Below, in pieces: positions 1-64,000 of a stretch of 64,000 bases of DNA. Origin of the DNA: Octopus sinensis. Lineage: Eukaryota. The position numbers and the translations under genes are program-made. Every line of letters begins with the position of its first letter. Position 1 is the stretch's first letter. The DNA lies in NCBI RefSeq assembly GCF_006345805.1, contig NC_043006.1:80786001-80850000 (forward strand). Reading direction: 5' to 3'. Under the pieces are notes generated by a model that saw nothing but the letters and a program-made list of their open reading frames with translations, ran no database searches and had not been told where the DNA came from.

Positions 1-340
1 TCAATTGTAAATGTTAATATAAGTCTTCGCATATATCTTCATGAGAGGTCAGGTGTCTTGGAGCGAACAGCTTTGAAGGAGACACGAACCTAGTAACAAG
101 GGCATTAGAATACTGATGGCATTCTCTACGTAACCATAGGGTTGCTAGAAATAGCGGCTAAATCTTCTTCTGGTTTCAAACTACACCTCAAAGAAAACAA
201 AAGTATTAAGCAAGTATTAAACAAAACGTATTAAAAAGTATGACCCCACCTGATATAAACTTAAACGTGATGGTAATAGTTTGAATACCTTTGCTGATAG
301 CTTTACTCGATCAGAATTAGATATGTATATATAAATATGC

Positions 341-371
<31 letters not shown>

Positions 372-435
372 TCTATCTGTCGATCTGTCTATCTATCTAT
401 CTATCTATCTGTCGATCTGTTTGTCTGTCTGTCCG

Positions 436-468
<33 letters not shown>

Positions 469-505
469 ACACACGCACACACACACACACACATACATCC
501 ATATA

Positions 506-966
506 TAGGCACAGGCATGGCTGTGTAGTCAGGAGATTGCTTACCCACCGCAGAGTTTCGGGTTCAGTCCTACGTTATGGTACATCAAACAGATGTCATC
601 TTCTACAGTCTTGAACCGACCAAAATCTTTTGAGTGGATTTGGTAGACAAAAACTGAAAGAAGCCTTTCATGTATGTGTTGTATATATATGTATGCATAT
701 ACATGCATGAATATATATATAGATATGTACACACACATGTATGCATGTGTGTGCGTGCGCATGAGTGCGTGTCCGTCTGTGTTTGTGTCTGTTCTCCGGT
801 TTTGCTTTCTTTAAGTCCTCGTAACTCAGGAGTTCCACAAAGAGACAAGAGCCCAGTAGAATAAACCCCAGACATAAACAAAGTCTTGGGAGTAATTCAT
901 TCGCCTGAAACTCTTGAAAGCGGGACCCCAGCATAACCGCAATCCAATGATTGAAGCAAGTAAAAG
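506..966 (+). mobile_element. SINE family 1, diverged copy
   Basis: tRNA-like head with A box (TGGCTGTGTAG) and B box (GGTTCAGTCC), internal microsatellite, tail ...CCAGCAT...TGAAGCAAGTAAAAG. Confidence 0.7.
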
Positions 967-1544
967 ACACAAAACACAATGCATATTGTTATTCTATGTG
1001 TGGATGCCTTGATAGACAGATATAGTTTCAGTAAGAAAGATAGGCAGATAGATGGACAGGTAATCGAAGATAAACAAAAACATCCAATGATAAGGCCTTG
1101 TTTGTCGTTGACATCAAGACAAAGTGGAAATATTGATTTCCACAAAGACACTCCAATTTCACAGAGATAATTATTCTAGTTTCCTAAAGTGGCTGTAATA
1201 AGACGCATCTGGTCTTGATAAGATCCATTGTCATCAATTCAATTTACTGCATCTTAATAGATTCTTGATATATCTATTCATAATTATAGGATGCTGGCAT
1301 ATCTCTATGGTTAACAAAGTTATCTTTTCAGCTACGTGTTCCTGGGTTCGTTCGCATCCTGCATCTGTGACTCCGTCTATAAACCTCGGTATGACAAATA
1401 TATTTTATTGAATGGAATTTCATACTCATTTCCTTATGGACCCAATTACGTCAGACTTTATGGTATATCATTTATATATATGCATATGTATACACACACG
1501 TACACACACACACATACACACACACATATATAATATAGGAGGCC

Positions 1545-1990
1545 CATTAGCAATTAAAATCTGAAGGCAAATTTACAAACAAGGGAACAAAAGAGTACCA
1601 GTATTGCTAGAAACAAGAGTAAAAAACGACTCAATTAGCCATAATTTGGAATGTCTTGTTGATGAAAGAGAAGAAGCGAGATATTCCTTACCGTAATGAG
1701 GCAAGCACCCACTTGAGGTAGCAGATTTACCCATACAACGTGATTTCGAACTGTGATACATTGCATCTTAGTTCCCGTCATTGGATCTTACTGCGCCAAG
1801 GGTTAAGCATAACTCGCCTCGTCAACTCATCAGAAAAACCGTTGAAAGCGTGCGCTATGTCAAAACAATTGAATTGTATACTATAAATAATTTAGGTGGA
1901 CCATTAGCAATTAAAACCTAAAGGCAAATTTATAAACAAAGGTAAAATATAGTACCAGCATTGCTGGAAACACGAGTCAGAATTGACTCA
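1545..1990. repeat. Unclassified interspersed repeat with ~95-bp direct repeats at both ends; diverged rearranged relative at 4645-4860
   Basis: CCATTAGCAATTAAAA...GAAACA(A/C)GAGT occurs at ~1547 and ~1900. GAGGTAGCAGAT...AAGCATAACTCGCCTCGTCAA is shared with 4670-4790. Confidence 0.6.
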
Positions 1991-2066
1991 ATTATTCACA
2001 AAAAGCACTATCTTAAGTTGACGGAAGTGACGAAGATAGTGCTTTTTGTGAATAATTGAGTCAATT
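1981..2066. repeat. Perfect 34-bp inverted repeat with 18-bp spacer
   Basis: AATTGACTCAATTATTCACAAAAAGCACTATCTT (1981-2014) and its exact reverse complement (2033-2066). Confidence 0.95.
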
Positions 2067-2567
2067 TAGTTCTTTAATATAATTTGTGGACAATAGCTTC
2101 GACAATTACGAGTTTCCAACGGACTAATCACAAGTTGTCTGTGTTTTACAAAGAAACAAAAGGATTTTGTAGATTCCTGCAACATCTTTGGTTGCACAAA
2201 TATAACAAGAAAAGCCATATTTTTTCACAGACGTTTACACCTCCGCTGATAAACGTCGATGAAAATTACGTAAGCACAAGCACATACACACATACCTCCG
2301 CGCGCACACACATATACACTCACTTTCAAATCCAGACCACTCACAAATATATATAAATTTATATATATTCCAAGATATTCCACTGGTTATATATTATATA
2401 TATATATATAGGCACAGGAGTGGCTGAGTGGTAAGTAGCTTGCTTACCAACCACATGGTTCCGGGTTCAGTCCCACTGCGTGGCACCTAGGGCAAGTGTC
2501 TTCTACTATAGCCTCGGTCGACCAAAGCCTTGTGAAACCGAAAGAATCCCGTCGTATATGTGTGTGC

Positions 2568-2610
<43 letters not shown>

Positions 2611-3582
2611 TGTGTGTTCCAACATCCCTTGACAACCGATGCTGGTGTGTTTACGTCCCCGTCATTTAGAGACCGATAGAATAAGTACTAGGCTTACAAA
2701 GAATAAGTCCTAGGGTCGATTTGCTCGACTAAAGGCAGTGCTCCAGCATGGCCGCAGTCAAATGACTGAAACAAATAAAGAACATATATATATATATATA
2801 TATATAATCAAAATATGTAACAATGATATCCAGAGGTAATCCAGTCCAATCGTTTCATGCAACTCCATTTAATTGAACACTGCAATCATTACATCAATTT
2901 AAAATGCAGAGCAATCCTCAGCCGCACAAAGACATAGAATTTAATTAAATTAAAACAGATGGAGACATGAGTATAATTATACCTAAATCTCCAAGAAGTT
3001 AAGGGGATAGACAAAGAACTTCACTCCAGCGTAGAAGATACTAAGGTATCAAGAATATATACATTGTTACAGACTCTGCCTGTCACTGATTTTTTTTGCT
3101 TTTATGGGGTCAGTTTTCAATTTATAGAGTAGTTTATCAAATCCTTGTATACCTAAGGAGCAGGCAGAAATCATAGTTGGTATAGTCATAAAAATTAAGA
3201 TTTATTAGAAGCAATATCATGAGTTTATTGAAGGAAAACTTAAAACAAGACGTTAGCTGACAATTAAGGTGGGGGGTGCCCTCTAGTAGACCATTGATAA
3301 TGAAACAGGGGAAGTCTTATCGTGTAGTACTTTAGTTAAAAATATTTTAAACAATGTTGCTATATTGTATACGGTTAAAGTTTAGGGTTATTCAGAGGAT
3401 TATTAAGAAGAATATTATAACAAAAGGATAGAAATATTTTAATACTTTTGAGTATATACCAAACCTTTACCATAAAAGAGGGAGGAAAAGAAATTATCCA
3501 GAAATAGTTTAGTATTTATACATATTATACACTTAAATACTAATTCGGTGCCTCAAGTTAAGTACCATATTCATCTGAATAT

Positions 3583-3636
<54 letters not shown>

Positions 3637-3642
3637 TGTGTG

Positions 3643-3687
<45 letters not shown>

Positions 3688-3762
3688 TATGTATGTATGT
3701 ATATATATATGTATATATATGTGTGTGTGTGTATTCCATTGGTTATAAGTATATGTATGTAT

Positions 3763-3807
<45 letters not shown>

Positions 3808-4644
3808 ATATATGATACAGATAAATATTTTACAAATACTATATATAGGCGCAGCGTGGCTGTGTGGTAAGAAGCTTGCTTCCGGTTCCGGTTGTGGAGT
3901 CGACTTCTTGACACAGAACGGTGAGGACGGGAGCATTGAGCTCCGTCCTAAAAAGAAAAAAAGAACAAAAACAGAGAAGGTTGTCGAGGTAGGTGATTTT
4001 TTTATTGTGAGCTGGGCATAATTTATTGCGTGCGAATTATTTTTTCAGTAACTTGTGCCCAGCTCTGGGACAATTTCGCCTGCTCTCGGCGGCTGCTGTT
4101 TTTGTGCATTGAGAATCTATTGGATTCATTTTTGGTGGGCGTATCCTCGTCTTCGGTTTACGTTGAATGAATATTTTTCTCACTTAATTATGAGAATTAT
4201 TGCTTGTATAGTGTCTTTCGAAGAACTTTAATAATTGTGAGAATTGCTGTATGGGGGAGTGTTGTGCCTCCGAAGATTGAACAGTTTGTATATCGATTTT
4301 TGTGGAAGTTGTGTTCCAGTTGTGGCGTTCCGGGTTCAACCTAGGCCTTTTTTGCTGTGTTCCTGAACTATTGACTTTCTTCTAAACTTTATTTGACTTT
4401 CTTCTAAACTTTATTTGACTTTCTCTTTTTTGTTTATTGTTACTTTCTTTTAATTTCTTTTTTCTTCTCGCTTTTTAAGTTTTATTTTGAATATATTTCA
4501 AAAAAAAAAAGAAAGAAAAGAAACATGGCAATGAAAAATGACAAAATTTTCGAATGGGAGATTATAGCACCTAAAAAGTGGTTAAAAGACTGTGAAGATA
4601 GGACGGTGGTGTTGAGAACCTACTCCAAGGCACTCGACACCATC
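2064..4644 (+). repeat. Left arm of large inverted duplication
   Basis: Reverse complement of 5828-8379, including SINE, microsatellites and LINE fragment. Identical duplicated ORFs appear in the track (e.g. MWTIASTITSF at 2084+ and 8177-). Confidence 0.95.
2409..2782 (+). mobile_element. SINE family 1 (tRNA head, internal (TA)n(TG)n, CR1-type tail)
   Basis: A box TGGCTGAGTGG, B box GGTTCAGTCCC, tail GCTCCAGCATGGCCGCAGTCAAATGACTGAAAC. Confidence 0.9.
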
Positions 4645-5167
4645 ACTACGGTAAGGAGACAAGCACTCAAGTGAGGTAGCAGATATAACCATATAACGTG
4701 ATTTCGAACACTGATGCATTGCATTGCATTGCAGTTCTCGTCAGTGGACCTTACTGTGCCTAAGTTTAAGCATAACTCGCCTCGTCAAGCGCACACTTTC
4801 AACGGTTTTTCTTCTGAGTTTCTAGCAATGCTGGTACTATTTTCTACCTTTGTTGATGGACATATATCCAAAATTTAACGAACGGAATCGATAAAATCCA
4901 GGCTACATATGTTTCATAGCGAGCGGGACCTCAGAAGTGTTAAGTATACAAGCGAGGTGTGGAGTGCAAGCTTCTTTCAGAAAAAAGGGCATCTTGATTA
5001 AATGAAATTTACATTCCTTACAGAAAAAAATCCACAACCTTTCTGCTCCAATAAACCATTATTGTTCCTGAAAATTTTCTTATATTTCCTATGGATTGCT
5101 TGAAACTCACTTTCTTCCTTCACCTCGATCATTTGATCTTACACACACACACACACATTGTTTTATC

Positions 5168-5284
5168 ATTTTATTTGTTTCAATTATTTGACTGCGGCCA
5201 TGCTGGGGACATAAACACACCAGCATCGGCTATCAAGCAATGGAGGGGAGAAAACACCGACACACAGGAATACACACATTCAGT

Positions 5285-5326
<42 letters not shown>

Positions 5327-6645
5327 ACGGGCTTCTGCCAGTTTCCGTTGACGAAATCCAATAGCAAGGCTTTTGTCGACCCGAGACCATAGTAGAAGAC
5401 ACTTGCCCAAGGGGCCACGCAATAGAACCTGACTCAGAACCATGTGGAAAGACCAGATTGGCTGATTGGGTCCAAAGGGTCAAAATTGCTTTTGACCCAA
5501 ACCAAACAGCCGCAGGAAGAACCTTCACATTAAGAAGCTTGGTCCCACTGCCACCCAGACCCCGGCGGAGGTAGTCTCCTCTATCCACTCGGGTTTTATC
5601 CCGGGTGGCAGCCCGCAGATTCAAGCTTTCGTCAACCTCTTCCCATGATACGTGGGAAGGAATAAAATTTCCTTACCCTCCAGGGGTTGACTAGCAAATT
5701 TGCGAGCCTCTTCAGGGGTGTCAAATAGCAACCACACCGTTGCATATCTGACACGCCTGGAAATGAATTTAATTGTTGGCAAATACTCTGCCAACTCCTC
5801 GTCAATTGCCGTCTTTTCGAGCAGGGCGATGGTGTCGAGTGCCTTGGAGTAGGTTCTCAACACCACCGTCCTATCTTCACAGTCTTTTAACCACTTTTTA
5901 GGCGCTATAATCTCCCATTCGAAAATTTTGTCATTTTTCATTGCCATGTTTCTTTTCTTTCTTTTTTTTTGAAATATATTCAAAATAAAACTTAAAAAGC
6001 GAGAAGAAAAAAGAAATTAAAAGAAAGTAACAATAAACAAAAAAGAGAAAGTCAAATAAAGTTTAGAAGAAAGTCAAATAAAGTTTAGAAGAAAGTCAAT
6101 AGTTCAGGAACACAGCAAAAAAAAATATTCCGACCATTCGGTACTCCCGGCCTAGGTTGAACCCGGAACGCCACAACTGGAACACAACTTCCACAGAAAT
6201 CGATATACAAACTGTTCAATCTTCGGAGGCACAACACTCCCCCATACAGCAATTCTCACAATTATTAAAGTTCTTCGAAAGACACTATACAAGCAATAAT
6301 TCTCATAATTAAGTGAGAAAAATATTCATTCAACGTAAACCGAAGACGAGGATACGCCCACCAAAAATGAATCCAATAGATTCTCAATGCACAAAAACAG
6401 CAGCCGCCGAGAGCAGGCGAAATTGTCCCAGAGCTGGGCACAAGTTACTGAAAAAATAATTCGCACGCAATAAATTATGCCCAGCTCACAATAAAAAAAA
6501 TCACCTACCTCGACAACCTTCTCTGTTTTTGTTCTTTTTTTCTTTTTAGGACGGAGCTCAATGCTCCCGTCCTCACCGTTCTGTGTCAAGAAGTCGACTC
6601 CACAACCGGAAGCAAGCTTCTTACCACACAGCCACGCTGCGCCTA
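5168..6645 (-). mobile_element. SINE family 1 copy split by the LINE fragment (head 6608-6645, remainder 5168-5447)
   Basis: GGCGCAGCGTGGCTGTGTGGTAAGAAGCTTGCTTCC before the insert, and CCACATGGTTC...GCATGGCCGCAGTCAAAT after it. Confidence 0.8.
5448..6607 (-). mobile_element. Tx1/L1-clade LINE fragment inserted into a SINE head
   Basis: Contains VWGSVVPPKIEQFVYRFLWKLCSSCG (resembles the zf-RVT region at the end of L1-type ORF2), a T-rich UTR and A-rich tail, then an ORF1-like start MAMKNDKIFEW...LPTYHGKRLTK*ICGLPPGIKPEWI. Confidence 0.55.
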
Positions 6646-6780
6646 TATATAGTATTTGTAAAATATTTATCTGTATCATATATATATATATATATGTGTG
6701 TGTGTATACATACATATACTTATAACCAATGGAATACACACACACACATATATATACATATATATATACATACATACATA

Positions 6781-6824
<44 letters not shown>

Positions 6825-7820
6825 TATATATATATATATATATATATATTCAGATGAATATGGTACTTAACTTGAGGCACCGAATTAGTATTTAAGTGTA
6901 TAATATGTATAAATACTAAACTATTTCTGGATAATTTCTTTTCCTCCCTCTTTTATGGTAAAGGTTTGGTATATACTCAAAAGTATTAAAATATTTCTAT
7001 CCTTTTGTTATACTATTCTTCTTAATAATCCTCTGAATAACCCTAAACTTTAACCGTATACAATATAGCAACATTGTTTAAAATATTTTTAACTAAAGTA
7101 CTACACGATAAGACTTCCCCTGTTTCATTATCAATGGTCTACTAGAGGGCACCCCCCACCTTAATTGTCAGCTAACGTCTTGTTTTAAGTTTTCCTTCAA
7201 TAAACCTCATGATATTGCTTCTAATAAATCTTAATTTTTATGACTATACCAACTATGATTTCTGCCTGCTCCTTAGGTATACAAGGATTTGATAAACTAC
7301 TCTATAAATTGAAAACTGACCCCATAAAAGCAAAAAAAATCAGTGACAGGCAGAGTCTGTAACAATGTATATATTCTTGATACCTTAGTATCTTCTACGC
7401 TGGAGTGAAGTTCTTTGTCTATCCCCTTAACTTCTTGGAGATTTAGGTATAATTATACTCATGTCTCCATCTGTTTTAATTTAATTAAATTCTATGTCTT
7501 TGTGCGGCTGAGGATTGCTCTGCATTTTAAATTGATGTAATGATTGCAGTGTTCAATTAAATGGAGTTGCATGAAACGATTGGACTGGATTACCTCTGGA
7601 TATCATTGTTACATATTTTGATATATATAATATATATATATATATATGTTCTTTATTTGTTTCAGTCATTTGACTGCGGCCATGCTGGAGCACTGCCTTT
7701 AGTCGAGCAAATCGACCCTAGGACTTATTCTTTGTAAGCCTAGTACTTATTCTATCGGTCTCTAAATGACGGGGACGTAAACACACCAGCATCGGTTGTC
7801 AAGGGATGTTGGAACACACA

Positions 7821-7863
<43 letters not shown>

Positions 7864-8379
7864 GCACACACATATACGACGGGATTCTTTCGGTTTCACA
7901 AGGCTTTGGTCGACCCGAGGCTATAGTAGAAGACACTTGCCCTAGGTGCCACGCAGTGGGACTGAACCCGGAACCATGTGGTTGGTAAGCAAGCTACTTA
8001 CCACTCAGCCACTCCTGTGCCTACATATATATATATATATATATATATATAACCAGTGGAATATCTTGGAATATATATAAATTTATATATATTTGTGAGT
8101 GGTCTGGATTTGAAAGTGAGTGTATATGTGTGTGCGCGCGGAGGTATGTGTGTATGTGCTTGTTCTTACGTAATTTTCATCGACGTTTATCAGCGGAGGT
8201 GTAAACGTCTGTGAAAAAATATGGCTTTTCTTTGTTGTTATATTTGTGCAACCAAAGATGTTGCAGGAATCTACAAAATCCTTTTGTTTCTTTGTAAAAC
8301 ACAGACAACTTGTGATTAGTCCGTTGGAAACTCGTAATTGTCGAAGCTATTGTCCACAAATTATATTAAAGAACTAAAT
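5828..8379 (-). repeat. Right arm of large inverted duplication (probable donor copy)
   Basis: Near-identical to the left arm. Its LINE ORF and host SINE continue uninterrupted into the spacer, whereas the left arm breaks off at 4644. Confidence 0.95.
7648..8023 (-). mobile_element. SINE family 1 (mirror copy in the right arm)
   Basis: Reverse complement of 2409-2782. Confidence 0.9.
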
Positions 8380-9044
8380 GTGAAACAGAATTACAGCATA
8401 TAATTTCTTATATTCATTAACTGTCACATATTTTTTAGAGGACGGTTATCTTTTCTGATCAATCATGAAGTTATATAATGCGAATTCCTACTTAATGGTA
8501 TATGATTTCACACCCCAAAGAGTTTTGATAAAGGAAAAAAAAATCATGCAGAAACTGAGATTTCGAATGAATTTCTGAATATAGGACCTGAATACATATT
8601 CTGATTTTGCAGCAGTATTATATTTCTTTAAAGCCTCTCTAAATATAATACTGATTTACACCAGTTACACAAAGTTACTGACATAAAGGGTGTTGTGGCT
8701 AAATTATATGACTACTTTTAACTATGGCTTATATTTGAATTTTATTCCAACATATGTCAAGATTCACATAGAACTCGGTGATATAGGATTAGGAAGCATG
8801 GTCACAACCCATATAGAGGAATACGGAATGTTTACAGAGGTGGTGGTATTTGAACTTAAATTGCGTAGAGTCAACAAATAGCACATAGATTACCTATTCA
8901 ACTTTAGCAACATGTGGAAAAATGCCTTTGATATATTTAATGCACTGTTGAGATATCATTCAGTTTATATTGTTAACCTTACGTTGCGAGAAGATTTAAA
9001 GCACTAGTATAATCAATATAAATAGAATAAATAATAAATGAGCC

Positions 9045-9289
9045 CTTTTTTTAAAGCCTAGCCACGCTCATGGGCCCGGTTTCCGGGTTTCTATGGCGTA
9101 TGTATTCCCCAGCTGGACGGGACACCAGTCCAACGCAGCGTTACTTATTTTTGCCAGCTGAGTGGACTGGAGCAACGTGAAATGAAGTGTTTTGCTCAAG
9201 AGCACAACGCGTCGCTCGGTCCAGGAATGGAAACCACAATCTTACGATCATGATACTGACAACCTAACCACTAAGCCACGCGCCTCCAC
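9045..9289 (-). mobile_element. SINE family 3 (tRNA head)
   Basis: GTGGAGGCGCGTGGCTTAGTGGTTAGG head and body TGAGCAAAACACTTCATTTCACGTTGCTCCAGTCCACTCAGCTG. Confidence 0.8.
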
Positions 9290-9796
9290 ATTATAATAAA
9301 TATTGATGTCTATCTTTTGCTTCCGACCACAAATTTGGGATGGTTACGATCGTTTTTATTATTCCTGGAAAAATGTAAGCAAAGGAAACGACACCGATAT
9401 TTAAATTTATGACGCAAAAGAAAATAATTACATACTAGAAACTACTTTGACTAGAGCTATACCGATTCTGCAATCGTAGCATAATTAATAATATTGTTAA
9501 TTTAATTGACTGGCAATTAACTTGAACGAAAAGTTTTCATCCTTAATTCACATAATTATTCAATATTTAAAACTTTTCATAAGTAAGAGATGTTCAGTAC
9601 AGATGTTCATTTTATATTATTAAAACCAGTCATAAAACAGGTATCTATCTCTTATTAAGAAATCATCGTCTTAATCCCCCCTCTCCTCCTCCCCTCCTCC
9701 TCCTCTTCATCATCATCATTGTTATTTTTATTATCATTATTATTATTATCATCATCATCATCATCATCATCATCATTACTATTATTATTTTTCCGG

Positions 9797-9920
9797 CGAG
9801 GTCGCCTTTGCTTTTCATCATTTTGGGATCGATAAATTAAGTACCAATGAAACAGAGGAGTCGATGTAATCGACTAGCCCCCTCCCCAAAATTTCAAGCC
9901 TTGAACCTATAGTAGAAAAG

Positions 9921-9925
<5 letters not shown>
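9797..9925 (+). mobile_element. SINE family 2, 3' half ending in (ATT)n
   Basis: CCTTTGCTTTTCATC...GTCGATGTAATCGACTAG...AGTAGAAAAGATTATT. Confidence 0.7.
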
Positions 9926-9977
<52 letters not shown>

Positions 9978-10340
9978 ATTTAGAAGAGCTCTATGCGATG
10001 AGTTTTATAATGGCAGAAAGCAGAAAGTCCAAGATGCCTACTGGAAGATTGGTCAAGACAAGTCACATGGTGTTGTTAGAGGTAAAATTTGAGTTTCAGC
10101 GATACCAGATGCGTTAGAAAGGAGAACTTCATGGACCGAGCTGTTGGACAAGAATTTGGGGCGTTTGGCTACCTGGGAAGCTGATAGAAGAAAGGCTGGG
10201 GAGTGTGTGTGCATATATGCGTATTCGTAAGTGTGTGTATGCGTGTGCGTATATAGCAGGTGTATGAATATATTTTATTCCTTGTATTGTTGTAAGTGTG
10301 TGTACACACACACACACACACACGCACACACACATACATA

Positions 10341-10725
10341 TGGAAGCACTCCGTCGGATACGACGACGCGGGTTCCAGTTGATCCGAATCAACGGAACAG
10401 CCTGCTCGTGAAATTAACGTGTAAGTGGCTGAGCACTCCACAGACACGTATACCCTTAACGTAGTTCTCGGGGATATTCAGCGTGATACAGAGAGTGACA
10501 AGGCCGGCCCTTTGAAATACAGGTATAACAGAAACAGGAAGTAAGAGTGAGAGAAAGTTGTGGTGAAAGAGTACAGCAGGGATCACCACCATCCCTGCCG
10601 GAGCCTCGTGGAGCTTTTAGGTATTTTCGCTCAATAAACACTCGCAAGGCCCGGTCTGGGAATCGAAACCGCGATCCTATGACCGCGAGTCCGCTGCCCT
10701 AATCACTGGGCCATTGCGCCTCCAC
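10341..10725 (-). mobile_element. tRNA-derived SINE with a family-3-like head and different body
   Basis: GTGGAGGCGCAATGGCCCAGTGATTAGG...GGTTTCGATTCCC (A and B boxes). Confidence 0.8.
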
Positions 10726-11005
10726 GACACACATACATATATAACGGCTACGACCAACCTCACTACGGTCGATTTCGTGGCTATAACGTCAAACCTGTAT
10801 ACGAGCAAGTATTACCCGTATAGGAATCCTAACGAGGGAACAATATCCATTCACAAGAGCCCAAACCACTCCCCCGCTAGTTCTCAGTTTTGCTATGGAA
10901 TGGTGAAACTATGCATGCATGCATGCATGCATGCATGTATGTATGTATGTATGTATGTATGTATGTATGTATGTATGTATGTATGTATGTATGTATGTAT
11001 GTATG

Positions 11006-11042
<37 letters not shown>

Positions 11043-11054
11043 CAACATTAAATC

Positions 11055-11318
11055 TCTGGGCCTGTTGTGTTCTTGAGCAAGAAACTTTATTTTACGTTGC
11101 TCCAGTTCACTCAGCTGTAGAAATGAGTTGCGACGTTACAGGTGCCAAGCTGTATCTGCTGTTGCCTTTCCTTCGGATAACACGGGTGGCGTGGAAACGG
11201 AATGCCTGTATGCATGGACGACTGCTAGTGTTTCATAAACAACCATGCCCGGACTTGTGCTTGGGAGGGTAACTTTCTAGGTGCAATCCCACGGTCAGTC
11301 ATGACCGAAGGGTGTCTC
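11055..11318 (+). mobile_element. Headless SINE sharing the family 3 central domain
   Basis: TTCTTGAGCAAGAAACTTTATTTTACGTTGCTCCAGTTCACTCAGCTG. Confidence 0.6.
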
Positions 11319-11759
11319 TGTATATATATATATATATATACGTTGCAATATCAAATCTCTGAGCGAGAAGTAAACAGTAGTAGCACGGAATCGTGAAGTT
11401 TATTTGCCAAATAAATTTGGTGGTTACTGGAAAAAGCATATAGTGTTTTGCGTTTGGAATGACTTCTCATCGGGAGCTGGTGATTATCACACACTGATGA
11501 CAGGTTACTACCCAGGAACCCGAGTCTGTGTGTATAACGTAAGGCTAGAGATCGGAACAATGATTTCCCTTCGCAAATACTAATCGGACAAAGACAGTGT
11601 GTCGTTAGCCAGCTTGAGGAGATGTCCTGCTGGGACTAGATGCAACAGTAGCGTCGTCCCCTACTGGACCACCACATTTAGTGGGCAAATATACTTCATG
11701 ATATATATATACGAATGAGTTGACAAACGGAAGAAAAGCACTCACCGCATTTCGTAGGA

Positions 11760-12590
11760 ATTCCAGGAATAGTTCTGTAGCGCGCCAACAGATGGCAGCA
11801 CACGGTTGTATGCGCTGTGACAAATTCCAGTGACCTTCGAGAGACAGCATGCCCTGGGACATCACTGTGTATACTTCGCAATATGTGAAATTTGTGTTTT
11901 TGTGATCACATGTATGTTGTAGTCTGCGATTTTTTCATGGACAGGAATAAAGAGCTTATGTGAAAATTTGCGTTATGTTAAGGAACTCTGCTACAGAGAC
12001 ATTGAGCATGCTTCGGCCAGCGTACAATGACGAGGCAATGAGTCGTACGCAATGTTTGAAGTTGCATGATCTCTTCAAAATTGGAAGAACTTTCCTGGAA
12101 GACGATGAGCGATCTGGAAAACCTGCCAGGAGCGTCAACCTAGGAAATGTGGAATTGTGCATCGACAGTAAGTCTCCCAGAGCCAGACCGTCAATCGAGA
12201 GTGCTAGAGCGACGTTTTGAATCGTTTGATGGAAAGCATTCGACGAAAGCGCCCGGATCTCTGGAGCGCGAAGAATTAGATTCTTCACGATTACAGGTCA
12301 CTCTGTAACGGATGAGTTTATCGCCAAAAAATACTTGGAATCATTTCTGCACGGGCTCTATTCGCCAGATTTATCACCTCCAGACATTCATCTCCTTACA
12401 AAGATGAAAATGCTGCTCAAGGGATGCCGTTTTAACACCGTTGTGGAGTTCACGAGCGACTCACAGCACGTCCTCGACTAGCTTATGGAAAACGACTTTC
12501 AGGATGGATTCCAAAAGTGACAGAAACGCTAGGACCGGTTTATTGCTGCGCAAGGTGACTATTTGAAGGAGATGATGTTAAAAACTTAGG
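11760..12590 (+). mobile_element. Internally deleted mariner relic
   Basis: N-terminal HTH (SATETLSMLRPAYNDEAMSRTQC...EDDERSGKP) and C-terminal YSPDLSPPD...KGCRF...QGDY. Confidence 0.85.
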
Positions 12591-12796
12591 TAAATAAGTT
12601 ATTCTTTTTTCAGTTCTATATTTAAGAAATTAGGAATAATGCATATCATTTACATTATTTACATTTGACGGAGATTTGTCCTCAGCTTGTTTGTTGCTAA
12701 AACAAAGATTCGGCTGATATACACTCCAGGTGTCTTGGGGAAATAGATGTATATGTGTATGTATATATATATATATACACACATATACATATATAT

Positions 12797-12956
12797 GTAC
12801 GACGGGCTTCCTTCAGTTTCCGTCTACCAAATCCACTCACAAGGCCCAACCCGAGACTATAGTAGAAGACACCTGCTCAAGGTGCCATGCAGTGGGACTG
12901 AACTCGGAAACATGTGCTTGGGAAGCAATATTCTTTACCAAACAACCAGTCATGCG

Positions 12957-12960
<4 letters not shown>
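12797..12960 (-). mobile_element. SINE family 1, 5' half
   Basis: Reverse complement of the head up to GAAGCCCGTCGTA. Confidence 0.75.
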
Positions 12961-13006
<46 letters not shown>

Positions 13007-13975
13007 TATATATATATATATGTGTATGTGTGTGTGTGTGTGTGTATATATATGGGGAGCAGGCTTCTGACTTATTATACCCATACACACACATACACGC
13101 TCACATACACGCTCACACACACACACACATTCATACCCCCACTTACACACAAAAACACACGCACATACACATATGAATTAATATGAGATGGTAAAAAAAT
13201 CAATACATCCCCATAGCCACCAGCTGTTGTAAACAGCAACCAAGAATTTTAGCCAATACCTATTCTTTGTATGACGTCAAAAAATTCGGCAATTTCTCGG
13301 ATACTAACTATACATATTTTATTGCTTTTTTTTTACTGTTTTTAAAGTTTTATTTATCTATGTATTTTTTCAATTTGCATCACAGTACTTCGTTCTGACA
13401 CGAAAATTTTCCGATATCGGAAAGTAGTTTTCAATTCAAGTCTGTTTGTATGTTGGCGTCTCTGTGAAAACGAATTTATATGTAAACATATGTGAACGAC
13501 TAATCATTTGTTTTTATACCCCCACCCCCACACACGTGTATGCATGCATCTAGGCTGTTTTCTACGTGTTTATCTATGCCTAGCTGGGCTATATGTTGTG
13601 ATTTGTGATACGATATGATATCACATGAAATATTACATGATATGACTTATAAATCGGAAACTATGTAAACTAGTGATGATTAACAATGTATCTCGAAGCA
13701 AATTTGAAGAAGGAAAAAGTGGAAATCCATTAAGATGAAAAACAGGAAAAAGGTGGGAATTTAATTTAGTGTACTTGGTAATACTTATGTCTGGGTTACA
13801 AACATTCTGTAGTTCCAGTCTTTCGTACGAAGCTTTTATTTTCTGTTAAGAGGATTTGATTGCATGTGTGTATATTTGTGTGAAAGTATATATATATATA
13901 TATAAGGCATCACTTCCACACACGTCAGCTTAATTTAATTCTTCCTTAGTCGAAAGACACCTGCTGATAATGACC

Positions 13976-14012
<37 letters not shown>

Positions 14013-14084
14013 TCATATATATGCACAAATATGCACACGCACATATAAGTACATGTACACAAGCATATATACACAAATATATGT

Positions 14085-14115
<31 letters not shown>

Positions 14116-14119
14116 TATA

Positions 14120-14164
<45 letters not shown>

Positions 14165-15427
14165 TATATATATATATATTATATATGATATGTATGCATG
14201 TCTCTATGTATGTGTGTATGTTTGTTTCCGTGTGTGATTGTGTGTGTATATTATATATAAATATAATACGGAATGGACGAAAAATTGTCAGTGTAACAAT
14301 AATTGTGAAAGTGGTGGTGACTTTCGGGTCTTGCAGTATATTTATTGGGGAGGAGGGGAAGGTGATGGAAATAGAGGAAATAAAGGTGGCTATATTGGGA
14401 TGGAGATGTGTGTGGTGTTGTTGCATTTGTGTTTCTATTCATTCAGCAGATGTTAGGGATGGGTAGTGCATCTTTTTCTTTGATTTCATTTAAGGCATGA
14501 CGATCATCAATAAATTCTGAACTCAAAACGTGGTCAGGTACTGCTGCTATATAGTGGGGTTTGTTGACTGAACTGATAAATGTTTTTTTTTTTTAATGGA
14601 AGTAGTATTTATCATGATGACGATCAACCGGATACCTACGGATACTACAGACTACTCTGTAATCATCCCAAGAATGCGCGCACTGTGATCATAAGAGTCA
14701 TGTGATTTTTGGAAATGGGCGTAGTGATGCATTAAATGTTTATAAATCCCATCCTATGATTATTGTTTATATATATATATATCAAACAGCAGAGATACCT
14801 GGCATTGCTCAGGATTAAGATGACATAATTTGTATATATTTATCAGAGGTAGATAGGAACATGTGATATGAGAAAGTGCAGCATTGACGACAAAACATTT
14901 GGGGAGTAAATGATGGGATAATTTCATCTGAGTGGCATGTTATTTGTCCGTTCCAGACCCTAATCTTTCATGGAACATTGGGAGTGAGGGGTATATGATT
15001 TTGAACACATTGAAAAGCTGGTGGTGCATATACTCTCCTTTGTAGCGATCGGCGCTGCGTCTAATACGACTCAATTTTTGGTTGACAGTCGAATGAATGT
15101 AGGTGTAATAGAGATATTGTGCGTAAATGGGTACATTCCAGAAATAGGCTGCAATGGGAGATTGCAACGGAGAAGTGAACTGTTGAAATGTTGCAGAAGG
15201 TGAAGGGTTGACATTGGATTGCTGGTATGGCTGTGGAATAAACATAAACTGGACCTGTGCAGTCACATCAGAATATGTAATAATGAATTATTTGAAAACA
15301 TAAGGCGAAATAGCTTACCACGTGGTTAGTAGGAGTAATTGGAGTATATACTTTGATACTGGAGTTCGTGCACGAAACTGCATTGTTGGTGCAGTCTTCG
15401 GGTTTGTTGGTACTATGCCGAAATTAA

Positions 15428-15633
15428 GGCGGCGAGCTGGCAGAAACGTTTGCACGCCGGGTGAAATGCTTTGTGGCAATTCGCCCGCCGCTGCGTTCTG
15501 TGTTAAAACTCCACCAAAGTCGACTTTGCCTTTCATCCTTTCGGGGTCGATGTAATCGACTTAATCCCTTTGTCATGTACTTGTTTGTCTCTTCTGTGTA
15601 TAGTCCCTTGTGGGTAGTAAAGAAATAGGTATT
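15428..15633 (+). mobile_element. SINE family 2
   Basis: Head GGCGGCGAGCTGGCAGAAACG and body GTCGACTTTGCCTTTCATCCTTTCGGGGTCGAT. Confidence 0.8.
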
Positions 15634-15849
15634 ATGCCGAAATGGTAGCCATCTTCACCATTCCAAAAAGCAGAGAATGTTGGAGTGCATCGGAGAATGT
15701 AATTCCTAAAAAAGTCCTCTTGGTAACCAATATTCTTTGTTTTCCCTTGTGGTACAAATGCAAATATATCTTTTGGCATCCCACTGTAGAAGAGCTGTCA
15801 TTTAATTATATCTTAGTAAATTTTAAGAAATACACACAATGAACTGAAT

Positions 15850-16920
<1,071 letters not shown>

Positions 16921-17585
16921 AATATCTTGATTAAACGCCCGCTATTTACAATATTTACTACATAATTACACACACAAACTATATTTCTTATGATTATGTC
17001 ATGTATTGAAAATAACATGAGCTTACACTTTTTCTATTTGTTTTTTTCAAATCCAAATATTCTCGTTTTTGTTTTTGTTCATTCGCTGTCTCCCTTTCGC
17101 CCCTTCCTTTCCCTGTATATATCTACTTCTAAATTCAAGTTATATCTTGCCGTGATGATATGAGCGTAAAGTGCATGAAACAGGCCAGAGTGCGGGAACG
17201 CGTAGAATAATACCATAGACTAGTTGTGTCCGTGGAAATTCCAAGGTTGTTTCGAAAATTGTATGATGAAATTTATTTTTCTAAAACTTTAAACTCTTGA
17301 GAAGACGTGAAAATCTACAGAAGCACTATTGAAGGGGCAATCAATCAACCTGTCTGTCCGCCTACCTGCCTCTCTGTCTATCTTCCTTACCTACCAACTT
17401 ACCTACCTACCTACGTATAATGAAAAATTCTCTAGTCCTATTTTTGGCGAGGAGGTAGACTATGAAAAGGCTTTTGAGTTTTGTCTGTGTTAATACAAAC
17501 ACGTGCCAGTGCACCTAGCTCACCCATCTACTACTCTTTCACTTTTGGCTAACCCTATCATTATGAAATGCACTGTTGTTGAAAA

Positions 17586-18142
17586 ATCTTTTCTACTCTA
17601 GGAACAAGACCTGAAATTTTGGGGGACGGTGCCGTCGATTAGATCAACCGTAGTACGCAACCGGTAATTAATTTATCGACACTTCGATGGAATTTGAACT
17701 TGGACCGTAAAGACGAAATACCTATTTCTTTACTACCCACAAGGGGCTAAACACAGAGAGGAGAAAACAAGGGCAGACAAACGGATTAAGTCGATTATAT
17801 CGGCCCCAGTGCGTAACTGGTACTTATTTAATCGACCCCGAAATGATGAAAGGCAAAGTCAACCTTGGCGGCATTTGAACTCAGAACGTAGCCGCAGACA
17901 AAATACCTATTTCTTTACTATCCACAAAGGGCTAAACACAGAGGGGACAAACAAGGACAGACAAATGGATTAAATCGTTTACATCGACCCCAGTGCGTAA
18001 CTGGTACTTAATTTATCGACCCCGAAAGGGTGAAAGGCAAAGTCGACCTTGGCGGAATTTGAACTCAGAACGTAACGGACGGCATACGAAATACCGCTAA
18101 GCATTTCGCCCGGCGTGCTAACGTTTCTGCCAGCTCGCCGCC
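17586..18142 (-). mobile_element. SINE family 2, compound copy with internally repeated ~185-bp module
   Basis: Head at 18142. GAAATACCTATTTCTTTACTA...GAACTCAGAACGTA occurs twice (~17715-17890 and ~17900-18075). Confidence 0.8.
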
Positions 18143-19222
18143 TTACACTGTTATGATAATGCATTATATTTATGTGTGGATTGTTTGGGTGTGGAAGAAG
18201 TGGAAGGGGAATGTTGTAGGGGAATAGACTCGGTGAAAGCCTGTTTATGTCGCTCAACATCGATAGGTATCTGTCTGTCCTGAATGTTTAAAGCCATATA
18301 ATTTGTTTTAGCTTTAAAGCACGGTATGCCCTCCACAAAAAACTGCTTCCAATAATGCTTAACTGTATTGTTGCGAACAAATACGTAAGTCCGGGTACAA
18401 TAATTGGGTTGAGCAAAAGTTTCTCAACTGCGCCTGCTATGTAATTTCGCAGCCGATAAATATATTTTGTAGTATCATATTTTTGAATAAGCTGCAGCCA
18501 ATATCATTTGACCAGGCAGTTTAAGTACTGAACCGTCTTAATAATTTTGCGGGATAATAACCTAGGTCCTCTTTAACAATGTTACGTAAACCTGGTAACA
18601 CAACTCGCTGGGGTTTTTACCATCTATCCTAATTAGAATTTTGCTCGTAAAGCTGCTTTAAGTTGTCGATGGAAACGTCTTATCGTTCCCTAAGACATGG
18701 TGTGGTAAGCTGTAGTACGAATTGAACGCGTACTTACCAGGTTAAAAAGGTCGGCAAAAAGACCTGCCAATCGTTATTGCTTATAATGTATCTGAGAACA
18801 TATTTTCCAAACGTAAACAAAGTGATTAATAATTGTTAAAAAAAGCAAGAAAACTAAATAACGACAACAACATTTATACTATAATCTGAATTCTTTATAG
18901 ATATGTCGATAACAGAACATAATACTAGGAATTCAAATATTGTATCAACAAATATATTTCAAGTTTCTTTTAGGAAAAAAAAAACATAACACGAGAAACA
19001 AATAATGATAATACATAGAAAAGTTGGAGTGAAAGAAAGAAATTAAAGCGAAAAAAGAAAAAATGAGACATTGATGCGATACTGACGAATGACGGTTTTT
19101 AAAACATTATGAATGGAGGTTTTTAAAAACATATATTTATCTTTCCGATCACACGACAGAAATGGTGTTAAGAAAAAGACAAAACGGAACGTTTGAGCTT
19201 GTAATGTTGTAGCAAATCCTGC

Positions 19223-19256
<34 letters not shown>

Positions 19257-19398
19257 GCTTGTCAGTCACCTTGTAATAACATAGACATTCGCCATCCTCT
19301 GTCACGCGTTTTTTAACTACTTCCACTATTCCCATATCTTTGTTTCACTTTCCTTTCTCCCTTTCTTTCTTTGTATGTGTGTATGCATGCATGTATAC

Positions 19399-19460
<62 letters not shown>

Positions 19461-19644
19461 TATATATTTGCACATTAGAGATTTAACGCCCCTTGATGAC
19501 CTTTGTGTCACACATGCACATACATACGCGGCTAGAAGCGTATGGACTACTTTTTGTAAATCCGCGTATGTTTGTGTATGCGTAGACATATATATGTATA
19601 TATGTGTGTTTGTATGTATATGTATACGCGTGTATGAGTATGTG

Positions 19645-19680
<36 letters not shown>

Positions 19681-19711
19681 CATACATGTGTGTGTGTGCA
19701 CATATGGATTA

Positions 19712-19855
19712 CTAATTTTTCCAGCTGAGTGAACTGGAGCAACGTGATATGAAGTGTTTTACTCAAGAGCACAACCGTCATCCGGCCCGGGAATCGAAAT
19801 CGCAATATTACAATCATGAGCCCAATACCATAACCTCTAGGCCATGCGCCTCCAC
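19712..19855 (-). mobile_element. SINE family 3, 5' part
   Basis: Head and central domain as at 9045-9289. Confidence 0.75.
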
Positions 19856-20099
19856 ATATATAGTAAAGAAACTAAAAAGAAATGTACCGTTGTGTTAATC
19901 TAAAAAACATTGAACATGTAACGTTTAATATTGTACGAAACTAGTTTAAGATATGAATATACGACGCAGTAGCAAAAGTGAAAAAATACTTTGAGCCATT
20001 ATGGAATGAGAACTAGCAAAGATATGAAGAAGAATGAAAAAAAGCGAAAGCATAAAATGAATACATAAAATATTGTTATGAATTCAACCAAGAAACGAA

Positions 20100-22250
20100 T
20101 AAGTTGCGTAAAACTCGGAAAAGCGTGTTGACTACGTTTAGCAAGTATACAGTGCATTAGATGCTATCGATCAAGTCAGATTTCAGAAGAAAGATCAGCA
20201 AAACAAGCTCAGGATTTTGAAAGTCATCATCTTTGACGATCTCATGAAATACCTTAGAAAGCCCAGAAGAGAAAAGAGCGGGATAGAGACACAAGAGAAT
20301 ATGAGAGACAACTGTTAAGAAGGAAAGAATGAAAGAAATAAGGAAAGAAAGAAAAAAGGGTTTATGCAAGGCATGGCTACAATTAGAATGCAAAAGGAAA
20401 CAGAAAAGTATAAAGATGTGTAAAATCTTAGGCATAAGATGACAGTAAGAAATGCTAATGAGAGTCAAAGGCAACGAAATCAAAGAACTGAGGATCAAAT
20501 ACAAAGCGCTACTGTAAGATTAGAACACAAAACTAGAAATCAAATGAAAAGAACAGATTGCATGAGGAAAATTGCTGCAGCACGCTTGGCTTTTCTAATT
20601 TCAGAACAAAGATATTTATGCGAGCTCAGAAAATATAAAATGGAGCAGAAAGTGATAAATACATCGGACGATATGGTGCATATACGGAGAACGTGCGGTA
20701 AACACGATATGGCAATGTACGTTACATAAATAATTCAACACTTTCTGAAACAAATACTGGACCTCTTTCCTTTCGAGAATCTAACGCAAAACAATTTCCT
20801 TCTGAGAATCTCAACAACGTTTTATCAAATAATTGATACCATGAATATAAAATGGAAATGTTATCGGAATATAGATTGACTTTAGATCTTAAACTGACAC
20901 TTCTGTTTGCTTCAATGAGGTCCCAAATAGCTGAAGCACGTGGCCGAAACTCCTTTTGTGTTTGAGGATATAGATAACTTCATCGTCTTACATCTAATAT
21001 GCAACCTTTAGGAGAAGTTTGAAAACAATTTACCCTAATGTATTTTGTCGACTTAATAATTACGACTCTGTTCACACAACGATGTACAAAATGCTACGAC
21101 AGAAACCTATTTGCTTATCAAAGAAATTCAAACGAGCAATATGTCTTAAAGCTAACATTTGGCTCAATTATAATTCCCATGCACAACATTAGTTCTAAGA
21201 AGAATCTACTCATGTCCGGTATACCTACCACCTCGGATACTGCACTCACTGCAGAAAAAGTGTCGATGGAAAAGTATAACGCATTGATATGAAGAATGGA
21301 TCAAGTCCCAACTGACACTACATGATCACATACTTTGAAAAGGGATGCAGTTCCCCATTTATGCCTTTATTTTCTTTGAATAGTATGAACGTATTTGATA
21401 AAGTAGATGTTTATCTTCCATGGAATCTATATAAACATGGCGAACTGCATGCGACTTGAAGTGGAATTAAAAATAGAAGAAAGAAATTTTAAGTTACTAA
21501 TTATTGACAGAAAGCCAGAGTGAGTTATTTCTGTCTGAAGTATGTACGAAAATAAAATGATCTTACAGCAGTTTTAGCTTTAAATTATAGCCGCATACTA
21601 CTAAAGTTATAATATAGCGTAACACTCCTTCATGTATTACCCTAACTAAAATCTCCTCAGTGATCACTAATTCTTCCTTCGGTTGCATAGTGGTACTATA
21701 GCAAGAAATAATGCGAATTTCATGTATGTGAACTAGGGAAGTTCAATAAATCCATGAAAAGGAATTATGCTCCATATCATGCAATCAAAGAACTGTGACT
21801 TGCGAAGTATTTGTGAAGTGATAGAAATGATTCAAAGTATAAGACAGGGAGCAAATAAGGTAATGATTGATAGCATGGAAACTGATTTTCAGAAACGAAT
21901 TGAAAAAGATATTAGTACGAATATACTTCATTGATATACAGAGAACCTCCCAAGTCTGAATGGTTACATAGGTAATTCTTCATTCAAGCACATAACGAAA
22001 GCCATTATATCGACGGATCAGAAAGCGAAAGAAATGATTGATGAGTTGTCTGGAGTTTTGCCGTAAGACAACGTCCATAGTATTTGACGAAATGTTGCGG
22101 CTGGTGATCGTGACTCTGAATTATTTCTTCGTATAACTGCATTAGAATTTTGTGTTAAAGAGCATGGAGCATTTACAAAAAATGAACTGTAAAATATAGT
22201 GTTACTGAAGTAGGATACGCATTATCATTCGCTATCAATATATCAATAAC
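20100..22250 (+). pseudogene. Heavily degraded Helitron/Helentron Rep-helicase relic (tentative)
   Basis: Charged R/E/Q repeats (RNANESQRQR, KRKERDR) at 20200-20550 and PIF1-like remnants QSIRQG...ILH*YTENLP at 21830-21950. Confidence 0.35.
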
Positions 22251-22252
22251 TG

Positions 22253-22303
<51 letters not shown>

Positions 22304-22304
<1 letters not shown>

Positions 22305-22620
22305 TTGGCCATGATAGATCGCTAGCCACTACATATTCTTTATTTTCTCTCCTAGTTTCTTTCTGTGTTCATTTCTGTGGAAGAGCAAAGGCTCGAAACG
22401 TTAAAGACTTTTTCACTTGGCGAGCGTTATACTAAAACATCTTTTCGAAAAAAAAAGACGAAAACAGGTGTTGTACAAAACAAACAAATGTATTAGTATA
22501 ACGTTCAGGAATTGAAAAGGTATTTGACGTTTCGAGCCTACGCTCTTCTACAGAAAGGGACACAGAAAAAAATAAGGAGAGAAACAAGGAGAGAAAAAAA
22601 TGTGTGCAGTGGCTACCGAG
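22304..22620. mobile_element. Two diverged Penelope-type terminal repeat fragments in inverted orientation, each with a minimal HHR-like motif
   Basis: 22372-22405 (+) TTT CTGTGGA A GAGC AAAG GCTC GAAAC GTT AAA; 22523-22556 (-) TTT CTGTAGA A GAGC GTAG GCTC GAAAC GTC AAA. The flanks are also homologous. Confidence 0.6.
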
Positions 22621-22688
<68 letters not shown>

Positions 22689-22691
22689 ATA

Positions 22692-22769
<78 letters not shown>

Positions 22770-22814
22770 CACACACACACATATATATACATATATTTAT
22801 ACACACATATACAG

Positions 22815-23480
22815 GTACGATGGGTAAAGTGTCGCGATTTTATATATTCAATATCGCGCATGCACATTGCTTATTTTTGGTCTTGCTGACCACACAATAT
22901 AGAAGAGTCAGTTGGGCACCGTCTGTGAGAAAAACAGTACCATGACACAATTTCCTCTGTCAGAAATTTGGAAATGACACGCTGTATTGCTTGAAATTCG
23001 CATCGGAAGATCCAATATGAACATTTCAGAGTGCTTGGGTGTCAATATGCGGACAGTGCCGAGAGTGATAAAAATGAAACATCCAGTCAACAGAATGGTG
23101 TTTGGAGTCATTTCTAGTGATGGCGACGTTATATCTCCATTCATCCTCTCACAGAGCCCCAGACTCAACACACAAGCCTATATCGATTGCCTGGAACAAG
23201 TAGTGCTGCTCTGGGTAAAGAGGGTGGATGCTGGGAGATCCTGTCTCTGGCAACAGGACTCTGGACCATGTCACATATGCAGGAGAACCCACTCATAGAT
23301 GTCAAACAATTTCTGCGAGCACATTACCCCTAACTAAACAGGCTGCAGCCCACTTTATTGTGTGGTACAGTTGAGCGAGAGACTAACAAAACTCCTTGTA
23401 ACACCAAAGATGAACTGAAGACAAAGATTATGGCAGCATTCAACAACGTAAGCAAGGAGACGGTTCAGAAAAGTTGCAGG
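22815..23480 (+). mobile_element. Internally deleted DD37D (maT-like) Tc1/mariner relic
   Basis: KHPVNRMVFGVISSDGDV...LWQQDSGPCH...GTVERETNKTPCNTKDELK. Confidence 0.8.
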
Positions 23481-23790
23481 AGATATATATATATATCAAA
23501 GTGGATGACAGATTTTCGTAGGTCGAGTTCCTTTATCATGGGAATACAAAATACATAAAAAGTTCGTCGAGATATTATGTTCCAATTGCTCCAATATTAC
23601 TATCCAAAGAAAAGCAGTTTTACAAAACCTTACAATCGTTTCACGAAATGCATATGTATTGGGCGAATTTTCCAGCACAGTCGTATTCCTCGCATCAGTG
23701 GTACAAAAAATTCGATTAAAATAGTTTAAAAGTTTGAGAAGGCTTAAAATAGCTCCTACTTACAGAATTTGAGGTCACATTCAGTAATTC

Positions 23791-23976
23791 TAGGAGTGGC
23801 TGTGAGATAAGTAGCTTGGTTACCAACCACATGGTTCCAGGTTCAGTCCCACTGCGTGGCAGCTTGGGCAGGTGTCTTCTACTATAGCCTCGGGCCGACC
23901 AAAGCCTTGTGAGTGGATTTGGTAACTGAAAGAAGCCCGTCATGTATATGTATATGTATATATATATATGTGTGTC

Positions 23977-24008
<32 letters not shown>

Positions 24009-24212
24009 AGTGTTTGTGTGTCTGTGCTTGTCCTCCCAACATCGCTTGACAACCAATGCTGGTGTGTTTACGTCCCCGTCACTTACCGGTTCAGCAAGAA
24101 ACCGATAGAATAAATACTAGGCTTACAAAGAATATGTCCTGGGGTCGATTTGCTCGAGTAAAGGCGGTACTCCAGCATGGCCGTAGTCAAATGACTGAAA
24201 CAAGTAAAAGAG
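23791..24212 (+). mobile_element. SINE family 1, full length
   Basis: Head, internal microsatellite and tail all present. Confidence 0.9.
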
Positions 24213-24564
24213 TATTTTTTAAAGAAGTTCGCAAGCATACAGAAAAAGGCTTTGTGAAGTGAAAACATGTGAAATAAAACATTTGTGGGAATGAAAATTA
24301 AGATATTTGTATCGATCGTAAGGCTTTGTACTACTACTTTTTTTTGGATTGTAATATTGGCGCGCTTGAAGCCTAATGCCTCGATGAACGTTTTATGTAT
24401 TTTGTATTCCTACGATAAAGGAGCTTGACCTACGAAAATCTGTCATTCACTTTGATTTATGTTCTCTCTTGCTCATATAGAGCAATAATTAGGTGCGCTG
24501 CAACAAAGGTTTTCCTTTTTTATTATTATTCTTTATACATATGTTTATGTGTGTATGCATGTAT

Positions 24565-24722
24565 ATACGATAGGCTTGTTCCAGCTTTCGTCTACCAACT
24601 CCACTCACAAGGATTTGGTCGGCCCGAGGCTATAGTAGAAAAAGCCTGCCCAAGATGCCACCCAGTGGAACTGTACCCGGAACCATGTGGTTAAGGAGAA
24701 ACCTTCTTATGGCTGCGCCTAT
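24565..24722 (-). mobile_element. SINE family 1, diverged 5' half
   Basis: CCCGAGGCTATAGTAGAA...CCCGGAACCATGTGG matches the reverse-complemented head. Confidence 0.7.
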
Positions 24723-25039
24723 TGATAGGAAGTCAATATATTCTTTTCAGAAAATAAGGTCGAAATTTTGTATAGTGCAAATAATAACACGGTTTCAAAC
24801 CTACTTCATTCAGGATTCAGTTGATGACAGAGATCATCATGATGGTACACATCATTAACTTCCAGGTATTTTGTAAGCTACAAATTAAGTCGACGATAAA
24901 AATGTTGGGAACAACGAACATTTTGGAGTAGTTTGAATTGCTATAAGGATCTTTACAGAGATTGGGGAATGGGATGTTTTTGAAACTGGCGAGAATTGAG
25001 CTGTATATTTAATATTTTTTTTCATTTTCTACACATAAA

Positions 25040-25295
25040 TATATTCCCGAAGAACCTGAGAGACCTGCATGGAGTGGTTGCGGATGTCTTTAAAATAAAG
25101 CTGGACCTCTTCCTGTCAGGTGTTCCAGACGGCAGGAGGTGCAGATGTGGGCAGCTGCATCAAACTCTCTCATGCACCAAATGTCAATTGCTAAAGAGCA
25201 TTCTTGAAGTAAAATCATGTAGCAACACTGAATGGCGGTGCCCCAGCATGGCCACAGCTCGTTAGCTGAAACTAGATGAAAATGAAAATGAAGAA
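25040..25295 (+). mobile_element. 3' end of a CR1/L2-group LINE
   Basis: IFPKNLRDLHGVVADVFKIKLDLFLSGVPD resembles CR1 ORF2 C-termini; followed by a 3' UTR and (GAAAAT)n tail. Confidence 0.7.
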
Positions 25296-25913
25296 AAATG
25301 AAATTCACGAATAGGAGATAGATTGAATTCAAAAGGTGCTGACTTTGGTGGAAAAATGACAGATAATCTTGTGCTCATCTATAAAGGTATTCTAGATTTC
25401 GAAATTTAGAGAGTCAATATTCAGAGAAACAATCTCGTAACTTCACATATAGTTGAGAGTATTCATTAAATTTTATGTGCATAACATTTTCTCAATATTT
25501 GCACAAATGTTTCAGACTATTTTATTTCATATAAATATTTCTTTTCATTACATTTCGTTCCATTTATTATGTATTGGGAACGAACATATTTTGCATATTT
25601 TAGTTGTCGTTTCGTATTCTTCACACATACTTTACCTATTGGAACTATTGATTCCACCTTTCATTCTTCAAGTATATTTATATATGAGAAATAGCTCTAT
25701 TTTGAAGTCAATGTCACGTTTTAAAGAAAATATATATTTAAATCTACGTCTCGTATAAAGTTCTTTATTCAATCAAATATTTTGTTTTTATACATAAATA
25801 AAACATTTGTACGTGATATATAATGATTGTGTTTCTATATGCATATATAATGAATGTATGTCTGTGTATGAATACATAGTGTATGTATGTATGTATGTAT
25901 GTATGTATGTATG

Positions 25914-25944
<31 letters not shown>

Positions 25945-26661
25945 TGTATGTATGTATGTAAGATCTTTTTCCGGGAAAGCTGCAACGTTTGCCCAAGGTG
26001 AATGTGTCAGTCTCACTCTAAATCTCTTCTTATTCGGAATAACTGCCATTCTAGACAGTTCGGGTTCCATTTGTATCTTGTGTGTACTGTAAAGTGGAAT
26101 ATTTTTCTAACGCTAACCATATTATAGAGTATACTGAGTGTAATCATCGTATTACCAACACTAAAGAAGTCAAAATACGTTCGGCAACTTTAAAGAAGCT
26201 CATCTTACTGTTTGCTATTTTTTGTAATACTGAACAGGGGCAACAGAACTCTGAGGTAGACAGAAGAGATAATGATGGGAAAGAACCATAGTGAGAATGT
26301 GAGAACAAGGAGAGTTGCAGGAGGGATCCACTTTGATAGATGCGAGTGTGTGACGGAGAGGCGAGTGAAGCAAGAGGGAGTGTGTTCGTGAATGAGAGAG
26401 TGATAGATAGTTCTATGTCAGTTGTTGTTAAGGACTTAAATTTGTACGGACCGATGGTCCAAGACAGAAAGAAATCAGAGCGGAAGGAAAGAGTATTTCA
26501 ACAATCCGTGATGGAAGTGGGATACGGTGAGGGGAAGAGAAAGTGATGGATAGCAGTAAATAAGGGATGTTGTCAGAGAAAACAATGTAACAAATAGCAA
26601 ATGAAGAAGGTAGATTGTTAGAGAGAGGTGGAAAGAGTGATGTCAGGTATCATGGATAAGG

Positions 26662-26695
<34 letters not shown>

Positions 26696-27036
26696 AAGAG
26701 AGAGAATAGGAGAGCGAGAGGTACTATACCTGTAGTAGATAAAGATGTTGATTAATGCAGTGCTAGACAACCCTGTTCGAAAATATAAGGACATAGTGTG
26801 TCGTATAGCCAGCTGGAAACGATGGTTCTTGGGCTAAATAACAGTAATATTCGTCCTAATCGGTGCTGCCACATTAAGTTGGCAAATAATCTTTACTTTA
26901 GAGTACTGTTATTGAATGTCTCACGTTGAGAGATTTAGAAATAATAATGTTTCTATTTATACGCATGTACATATGCATATATTACATATATTTGAAAATA
27001 TATGTATGAACGTGTATATATGTATGTATATAATAT

Positions 27037-27069
<33 letters not shown>

Positions 27070-27782
27070 CAGCTTTTATGTATCTTATGTAACTGAAGTA
27101 TTACCACGTGCTTCTGATCATGTGTTATGTTGCACAGCGTTCAATGTTCGCGCATTATGTACGTTTGTAATTACAAGCTGTTTCCAATTAATCGTTTAAT
27201 TAAGAAGTTTAATAAAGACTGAAGTCCTCGCTTGTCGTAACTTTGGGGCATAATTACTTGTACTTGTCGCTGAATTCGCATTGTGAAAGTTGTGTTTTCA
27301 AATTTGACTCCAGAAAAATTGTTGAAGAAAATTGTCTACAAAAATGGTAGTACGAGTAATTGTAAGTTATTATACATCATTATACAGCTTTGTATTTGAA
27401 CGAAGTGTCCTTTTTCACACTGAGATAGTTACGTTGATTTGTATTTAGTTGACGTTTGCAGCTAAATTTGAAGCCTTCAGTTACATATGTACCATGTCGA
27501 GTTAGTACAATCAAAACATTGGCTTAATATTTATATAATTATGCAGAGACAAACACAGTAAACATGATGAGCATTTTGCAGTTATATAAATATATACAGA
27601 AAAATGGAAAAGGAAATAGGGGAAAGTATTGTATGTTACATAAAATTTGGAATCCAGTAAGTGGACAATAAAACGTATATCAGTTCAGGAGAATAATTAT
27701 TAGAGACTTTACTCATTAGTTTCTTCAGCCAGGAACAAAATACACACACACACACACATACACATACACACACACACACACT

Positions 27783-27849
<67 letters not shown>

Positions 27850-28414
27850 TACACAAACAAACGCACACGCAGAGACACGGGTACCTCATCATCTTTTATG
27901 TTTTACTTGTTTCAGTCATTGCACTGCGGCTATTATTGATGCATTAAGTGTGTGAATCTGAGAGTGGAACACGTTGAATAAGATTATAATTAATTGATCC
28001 TCCTGTATTTTATTTTACCGAAAGCCGGGAACTTTTCAACACCTTCTCGTATATATTTATTACAAGACTTTCGACTGTTCCATTCTGAGTTCAAATCTCA
28101 CTGATGTCAGCGATGTCAAACCTTATCTTTCAGCTTACTAACGGCGATAAAATATAAAATAACAGCCATTTTCTGATATAGATATTAACCACCCCATTCC
28201 AAAATTGTTGGCTCTATGTTTCAATTAGAAATGATTTTATGTATAACATTATTTGTATGTATACGGATATGTATGTTTTGTACTTACGTTGCTATTCTTG
28301 GGTGTGTATATATAATTTTGCTATCTGCTTTTTCCCTTTTTTTTTATAATTTACTGAGTATGCTCTAACTGAAAGTGAAGACATGTTGACACTACTAAAT
28401 AGACTTTAATAATT

Positions 28415-29476
28415 ATGTAATCCCTCGGCTATCGCGGGTGTTACGTTCCTAAACCCCCGCGATAGATGAAAATCCTCGAAGTAGAAATAGTACTGTATAT
28501 TTTTTTTATTATTTTTCTAATTTGTATATATTTATTTTACTATTTTTATATATTTAAGCTTTACAAACTCCCCCTCCCACACGCTTAGGAGTAGCCGTGT
28601 CTTCTCTTGCTTTGCGAGTGAGAAATATAGTGATGGGTAGTTGCTGACGCTGCCTTCTCTTCTGTGTAAGGAGGTTTTTATAATCTTCTATGGCACTGTC
28701 GATTGCATTTCTGAACTGCAACGCAGGAATCATTTGGTGGTCCCAATCTTCTGCCATTCTCTGAAGTTCTTTTGCGTTTTTGCTAGAGTTGAGAGGTATT
28801 CTACTGATAGGCTGATTACTTCTTCCCCTAGATCCTCTTGTGATTCTTCTTTCTCAATTGCTGACTTCGTCATTTCTGTCAGATCTTAATCCGTTAACGG
28901 ATCTGAGTGGACCTCGATCAGGTTATTAACGTCTTCGCTATTCATATCGGTGAAGCCATCTCCTCCTAGCAATTTTGCCAGCTTCACTGCCTTATCTACA
29001 TCTGGCATTCAAAGTTTCGCTATTCATCTCCTTTATGGCCTTCTGAATATTATGCAGACACGTTGCAATGGTGTACCCACTCCAGTACTCCTTCAGCGAG
29101 AAGTTATCATGCGAGTCCATAGACTCGACCAGGTGTTGCAGAGAGTTTCTCGTACAGAGCGCCTTAAAAGCACGAATAATGCCTTGATCCATGGGATGGA
29201 TCAGTGATATGGGGTTTGGCGGTAAGAATTCGATTTGTACGCCCTCATACAAAAGTTCGAACGCGTGACCTCCATCATTGTCCTTTAGGCGAGATAAACC
29301 TTGTTCCACCAGCGCATGAAGCACTGGTGGAACCAGTCTGTTGTCAGAAGTTTCGTTATCCATGACTACTAGTTGAGCATCCAATACACTGGCGGCATTA
29401 TGTATTTAATGATGTTGTACTTGCGATGTGTTTAATGATGTTGCACTTGAGATTTGTATTACGAGAGGGTAAACTA
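28415..29476 (-). mobile_element. pogo/Tigger relic
   Basis: GVQIEFLPPNPISLIHPMDQGIIRAFKA (DDE_1 motif); TIR-like GTAATCCCTCG at the left end and a degenerate counterpart at the right. Confidence 0.85.
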
Positions 29477-29559
29477 TGCTTACTGGAAGCTCAACCAATA
29501 TTATATATAGCAGATAACAAAAGATTACATATTGAAACATATACGCCAGTTGGATCATG

Positions 29560-29960
29560 AGATCTGGATCTCTCTATCGAGCGAGATGTTGGAAGTAATA
29601 GATTTTCCAGAAGAGAAACCTCAACTAAAAATCATTGAGAAGATTAATATGAGATCGGATTCTTTGTTCCACTCATGTTCATGGAAATAAATGATTGTGA
29701 ATGAATTCCCTGTGCAGAACGGTGGAAGCCTGCATCTACTATACCAATTACTATACCAACCTTCCAAGCTAAACATTTAGCGCTAGAGATTCAAGGGATT
29801 TATTTGGAAATCAGCACATGAACTTATGAAACGGTCCTCTGTCATTATTCCCCGTAGAATTCGTGTGACATTGCTACGTGGTTACAACATCCCATTTGAG
29901 CAGTCATATGAAAACAACAATTAAAGCAACATATGGCAGCAGAAGGGAACCAGAAATAAT
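29560..29960 (+). pseudogene. Possible Ty3/gypsy pol relic
   Basis: Degraded VIIPRRIRVTLL...SH-like segment reminiscent of the integrase zinc-binding region; weak. Confidence 0.25.
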
Positions 29961-30735
29961 GATCTTGTAGGTAAGGATTAAAGAGCTTGAAGAACTCATC
30001 TTAGCTTCCATTGAACTTATTCATATAGTGAGACATATGTGTGTCTGTTTATTCATATAATAATTACTGCAGTCTAACGTCTTTGTTGTTAATGTCAGTG
30101 CTTGGGTTATATTTAAGTCTATGCATGTATGTATGTATATGTTTGCGGGCTTGTATAGAATTATCTGTATGCTCATTGCAATCCATCCCATGTATGTGCA
30201 TGCATGTTTGTATGTATTATATATGTAAATATAGATGGATGTATTTATATATATATGAATAAGCAAGACACAAACAATTAAGATAAAAATATTGGCTCCG
30301 GGTTGTGTGAATGAGAGACAGACAAGGAAACATCAAACAAAGAAACATCAAACTCTGGTAGAAGCAAAGTCAAACGGGGATAAAACAACAGCAAAGAAGC
30401 AAACGATATTGCAAATGGCCACTTGAATCTTGTCGAACTCGTTCATTTCCTTAGTAACGATAGGAATAGTTATATACAATATATGATACCTGATTCTGTT
30501 CGTTTAACATTGTATTCGTTGAAACGAAAGAGAAACCAATCAATAACACAATCAGTTCCTTTTATCTATTGGTTCCATTGAATCTTCTTTCTTTTAAAAT
30601 TCTAACTTACTTTATTTGGAAATAACCCATCCTGTTTGTATTTTCTTTAGATTCATTAACCGTTCTCTATATCAATCGTTCTTTCCCTCTCTTTGTGTGT
30701 TCCTTATATTTGTTGCTCATTATACATATGAACAC

Positions 30736-30788
<53 letters not shown>

Positions 30789-31400
30789 TACACAAACACG
30801 CACATGCACATACACACGCACTCACATACACACTAAATGTAGCTGCACTCCCACATTGATTTTAGTTTTCGTCCAATATGCATCTCTCTATATATTTATT
30901 CTTTTCAAATTCCTTCTTTCTCAGTTTCATTCCTTTCTTTGTGTCTTTGCATCAATTATTAATATGCTCATTCCCGTTTTTAACTTCCTTTCACCATATG
31001 CTACATCTACCCTTCTGTCACATGCTACATGTATGATCATTAGTTTGCAATAATTTTTACTACGTTGAATATGTTTTTTTTTTACCTCATTTTCTCAATA
31101 TAAGCGTTGTTGATCTCATTACATTTGAATCGCAATGCATGATGTACGACTCGTAAAATTATTGATCTTTTTTTCGAATCTTCTTCAAATGCAATTAAAT
31201 TCGCCGATGCATTTCTCCAAAACATATAACTACTCTGTTTCTACGTTTATCACAACCATTATTAAGATAACAACCACTGATGCAACCCCCCCACCACCAC
31301 CACAAAAAGGGAGCGCAGTACGAAATTTCTAGAATTTCTGCAACACTGAAGCCATGTAGAACAAGAAATGACAGGAAATTTTATTATTGCTAGAGTGTAA

Positions 31401-31570
31401 TATTGGGTTGTCCGGAAAGTTCGTGCCGATTTTTAAAGGAAAGAAAAAGGTCAATAAATACTTGCCATTACATTTTTAATCAACCGAATATGAACCATTT
31501 TGTTGCACAATGCGTCTCCATCTTTCCTTTAATTTGAAAATACTCTCTTCCCAGAATTGATGTGGGAAAG
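31401..31570 (-). mobile_element. mariner 3' end fragment with TIR
   Basis: FWEESIFKLKERWRRIVQQNGSY on the minus strand; TA-TTGGGTTGTCCGGAAAG terminus. Confidence 0.8.
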
Positions 31571-32929
31571 AATTCATCAAAGTATTCATTAAAGAAAAAG
31601 CATTGTGGTTGTTGACCGGTTTTCGCTTTAGCTAATCATGACATTGAAATTATTGTAATTTCGTATGTTCTTAAGAAGATTTTAGTTTATGTTCTTGAAT
31701 GAAAGTTTGTGAATGAATCAACAAGTAGAAAAATCTAAAGAGAATTGGTGATAGTTATTACTCAGGATAGGGGAGGTAATTGCTCATTTTGGGATGGGAT
31801 AAATAATCATGCAAAATTTCATAAGCTAAAGCAGGGAGATGAAGTATGTACAGTGATTGATATATGATCGTGACTTAAAATATATACTCAGGCGCATAAC
31901 CAACCATGCTCTCAGCATATATTTTAATTCATGATTACATATCCATCACTATACATATTTTATCTCACTACTTTAGCTTATGAGTTTTTGTATGGTTATT
32001 GTTCCCACCACAAAAATGAACAACCACCTCCCCTGTCCCGAATATTAACTATCACCAATTACTTCCCCTTACGTTTTTCTACTTGTTGATTCATTTACAA
32101 ACTTTCATACAAAATCATGAACTGAAATCTTTTAAAAAAAATATGAAATTACAACAATTTCAATGCCATGCTTAGCGAAAGCGAATCGGGTCGGCAACCA
32201 CAATAATCTTACATTTAAAATATTCAAAGTACGTTATTAAAACTATGTAAACTGTGTGGATTTTTCTCCTTTTATTTTATATATATGTATATTTTTTGCA
32301 TTATTACAATGTATATATATATATATATATGTAATATTGTTTTTAGAGAAACGTCTGAAAGAGATGTTTGTATTAAAATCAAAATGCTTCAGTTAAAACT
32401 CCGTTGGATTACTTGACCCAGCGTTTCTGCCTAATTTGTTCTCCTCTGTAACAAATACCCTGGACATTCTACACAAGAAAAAAATACATGTTCCGCTTTA
32501 GAAATCAATAAGCAAAACATTTACTGATTTGTCCCAAATACTCATTATCCCAGCACAATATGTTTACGGGTACGCACATCTAAAGCTAGAGCATATCAAC
32601 AATGACAGAAAGCGTAACGTCTCCTTAACGTGCAATAAATACATTATAACCCACAAAGTAGGCTTTGACTTTGCTTTTCAAGTACAGGGGAAGTTACTAA
32701 ATACCTGATCGGGAAGAGAAAAGTTTATATGTATACCCCGATATTCCGGTGTAACATATCAACAACTATCTCTTGAGGCATGTTATTTGCAAAAACAAAA
32801 TCGTTTAAAGGCAATACCTAGTAAAGAATATCCTGATGCCCAAATCAAAGCCACATATGATCGGTAAGCAGAATGTGTCTACACATATACAGTAATAATG
32901 ATTACTGGTGGCTCATTCTAATAACAGCA

Positions 32930-34320
32930 GCTATGGCTGTACAAGTAACGGAGCAAAAGCCGTTATATAATTCTAAGGATCAGCTGCAAGGAATGTATGG
33001 CTGCCGCTTCAAAAGTTCTGAAAATGAACACCTATAGAGAACTAATGAGAAAACTGCTGCTCGTTTAATCAAGATTATTGATTCCATTGCAGACCTGTCT
33101 GCATTTAACAAGACCATATCTCACATGCAGTGTCAGTTCTAGCGTAAACATTTAGGATATTGAACTTGGCAATTGACAAGATCTACATCCTGGATATCAA
33201 AACTAGAAAGATACTGACCACAACAGGCAACTTCTACATTAACAGAGACACTGACAGGATCTACGCGAGACAAATTGATGGCTGTAGAGTAATAAGGTCA
33301 GTCCAAACAGTTTTTGAATGTCGCATTTTATCTCGCAGACACCTGCTGAACTGCAAAAGAGAAATGAGTACATTCCATGCATACTCAAACGTGAGAGCAA
33401 CAACATCTTCAGAGTTGGCGGAGAATTGCTGTGCAGGTACGCTGGGAATACAAATGTCTGGTGCGACCAAAAGGAGGCTAGACTGGCCTACCTAAACAGA
33501 AGCTTGGGAGAGAAGGAGGCATCATAACAGCAAAAAGCAATGCATGGGTACATATCCCGTAAACTAGAAGATAACAACAGTATTGACAGGACGAATAGCC
33601 TCTCCTGAACTTGTGATCGGTCCATCACCTAGAACTGTAACAGGAAACAGCTACTAAAACTTGATAAACTACTCAAAGAAACCACCGAACACCCACGTTG
33701 TGATAGTAAATGTCGGCTTCGCTATACCAGTGTAAAATATATCACCCACATCATCGGCAGCTGCCCCAATCCGTCTATCAGATATTGCCCACCCCTGAAG
33801 CATGATATAGTTCCAATGACTATTTAAAATGCTATCTCCACTAAAGATTGCTCTGAAGAATTCATCAAATTTATATTAGAACCAGCATGTATGCATACCA
33901 TTAAAGGCAAGGAAGACTGGTGGAACACGCGATTAAAAACTATAATTCAGTAGAAATATAATAGGCGTGAAGTTGTTTTGTAGGACGGAGAACAAAAGTC
34001 ATGCCTTGCAGTAGAGATTAACAGTCCAGTGGATCAAAAGCGGATATGAATGCACCATCAAACAAAATCTAGGAAAAGGAGAACATTTATGGTGAATTAA
34101 TGCAGTACTTACAGCTCTTGTGCTCCGACTATAAATTCTTATTTGTATCAATCCTGATTTGGGCATTAGGCTTTGTAGTTACATATTTACGCAAAAACCC
34201 AGAAGTACTAGGCTCTTCGAAGAGTGAGAGCAAAGGAAACTGACGCAGATTCACCAAATTCAATCTATTACTGGCACAGGGAAAATTTGTAAGACATTCC
34301 AAAGATTCTCCACCTGAGAT
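32930..34320 (+). pseudogene. Degraded R4/Dong-like (RLE) non-LTR retrotransposon
   Basis: LDIKTRKILTTTGNF...DTDRIY...SVQTVFE, followed by CCHC and restriction-like endonuclease remnants. Confidence 0.7.
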
Positions 34321-34495
34321 TTTTTAGACGAAAAAGGCTCACACACTTGGGTGTGGGCATCGACAGCTCAACTAACACACCATCGCACCACATATTTACA
34401 AAGACCGAGAACGCTCTTATTTCAAAAATTCTTGTTAACTGTTAGCGATCGGCTTGAATTGTCTCAAGAACTTAAATAAAACTCTAAGAAAAACC

Positions 34496-34528
<33 letters not shown>

Positions 34529-34688
34529 CATACATACACATATATTATATATACATACATATATATATATTTATGACAGACATCGTGTATACACTCACAC
34601 ACACACGTACACACGCACACACACATATAGTTTGTGTATGTGTGCATATATATACATACACACACACACATATATATATATATATCTC

Positions 34689-34826
<138 letters not shown>

Positions 34827-35062
34827 TATATATAATAATTAATCAATATAGGGTGGCAAAAAATTTCGTAGAATTTATTTGCCACCAGCGGCCTAGTGGG
34901 AAAAAATTAAATAGTCATAAACCATTTATAAGTTCAACATCACAATCAAGGAATGGCCATAATAGGCCATTCACCCACTAGAAATAACAGCCAAAGCTTC
35001 AACCGCAAAATAACATCAATTCCGCAAACCAGGAGAAAATTAAAAAAACATTTACCCTGTAA

Positions 35063-35167
35063 TTTCTTATACGATGCACCGTTTCATCTATTGTTTAATG
35101 GTAAACTAACCTGATTAAATTAAATCAAGCCAATCTTCCATAGGCCGATAGATTCGTCAGTAAGAAA
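35063..35167 (-). ncRNA. Type I hammerhead ribozyme, family A copy 1
   Basis: Minus strand: UUUCUUA - CUGACGA - AUCUAU...(56 nt)...AUAGAU - GAAA - CGG UGCA UCG - UA - UAAGAAA. Stems I (7 bp), II (6 bp) and III all pair; cleavage triplet GUA with the cut between 35070 and 35069. Confidence 0.9.
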
Positions 35168-35547
35168 CAGCCAAGATCGGAGCAGATATTATCACGAGGC
35201 ATCTCACTCCCTGTCTCGGCAATATCTGACCTAAAATTTTCAAATCATCGCACTCGCGCCAAATTTATCGGCAGCAAATATAAGCCGCCGATTCCATTAC
35301 GGAATTAACCAGAAAATTCATAATTAATCAATATAGGGTGGCAAAAAATTTCGTAGAATTTATTTGCCACCAGCGGCCTAGTGGGAAAAAATTAAATAGT
35401 CATAAACCATTTATAAGTTCAACATCACAATCAAGGAATGGCCATAATAGGCCATTCACCCACTAGAAATAATAGCCAAAGCTTCAACCGCAAAATAACA
35501 TCAATTCCGCAAACCAGGAGAAAATTAAAAAAACATTTACCCTGTAA

Positions 35548-35652
35548 TTTCTTATACGATGCACCGTTTCATCTATTGTTTAATGGTAAACTAACCTGAT
35601 TAAATTAAATCAAGCCAATCTTCCATAGGCCGATAGATTCGTCAGTAAGAAA
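35548..35652 (-). ncRNA. Type I hammerhead ribozyme, family A copy 2
   Basis: Identical to copy 1, offset by 485 bp. Confidence 0.9.
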
Positions 35653-36032
35653 CAGCCAAGATCGGAGCAGATATTATCATGAGGCATCTCACTCCCTGCC
35701 TCGGCAATATCTGACCTAAAATTTTCAAATCATCGCACTCGCGCCAAATTTATCGGCAGCAAATATAAGACGCCGATTCCATTACGGAATTAACCAGAAA
35801 ATTCATAATTAATCAATATAGGGTGGCAAAAAATTTCGTAGAATTTATTTGCCACCAGCGGCCTAGTGGGAAAAAATTAAATAGTCATAAACCATTTATA
35901 AGTTCAACATCACAATCAAGGAATGGCCATAATAGGCCATTCACCCACTAGAACTAACAGCCAAAGCTTCAACCGCAAAATAACATCAATTCCGCAAACC
36001 AGGAGAAAATTAAAAAAACATTTACCCTGTAA

Positions 36033-36137
36033 TTTCTTATACGATGCACCGTTTCATCTATTGTTTAATGGTAAACTAACCTGATTAAATTAAATCAAGC
36101 CAATCTTCCATAGGCCGATAGATTCGTCAGTAAGAAA
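36033..36137 (-). ncRNA. Type I hammerhead ribozyme, family A copy 3
   Basis: Identical to copy 1, offset by 970 bp. Confidence 0.9.
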
Positions 36138-36293
36138 CAGCCAAGATCGGAGCAGATATTATCACGAGGCATCTCACTCCCTGCCTCGGCAATATCTGAC
36201 CTAAAATTTTCAAATCATCGCACTCGCGCCAAATTTATCGGCAGCAAATATAAGCCGCCGATTCCATTACGGAATTAACCAGAAAATTCATAA

Positions 36294-36675
36294 TCTCTCT
36301 CTATATAAACGGCAGTTTGTCTGTGCGTGTTTCTGTGTGTCTGTTAGGTTGTACCCTCACCCTGACCACGGCTTTCAACCGATTCTGATGAGACTTGACA
36401 CACACATAGCCCAATGTCATAATTCAAAACTAACGCAGCGAAAATTTTGAAAAGTTACCCCAGTTCTGAAAAAAATCGATAAATTCGACATGGGGTCGAG
36501 AATCAGAAACACAAACCACAAATTGTCTAGGGGAAGCAACTCCACCTTTTTAACTCTCAAAAAAATTTACCATCATTTTTTTCCATTTTTTTGCTATTTT
36601 TTTGCTATAACTCTCTAAAAATGCTTTATAGTTATTTCCCTTACAAACCTGAGCAACGCCGGGTGATACTGCTAG
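36294..36675 (+). mobile_element. Non-autonomous Helitron (382 bp)
   Basis: 5' TC (TCTCTCTCTATATAAACGG) and 3' CCTGAGCAACGCCGGGTGATACTGCTAG with a subterminal hairpin and CTAG end. Inserted between A and T of the array unit (CATAA^TTAATC) with no TSD. Confidence 0.85.
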
Positions 36676-36769
36676 TTAATCAATATAGGGTGGCAAAAAA
36701 TTTCGTAGAATTTATTTTGATATATATATAATATATATATATCTCACATACATATATATCTCCATTCAC

Positions 36770-37096
<327 letters not shown>

Positions 37097-37810
37097 TAGA
37101 TAGATATAGATACATACATACATGCATGCATACATACATACATACTTACATACATACATACATACATACATACATGCATGCATACATACATGCATGCATG
37201 CATACATACATACATACATGCATACATACATACATACACACACTCATATATATATATATATATGATTTGAAAACCCACTAGAATGGGAGCAAGCGCTAAT
37301 CCGAATGATATGATATATATGTAAAAAATGTAATATATAAATAAATATCTACAAATATGAACCATCTGATCTGATTACCTCAATTTTTCTAATATATATA
37401 TATATATATATATTATACATATATATATACACGTTTGTATGTTTGTAATTTCATGCTCGTGTGTGCCTGTACGGAAAAATAAATTCTTAATTAGACCTAG
37501 AAGAGATTTGAATTAATGTCCTATATAAAACTGTTACAGACATAAATCATAACGGCAAATAATACAAAGAAGAATAAACAAAGCTAAAATAGATCTACTA
37601 ATTAATCTCATGGGAAATTGAAAGGAATTCTATCTGGTAAAATTGGTGGCAGCAATAAATTTAAAATAAAAAAAAGAGAAACAAAAACAGGCGGTACAGA
37701 ATGCTGTAGAAAGTCCTGCAACATAGAAACACGTGCGCGCGCGCACACATATATACACGTATATATATATATCTCGATCTATCAATCAATCAATCAATCG
37801 ATACATATAT

Positions 37811-38225
37811 ATAGGTGCAGGAGTAGCTGTGTGGTAAGTAGCTTGCTCACCAACCACATGGCTCCGGTTTCAGTCCCACTAGATGGCACCTTGAGCAAGT
37901 GTTTTCTACTATAGCTTCCATGCCGACCAAAGCCTTGTGAGTGAATTTGGTTGACGGAAACTGAAAGAAGCCCGTCGTATATATATATATATATATATAC
38001 ATATATATATGTATCTGTGTGTGTATGTATATGTTTGTGTGACTGTATTTGTCTCCCCAACATCGCTTGACAACCGATACTGGTGTGTTTACGTCCCCGT
38101 CAGCTAGCGGTTCGGCAAGAGAGACAAATAGAATAAGTACTAGGCTTACAATGAAAAAGTCCTGGGGTCGATTTGCTCGAGTAAAGGTGGTGCTCCAGCA
38201 TGGTCAAATGACTGAACCAAATAAA
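37811..38225 (+). mobile_element. SINE family 1, full length
   Basis: Head, microsatellite linker and tail present. Confidence 0.9.
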
Positions 38226-38886
38226 AGAATATAAAGAAAAGAATATATATTTATATATGCGGGGGGAGGGTGTATGTATGTTTGTGTTTTACGAAAAATT
38301 GTAAGAATATATAGAAAATATGATACACAAGAGACAGTAAGAAACTCTAGGGAAAGATAAACATTGGTTCTACTCTGAACTCATTCCATTCTACTGAGCC
38401 CGGGCCGTACTCGGGTAATGATTCCTGGATATTTACTTTGCTGGTGTATTTTCTGCTACAGTAACATGCACATTTTGGAGTTGGTAAAGTGACCCAGAGC
38501 CAAGATACAGTCAGCGTTGTAATCATTTCTGTCTGACAGAACATTACAACGTGGAGTAATTGTGTCTTCTGATGTTCACTTTCATTCCTCCGTGAACAAA
38601 TCTCGATAGAAACCATTACTTCAAAGATCGGTTCACTTTTAATTTTTTTGTCTCAGAAACTGAATCTTGCTGTGAGATTGTATGCAGATTTTTCCACCTT
38701 CCAACATGCTAGCACCGCTATGGCAAGACATTTTGAATAGAAAATAGATTCTCTCAATCTGAAGGAATTTCGCTTCCAAGAATATTTTAAATCAAAGAAT
38801 ATGCATATACTTACACCCCACCACACACCCGAATCTATGTATATAGATACATGCATATAAACGCATATACACAAACTTATACGTAC

Positions 38887-38994
<108 letters not shown>

Positions 38995-40379
38995 GCATGA
39001 ATATAAGCTTATGCTGTAAATTATCCTTCAGTTTCTGATCCATTCTTAGAAAAATTTGTAGTCATTGAAGCACTATGTATGACAAAAGTATGGAATAGTC
39101 GAAACTGAAGCCATGTTATCATAGATCATGAATGAGCTGTACCTAAACAACATAATACAGTAAAAATTTCAATATGACCAAAACTTCGCAAACACTTGTA
39201 AAACATCGTTATTTCCCTCGGGAATATATTTTATTGGTTTGATAGACACCAGGTTAGGTTAAATAAAATGTCTTCAAAAATCCTTCGAATCCTTGATCTC
39301 GGGAATTTACTAATTATCCAAATCTCAAGAAAGTAGACAGCAAAAGGATTATGTAAAATTAATGAGAAATAGATATCATCAGCTAGCTGTCATATCATAG
39401 GCACCATAAATGAAATGATTAAACTTCCCTGCAGTATCTGTTAATTCGTTTTAGTTTTTATCTATCACGTCGATTTTACGTTTATTTATAACAGCTGTTA
39501 GAAGAATTTCTCCACTGCTTAAAATGCGTGTGATCAAACATTTCCCTGCATGTGTACTAAGAAAATGATCCTATCAACTGAATATTTTTAAAAGTGAAAT
39601 TTTGACGTCTTTAACTCTTTAGCATTTCAACCGGCAATATCTGGCCTCTCACACCTACCTTACAATGTTATTCGAAAAAAAAAAAAAGTAGTCACATCGT
39701 CAAAATTTCAGAGCTACGAAATGATGAATGACTAATTAAAATACCAATATAAAGAAATAAGCATTGTATTTAATAAAGAACGTAATATTTCAAATATTTA
39801 TTTTATCCTACAGGCTATATTCATTGAATAGGTTTTAACTATATTTTCAGAAATGTTCCTGTGCCAACCCTGTTCGCAACATCAGTTTTCACAATATTCA
39901 AAGTGAAAATATAGGTAATATTTGCAGTTTTAGACATTAGAGTGACACTTCATCAGATTTGCATCAGGTGCTTGCTCTTACATTGTGCGCACAATGAACG
40001 AGAATTAAGAGTACAGGTAATTTCATTCTCAGGTAGCATTAACGTGACGCAGCGTGTGACTAGGTTGTGACTTTGCAACACGTAGAATATGTTCGTCAGG
40101 CTTCTGTACAGTTTCTTTCTGTTTAATTACGCTGACAAGCGTAACTCGAGGTGTGAGAAAATAACGTTTGCGACGTATGGCACACAATGAGATCGAACCT
40201 TGAAATTGCAAAGCGATGTCCTTACCTGTTTGTTCATCTTACGTCTAATCTAAGCATGCATCCAACCACCCATACACAGACATAAGTATGATTCACTATC
40301 AAGGTGTAGAAATGGCGTCTTCCGAATGAACAAGGTAATATAATCGAGGGTAGCAAGAATTCTGCAATCATATAATATA

Positions 40380-40540
40380 ACCACATGTGAATCGTTGGCG
40401 ATATTTTCCATTGGACTTTCCACTGTTTCCGACGAATAGCTTTGCTCGAAACGTTAAACCATCTTTCTCTCCTTCCCTGAGCGTCTGCTAATACTTTACA
40501 TGTACCATGTCCTCGCGTTGTTGATTTTTTGTGTTTGTTC
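40380..40540 (+). mobile_element. Penelope-type terminal repeat fragment with degenerate minimal HHR-like motif (40425-40459)
   Basis: GTTT CCGACGA A TAGC TTT GCTC GAAAC GTT AAAC; flanks match the copy at 36770-36975. Confidence 0.5.
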
Positions 40541-40783
40541 GTTTTTTTAATTTATTATTTATATATAAGTGTGCATACATTTACTCACACACACACATGT
40601 ATATAATATTCTCATGCATTTTACTCAAACACACACACACAAACATACATACATATATATATATGCATACTCTCATGTATTTTACTCAAACATACACACA
40701 CATATATATATTTAATTATACGTATGGATATATATTTTATTATATACATATATATATCTATATAAATATATATATATATATAT

Positions 40784-40831
<48 letters not shown>

Positions 40832-41586
40832 CTTTGTGTGTGTGTGTGTGTGCGCGTGCGTGCGTCTGTGTGTATGTGTGCATGTGTGTGTGTGTGCACG
40901 CGTTTGTAGTATGCACACTCATACGCATGTATTAATGTATATAAATATATATATTATTGCCTTTGGACATTCATATAATCCATCGTCTATGAGTTTTTCT
41001 CGTGTTGCTTTAAAAAAGTTTCCAATTAATTTTTTTTTTTCATCGTTTAGAAAAATGTTTTCATAGCAACGAAACCAATTTTCTGTGACGCAAATTGACA
41101 AGACTTGCTGCGTGGAGAACGAAATGGAAGGAAAACAATATTGCACATAACAGAATAGCTAAATTGAAGTGATAAATATACTATATGGTATGTGCAGCAC
41201 TGTGAAATTGACGAATGTTCTGTTGGCGTGTTGAGCAGACTGAACTTCTGGTTAGTTTATCACATTCGGCCATAAAGGTAGAAGGCAGAGGCCATCATAC
41301 TAGGAATAAATCAATAAATCAGAATAAAGAAATTACACCAATGTTGTAGAATATATACATCGATGCGTTACTGCACGTACAGATGAAGATATTCAATTAA
41401 TGATTCGTATATCATCATAGATGCCTCGATATGCACCCTATAATCAGTAGCGTTTTGTATTGTAACATTTTGCACATAAATACATACATACACACTTACA
41501 TAAACACAAATACACAGACACACACAGACACAAAAACACGCACACACGCACACACACGCACACAAACACGCAGGAGAGGCTGTATA

Positions 41587-41721
41587 TAGGCGCAGTAGTG
41601 GCTGTGTAATAAGTAGCTTGCTTACCAGCCAAATGGTTCTGGGTTCAGCCCCACTGCGTGGCACCTTGTGTCTTGATTTGGTAGACGGAGACTCAAAAGA
41701 AGCCCGTCGTATATATGTTTG

Positions 41722-41784
<63 letters not shown>

Positions 41785-42030
41785 TGTGTGTGTGCGTGCG
41801 CGCGTGTGTGTGTGTATGTGTGTGTATCTGTGTTTGTCTCCCCAACATCGCCGTACAAACGATGCTGGTGTGTTTACGTCCCCGTAACTTGGCGTTTCGG
41901 CATAAGATACCGATAGAATAAGTATCAGGTTTCCAAAGAATAAGTCCTGGGGTAAATTTTCTCGACTAAAGGCAGAGCTCCAGCACGGCCGCAGTCAAAT
42001 GACTGAAACAAGTAAAAGAGTAAAAGAGTA
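41587..42030 (+). mobile_element. SINE family 1 with small internal deletion
   Basis: Head, long (TG)n linker, tail ending GTAAAAGAG twice. Confidence 0.85.
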
Positions 42031-42617
42031 TACATATATATTGGAGTTTGAGTGATTGTGTACAGTTGAATTTATAAGTCAATGAAATTCCAAAAGATTT
42101 TTATTCTTGCAAGGTTTACAACTTAACTTTATTACATATTATAATAAACAAGTCTTATGGTTTTTAGCAATCTTCAGGTTTATGTAGTTGCGGTATCAAC
42201 TATCTGTTGTGTTTCACAATTAAGAACTGTAGCGAAATGACTGAATTTATCCTTTAAATACTTTCCAATCTGCTCCAAAAGGCTGGCTCTTACGAAGATT
42301 TGTTTTAAACAATTAGCTTGCTGTTTAGACATCACGGTTTGATGAGCGCGTCAGTGAAGTTGACATTGTTAACCTTTATACTTGCAAACATTTCAACCAG
42401 TCATCGTGCATCTTGGACATTATCGTTTGATGAGTATGCTAACAGTGCTGATATTGATAGTATTTGCTTATAGAAACATTTTAAAGAATCAGAGTAAAGA
42501 AATTCGGCAAAAATTGTGGAACACCTTATAATATGAAAAGCGTTCTGGCCCTAAATATTTTAAAAATATTAACATTGCTGCAGTTTTTTAATCGTAAAAT
42601 TACATTTAAACTGACTA

Positions 42618-42657
<40 letters not shown>

Positions 42658-42699
42658 AAACCCTTATTGTGAGGCGTGGTTATTGGTAGTTGAAAATCA

Positions 42700-43095
42700 T
42701 TATTATTATTATTGTTACCTTTGCACAGCTTCCCATACTGGGGATGTACTACGGTGTCAGCTGCTTACTACCAGTATTTTTCGAGCACCTTCCGGAGTAT
42801 TCGACCGGTTCCAAGTAGTGCTGTTTTCTGCAAGTGCTTCGACCTTATTTCACCTCCTATTTGCTCCACGTACTTCTCGAGATTTTTGCTCACTGTTTCC
42901 TGGGCTCAGACAATTATTAGTACTACTACTAACTTTTTCATCGACTACAACTGCTTAACTTCCCAAGCTAACATGTCATATCTCTCGACTTTGTCATATC
43001 CTTCGACAAAGACAGGATTGCTGTCGAAATATCATTCAATCAATAAAATATCTATTGCAATCGCATCGCGCTCCTCGTCTTGTCTGTTTACCGTT
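42700..43095 (-). mobile_element. 3' end of R4/Dong-like LINE (same family as 61370-63410)
   Basis: Reverse complement of GCAGAAAACAGCACT.CTTGGAACC..TCGAATACTCCGGAAGGTGCTCGAAAAAT at 63260-63320. Confidence 0.8.
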
Positions 43096-43112
43096 TACGT
43101 CAATCTTTAAAA

Positions 43113-43141
43113 ATCTTCTTCTTCTTCTTCTTCTTCTTCTT

Positions 43142-43229
<88 letters not shown>

Positions 43230-43310
43230 GTAGTAGTAGTAGTAGTATTATTATTATTATATTATTATTATTATTATTATTATTATTATCATCTATTTAG
43301 TATGGGTGAG
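43113..43310. repeat. Compound trinucleotide microsatellite (CTT)n(ATT)n(TAG)n
   Basis: Directly visible. Confidence 0.95.
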
Positions 43311-43329
43311 AACTCAATGAAATTCATTA

Positions 43330-44020
43330 CCTTTGTTATTATCATGATTGCATATCTAGTTGTACAGTTTGTAAAATGGGGATATCATAAACATTCTGTG
43401 ACCACATGTTTCTAAATTGTTGCTTAATGGGATCAGTATATTTCTCTTCACAACGGGAGCATAGAATGTAGAATAGATTTCTGCTTCTACAGTTCATATT
43501 TGTATTCAGAAATGTTCTTTCGCTTTTTGTGTAAAAGATACAGACCAGGATGTATGAACTGACGTGGACTACAGTAATTGTCATCGCATTTGGATATATG
43601 AATGTTTTCTTATTGTTGTTTATGTCAAACAATGCCTTTGTCAACATTTTTCAAGTTCTCTGGTAGCCCTCCACTTTGACCGAGTATTCAATTTGTAATT
43701 ACATTCTTTTGTACGTTGTTTCGACCAGCGATAGGCAAGTCTGATTTGGCGGAGTTAATTATATTTTTGAGTGAATGGATTGTCTGTTACTATAAATGAT
43801 ATGATTTGGTTCCCATTGCCATGCCTTCAACGTGAAGATACTTCTTCTTATTAAAACATGTATTATTTTCAAGGATAATATTGACCGTTATAGAGGCCAA
43901 GTTGAATTTACTGGTAGTTATTTCTCTAAGTGTTTTTACCCAATTTTTTATTGTCTCTGTACCTAAATCTTGTGGAGTATTTGTGTAGAGGCTGGCTACA
44001 TAAAAAGTAACCAAGAAAAA
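43330..44020 (-). pseudogene. Penelope-like element relic (RT + GIY-YIG endonuclease)
   Basis: ORF 43790-44014 has VTFYVASLYTNTPQDLG...ILENN...GMAMGTK (PLE RT motifs); ORF 43342-43647 has MNCRSRNLFYILCSRCEEKY (GIY-YIG with Cys motif). Confidence 0.8.
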
Positions 44021-45824
44021 AATTGGTTTTATTTTTTGGTGGGTGGGGTGGGGTAAGACAAGGACAAGAAATCAATGTCATACGGAATGGGACTTAGTAT
44101 GAGGACGTTTAGTGACATCAAAATGATGTCATCAAATTTACTTAGGCAATGGCTAGGTCAAATAGGGCTACTGTAAATAATACTGCTTTCGATGTTGGCG
44201 AAGTTTTTCTGGTCGCGGACTCTCCACATAAAAAGGGACAAGGAAATGGGTTTTACTCTATCCCTGCACCTGAGAGAGTGCATATGCTGTGTTTACCTCC
44301 CCTTGAAGTCATTGGCTGTATTGCCCATGAAGTGACTTCTGATGCTGTTGGATGATGTGATGGTTGATCTATAAACCACAGCCCTTGAGAGGCAGAATCT
44401 ACTAGAGGGAATTTGCTAATATTTCGAAAGGTACAGGTTGGAATATGGATTGTATGTGAATGTTTGCATCAGTTTTACTGTACGATGTAAGAAACGAGTA
44501 TTGTCTAAGCAGGGGTAACTGACCTTCATATTATATTGTGGGGTTCAGAAGCTCAGAATATTTATGGGTTCTGAGGAGGTATTTTTTAATTCACGTCAGT
44601 AGGTTCCTAATTATGCCAATATTCAGATAATCAAAATGAAAGGAAGGCATCTCATTCCATGCATGATTAAAGATATGAAATCAATAAGATCACTGTTAAT
44701 TGGGTGCCAAATAGGATAAGAATTACATGTAATATATAAAAATGTAATATTAATTTATATTAATCGTAGGTATTTCAGGTAATTCACAAATCTGTATCTA
44801 CGATCCCCAGCAAAACTCTTCTACAATATTATAGAAAGTAATGCGGTGGGAAAGTTGTAAACACTTAATGGAATATGTAATGAAAAAAGTACCATTACTA
44901 TTCAAAATAGATTCAGAAGAAACGAGAGATGTAGAAAGAGAAAGAATACGAAAACCAAACTTAAAATAAATGTTATAAATTATACGTTGAAAAAAATCTT
45001 ATGGCAGTTCTTTCTTTAGAACATTATAAAGAAGATATTTTATTGCATATGTATGAGTTGAATAGATATCATTTCCAATATTCCAGCTATTCTTGTTCTC
45101 TGATATTAAAAACTTATTCTTTGCTTCTAAGAAAACGCAAAAGCGAAACTAGAGCGAAATATAGGAAAGATACTAAATAGTTTCCCCTTATCGTCTATGT
45201 ACAAATGGGAAAACTAGAAAAAGAATTCCTCTTGTTGACTAACGAACGTCTTTGTGAGTAATACTATGTTTTAAAAACAACGCATTGTCACAATAATGTT
45301 AGGTTTTGGTTGTGATACACAATTCATTCCTGATTTTGCATTATAAAGCAAAGGAGTAAGGTAAATTTGAGGAATTGTATTCGATTATCATATTACTATT
45401 TTTGAGAGACATTTTCCATTAATGTAATTGACAGGGTTAAAAAATCTTTTGCAAATAGTATAAAGAATATTTCATAAAATTTCTATCAAAATATTATATC
45501 ATAAGTATGACTTCCGGCAAATTAAAATGTAACTACGAACTTTCAAGAAAGAAATTGAATTATATCAGCCACAGTATTCCCATCTATAATACTACTCTTC
45601 AGAGTTAATGATCTGCGTGTATACTCTATCTTATCTAAAAATCCACTTCAGTAAACTGTTTCGTTAAAGATTTTCAAAGATTTGTAAAAGCAACAATATA
45701 TTCTGTTTTCGTCCCAGTTTGCAACAAATCTTTATATTAGAGTGTATGTATGTACGAGTGTACACGCACAAACACACACATAAGACACACATGCAAGTAC
45801 ACACACACACACACACACACACAC

Positions 45825-45883
<59 letters not shown>

Positions 45884-46831
45884 GATAAATATGTAAGCTA
45901 TATATATAATACATTAAAAGTGAAATTTAATAATACATTAAAAATGAAGCTCAATCTTGTTTGCTTGCAATATTACTCAGCTAAACTGACGCATAGTGGG
46001 AAACTACTTTGGGAGTTAAGCGCCCCTGAAATTTGAATACAAACGGATTAAAACATGTTGCGCACAAATCGAACCAGTGGTAATTCACATATTCGGCGTT
46101 TTGGGGTATAGATACACGAAACGGTGCATAATGGGAAAATACTTTGAAAACAACTTAACCCTGAAAGGGAAAAAATTTCAACCTTTCCATTAGACACATT
46201 ATGCTGAGCAAAATATTTTAAAGTGAAAATGACTTTAAAAATACCGTATTTCGTAAAAGACCCGTTCGTATCCTTAGAGTGAAATATTGTTTCATAGGTT
46301 TCTTTCGAGTGCATTTGGCGTATCTCACCTCCAAAGATTTGGCTGCTATTTTTAGCACTCCGTGCTAAAACGTAACAGCTATTTGCGATAAAGGACCCGA
46401 AATACCTGTTACCTTGTAGCAGGGCATGCAAAAAATAGCAGCCAAATATTTCCTTTTCCGGGGAAATGAGCCATTTACGCGTGATTTCGATGTTACATTC
46501 GTTGAAAGCATTGCTAGTAGGATCCGTGTAAATTCCTCGGAATGGAAATAATTTGGAGAACTTTAAAAAAAATTATGATTTGCATTTCTTTAGCGTTCAT
46601 TTCTTTGAATATTCTTGACCTTCGCTGCGTTCATTTCGTCACGTCTCCTTCAGTGCCGTCTTATTCCTCTTCTCGCTGTTCCTCTCAGATCTGTGATCAG
46701 TATCTGCGCATCCTTTCTCGAGCAGCTTGTGATCGTGTTTCTTATGAATCCAGAGTTTATTAATTAACCCTTATAAACAACTATCAATTTTTTAAGCGAG
46801 CAGACGATAATTATTGCCTCATTCTTCTTAA

Positions 46832-47490
46832 CCCCTTACCCGGCAGAAACGAATATATGCGTTTTGACCGAAATCGTTTTTTTCTATCTCTGGCGAGTTA
46901 ACTCGTCAAAAGATAGACTCGCCAAAATCGACAGCAAACGAGTTCCTTCGTCTATTATAAACTCTTTTTTGACATATACGAGTACATTCGCTCACTTTAT
47001 ACGTCTGGCAGTGACGATTTCTGCCACCTTTCGCTTGAGTAAGGCTTTGAAGACCGAGTATGATTTAGTCACCTGGAGACAGTCGAATGGTTGGAAGGTA
47101 CATTTTATGAATAGAAGTATTAACTTTGTTTTTACGTTGTTTTTTTTATACCTTTATATTATAACCCCACCATGTCGAGCTCTGATGATGATAGCGATTA
47201 TGAAGCTTCTCTTGGAGGGTTGGATACATCTGATGAGAGTGAAAGTTCGTCAGATAACCAAATAAAATAACATGATTTTTTGTAAAAGTAATATGATTTA
47301 TGAAAAAAACGGGTTAACTCGTTTCTGCCCAAAGCGGTAATTTAAAATCAATATTATTGAATTAAAATTCATAATAAATAAGGTTTGAAATATACCTCGA
47401 AATCACCACTCAAAACATAGTAAAATAAAACAATTAAAAAATATGTCTGAAAAAATACATTCATTTTCAAAATAATTGTTGGGTAAGGGG
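46832..47490 (+). mobile_element. Non-autonomous piggyBac-type element (659 bp)
   Basis: TTAA-CCCCTTACCC...GGGTAAGGGG-TTAA (TSD plus TIR); internal acidic SDDDSDYE..SDESESSSD remnant. Confidence 0.8.
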
Positions 47491-47939
47491 TTAATAATAT
47501 ATATACATATGTATGTATTGCAAGTGTATATATATACTATATATATACAATACGTTACATATATATATATACATATATATATATAACATATTTATATATT
47601 ATATTATATATTATATATATATATATATATATTAATTCTCTTTTACTCTTTTACTTGCTTCAGTCAGTTGACTGTCGCCATGCTGGAGCACCGCCTTTAG
47701 TCGATCAAATCGACCCCAGGACTCATTCTTTGTAAGGCTAGTACTTATTCTTTCATCTCTTTTGCCAAACAGCTAAGTTACGGGCACGTAAACACACCAG
47801 CATCTTTTGTCAAGCGATGTTGGGGGGGAAAAACATAGACACACACGCATACACACACACACATACGCACGCACACACGCACATCACACAACACCGCACC
47901 ACACACACAACACACACACACACCACACACACACACACA

Positions 47940-47980
<41 letters not shown>

Positions 47981-48069
47981 ATAATAAATATTAGGGAATA
48001 AATCCAAATTTACAGGGAAAAAAATCAGATTTAGGATTAAATCCAATTTTATAGTAAAATATTATAAAT

Positions 48070-48375
48070 ATTTAGAGACAAAACCACTATTTTGCAAAAC
48101 AAACAAGGAAAGAACTTAATCAATACATAAAATTTAATAAATAGTCAAAAAAACCGCCACTACAATCGTTTCTTGTCTTGATCGACAATCTTCAGGTGGA
48201 CTTCCAATAAGTCAGTTTCAAATTATGAAACTGACTTATTGGAAGTCCACCTGAAATTGTCGATCAAGACAAGAAACGATTGTAGTGGCGCTTTTTTTGA
48301 CTATTTATTAAAATTTTATGTATTGATTAGTCTTTCCTTGTTTGTTTTGCAAAATAGTGTGTTTGTCTCTATAAT
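48070..48375. repeat. ~300-bp palindrome of inverted Penelope-type terminal repeats
   Basis: Arms ~48070-48220 and 48226-~48375 are reverse complements around a 5-nt loop AATTA, differing by a few indels. Confidence 0.9.
48157..48199 (-). ncRNA. Minimal type I hammerhead ribozyme
   Basis: CCAC - CUGAAGA - UUGUC GAUCAA GACAA - GAAA C GAUU G UA - GUGG, with all stems paired. The mirror copy at 48247-48288 (+) lacks the core G (CTGAAA). Confidence 0.8.
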
Positions 48376-48797
48376 ATTATATATATATATATATAATATA
48401 TATATACTACTAATATAGGATGATTTTTTTTACAGAAAAAATTTCATCCAAAAAATACGAATAGAAATAAATGAAATACTTACATGCGCCCATGACTTTT
48501 GCTTCGGCTTTTTTTTCCATGGGCGCATGGAAGTATTTCTTTTATTTCTGTTCGTATTTTCTACTGACGAGGAAAAAATCTATTATGAGATTAATTCCGA
48601 AATTGATTCAACATAGAAATAACGAAATTTTCAAAAACTTCTGTTGCCTGGCTTTCCTCGATTTCAGCACAACGTATTTCTGTAGTGGGTATATAATAAT
48701 ATGTGGAAATTGACGATTTAAAAGTCTGCTATCAACATATTGGCATAGGAATAATTTGCTTTTGCCCTTGTTTATAATTTTAACCTTTATATTATAG

Positions 48798-48830
<33 letters not shown>

Positions 48831-49781
48831 GACAGGCTTCTTTCAATTTCCGTCTATCAAATCCACTCACATGGCTTTGGTCGGCCCGAGGCTATAGTAG
48901 AAGACACTTGACCAAGGTGCCACGCAGTGAGACTGAACCCGGAACCATCTGGTTCGTAAGCAAGTCACTTACCACACAGCCAAAATTTAGAAATTAGGAA
49001 TTGGGGTGGATTAAATCCAGTCTGCATGTTTCATAGCTAGAGGACCTTAGAATTAGTAAATAATCCTAACAAGAGGTTGGCTGCAAGCTACACTTCAGGT
49101 CAAGAATAACTTAATTATATGAATCTAACACTGTCGTTGGGAGATCCCGTGTTTGATTGTTGGGGATATATAAATATAAACACCACACACACACACACAC
49201 ACCACACACACATACACTCATAATGTATGTTTAGAGGTGGCGGCTTTCTCAAATGTAGAGTACCGTACTTCAGTCTTAGAAGAAATGCTGAATAGAAGAA
49301 ATTTAATGATGTAATGCTTAATTACGATGTGTTTACTTCAGTATCTACTACCTACATTACAATGTTCCGAAAACTTAAATCACAAGCTCTCACACTCACG
49401 AGCAAACAAATGCATACACACGCACACACACATATATATATATGTGTATGTATGCATATCTATACAGAATCGTACATATATACATACCTATATATATATA
49501 TAATATAATATATGTATGTATGTGCGTGTGTGTGTGTGGTGTTTTGTGTGTGTGTGGTGTGTGTATGTGTGTGTAGTATGTAAATATATATATATATATC
49601 TAAGCAATAAAGGGTTAGCAACGAATTGCCTTACCACATACCGAATTTAGAAATAGCAGTCAAAGAGTTAGCTATTTCTTCTACTAAAACGGAGATCTCA
49701 GTAAAAACAGCAATTGGAAGGCAGACACAAACAGGTAAGAGAGAATGAATTGACGGCAATCTATCATACATTTTTAAGTTA

Positions 49782-49887
49782 TCTACGACGTACGTTTCGA
49801 AATCAAGTTTTTAGGAAAGCATAAGAATTAAATATTAAATATTAAATAATTCTATCTTACCGAAACTTCTTTTCTCTTCAGCGTAGA
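49782..49887 (-). ncRNA. Type I hammerhead ribozyme, family B (inverted copy)
   Basis: Minus strand: UCUACG - CUGAAGA - GAAA...UUUC (76-nt stem II domain) - GAAA - C GUAC G - UC - GUAGA. The core is intact; this copy has one C fewer after GUC than the three plus-strand copies (GUC CGUAGA). Confidence 0.75.
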
Positions 49888-50204
49888 ATACTATAATCAT
49901 AAATGATTATATATTGAATTTTGAGATACTAGAGGGCACCAACTCAACTCAGTATCAGAGCGAGCTAGAATCCGCAACTAGTATCACCAAACTCAATGTG
50001 TGAATGAAACGATTGTGTCACCACAATTCTTATGCTTTCCTAAAAACTTGATTTCGAAACGTACGTCCGTAGATAACTTAAAAATGTATGATAGATTGCG
50101 GTCAATTCATTCTCTCTTACCTGTTTGTGTCTGCCTTCCATTGCTGTTTTTACTGAGATCTCCCTTTTTAGTAGAAGAAATAGCTATAACTCTTTGACTG
50201 CTAT

Positions 50205-50304
50205 NNNNNNNNNNNNNNNNNNNNNNNNNNNNNNNNNNNNNNNNNNNNNNNNNNNNNNNNNNNNNNNNNNNNNNNNNNNNNNNNNNNNNNNNNNNNNNNN
50301 NNNN
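50205..50304. other. Assembly gap (100 N) inside the family B array
   Basis: Run of N with the same repeat unit on both sides. Confidence 0.98.
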
Positions 50305-50836
50305 ATGCTTTCCTAAAACTTGATTCGAAACGTACGTCCGTAGATAACTTAAAAATGTATGATAGATTGCCGTCAATTCATTCTCTCTTACCTGTTTGTG
50401 TCTGCCTCCCAATTGCTGTTTTTACTGAGATCTCCCTTTTTAGTAGAAGAAATAGCTATAACTCTTGACTGCTATTTCTAAATTCGGTATGTGGTAAGGC
50501 AATTCGTTGCTAAACCCTTTATTGCTTGTATTACTTAAATTTTTCCTCGAATGAGGCTTTTACATGCCGAAGACTACTTGGTGTAATTGATAATTATTCC
50601 GAATTAATTATTTCACCCTTCATTATTACGGATAACCATATTTTATCTCAGTAGATGACCACAGCATCTTGTTTGGGCTACACGCGGGTGGGAGGGGCTG
50701 GTGACACAATCGTTTCATTCATTCACACATTGAGTTTGGTGATACTAGTTTGGATTCTAGCTCGCTCTGATACTGAGTTGAGTTGGTGCCTTCTAGTATC
50801 TCAAAATTCAATATATAATCATTTATGATTATGTAT

Positions 50837-50939
50837 TCTACGTTAAGAGAAAAGAAGTTTCGGTAAGATAGAATTATTTAATATTTAATATTAATTCTTA
50901 TGCTTTCCTAAAACTGATTTCGAAACGTACGTCCGTAGA
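50837..50939 (+). ncRNA. Type I hammerhead ribozyme, family B (core damaged in this copy)
   Basis: TCTACG - TTAAGA (instead of CTGAAGA) - GAAAAG...GATTTC - GAAAC GTAC GTC - CGTAGA. The 3' half is perfect; the core difference may be a mutation or an assembly error. Confidence 0.6.
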
Positions 50940-52169
50940 TAACTTAAAAATGTATGATAGATTTGCCTCAATTCATTCTCTCTTACCTGTTTGTGTCTGC
51001 CTTCCAATTGCTGTTTTTACTGAGATCTCCTTTTTTAGTAGAAGAAATAGCTATAACTCTTGACTGCTATTTCTAAATTCGGTATGTGGTAAGGCAATTC
51101 GTTGCTAAACCCTTTATTGCTTAGTATTACTTAAAATTTTCCTCGAATGAGGCTTTTACATGCCGAAGACTACTTGGTGTAAGATGAATTATTCCAAATT
51201 AATTAATTTCACCCTTCATTATTACGGATAACTATATATATATATATATATATATTCTAAACCGATATGGATCCCAACCTGTCAGATATGTAAGTACTTT
51301 GAAGAACACTTTCACGGGTACACTCTCCCACACACACACACACACACACTCACACACACACACGCACACACAAACACAAGCACACAAACACACACACACA
51401 CACAAACACAAGTACACAAACACACACACATGATTATATTTACATATACACATACTTATACACGTATTTGAATATAAAAAGAATCCTGTTGACCCGAAAT
51501 GTGATTTCAAATCTATTATCCCGCATTATAATTAACCGATAACTGAATCAATATTTGATTTTGTTCTCATACAAAATGAAGTTTGGAGTGGGTGGTTGAT
51601 TTTAGCTTCTGCAGCTCTATGCAAATACAATTTAAATCAGTCATTATTTTTTGGCCTTCGCCAATTAGACGCCTAATCGTGAATCCATTTATAACAATCG
51701 AAAAAACCCCTTAGTCAAAATCCTTGTTACTCACATTTTATTAAATTCCCATCTTCTCTTTCTAACAATTTCTTTTTCCCCTCATTATTTTATCTGACAT
51801 ACTTGAATCCGCCACCATCATTCATTCACGTTGCATGTTAAATTTTCCCCAAAGCTTTCACGCATTTTTAATCATTTATTCGCAAATTTATTACGCTGTA
51901 ATTTCCTACACAGTCGAAAAAGTAAGCCTGGAAGGTTAAATTGCACTTTATCTCAAAACATATCATAACTAGGATAAAAAAAAGAAAAAAACGTAAGTCC
52001 GCTTCACATGGAGCCAGTGAGGAATTTTATTATGGCTTGATCTGTAAGACATGGTAGCTACATTTTCCTCCCTACTGATTTGCGATCTATCCTTAGGAAA
52101 GCAATGGCTGAAATACAGAACAAGAAAACAGAAACGATGATAACATCAACGACCAAAATAGCTAATAAA

Positions 52170-52271
52170 TCACCACCACTACTACAACAACAACAACAGT
52201 ATAAAAATATTAGCACCACCATAAAAACTACTACTACTACTACTATTACTACCACCACCACCACCACCATC

Positions 52272-52322
<51 letters not shown>

Positions 52323-52360
52323 GCAGCTGCTGCTGCCGCCGCCGCTGCTGCTGCTACTTA
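52170..52360. repeat. Compound trinucleotide microsatellite (CAC/CTA/GCT/GCC)
   Basis: Directly visible. Confidence 0.9.
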
Positions 52361-52778
52361 AACAATTAAATGGCATTGTGTTGTGTCACTTAAGCTTATA
52401 GATGTGCGATTCGGATAACTTACCTTTGTATATTTTACCAGTGCATTTTATGTAAATTATTATGTATATAATAATTATTTTCTTTATATATTTAACTATA
52501 CATATATATTACATCGTTGATCTTATGTTAAACTGTCATATGTCCAAATATGGCCAAATGTGTTTTTTTTTTTTCAATATTTATTTTTGCTTGCAATAGC
52601 CGGTCCTTTTGGTCAAACTATCGTATCTCCAGCTGCATCACATACCAAGACATCAAAAATTGTCAGTGTAGTACAACGCTTTAGCTATGGAATAGTGAAA
52701 CTATTTTTTTCGCTTTGGACTCACGACACTTTTGCATTATAGCAACGATACGTTTTCTTCATATATTACATATTGTAA

Positions 52779-53167
52779 GACGGCGAGCTGACAGAATCGT
52801 TAGAACGTCGGGCGAAATGCTTAGCGGTATTTCGTCTGCCGTTCTGAGTTCAAATTCCGCCTTTGCCTTTCATCATTTCTGGGTCGATTAAATAAGTACC
52901 AGTTACGCACTGGAGTCGATGTAATCGACATAGACCGTTTGTCTGTCCTTGTTTGTCCCCTTTGTGTTTAGCCCCCTTGTGGGTAGTAAAGAAATAGGTA
53001 TTTCGTCTGTGTTTACATTCTGAGTTCAAATTCCTCTGAGGTCGACTTTGCATTTCATTCTTTCGAGGTCGAAAAATTAAGTACCAGTTGCGTACTGGAG
53101 TCTATATAATCGACTAGCCCCTTCCCCAAAATTTTCCGGCCTTGTGCCTAGAGTAGAAAAGAATATA
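52779..53167 (+). mobile_element. SINE family 2, compound copy
   Basis: Head, then the module TTCTGAGTTCAAATTCC...CTTTCATC..GTCGA twice, tail GCCTTGTGCCTAGAGTAGAAAAG. Confidence 0.8.
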
Positions 53168-53436
53168 TTGTCCCACATGCATATTATCTTGGACGTTTCA
53201 TTGATTGAACTGATGTCATGTTGGAGTACCACCTTCAACAATTTTTTACTCGGATGAATCTAGCCCCGTACTTGTTTTTAAAGCTTAGTACTTATTTTAT
53301 TGGTGTTATATGTTGCCGAGCCGTTAAATCCTGTGTACGCGGACAAATCAAAACTGTCGGTATGTGGGCAGCCAGAGACAGAAACACAAACACAACCTCA
53401 CATATGCAAACATAAATACGTGCATGCATATGAACA

Positions 53437-53485
<49 letters not shown>

Positions 53486-54008
53486 AAGCAAGTCAGGATA
53501 ATGGTCTTTAGTATAAAACCTACGCAAATTCTATAAACAAAACATTCAATAGAAATATTTTTATGAATTTAACAGCAACTGCTAGCCTCCACTGACCATT
53601 CAAAATACTACAAACAAGGCACTCCCAAATTCTTCGTCTTCTTCCTCCCCTTCTCCTCCTCCTCGTACTTCTTCCCTATCAAGAATTCACAATGACCTCG
53701 AACCCACAAGAGAGACAAGAGAGACAGAGACAGGCAGAAACAAGGAAAATGCCACTTGTATTTGAACACTATATAAATATTCCTTTAAAAAAACTTTTCT
53801 TCTAAGTTTTCTAAATTTAATTATTTAATTGTTACAGTTGAAAAGGTCTCAATGGCTGAAACCGGTACTGAAATGTTCTTTATAAAATTATTTTAGCATT
53901 TCCTATCCTGACTTGTTTCTTCATATATATCAATTCGTGTGTTTTCCTTTTCATCCTTATACATATATACACACACACACACACAACACACACACACATA
54001 TATATAGA

Positions 54009-54070
<62 letters not shown>

Positions 54071-54078
54071 TAATAGAT

Positions 54079-54171
<93 letters not shown>

Positions 54172-54489
54172 ATATATGTATATAATTAATCAAAAGACAT
54201 ACTAAATATGTCTACCTGTTGGAAATATCAGTCATATTTAATTCGCCAAAATATTTTGGCGATTCAAGTAAGAGTTTTGACTGTTATTTCCAGAAGGTAG
54301 ACATATGTCCTTTGATTAATGTTAATCCTTCAGCTATTTAATGGAGGATTTTAACCCCTCTTTCAAGCTATTTGTCGTACGTGACTTTTTATTATAAATT
54401 TTGCATATTTATATATATATATACGCAAAATTTATATATATATGAAAATATATGTGACAATTATATACACACACACACACACATGGCCC

Positions 54490-54550
54490 GATAACTGAAG
54501 AGATGCCGGCGTGGATTTACGCCCCGACATCTGAAACTCGGAGTTTCATC
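54490..54550 (+). ncRNA. Slightly degenerate hammerhead-like motif
   Basis: GATAA - CTGAAGA - GATG..GGCGT GGATTT ACGCC..CATC - T - GAAA CTC G GAG TT - TCATC. One stem I mismatch and one extra nucleotide before GAAA. Confidence 0.55.
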
Positions 54551-54699
54551 ATGGCTACCGAATAATTGCCACATATTTTATTTACAGATAAATTCCTCTA
54601 TATAAACAATATCGAGGTCTCTTTCATTCTCTTGTTGTCTTGCCAATTTTATCAATATATATAAATATATCTATATCTTTCTTTCTATCTATCTATCTA

Positions 54700-54760
<61 letters not shown>

Positions 54761-54769
54761 CCCTCTCTA

Positions 54770-54811
<42 letters not shown>

Positions 54812-54903
54812 GATATATATATATATATGTATGTATGTATTCTGTGGATTAGGAGTATTTTGGCTTTTATTCTTAACGAAGCATGTACCTATGTAGTACC
54901 CTA

Positions 54904-54941
<38 letters not shown>

Positions 54942-55366
54942 TATTTGCTTATACGGCTTTTAAGCTCGCAGCCACTAATGTTATTTTTAGGAATAAATAA
55001 TGTTCTATTATATCTATAAATAATATCACATAGTTCGATTGTTTCAATGGTGTTCGGGCTCCCAAACGAATTACAGTCATGGTAGTGGTGTTTATTAGTA
55101 GTTTGCCTCTTACCGATCTAACTGAAGAGGATTGGGTACTTTTGGCACTAAATTCAAGATCATGATATCAGATAAGCTGACATTCCTTCTACAACCTTTG
55201 CAGAGATAAGACGCTCTTCTTATTCACTAACACTTTTCTCCTATCATGCCTGTATGAATTTGGCGATTCTTCTGTAGCTTAGGAGTATTTAGACTTCTAT
55301 TTTTAGCGAAGCAGATGCTTATGTAGTACCCTTGTATAAATGAATATATTTATATTTCTTATATAT

Positions 55367-55770
55367 AGGCGTGGGAGTGGCTATAGGGTAAGTAGCTTGC
55401 TTACGAACCTCATGGTTCCTGGTTCAGTCCCACTGCATAGCATCTTGGGCCAGTGTCTTCCACTATAGCCTCGGGCCGACCAAAGCCTTATGAGTGGATT
55501 TGGTAGACAGAAACTGAAAGAAGCCCGTCGTATATATGTATATGTATATGTGTGTGTATGTGTATATGTTTGTGTGTCTGTGTTTCTCCCCTCCCAACAT
55601 CGCTTGACAACCGATGCTGGTGTGTTTACGTCCCTGTAACTTAGCGGTTCGGTAAAAGAGACCGATAGAATAAGTACTAGGCTTACAAAGAATAAGTCCT
55701 GGGGTCGATTTGCCCGACTCAAGGCGGTGCTCCAGCATGGCCACAGTCAAATGACTGGAACAAGTAAAAG
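55367..55770 (+). mobile_element. SINE family 1, full length
   Basis: Head, linker and tail GGCGGTGCTCCAGCATGGCCACAG. Confidence 0.9.
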
Positions 55771-55889
55771 AATAATTTTGCCTGTACGGCTTTAATGCCC
55801 GTGGCTACTAGCGTTATTATTTTTAGAAATAATAATGTTCTTTCATATTTATACACAAATACACACACACCGACACACCCACACACTAG

Positions 55890-56330
55890 GGGTATTCGTT
55901 AAAGGTTTCCCCTGATCCACTTTCCATGGATGGGGAAAAACGAAACTTGGCATAATTTTTAGTCCTTCTCTACGTTGCCACAACCGATGATGACACACTT
56001 CTCCATTCACATTATGCAGCTGTGAGGATCTCGTCTGTTAGAAGTCGTTAGGTTGCGTCTGGAGCCCAGATGAAGGCACACGCCGCCGCCTATGAAATCC
56101 TTCGTCATTAACCTTACTCTTCCGACCTCGCACCATCTAACTTTCACCTTTTTCCGAACATGTAGTCTTTTTTGAAGGGGAAGCACTTTACGGATGATGA
56201 TGAACTTATTTCCGAGGTAACGTCTTGGCTCTGGACACAACCTACCGAACACTAAAGACTGCATAACGCGAGGGGAGAAACGTGACACCATTGGTGGTGG
56301 CAATGTACAAAAGGACTGGAAAGAATGCCA
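55890..56330 (+). mobile_element. mariner C-terminal relic
   Basis: YEILRH*PYSSDLAPSNFHLFPNM*SFLKGKHFTDDDELISEV. Confidence 0.8.
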
Positions 56331-56418
56331 AGTTTCACTCATTCCTGTCTCTGGAAAGCGGGTCAGGGAAAAACTTTAATGAACACACCTCTGTGTGCAC
56401 GCGTGTGTGTGTGTATGA

Positions 56419-56489
<71 letters not shown>

Positions 56490-56495
56490 TATATA

Positions 56496-56528
<33 letters not shown>

Positions 56529-56842
56529 GTAAAAGATAAAAGAACATTATTATTCCTAAAATAATAACGTTAGTGGCCACCAGCGTAAAACCCGTATAGG
56601 CAAAGTTAATAATTATATATAAGATATACAGATATATTTATATATATGTAGTCTAGGGTACTACATAAGCACATTCTTCGCTAATGTGTCCATCTGTTAT
56701 AATTTGAGCAGCTAAAAATTGCTCTATATTTTAAATTGATGTAATGATTGCATTGTTCAATTAAATGGAGCTGCATGAAACGCTCATACTGCATTACCTC
56801 TGGATATCCTTGTTGCTTATTTTGATTATATATATATATATA

Positions 56843-57200
56843 CTAGCAGTACAACCCGGCCTTGCCCTGGATTAAGTTACGATTATTAAGCTAATCAAGT
56901 TCTTTATTTCAAACCAAACTAAGTAGTATCGACTCTCAACAAAACACTTTTTTTACTCGGCGTAAAATAAAAACAAAACTCTTTCGCACCCAAATTAATA
57001 TGTGAGAGAGGGGGAGAAAGATGAACGATTTATCAAATAAATAATTTAAAATAAATATATTTTAATTGTTGTGTGAGAAAGTATAAATACTCTGATTATA
57101 AAATATAGTGTCTTTCAAAAACATCCTGAATTTGAACACTTTATCTCGTGTTTAAGAAAAAAACAAAACATTTTACATTTTATTTTTATGAACTTCGTCA

Positions 57201-57249
<49 letters not shown>

Positions 57250-57700
57250 ACACTTTGTCATTCCTTTTTTTTTGTTTAGACGCCGTGAAAATTTCTTTCA
57301 CTTTTCTTTATCTTATTTGTTGTGTTAGACGTCGTCAAAAAGCTATGGCTAAAAATAGATTTTTATGAATGTCATTACTTACTCTCTCTCTCTCTCTCTC
57401 CCTCTCTCACTTTGTCTTTCCCGTGAAACTCTCTGCCCCCTCTTCCACTTTTCTTTATCTTATTTTCTTTGCTAGATGCCGTCAAAAAGCTATGGCTGAT
57501 ATTTTTATGGCTAAAAACTATGTCTGAAAATAGAATTTTACCACTATCCGCGGGTGCCTCGGGAATAAAAATAAGGTGACAAAACCCAGATAGGATGTTG
57601 ACAAATGTCCTCCTAAAATTTGAGCGATATACGTGCTAATTTGTGGATGTGCATAAACTACAATCACGTACACACACATATTGCTTTATATATATATATC
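56843..57700 (-). mobile_element. Non-autonomous Helitron
   Basis: Minus-strand 3' end CCAGGGCAAGGCCGGGTTGTACTGCTAG|T resembles that of the 36294 element; internal short tandem duplications; 5' end approximate. Confidence 0.7.
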
Positions 57701-57761
57701 ATATACATACATACATATATATATATATATATTAAATATATATATATATAATATATATATA

Positions 57762-57807
<46 letters not shown>

Positions 57808-58074
57808 TATATCATATATTATATATATAGGACGTGCTACTTTCAAGTTCTGTCTACAAACTGCACTTACATGGATTTGGTCGGTCCGGGCTGTTGTAGA
57901 AGTCAAAGTCATTTTATCAAGATGCCACACAGTAGGACTGAATCCAGAATCATATGTAACACGGGACTTCTGTTACCTTGCCTTTGGAATATTTATTCAA
58001 ACACGTACGCGTTCGTTTCACAGCCACGAATTCACTTGGTGAAACCAGAGGAAGTTCATCGTCGGTTTATAAGG

Positions 58075-58097
58075 TGACTATGATGGTGATGATGATA

Positions 58098-58132
<35 letters not shown>

Positions 58133-58576
58133 CATCATCATCATCATCATCATCATCTCATCATCAACATCATCATCATCATCATCAACATCATCATCAT
58201 AATCATCACCATCGTTATCATCGTAATCATCATCGTCAGGTCAATCACCCTCAGCATCACCTTCATCACCACCACCTACACCACCAATAAATCTTCATCG
58301 ATGAAACACAGTGATTAAATGTATCGAATGCATTGCATGCAAACATTTCCCCCTCACTCCCCTGCTCTCCTTTCTCTCTCTTTCTTTTCCACTCTTCTTT
58401 TCTCATCCTCTACTAAGAAGTGTTGGTGCAAAATCTTATATTCGCTTTTCTCCTCCTCCTCCTACTCTTCCTCATTCTTTTCCTAAGACTCCAGTTCTTT
58501 TTCTTCTGCTTGCACTTCTTTGTCTTTTGTGCTACTTCATCAGCATATTTTTCTCCTCCTCCTCCTCCTCCTCATT

Positions 58577-58627
<51 letters not shown>

Positions 58628-58872
58628 TTCTTCTTCTTCTCCTTCTTCAACCAACACCAACACAACTAACGCCATCTTCAAATGCAGAATCAAGATGATG
58701 ACGACGACCATCATCATCATCACCCTCATCATTATCTTCATAGCCTCTTCATCATCATCATCATCATCGTTTTCTTCTTTTCTTCTTTTCTTCTTTTCTT
58801 CTTCTTCTTCTTCTTCTTCTTCTTCTTCTTCTTCTTCTTCTTCTTCTGCTTCTACCTCTAAAATCCACTCAC

Positions 58873-58911
<39 letters not shown>

Positions 58912-58979
58912 ACTTTCTCTCTCTTTCTCTTCTCTCTTCTCTTCTCTCTCTCTTTCTCTCTCTCTCACTTTCTCTCTCT

Positions 58980-59022
<43 letters not shown>

Positions 59023-59394
59023 CTAGTTTAATCGGCTATCTTGAAACCTTCAATATCCCCCCCATCCAACGGTAGAACTTATTCGCTATAAGTTGTCTAC
59101 CGACGAAGGTTACAACCTAACAGCACTGATGGTGATGGATGATGATGATGATGGCGATGATGATGATGATGATGATGATGATGAAGAGGCAGACGACAGT
59201 GGCGATGAAGATGATGATGAGGATGATAATGATGATGATGATGATGAGGATGATAATGGTGACGATGATGATGATGATGATGATGATGGTCGTCGTCATC
59301 ATCATCTTTCTGTTGTTGATGATGGCGTTAGTGGTGTTGGTGTTGGTGGTGATGGTAATACAAGTGGTGGCGGTTGCGGTGTTACCGCCGCCGC

Positions 59395-59438
<44 letters not shown>

Positions 59439-59800
59439 ATGATGCATGGCGACAACTAAGAGGGCGCAATATTTTTTGCTTGTACTCTTCAAGTAAAGAC
59501 AATCATTTGGTGAAATTACTTTTGAGACGGTTATTTGATGTTACGTAAATTTAGCCGTCACTACCAGTTGTTATTGAAAGATTCCAATAAATCGAAGGCG
59601 AAAAGTGCGTTTTATCTATGTTAGCTAAACATCATCATCGTCTTCGTCATCGTGATCTTCATCACCTCCTCGTCAAAATCATTATCAAAATCATTATCAA
59701 AATCATCAAAATCATCATCGTCATCATCATCAGCATCATGGAATTAATAATAATGATAATAATAATAATAATAATGATAATAATAATAATAATAATAATG

Positions 59801-59840
<40 letters not shown>

Positions 59841-60265
59841 TGATAATAATAATAATAATAATAATAATGATGATGATGATATATAATAATAATAATAATA
59901 ATAATGATGATAATAATAATAATAATGATGATGATAATATAATAATAATAATAATAATATAATAATAATAATATAATAATGATGATAATAATAATGATAA
60001 TAATAATAATAATGATGATATAATAAATAATAATAATGATGATATGATAATGATATAATAATAATAATAATATAATAATAATATAATAATAATAATATAA
60101 TAATAATAATAATAATGATAATAATAATAATAATAATAATGATGATGATGATAATAATAATAATAATAATATATAATAATAATGATAATAATAATAATGA
60201 TAATAATAATAATAATGATGATAATAATAATAATAATAATGATGATGATGATAATAATAATAATG

Positions 60266-60320
<55 letters not shown>
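58075..60320. repeat. Compound microsatellite field (GAT, CAT, CCT, CTT, CT, GCT, AAT)
   Basis: Directly visible; source of the homopolymeric ORFs in the track. Confidence 0.95.
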
Positions 60321-60321
<1 letters not shown>

Positions 60322-60339
60322 CGCAAAAGAAATAGACAA

Positions 60340-61135
60340 AGAAAAAAAAAATCCCAGCAATGGTTGAGAAGCTCAGGACTCAAAGCAGAAACAGAGGGAT
60401 TTTTAATTGCAGCACAAGACCAAAGCCTCCCCACCAGAAATTACCAAAAACATGTAATGAAAAGAAATATTACAAGTAACTGCAGAATATGTGGAGATGG
60501 ACAAGAAACAATAAATCATATTATCTCTAGCTGCCCAGTCCTGGCTAAGAAGGAATATATTCACATACATGACAGAGTTGGAACTTACATACATTGGAAG
60601 CTATTCCAACATTATGGAATAACAACAGAAAAAAGATGGTATAGGCACACACCAGAAAAGGTCACAGAAAACGAGAAAGCAACCATTCTCTGGGATATGC
60701 CGATACACACAGATAGAGAAATTAAGGCCAACAGACCAGATATAGTTGTCAGAGACCATGAAGAAAAAAATGCTTTCTAATTGATGTATCAGTACCGGCA
60801 GATGACAACGTGTCTCTAAAAGAAATGGAGAAACTCTCAAAATACAAAGACCTGGAAATAGAGGTAACTAGAATGTGGAATCTGAAAACAGAAACAATTC
60901 CTATCATAGTAGGTGCATTAGGCATGATAAAAAAATATTCAGACAAATACATAACAAAAACACCAGGACTTACAAACACATATAACATACAGAAAATTGC
61001 ACTACTAGGCACTGCACACATCCTACGCAGAACACTTTCCATACAATAACCATCAGAGCATCACAACAAATCACAGCATATACCCAAGGCACACAGAGCT
61101 GCGCTCGGTAGTGAAGTGAAAGCACGCTATAAAAA
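60340..61135 (+). mobile_element. 3' portion of a relatively young R4/Dong-like LINE
   Basis: ETEGFLIAAQDQSLPTRNY, CRICG...ETINHIISSC, LWDMPIHTDREIKANRPDIVV, IIVGALG, QKIALLGTAHILRRTL; one frameshift near 60770; ends in (TAA)n. Confidence 0.9.
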
Positions 61136-61154
61136 TAAAAATAAAACTAACTAC

Positions 61155-61223
<69 letters not shown>

Positions 61224-61224
<1 letters not shown>

Positions 61225-61369
61225 CCTTTCTACTATAGGCACAAGACCTGAAATTTGTGGGGAGGGGATAGTCGATTACATCGACCCCAGTATTTCCCTA
61301 GCACTTAATTTATCGACCGCAAAAGGATGAAAGACAAAGTCGACCTCGATGGAATTTGAACATAAAACG
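61224..61369 (-). mobile_element. SINE family 2, 3' half
   Basis: Reverse complement of the body and tail. Confidence 0.7.
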
Positions 61370-63410
61370 TTATCACCAGAATAGATTATTTAGAGAAGAT
61401 CAGAAGAGATTCTATAAAGAAATTCATGGAGAGTGTACAGATGAAGAGTTGATGCCAGATAACAATGAAAGTCAAGGGTTTTGGAATGACATCTGGAGCA
61501 AAGACAAAGAGTACAAGAAGGATGCTGAATGGTTGCAAGAACTGAAACAAACAGTAGTCTGTCCAAAACAGGCAGAAGTATTCATTTCAGTTAGGGAAGT
61601 GAAGAAAATCAGCAAAAAGATGTGCAACTGGAAAGCCCCGGGATCAGATGGAGTTCAAGGCTACTGGATCAAAAGATTTGTGAATGTGATGCACGAATAG
61701 CTGCGCAAATCAACACCTTGTTAAATGCCGACCAAATAACACCAGAGTGGTTGACATTGGGTAGGACAGTGCTGTGCTTGAAAAACATCGAAAAAGGCAA
61801 TACGGTAGATAATTACAGACCGATATCCTGTCTGCCACTTAAGTGGAACTCATTGACTGGAATACAAGCTGGGCATGTATTCAAAAGTAAACCATTTGTT
61901 ATGCACTGATGACCTCAAACTTTATGGTAAAGGTGAAACCGAAGACAGTTGTATACATTCAGTGCTGGTATCAGAATATAGTTCGGACTGAGAAAGTGTG
62001 GTGTGTTGGTCTTGATGAAAGCCAAAATCAAATGTATGGGTGGGCTATCGATACCGTCGGGGGAGGTTATTGAGCAGATAGAAGAGACAGGCTATAAGTA
62101 CTTGGGGATTTTGGAAATGGATAAATTGATGGAGAAAGAAATGACAGAAAAATTTAAGGTGGAATACTTGAGCAGACTGAGACTGATCCTTAAGTCGAAG
62201 TTAAACGGATGGAATAAGATCGAAGCTATCAACACCTGGGCGGTTTCTCTCCTTAGATATGGAACAGGGGTAATTGCATGGACAGTAGATGAACTAAACA
62301 ACTTAGACAGAAAGACAACGAAGTTGCTAACTAGATATGGGTCACTCCACCCAAAAAGTGACACAGACAGACTGTATGTACCAAGAAAAATAGGGAGAAG
62401 AGGACTTATTGGATGCGAACACAGCTTTAGAGCAGAAGAAAAAAACATAGCATGGTATGTAAAAAATGCCACATAACCGCTATTATTAGAAGTAAGAAGG
62501 GCAGGCATGTGTAGGATGAAATAATGCAAAGATAAAGCACTGTGCAAGCAATTGAAAACGAATGAAACTGAAAATATATGGATAAAGAAAAGAACGTATG
62601 GACAATTTCATAGGGATGTTGAAGATAAGACAGACAGAGAAAAAAGATGGCTGTGGCTGACTAAAAATGATTTAAAACGGAAGCTCTAATCTGTGCTGCC
62701 CAAGAAGAATGCACTAAGAACAAACTACATAAAATACAGAGTAAAGTGATAAGTGCAGAATCTGTGTACAAAATGGTGAAACCGTATGGCGTATTACCAG
62801 CGAATGTACGCCACTAGCACAGAAGAAATTTAAGAGACGCCACGACAATATAGCAAGGGTTATCCATTGGGCACCTTGCAACAAGTATGATCTAGACAAA
62901 GAAAAAAATTGGTACGACCACAAACCCGAAGGCATCATCGAAAATAGTAATGCAAAGATCCTGTGAGATTTTTCAGTGCGACCATTAGATAGAAAATAGG
63001 AAGCCAGACATAGTCTTAATTGAAAACGAAAGAAAACTATGCTAGATCTGAGATATAGCATGCCCAGCTGACAACAAGGTATGCGATTAGGAAGAAAGAA
63101 AAGTCGATAGGTATGACAGATTAGCTTGGGAGGTAAAGTAGTTTTGGTCGATGATAAAGGTAGTAGTGGTACCAATAATTGTCGGAGCCCTGTGAACAGT
63201 GAGTAAAACTCTCGAGAAGTACATGGAACAAATATGGTCTGCAATAAAGGTGGAGCACTTGCAGAAAACAGCACTGCTTGGAACCGCTCGAATACTCCGG
63301 AAGGTGCTCGAAAAATATGAAGTGTTACCTTAGTTCACTGGTAAAGAACAGCTGACACCGTAGTACATCTCCAGGGTTAGAAGCTATGCAACGGCAATGA
63401 TTATAATAAT
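61370..63410 (+). pseudogene. Degraded, internally deleted R4/Dong-like LINE
   Basis: YHQNRLFREDQKRFYKE, NWKAPGSDGVQGYWIK, NYRPISCLP, YKYLGILE, KLNGWNKIEAINTWAVS, HPKSDTDRLYVPRKIGRRGL. Confidence 0.9.
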
Positions 63411-63417
63411 GATTTCA

Positions 63418-63608
63418 AATTTTTCCACAAGAGCAGCAAATTTGGGGGAGGGATAAGTCCATTACATCGACCCCTGTGTTTCATAATTTATCGATCCCGA
63501 CAGGATGAAAGGCAAAGTCAACCTCAGCGGAATTTGAACTCAGAACATAGTGACAGGAGAAATACCACGAAACATTTCATCCAGCGTGCTACCGATTCTG
63601 CTAGCTCG
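63418..63608 (-). mobile_element. SINE family 2, diverged copy
   Basis: GATGAAAGGCAAAGTCAACC...GAACTCAGAAC...GATTCTGCTAGCTCG. Confidence 0.7.
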
Positions 63609-63796
63609 AAGGATGGGCGGGGCAGTATAGAGACGTAGTTCTCCTGATACAGGATGACCTCTAGGGGTAATCGAGGATCCCTACTGTCCAAAACCTCCCT
63701 GAACTCCAAGGCTGAGTGCCCTCTCCGATTTCCTTTCTCCGACTAACAAGTCCACACCATCCACTCTCGTCATTTTCGCAACTTTCACTCAATAAT

Positions 63797-63852
<56 letters not shown>

Positions 63853-64000
63853 GGATATAAATAAGCGTCGCCGTTGCCGTTCTTATCGCTGTCACATCAT
63901 CATAATGATCATCATCATGATTATTTTAGTGATCCCGATCATCATCAACAGCACCCGCAGCAGTTTAGCAGTAATAGCAGTAACAGTAGTTGAGCAGCAA

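What the first reader, a model, noticed from the sequence alone, without database searches (positions are those of the whole stretch)
34835..36717. Retrozyme-like family A: 485-bp tandem array with an intact hammerhead ribozyme in every unit
Seen: three 485-bp units plus ~48 bp. Each has on the minus strand a complete type I HHR (stem I UUUCUUA/UAAGAAA, core CUGACGA...GAAA, stem II AUCUAU/AUAGAU, stem III with palindromic UGCA loop, GUA site). The few unit-to-unit substitutions all lie outside the HHR. The rest of the unit is rich in hairpins (GGTGGCAAA/TTTGCCACC, GAATGGCC/GGCCATTC, CAGATATT/AATATCTG, CTAGTGGG/CCCACTAG) and has no ORF. Established: non-LTR retrozymes of animals are non-coding tandem repeats whose type I HHRs release monomers that circularise. 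Inference: a transcript would self-cleave into 485-nt monomers, and because the array ends do not coincide with the cleavage site, it may derive from reverse transcription around a circular template. I do not know whether this family has been described; the unit seems longer than the metazoan retrozymes I recall.
Basis: partly seen in the sequence, partly recalled or inferred. Interest (0 to 1): 0.95.

Follow-up and report, generated by a model that had tools for sequence, protein, structure and literature searches.

The report
Tandem repeat carrying hammerhead ribozymes
A 485-bp non-coding repeat sits three times head to tail, and each copy carries a complete hammerhead self-cleaving RNA motif; it is most likely a new family of the already known animal "retrozyme" mobile elements, with an unusually shaped ribozyme, and not a new kind of system.

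Summary
The array is real. There are three 485-bp units at 34835-36294, 99% identical.

Each unit carries on the minus strand a 107-nt type I hammerhead motif. All core nucleotides are present, helices I/II/III are 8/6/4 bp, loop 3 is the palindrome UGCA, and the cleavage site is GUA. A motif this good is expected about 1e-5 times per window and appeared in none of 200 shuffles.

The minus-sense monomer RNA folds far better than shuffles (z -6.2). It uses 21 G.U pairs, against 5 for the other strand. The active ribozyme fold lies 2.5 kcal/mol above the optimum. The unit encodes no protein.

The window also holds a decayed Penelope-like retroelement, the proposed mobiliser of such repeats. This fits the known metazoan non-LTR retrozymes. 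The unit length is within the published range (51-972 bp; the cricket pDo500 satellite is about 500 bp).

Caveats:
- No Rfam hammerhead model matches, even at E<=10.
- The 10.1-11.1 pair is A-U, not G-C.
- Helix II is a 68-nt arm.
- No second locus could be found, so conservation, mobility, cleavage and circles are untested.

The parts
34835..36294 (-). Tandem array of three 485-bp units plus 5 nt. Units are 34835-35319, 35320-35804 and 35805-36289; 36290-36294 is ATAAT. The RNA sense is the minus strand.
   Evidence: TRF period 485, 3.0 copies, 99%. Alignment shows 5 variable columns. blastn gives 99.2-100%.
35062..35168 (-). Hammerhead motif of unit 1 (type I). Helix I 35168-35161/35069-35062; core CUGACGA 35160-35154; helix II 35153-35148/35091-35086, closing a 56-nt arm; GAA 35085-35083; helix III plus UGCA loop 35082-35071; A17 at 35070. 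Predicted cleavage is between 35070 and 35069.
   Evidence: Descriptor scan. Constrained fold -27.9 against MFE -30.0 kcal/mol. Shuffle control.
35547..35653 (-). Hammerhead motif of unit 2, identical in sequence. Predicted cleavage is between 35555 and 35554.
36032..36138 (-). Hammerhead motif of unit 3, identical in sequence. Predicted cleavage is between 36040 and 36039.
36295..36676 (.). 382-bp segment unrelated to the unit that interrupts the array between ...CATAAT and TAATCAAT... It has no target duplication. Read with a 1-nt shift it starts TC, ends CTAG and lies between A and T. It is single-copy in the window and its identity is unknown.
   Evidence: Sequence. blastn finds it only once. 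No 3' hairpin, z +0.6. Alternative reading with an imperfect TAAT/TAGT duplication (family D6). No Rfam match.
36677..36717 (-). 41-bp piece of the unit: the 3'-terminal 41 nt in RNA sense, 100% identical. It is the 5'-truncated end of the array.
   Evidence: blastn; the repeat finder family D6
34670..34834 (.). (AT)n microsatellite flanking the array on the left. Its last 5 nt before TAATCAAT (ATAAT, 34835-39) also match the end of the unit, giving junction microhomology.
   Evidence: TRF; sequence; flank comparison
36718..36762 (.). AT-rich tract flanking the array on the right. It shares the 23-mer ATATATATATAATATATATATAT with the left flank, but that string occurs 8 times in the window, so no target duplication can be called.

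Best explanation
This is a locus of a non-autonomous, non-coding retroelement of the metazoan non-LTR retrozyme kind.

Proposed cycle:
1. The minus strand of the array is transcribed. This is probably not by Pol III, because the minus-sense unit contains T7, T6 and T6 runs.
2. Each unit folds a type I hammerhead that cuts after GUA. [quoted passage not shown] Helix III plus its UGCA loop is a 12-nt quasi-palindrome, so neighbouring ribozymes may pair as a double hammerhead.
3. A host RtcB-type tRNA ligase closes the monomers into highly base-paired circles.
4. A reverse transcriptase from an autonomous element, most likely a Penelope-like element, copies a circle several times round from a nicked AT-rich target and leaves a tandem cDNA array. 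Here that would be 3.08 units set into an (AT)n microsatellite, starting at a 5-nt ATAAT microhomology and 5'-truncated at the other end.

Shown here: the array, the motif, its non-random quality, the strand-specific RNA structure, the lack of coding capacity, the junction anatomy, and a PLE remnant nearby.

Inferred by analogy: transcription, cleavage, ligation, and circle-templated reverse transcription.
For: - Array: period 485, three copies, 99% identical.
- Complete type I HHR descriptor in every unit, helices 8/6/4 bp.
- Chance: 0 comparable hits in 200 shuffles, 0.215 relaxed hits per shuffled window with helix sum <=14 against 18 observed. Analytic expectation about 1.2e-5 per window.
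- Minus-sense monomer MFE -151.4 kcal/mol, z -6.17. The plus sense gives -109.8.
- The minus sense uses 144 pairs including 21 G.U, against 120 pairs and 5 G.U for the plus sense. The helix II arm is -22.8 against -12.3 kcal/mol. The structure is therefore written for the minus-sense RNA, the same strand as the ribozyme.
- The HHR-constrained fold is only 2.5 kcal/mol above the MFE in both linear and circular monomers. This matches the statement that metazoan retrozyme circles leave the HHR free (PMC7229834).
- Two helix III strands form a 12-bp duplex of -17.5 kcal/mol, against -0.2 for the hairpin alone.
- No ORF above 60 aa, and no protein relatives. GC is 37%.
- The locus meets the operational definition of an 'active' non-LTR retrozyme: a TRF array, at least 2 consecutive complete HHRs, and HHR MFE below -5 kcal/mol (10.64898/2026.07.22.740005, Methods).
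- A PLE remnant lies at 43345-44071(-). Its homologues carry RVT_1 plus GIY-YIG.
- The junctions do not fall at the cleavage site but in an AU-rich stretch that shares ATAAT with the (AT)n flank.
Against: - No Rfam hammerhead model matches at gathering score, nor at E<=10, even when only 141 nt are searched.
- The 10.1-11.1 pair is A-U, whereas G10.1-C11.1 is described as highly conserved (PMC4209133).
- Helix II is a 68-nt arm, not about 4 bp plus a loop, so the usual loop 1-loop 2 contacts cannot be recognised.
- The family is seen at one locus only in 64 kb. No relative was found in any collection searched. There is therefore no evidence of mobility, no conservation test and no covariation test.
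- The three units are too alike to show selection, and their 5 differences look like neutral decay.
- The unit shows no similarity to the PLE remnant or its flanks.
- Unequal crossing-over could have built the array equally well.
Confidence: 0.75

Rival explanations
1. It is a local minisatellite that carries a real or once-real hammerhead but was amplified at this site by unequal crossing-over or replication slippage. No circular RNA and no reverse transcription would be involved, and the ribozyme may be weak or dead.
For: - Only one locus is seen in 64 kb.
- Units are 99% identical, as expected after recent local duplication or homogenisation.
- The non-canonical A10.1-U11.1 pair and the absence of any Rfam match leave activity open.
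- The satellite route is explicitly discussed for these repeats in 10.64898/2026.07.22.740005 (Discussion).
- HHR-bearing satellites such as pDo500 and the newt satellite are known (PMC2837043, PMC7229834).
Against: - The array sits inside an (AT)n tract with a partial 5'-truncated unit at one end and junction microhomology at the other. That is the anatomy of an insertion, not of in-place growth.
- Strand-specific G.U-rich structure across the whole unit argues for selection on an RNA.
- This rival overlaps the main explanation: the known HHR satellites have been re-read as retrozymes.
Confidence: 0.15
2. It is a tandem array of the terminal repeats (pLTRs) of a Penelope-like element, or a 5'-truncated partial-tandem PLE insertion, and not an independent retrozyme family.
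For: - PLE terminal repeats carry hammerheads, and PLEs insert as partial tandems (PMC4209133).
- Retrozymes group with PLE pLTRs in Xenopus (10.64898/2026.07.22.740005).
- A PLE remnant lies in the window on the same strand.
Against: - No RT or GIY-YIG coding sequence adjoins the array; the remnant is 6.6 kb away.
- There is no sequence similarity between the unit and the rest of the window.
- No HHR core motif is found around the remnant.
- Metazoan PLE hammerheads are minimal, with a helix III of 0-2 bp, unlike this 4-bp helix III and 68-nt helix II (PMC4209133).
Confidence: 0.07
3. The hammerhead-like motif is a chance match inside an ordinary tandem repeat.
For: - No Rfam hammerhead hit at any threshold.
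- Two other chance-level motifs exist in the window.
- The scan behind this finding may have examined many windows.
Against: - The expectation is about 1e-5 per window for helices >=8/6/4 with loose loop limits, and none appeared in 200 shuffles.
- The motif falls in the roughly 3% of the window that is long-period tandem repeat.
- It lies on the strand favoured by G.U pairing.
- Its loop 3 is palindromic.
- Helices I and II appear unforced in the global fold of the 485-nt monomer.
Confidence: 0.03

Closest known systems
Metazoan non-LTR retrozymes (Cervera & de la Pena 2020, PMC7229834; Li, Clavereau & Pollet 2026 preprint, 10.64898/2026.07.22.740005)
   Same: Head-to-tail non-coding repeats with GC below 50% and one type I hammerhead per unit. 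The RNA is highly self-paired and leaves the HHR free to fold. There are no LTRs, and PLEs co-occur. The unit length lies inside the reported 51-972 bp range.
   Different: - The unit is above the 170-400 nt of the circles characterised experimentally.
- Helix II is a 68-nt arm, not about 4 bp.
- Helix III is 4 bp, not 1-2 bp.
- The 10.1-11.1 pair is A-U.
- Rfam models do not see it.
- Copy number, expression and circularity are unknown here.
pDo500 satellite DNA of Dolichopoda cave crickets (PMC2837043)
   Same: A tandem repeat of about 500 bp with an embedded hammerhead. A double-hammerhead mode of action has been proposed for it, and compensatory changes reach the 10.1-11.1 pair.
   Different: The pDo500 hammerhead is compact (49 nt), and its cleavage has been shown in vitro. 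The family makes up about 5% of a genome. No sequence relationship was tested here.
Newt/salamander satellite 2 and axolotl retrozymes (330-350 bp)
   Same: Tandem type I hammerheads with a palindromic loop 3 that allows dimeric action. The RNAs are monomeric and multimeric, linear and circular (PMC7229834).
   Different: Those have a 1-2 bp helix III and the canonical loop 1-loop 2 contacts. This one has a 4-bp helix III that might also act alone.
Mussel (Mytilus galloprovincialis) retrozymes, 350-390 bp
   Same: An invertebrate family with long units whose hammerheads lack most of the archetypal loop 1-loop 2 nucleotides (PMC7229834).
   Different: No sequence comparison was possible: no sequences were held in the supplement text. 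The source organism of this window was not identified.
Minimal hammerheads in the terminal repeats of Penelope-like elements (PMC4209133)
   Same: Type I topology, a palindromic helix III region, a relatively long helix II (6 bp), and an association with retroelements.
   Different: PLE motifs are minimal and adjoin an RT/GIY-YIG ORF. Here there is no adjoining ORF and the motif is much larger.

Membership tests
Hammerhead ribozyme, type I | Conserved core: C3 U4 G5 A6 N7 G8 A9, G12 A13 A14, the A15.1-U16.1 pair, and H17 (not G) at the cleavage site | tested here: met
   CUGACGA ... GAA, then A(CGG UGCA UCG)U, then A17, in all three units.
Hammerhead ribozyme, type I | Three helices round the core in the order open helix I, closed helix II, closed helix III | tested here: met
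   Helices are 8, 6 and 4 bp. Helices I and II form unforced in the 485-nt fold. The full active fold is 2.5 kcal/mol above the MFE.
Hammerhead ribozyme, type I | G10.1-C11.1 pair at the base of helix II (highly conserved, PMC4209133) | tested here: not met
   The pair is A10.1-U11.1. Compensatory variation at this pair exists in pDo500 (PMC2837043), so this is not disqualifying, but activity may be lower.
Hammerhead ribozyme, type I | Loop 1-loop 2 tertiary contacts of canonical metazoan motifs | tested here: inconclusive
   Helix II is a 68-nt arm (6 + 4 + 14 bp, hexaloop). Helix I carries a UUA bulge after 7-8 bp. No canonical loop nucleotides can be assigned.
Hammerhead ribozyme, type I | Match to the Rfam hammerhead covariance models | tested here: not met
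   No hammerhead family appears at gathering score, at E<=10 on 2.1 kb, or at E<=10 on 141 nt. The likely reason is the 56-nt insertion in helix II. A re-scan with the arm deleted could not be run.
Hammerhead ribozyme, type I | Motif quality beyond chance | tested here: met
   0 of 200 shuffled windows reach >=6/5/3 bp. Analytic expectation is about 1.2e-5 per window.
Hammerhead ribozyme, type I | Conservation of the core and covariation of the helices among copies | tested here: inconclusive
   The three copies are identical in the motif. P(0 of 5 substitutions inside it) = 0.29. No other copies could be found.
Hammerhead ribozyme, type I | Site-specific self-cleavage | not testable with these tools
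   Needs in vitro transcription.
Metazoan non-LTR retrozyme | Head-to-tail tandem repeat of about 50-1000 bp with at least two consecutive units that each hold a complete type I HHR (HHR MFE below -5 kcal/mol) | tested here: met
   Three units of 485 bp. Three HHRs. HHR MFE is -30 kcal/mol. The criterion is from 10.64898/2026.07.22.740005, Methods.
Metazoan non-LTR retrozyme | Non-coding, GC below 50%, no LTRs | tested here: met
   The longest open frame is 60 aa and has no homologue. GC is 37.3%. No terminal direct repeats other than the units were found. PBS and PPT were not searched for specifically.
Metazoan non-LTR retrozyme | Monomer RNA highly self-paired, with the HHR not locked by a competing structure | tested here: met
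   z -6.17. 59% of bases are paired. The active fold is +2.5 kcal/mol.
Metazoan non-LTR retrozyme | Many dispersed genomic loci (mobility), with target-site duplications when present | not testable with these tools
   There is one locus in the window, and the source genome is not in the searchable collections. The flanks are (AT)n, so no duplication can be called.
Metazoan non-LTR retrozyme | Expression as linear and circular monomer RNA | not testable with these tools
   No transcript data are available.
Metazoan non-LTR retrozyme | Co-occurrence with Penelope-like elements in the genome | tested here: met
   The frame at 43793-44071(-) has 114 relatives, best E 6.8e-25. Seven of ten long relatives carry both RVT_1 and GIY-YIG. 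There is a weak GIY-YIG alignment at 43345-43650(-). The copy is degenerate.
Metazoan non-LTR retrozyme | Unit related in sequence to a PLE terminal repeat | tested here: inconclusive
   The unit shows no similarity to anything else in the window, but the only PLE present is a truncated remnant without recognisable terminal repeats.
Helitron (for the 382-bp insert only) | 5'-TC and 3'-CTRR ends, insertion between A and T without target duplication | tested here: met
   ...CATAA|TCTCTC...GCTAG|TTAATC....
Helitron (for the 382-bp insert only) | Subterminal 3' hairpin; other copies in the genome | tested here: not met
   The 3' 81 nt fold no better than shuffles, z +0.6. There is no second copy in the window.

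The most novel reading that the evidence does not exclude
The family may represent a structurally distinct hammerhead lineage: an A10.1-U11.1 pair, a 68-nt helix II arm in place of loop 2, and a 4-bp quasi-palindromic helix III. Current covariance models miss it.

Its mobilising reverse transcriptase may also enter the RNA at one defined AU-rich site. Three events fall within about 9 nt of the 485-nt unit (UUGAUUAAUUAUGAA): the start of the array, the exit into the 382-bp foreign segment after exactly 3.0 rounds, and the re-entry for the last 41 nt. On this reading the locus records template jumps between a retrozyme RNA and another RNA during a single integration event.
Probability: 0.12. Interest if true: 0.55.

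Novelty: new member of a known kind. Interest (0 to 1): 0.35.

Why it matters
If confirmed, it adds a retrozyme family at the long end of the size range, and its hammerhead escapes the standard Rfam models. Censuses based on those models or on compact descriptors would then undercount such elements.

The ribozyme offers a natural test of how much an A-U pair at 10.1-11.1 and a long helix II arm cost in activity.

The locus also gives junction-level detail for the still unproven step of the retrozyme cycle, reverse transcription of the RNA into tandem DNA. That detail comprises microhomology with an AT-rich target, 5' truncation, and a foreign segment at the same phase.

It does not change the overall picture. 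Tandem repeats with hammerheads have been known in animals since 1987 and were defined as retrozymes in 2020.

Tried and rejected
- Rfam at gathering score, at E<=10 on 2.1 kb, and at E<=10 on 141 nt gave no hammerhead and no other ribozyme family on either strand. The weak snoRNA and miRNA rows are noise.
- Other copies of the family were sought in several ways, all without a real hit:
  - exact look-up of the two unit ORFs;
  - a homology search with a 60-aa unit frame;
  - two pattern scans of metagenome contigs;
  - two pattern scans of viral contigs. The three viral hits to a 19-base pattern are about the number expected by chance. The one read does not continue into a hammerhead; the other two could not be read.
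- Identifying the organism failed. The best public relative of a LINE RT piece is 63% identical, and the named hits are a sea cucumber and a coral. This shows only that the source is an invertebrate-like metazoan genome absent from the collections.
- A second hammerhead-like motif at 48199-48157(-) was rejected as chance. Its helices are only 4/5/2 bp. It lies in one arm of a 94% foldback (48074-48370) whose other arm breaks the core.
- The CTGATGAG string inside the 382-bp insert has no matching helices.
- A target-site duplication cannot be called. The 23-mer shared by both flanks occurs 8 times in the window.
- The Helitron reading of the insert is left open. The termini fit, but there is no hairpin and no other copy.
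- A supplement search for similar published ribozyme sequences found nothing.
- Pfam and the word-indexed homology search did not recognise the PLE-like frame. Only the exhaustive HMMER search did.
Full report
WHAT IS THERE

Tandem Repeats Finder reports one long-period array at 34835-36294: period 485, 3.0 copies, 99% matches. Aligned on the minus strand, the three units (34835-35319, 35320-35804, 35805-36289) differ at five columns only (window positions).

After exactly three units plus 5 nt, a 382-bp segment unrelated to the unit follows (36295-36676). Only then do 41 bp return that are 100% identical to the unit (36677-36717).

The whole structure sits in AT-rich microsatellite: (AT)n at 34670-34834 on the left and an AT-rich tract from 36718 on the right.

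The window itself has 35.6% GC and is packed with microsatellites, SINE-like repeats and fragments of LINE, DDE and Penelope-like elements. It is a metazoan, probably invertebrate, genome. I could not name the species: the best public relative of a LINE RT piece is only 63% identical.

THE HAMMERHEAD MOTIF

A descriptor scan of both strands of the window finds the same 107-nt motif on the minus strand of each unit, at 35168-35062, 35653-35547 and 36138-36032. Its parts are:
- helix I: GUUUCUUA/UAAGAAAU, 8 bp including a terminal G.U;
- core: CUGACGA;
- helix II: AUCUAU/AUAGAU, 6 bp;
- GAA;
- helix III: ACGG/UCGU, 4 bp, closed by the palindromic tetraloop UGCA;
- A17.

The order is open helix I, closed helix II, closed helix III, which is the type I topology.

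All invariant core positions are present. Three features depart from the canonical metazoan type I motif. That motif has a helix I of about 6 bp, a helix II of about 4 bp with loop-loop contacts, a helix III of 1-2 bp, and a highly conserved G10.1-C11.1 pair (PMC4209133).
- The 10.1-11.1 pair is A-U.
- Helix II closes a 56-nt insertion that itself folds into a long arm of 6 + 4 + 14 bp with a hexaloop, 68 nt in all.
- Helix III is 4 bp.

IS IT CHANCE?

In 200 dinucleotide-preserving shuffles of the whole window, the relaxed descriptor (helices >=4/3/2) hit 0.215 times per window. The largest helix sum was 14, against 18 observed. No hit reached >=6/5/3. An analytic estimate for >=8/6/4, with the generous loop limits I allowed, is about 1.2e-5 per window. 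The same formula underestimates the relaxed count about threefold, so the true order is 1e-5 to 1e-4.

The motif also lies in the roughly 3% of the window that is long-period tandem repeat, and on the strand that the RNA structure favours (see below). Chance is not a serious explanation.

By contrast, the observation that all substitutions lie outside the motif carries no weight: P = 0.29. Three of the five substitutions break predicted G-C pairs and none is compensatory.

RFAM

No hammerhead family, and no other self-cleaving ribozyme family, matches on either strand. This holds at gathering score on the whole window, at E<=10 on 2.1 kb, and at E<=10 on 141 nt centred on one motif. The most likely reason is the 56-nt insertion in helix II together with the A-U pair. 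I could not test that by re-scanning an edited sequence. Membership of the Rfam families is therefore recorded as tested and not met. This lowers the claim 'canonical hammerhead' but not the descriptor-level match.

RNA STRUCTURE AND STRAND

The minus-sense monomer, taken from cleavage site to cleavage site, has an MFE of -151.4 kcal/mol. Shuffles average -115.1 +/- 5.9, giving z -6.17. The plus sense gives -109.8, z -5.11.

As a circle, the minus-sense unit forms 144 pairs, 21 of them G.U. The plus sense forms 120 pairs with 5 G.U. The helix II arm alone is -22.8 against -12.3 kcal/mol. G.U pairs become C.A mismatches on the other strand. The structure is therefore specified for the minus-sense RNA, the strand that carries the ribozyme.

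Helices I and II of the hammerhead appear unforced in the global fold of one unit variant. In the consensus circle, an alternative pairing of GAAAC with GUUUC competes with them. Forcing the full active fold costs 2.5 kcal/mol in both the linear and the circular monomer. This agrees with the published remark that metazoan retrozyme circles leave the ribozyme free to fold (PMC7229834, Discussion).

Helix III with its loop, ACGGUGCAUCGU, is a quasi-palindrome. Two copies form a 12-bp duplex of -17.5 kcal/mol, while the isolated hairpin is marginal at -0.2. A double-hammerhead mode between neighbouring units, as in newt and axolotl repeats, is therefore plausible.

CODING CAPACITY

The longest frames are 53 aa from a start codon and 60 aa stop to stop. 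Neither exact look-ups nor a homology search found any relative. Unit GC is 37.3%. The minus-sense unit contains T7, T6 and T6 runs. These would stop Pol III within each unit, so multimeric transcripts would need Pol II or read-through. That last point is inference.

JUNCTIONS

In RNA sense (minus strand) the array reads: flank, the last 41 nt of a unit, the 382-bp foreign segment, three complete units, flank. The 3' end of the array is ...UAUUGAUUAAUUAU, and its last 5 nt (ATAAT on the plus strand, 34835-34839) could equally belong to the (AT)n flank. The 5' end is a truncated unit.

This is the anatomy expected of target-primed reverse transcription: microhomology at the priming end and truncation at the far end. 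The ends lie about 230 nt from the cleavage site, so a linear, ribozyme-cut monomer was not the template as such. A multimeric or circular RNA fits, which is the published model (PMC7229834, Discussion; 10.64898/2026.07.22.740005).

A 23-nt string is shared by both flanks, but it occurs eight times in the window, so no target duplication can be called. Unequal crossing-over after a smaller insertion could also have produced three near-identical units. A single locus cannot decide between these.

THE 382-BP SEGMENT

- It is single-copy in the window and matches no RNA family.
- It has no hammerhead helices around its CTGATGAG string.
- It has no target duplication.
- Read with a 1-nt shift it begins TC, ends CTAG and lies between A and T, which is the Helitron signature. 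It lacks the subterminal hairpin, however.
- Read on the minus strand it ends in a short (GA)n run, as some SINE or LINE tails do.
- An alternative alignment gives an imperfect 4-bp duplication, TAAT/TAGT.

Three events fall within about 9 nt of the 485-nt unit: the start of the array, the entry of this segment, and the resumption of the unit. This may mean only that this AT-rich spot attracts nicking and priming. The unit has perhaps half a dozen comparably AT-rich spots. Alternatively, the segment was picked up by template jumping during one integration event. I leave this open.

CONTEXT: A PENELOPE-LIKE ELEMENT

A frame at 43793-44071 (minus strand) has 114 relatives in the exhaustive HMMER search, best E 6.8e-25. 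[quoted passage not shown] A downstream frame (43345-43650) aligns weakly with the start of that GIY-YIG domain.

The copy is truncated and degenerate. Pfam and the word-indexed search did not see it directly. No hammerhead core motif lies around it, and it shares no sequence with the unit. It shows only that PLEs, the proposed mobilisers and ancestors of animal retrozymes, have lived in this genome.

COMPARISON WITH WHAT IS KNOWN

Tandem repeats with type I hammerheads have been known in animals since the newt satellite of 1987. They were defined as non-LTR retrozymes in 2020 (PMC7229834). That definition covers 150-450 bp repeats with GC below 50%, no LTR/PBS/PPT, expression as linear and circular RNAs of about 170-400 nt, ligation by tRNA ligase, and tandem cDNA proposed to be made from circles.

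A 2026 preprint reports consensus lengths of 51-972 bp. Its operational criterion is a TRF array with at least two consecutive complete HHRs and an HHR MFE below -5 kcal/mol. This locus meets that criterion. The pDo500 satellite of cave crickets is about 500 bp and carries a hammerhead with compensatory variation even at 10.1-11.1 (PMC2837043). Mussel retrozymes (350-390 bp) also lack the archetypal loop contacts.

The unit length is therefore not exceptional. What is particular is the shape of the ribozyme and its invisibility to Rfam.

VERDICT

I file it as a new member of a known kind. Confidence is about 0.75 that it belongs to the retrozyme class. Catalytic activity, circular RNA and mobility are all still to be shown.

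No step had to be referred.

Noticed in passing
window 43345-44071 (minus strand): Degenerate, truncated Penelope-like element. The RT-like frame 43793-44071 has relatives that carry RVT_1 plus GIY-YIG, and a weak GIY-YIG start lies in frame 43345-43650. No hammerhead core motif was found within 41-47 kb.
   Followed up: partly
window 36295-36676: 382-bp foreign segment inside the array, at the same unit phase (within about 9 nt) as the array start and the resumption of the unit. It has TC...CTAG ends between A and T without duplication, but no Helitron hairpin. On the minus strand it has a (GA)n-like tail. It is single-copy in the window. Whether it is a later insertion or the product of a template jump is undecided.
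   Followed up: partly
window 48074-48370: Foldback element with arms 94% complementary. One arm holds a compact hammerhead-like string (48199-48157, minus strand; helices 4/5/2). The string is at chance level, and an indel breaks the core in the other arm.
   Followed up: yes
window 17711-18074; also 52840-53115, 15490-15633, 63454-63550, 9793-9875: A 184-bp SINE-like unit, present once as a 2-copy tandem (90% identical) and as dispersed copies at 77-87% identity. No hammerhead motif was found in it.
   Followed up: partly
window 7770-7985, 2447-2661, 23823-24078, 55406-55634, 37850-38099, 48805-48954, 41625-41884 and others: A dispersed repeat family of about 216 bp with at least 12 copies at 70-99.5% identity, typically abutting microsatellites. 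Two copies (7770-7985 and 2447-2661) are 99.5% identical in opposite orientation.
   Followed up: no
window 60082-62963, 33148-33492, 28995-29405: Fragments of a LINE reverse transcriptase (zf-RVT hit; best public relative 63% identical), a further open frame at 33148-33492 that looked RT-like by eye but had no Pfam hit, and a DDE_1 (pogo/Tigger-type) transposase fragment on the minus strand.
   Followed up: partly
window 50204-50303: A run of 100 N marks an assembly gap, so the window comes from a scaffolded draft. Copy numbers of tandem arrays, including the 485-bp array, may be collapsed by assembly.
   Followed up: no
window, throughout: Very high microsatellite density: 130 TRF rows in 64 kb, including (TAA)194 at 59745-60320 and many AC/AT/ATAC tracts.
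   Followed up: no
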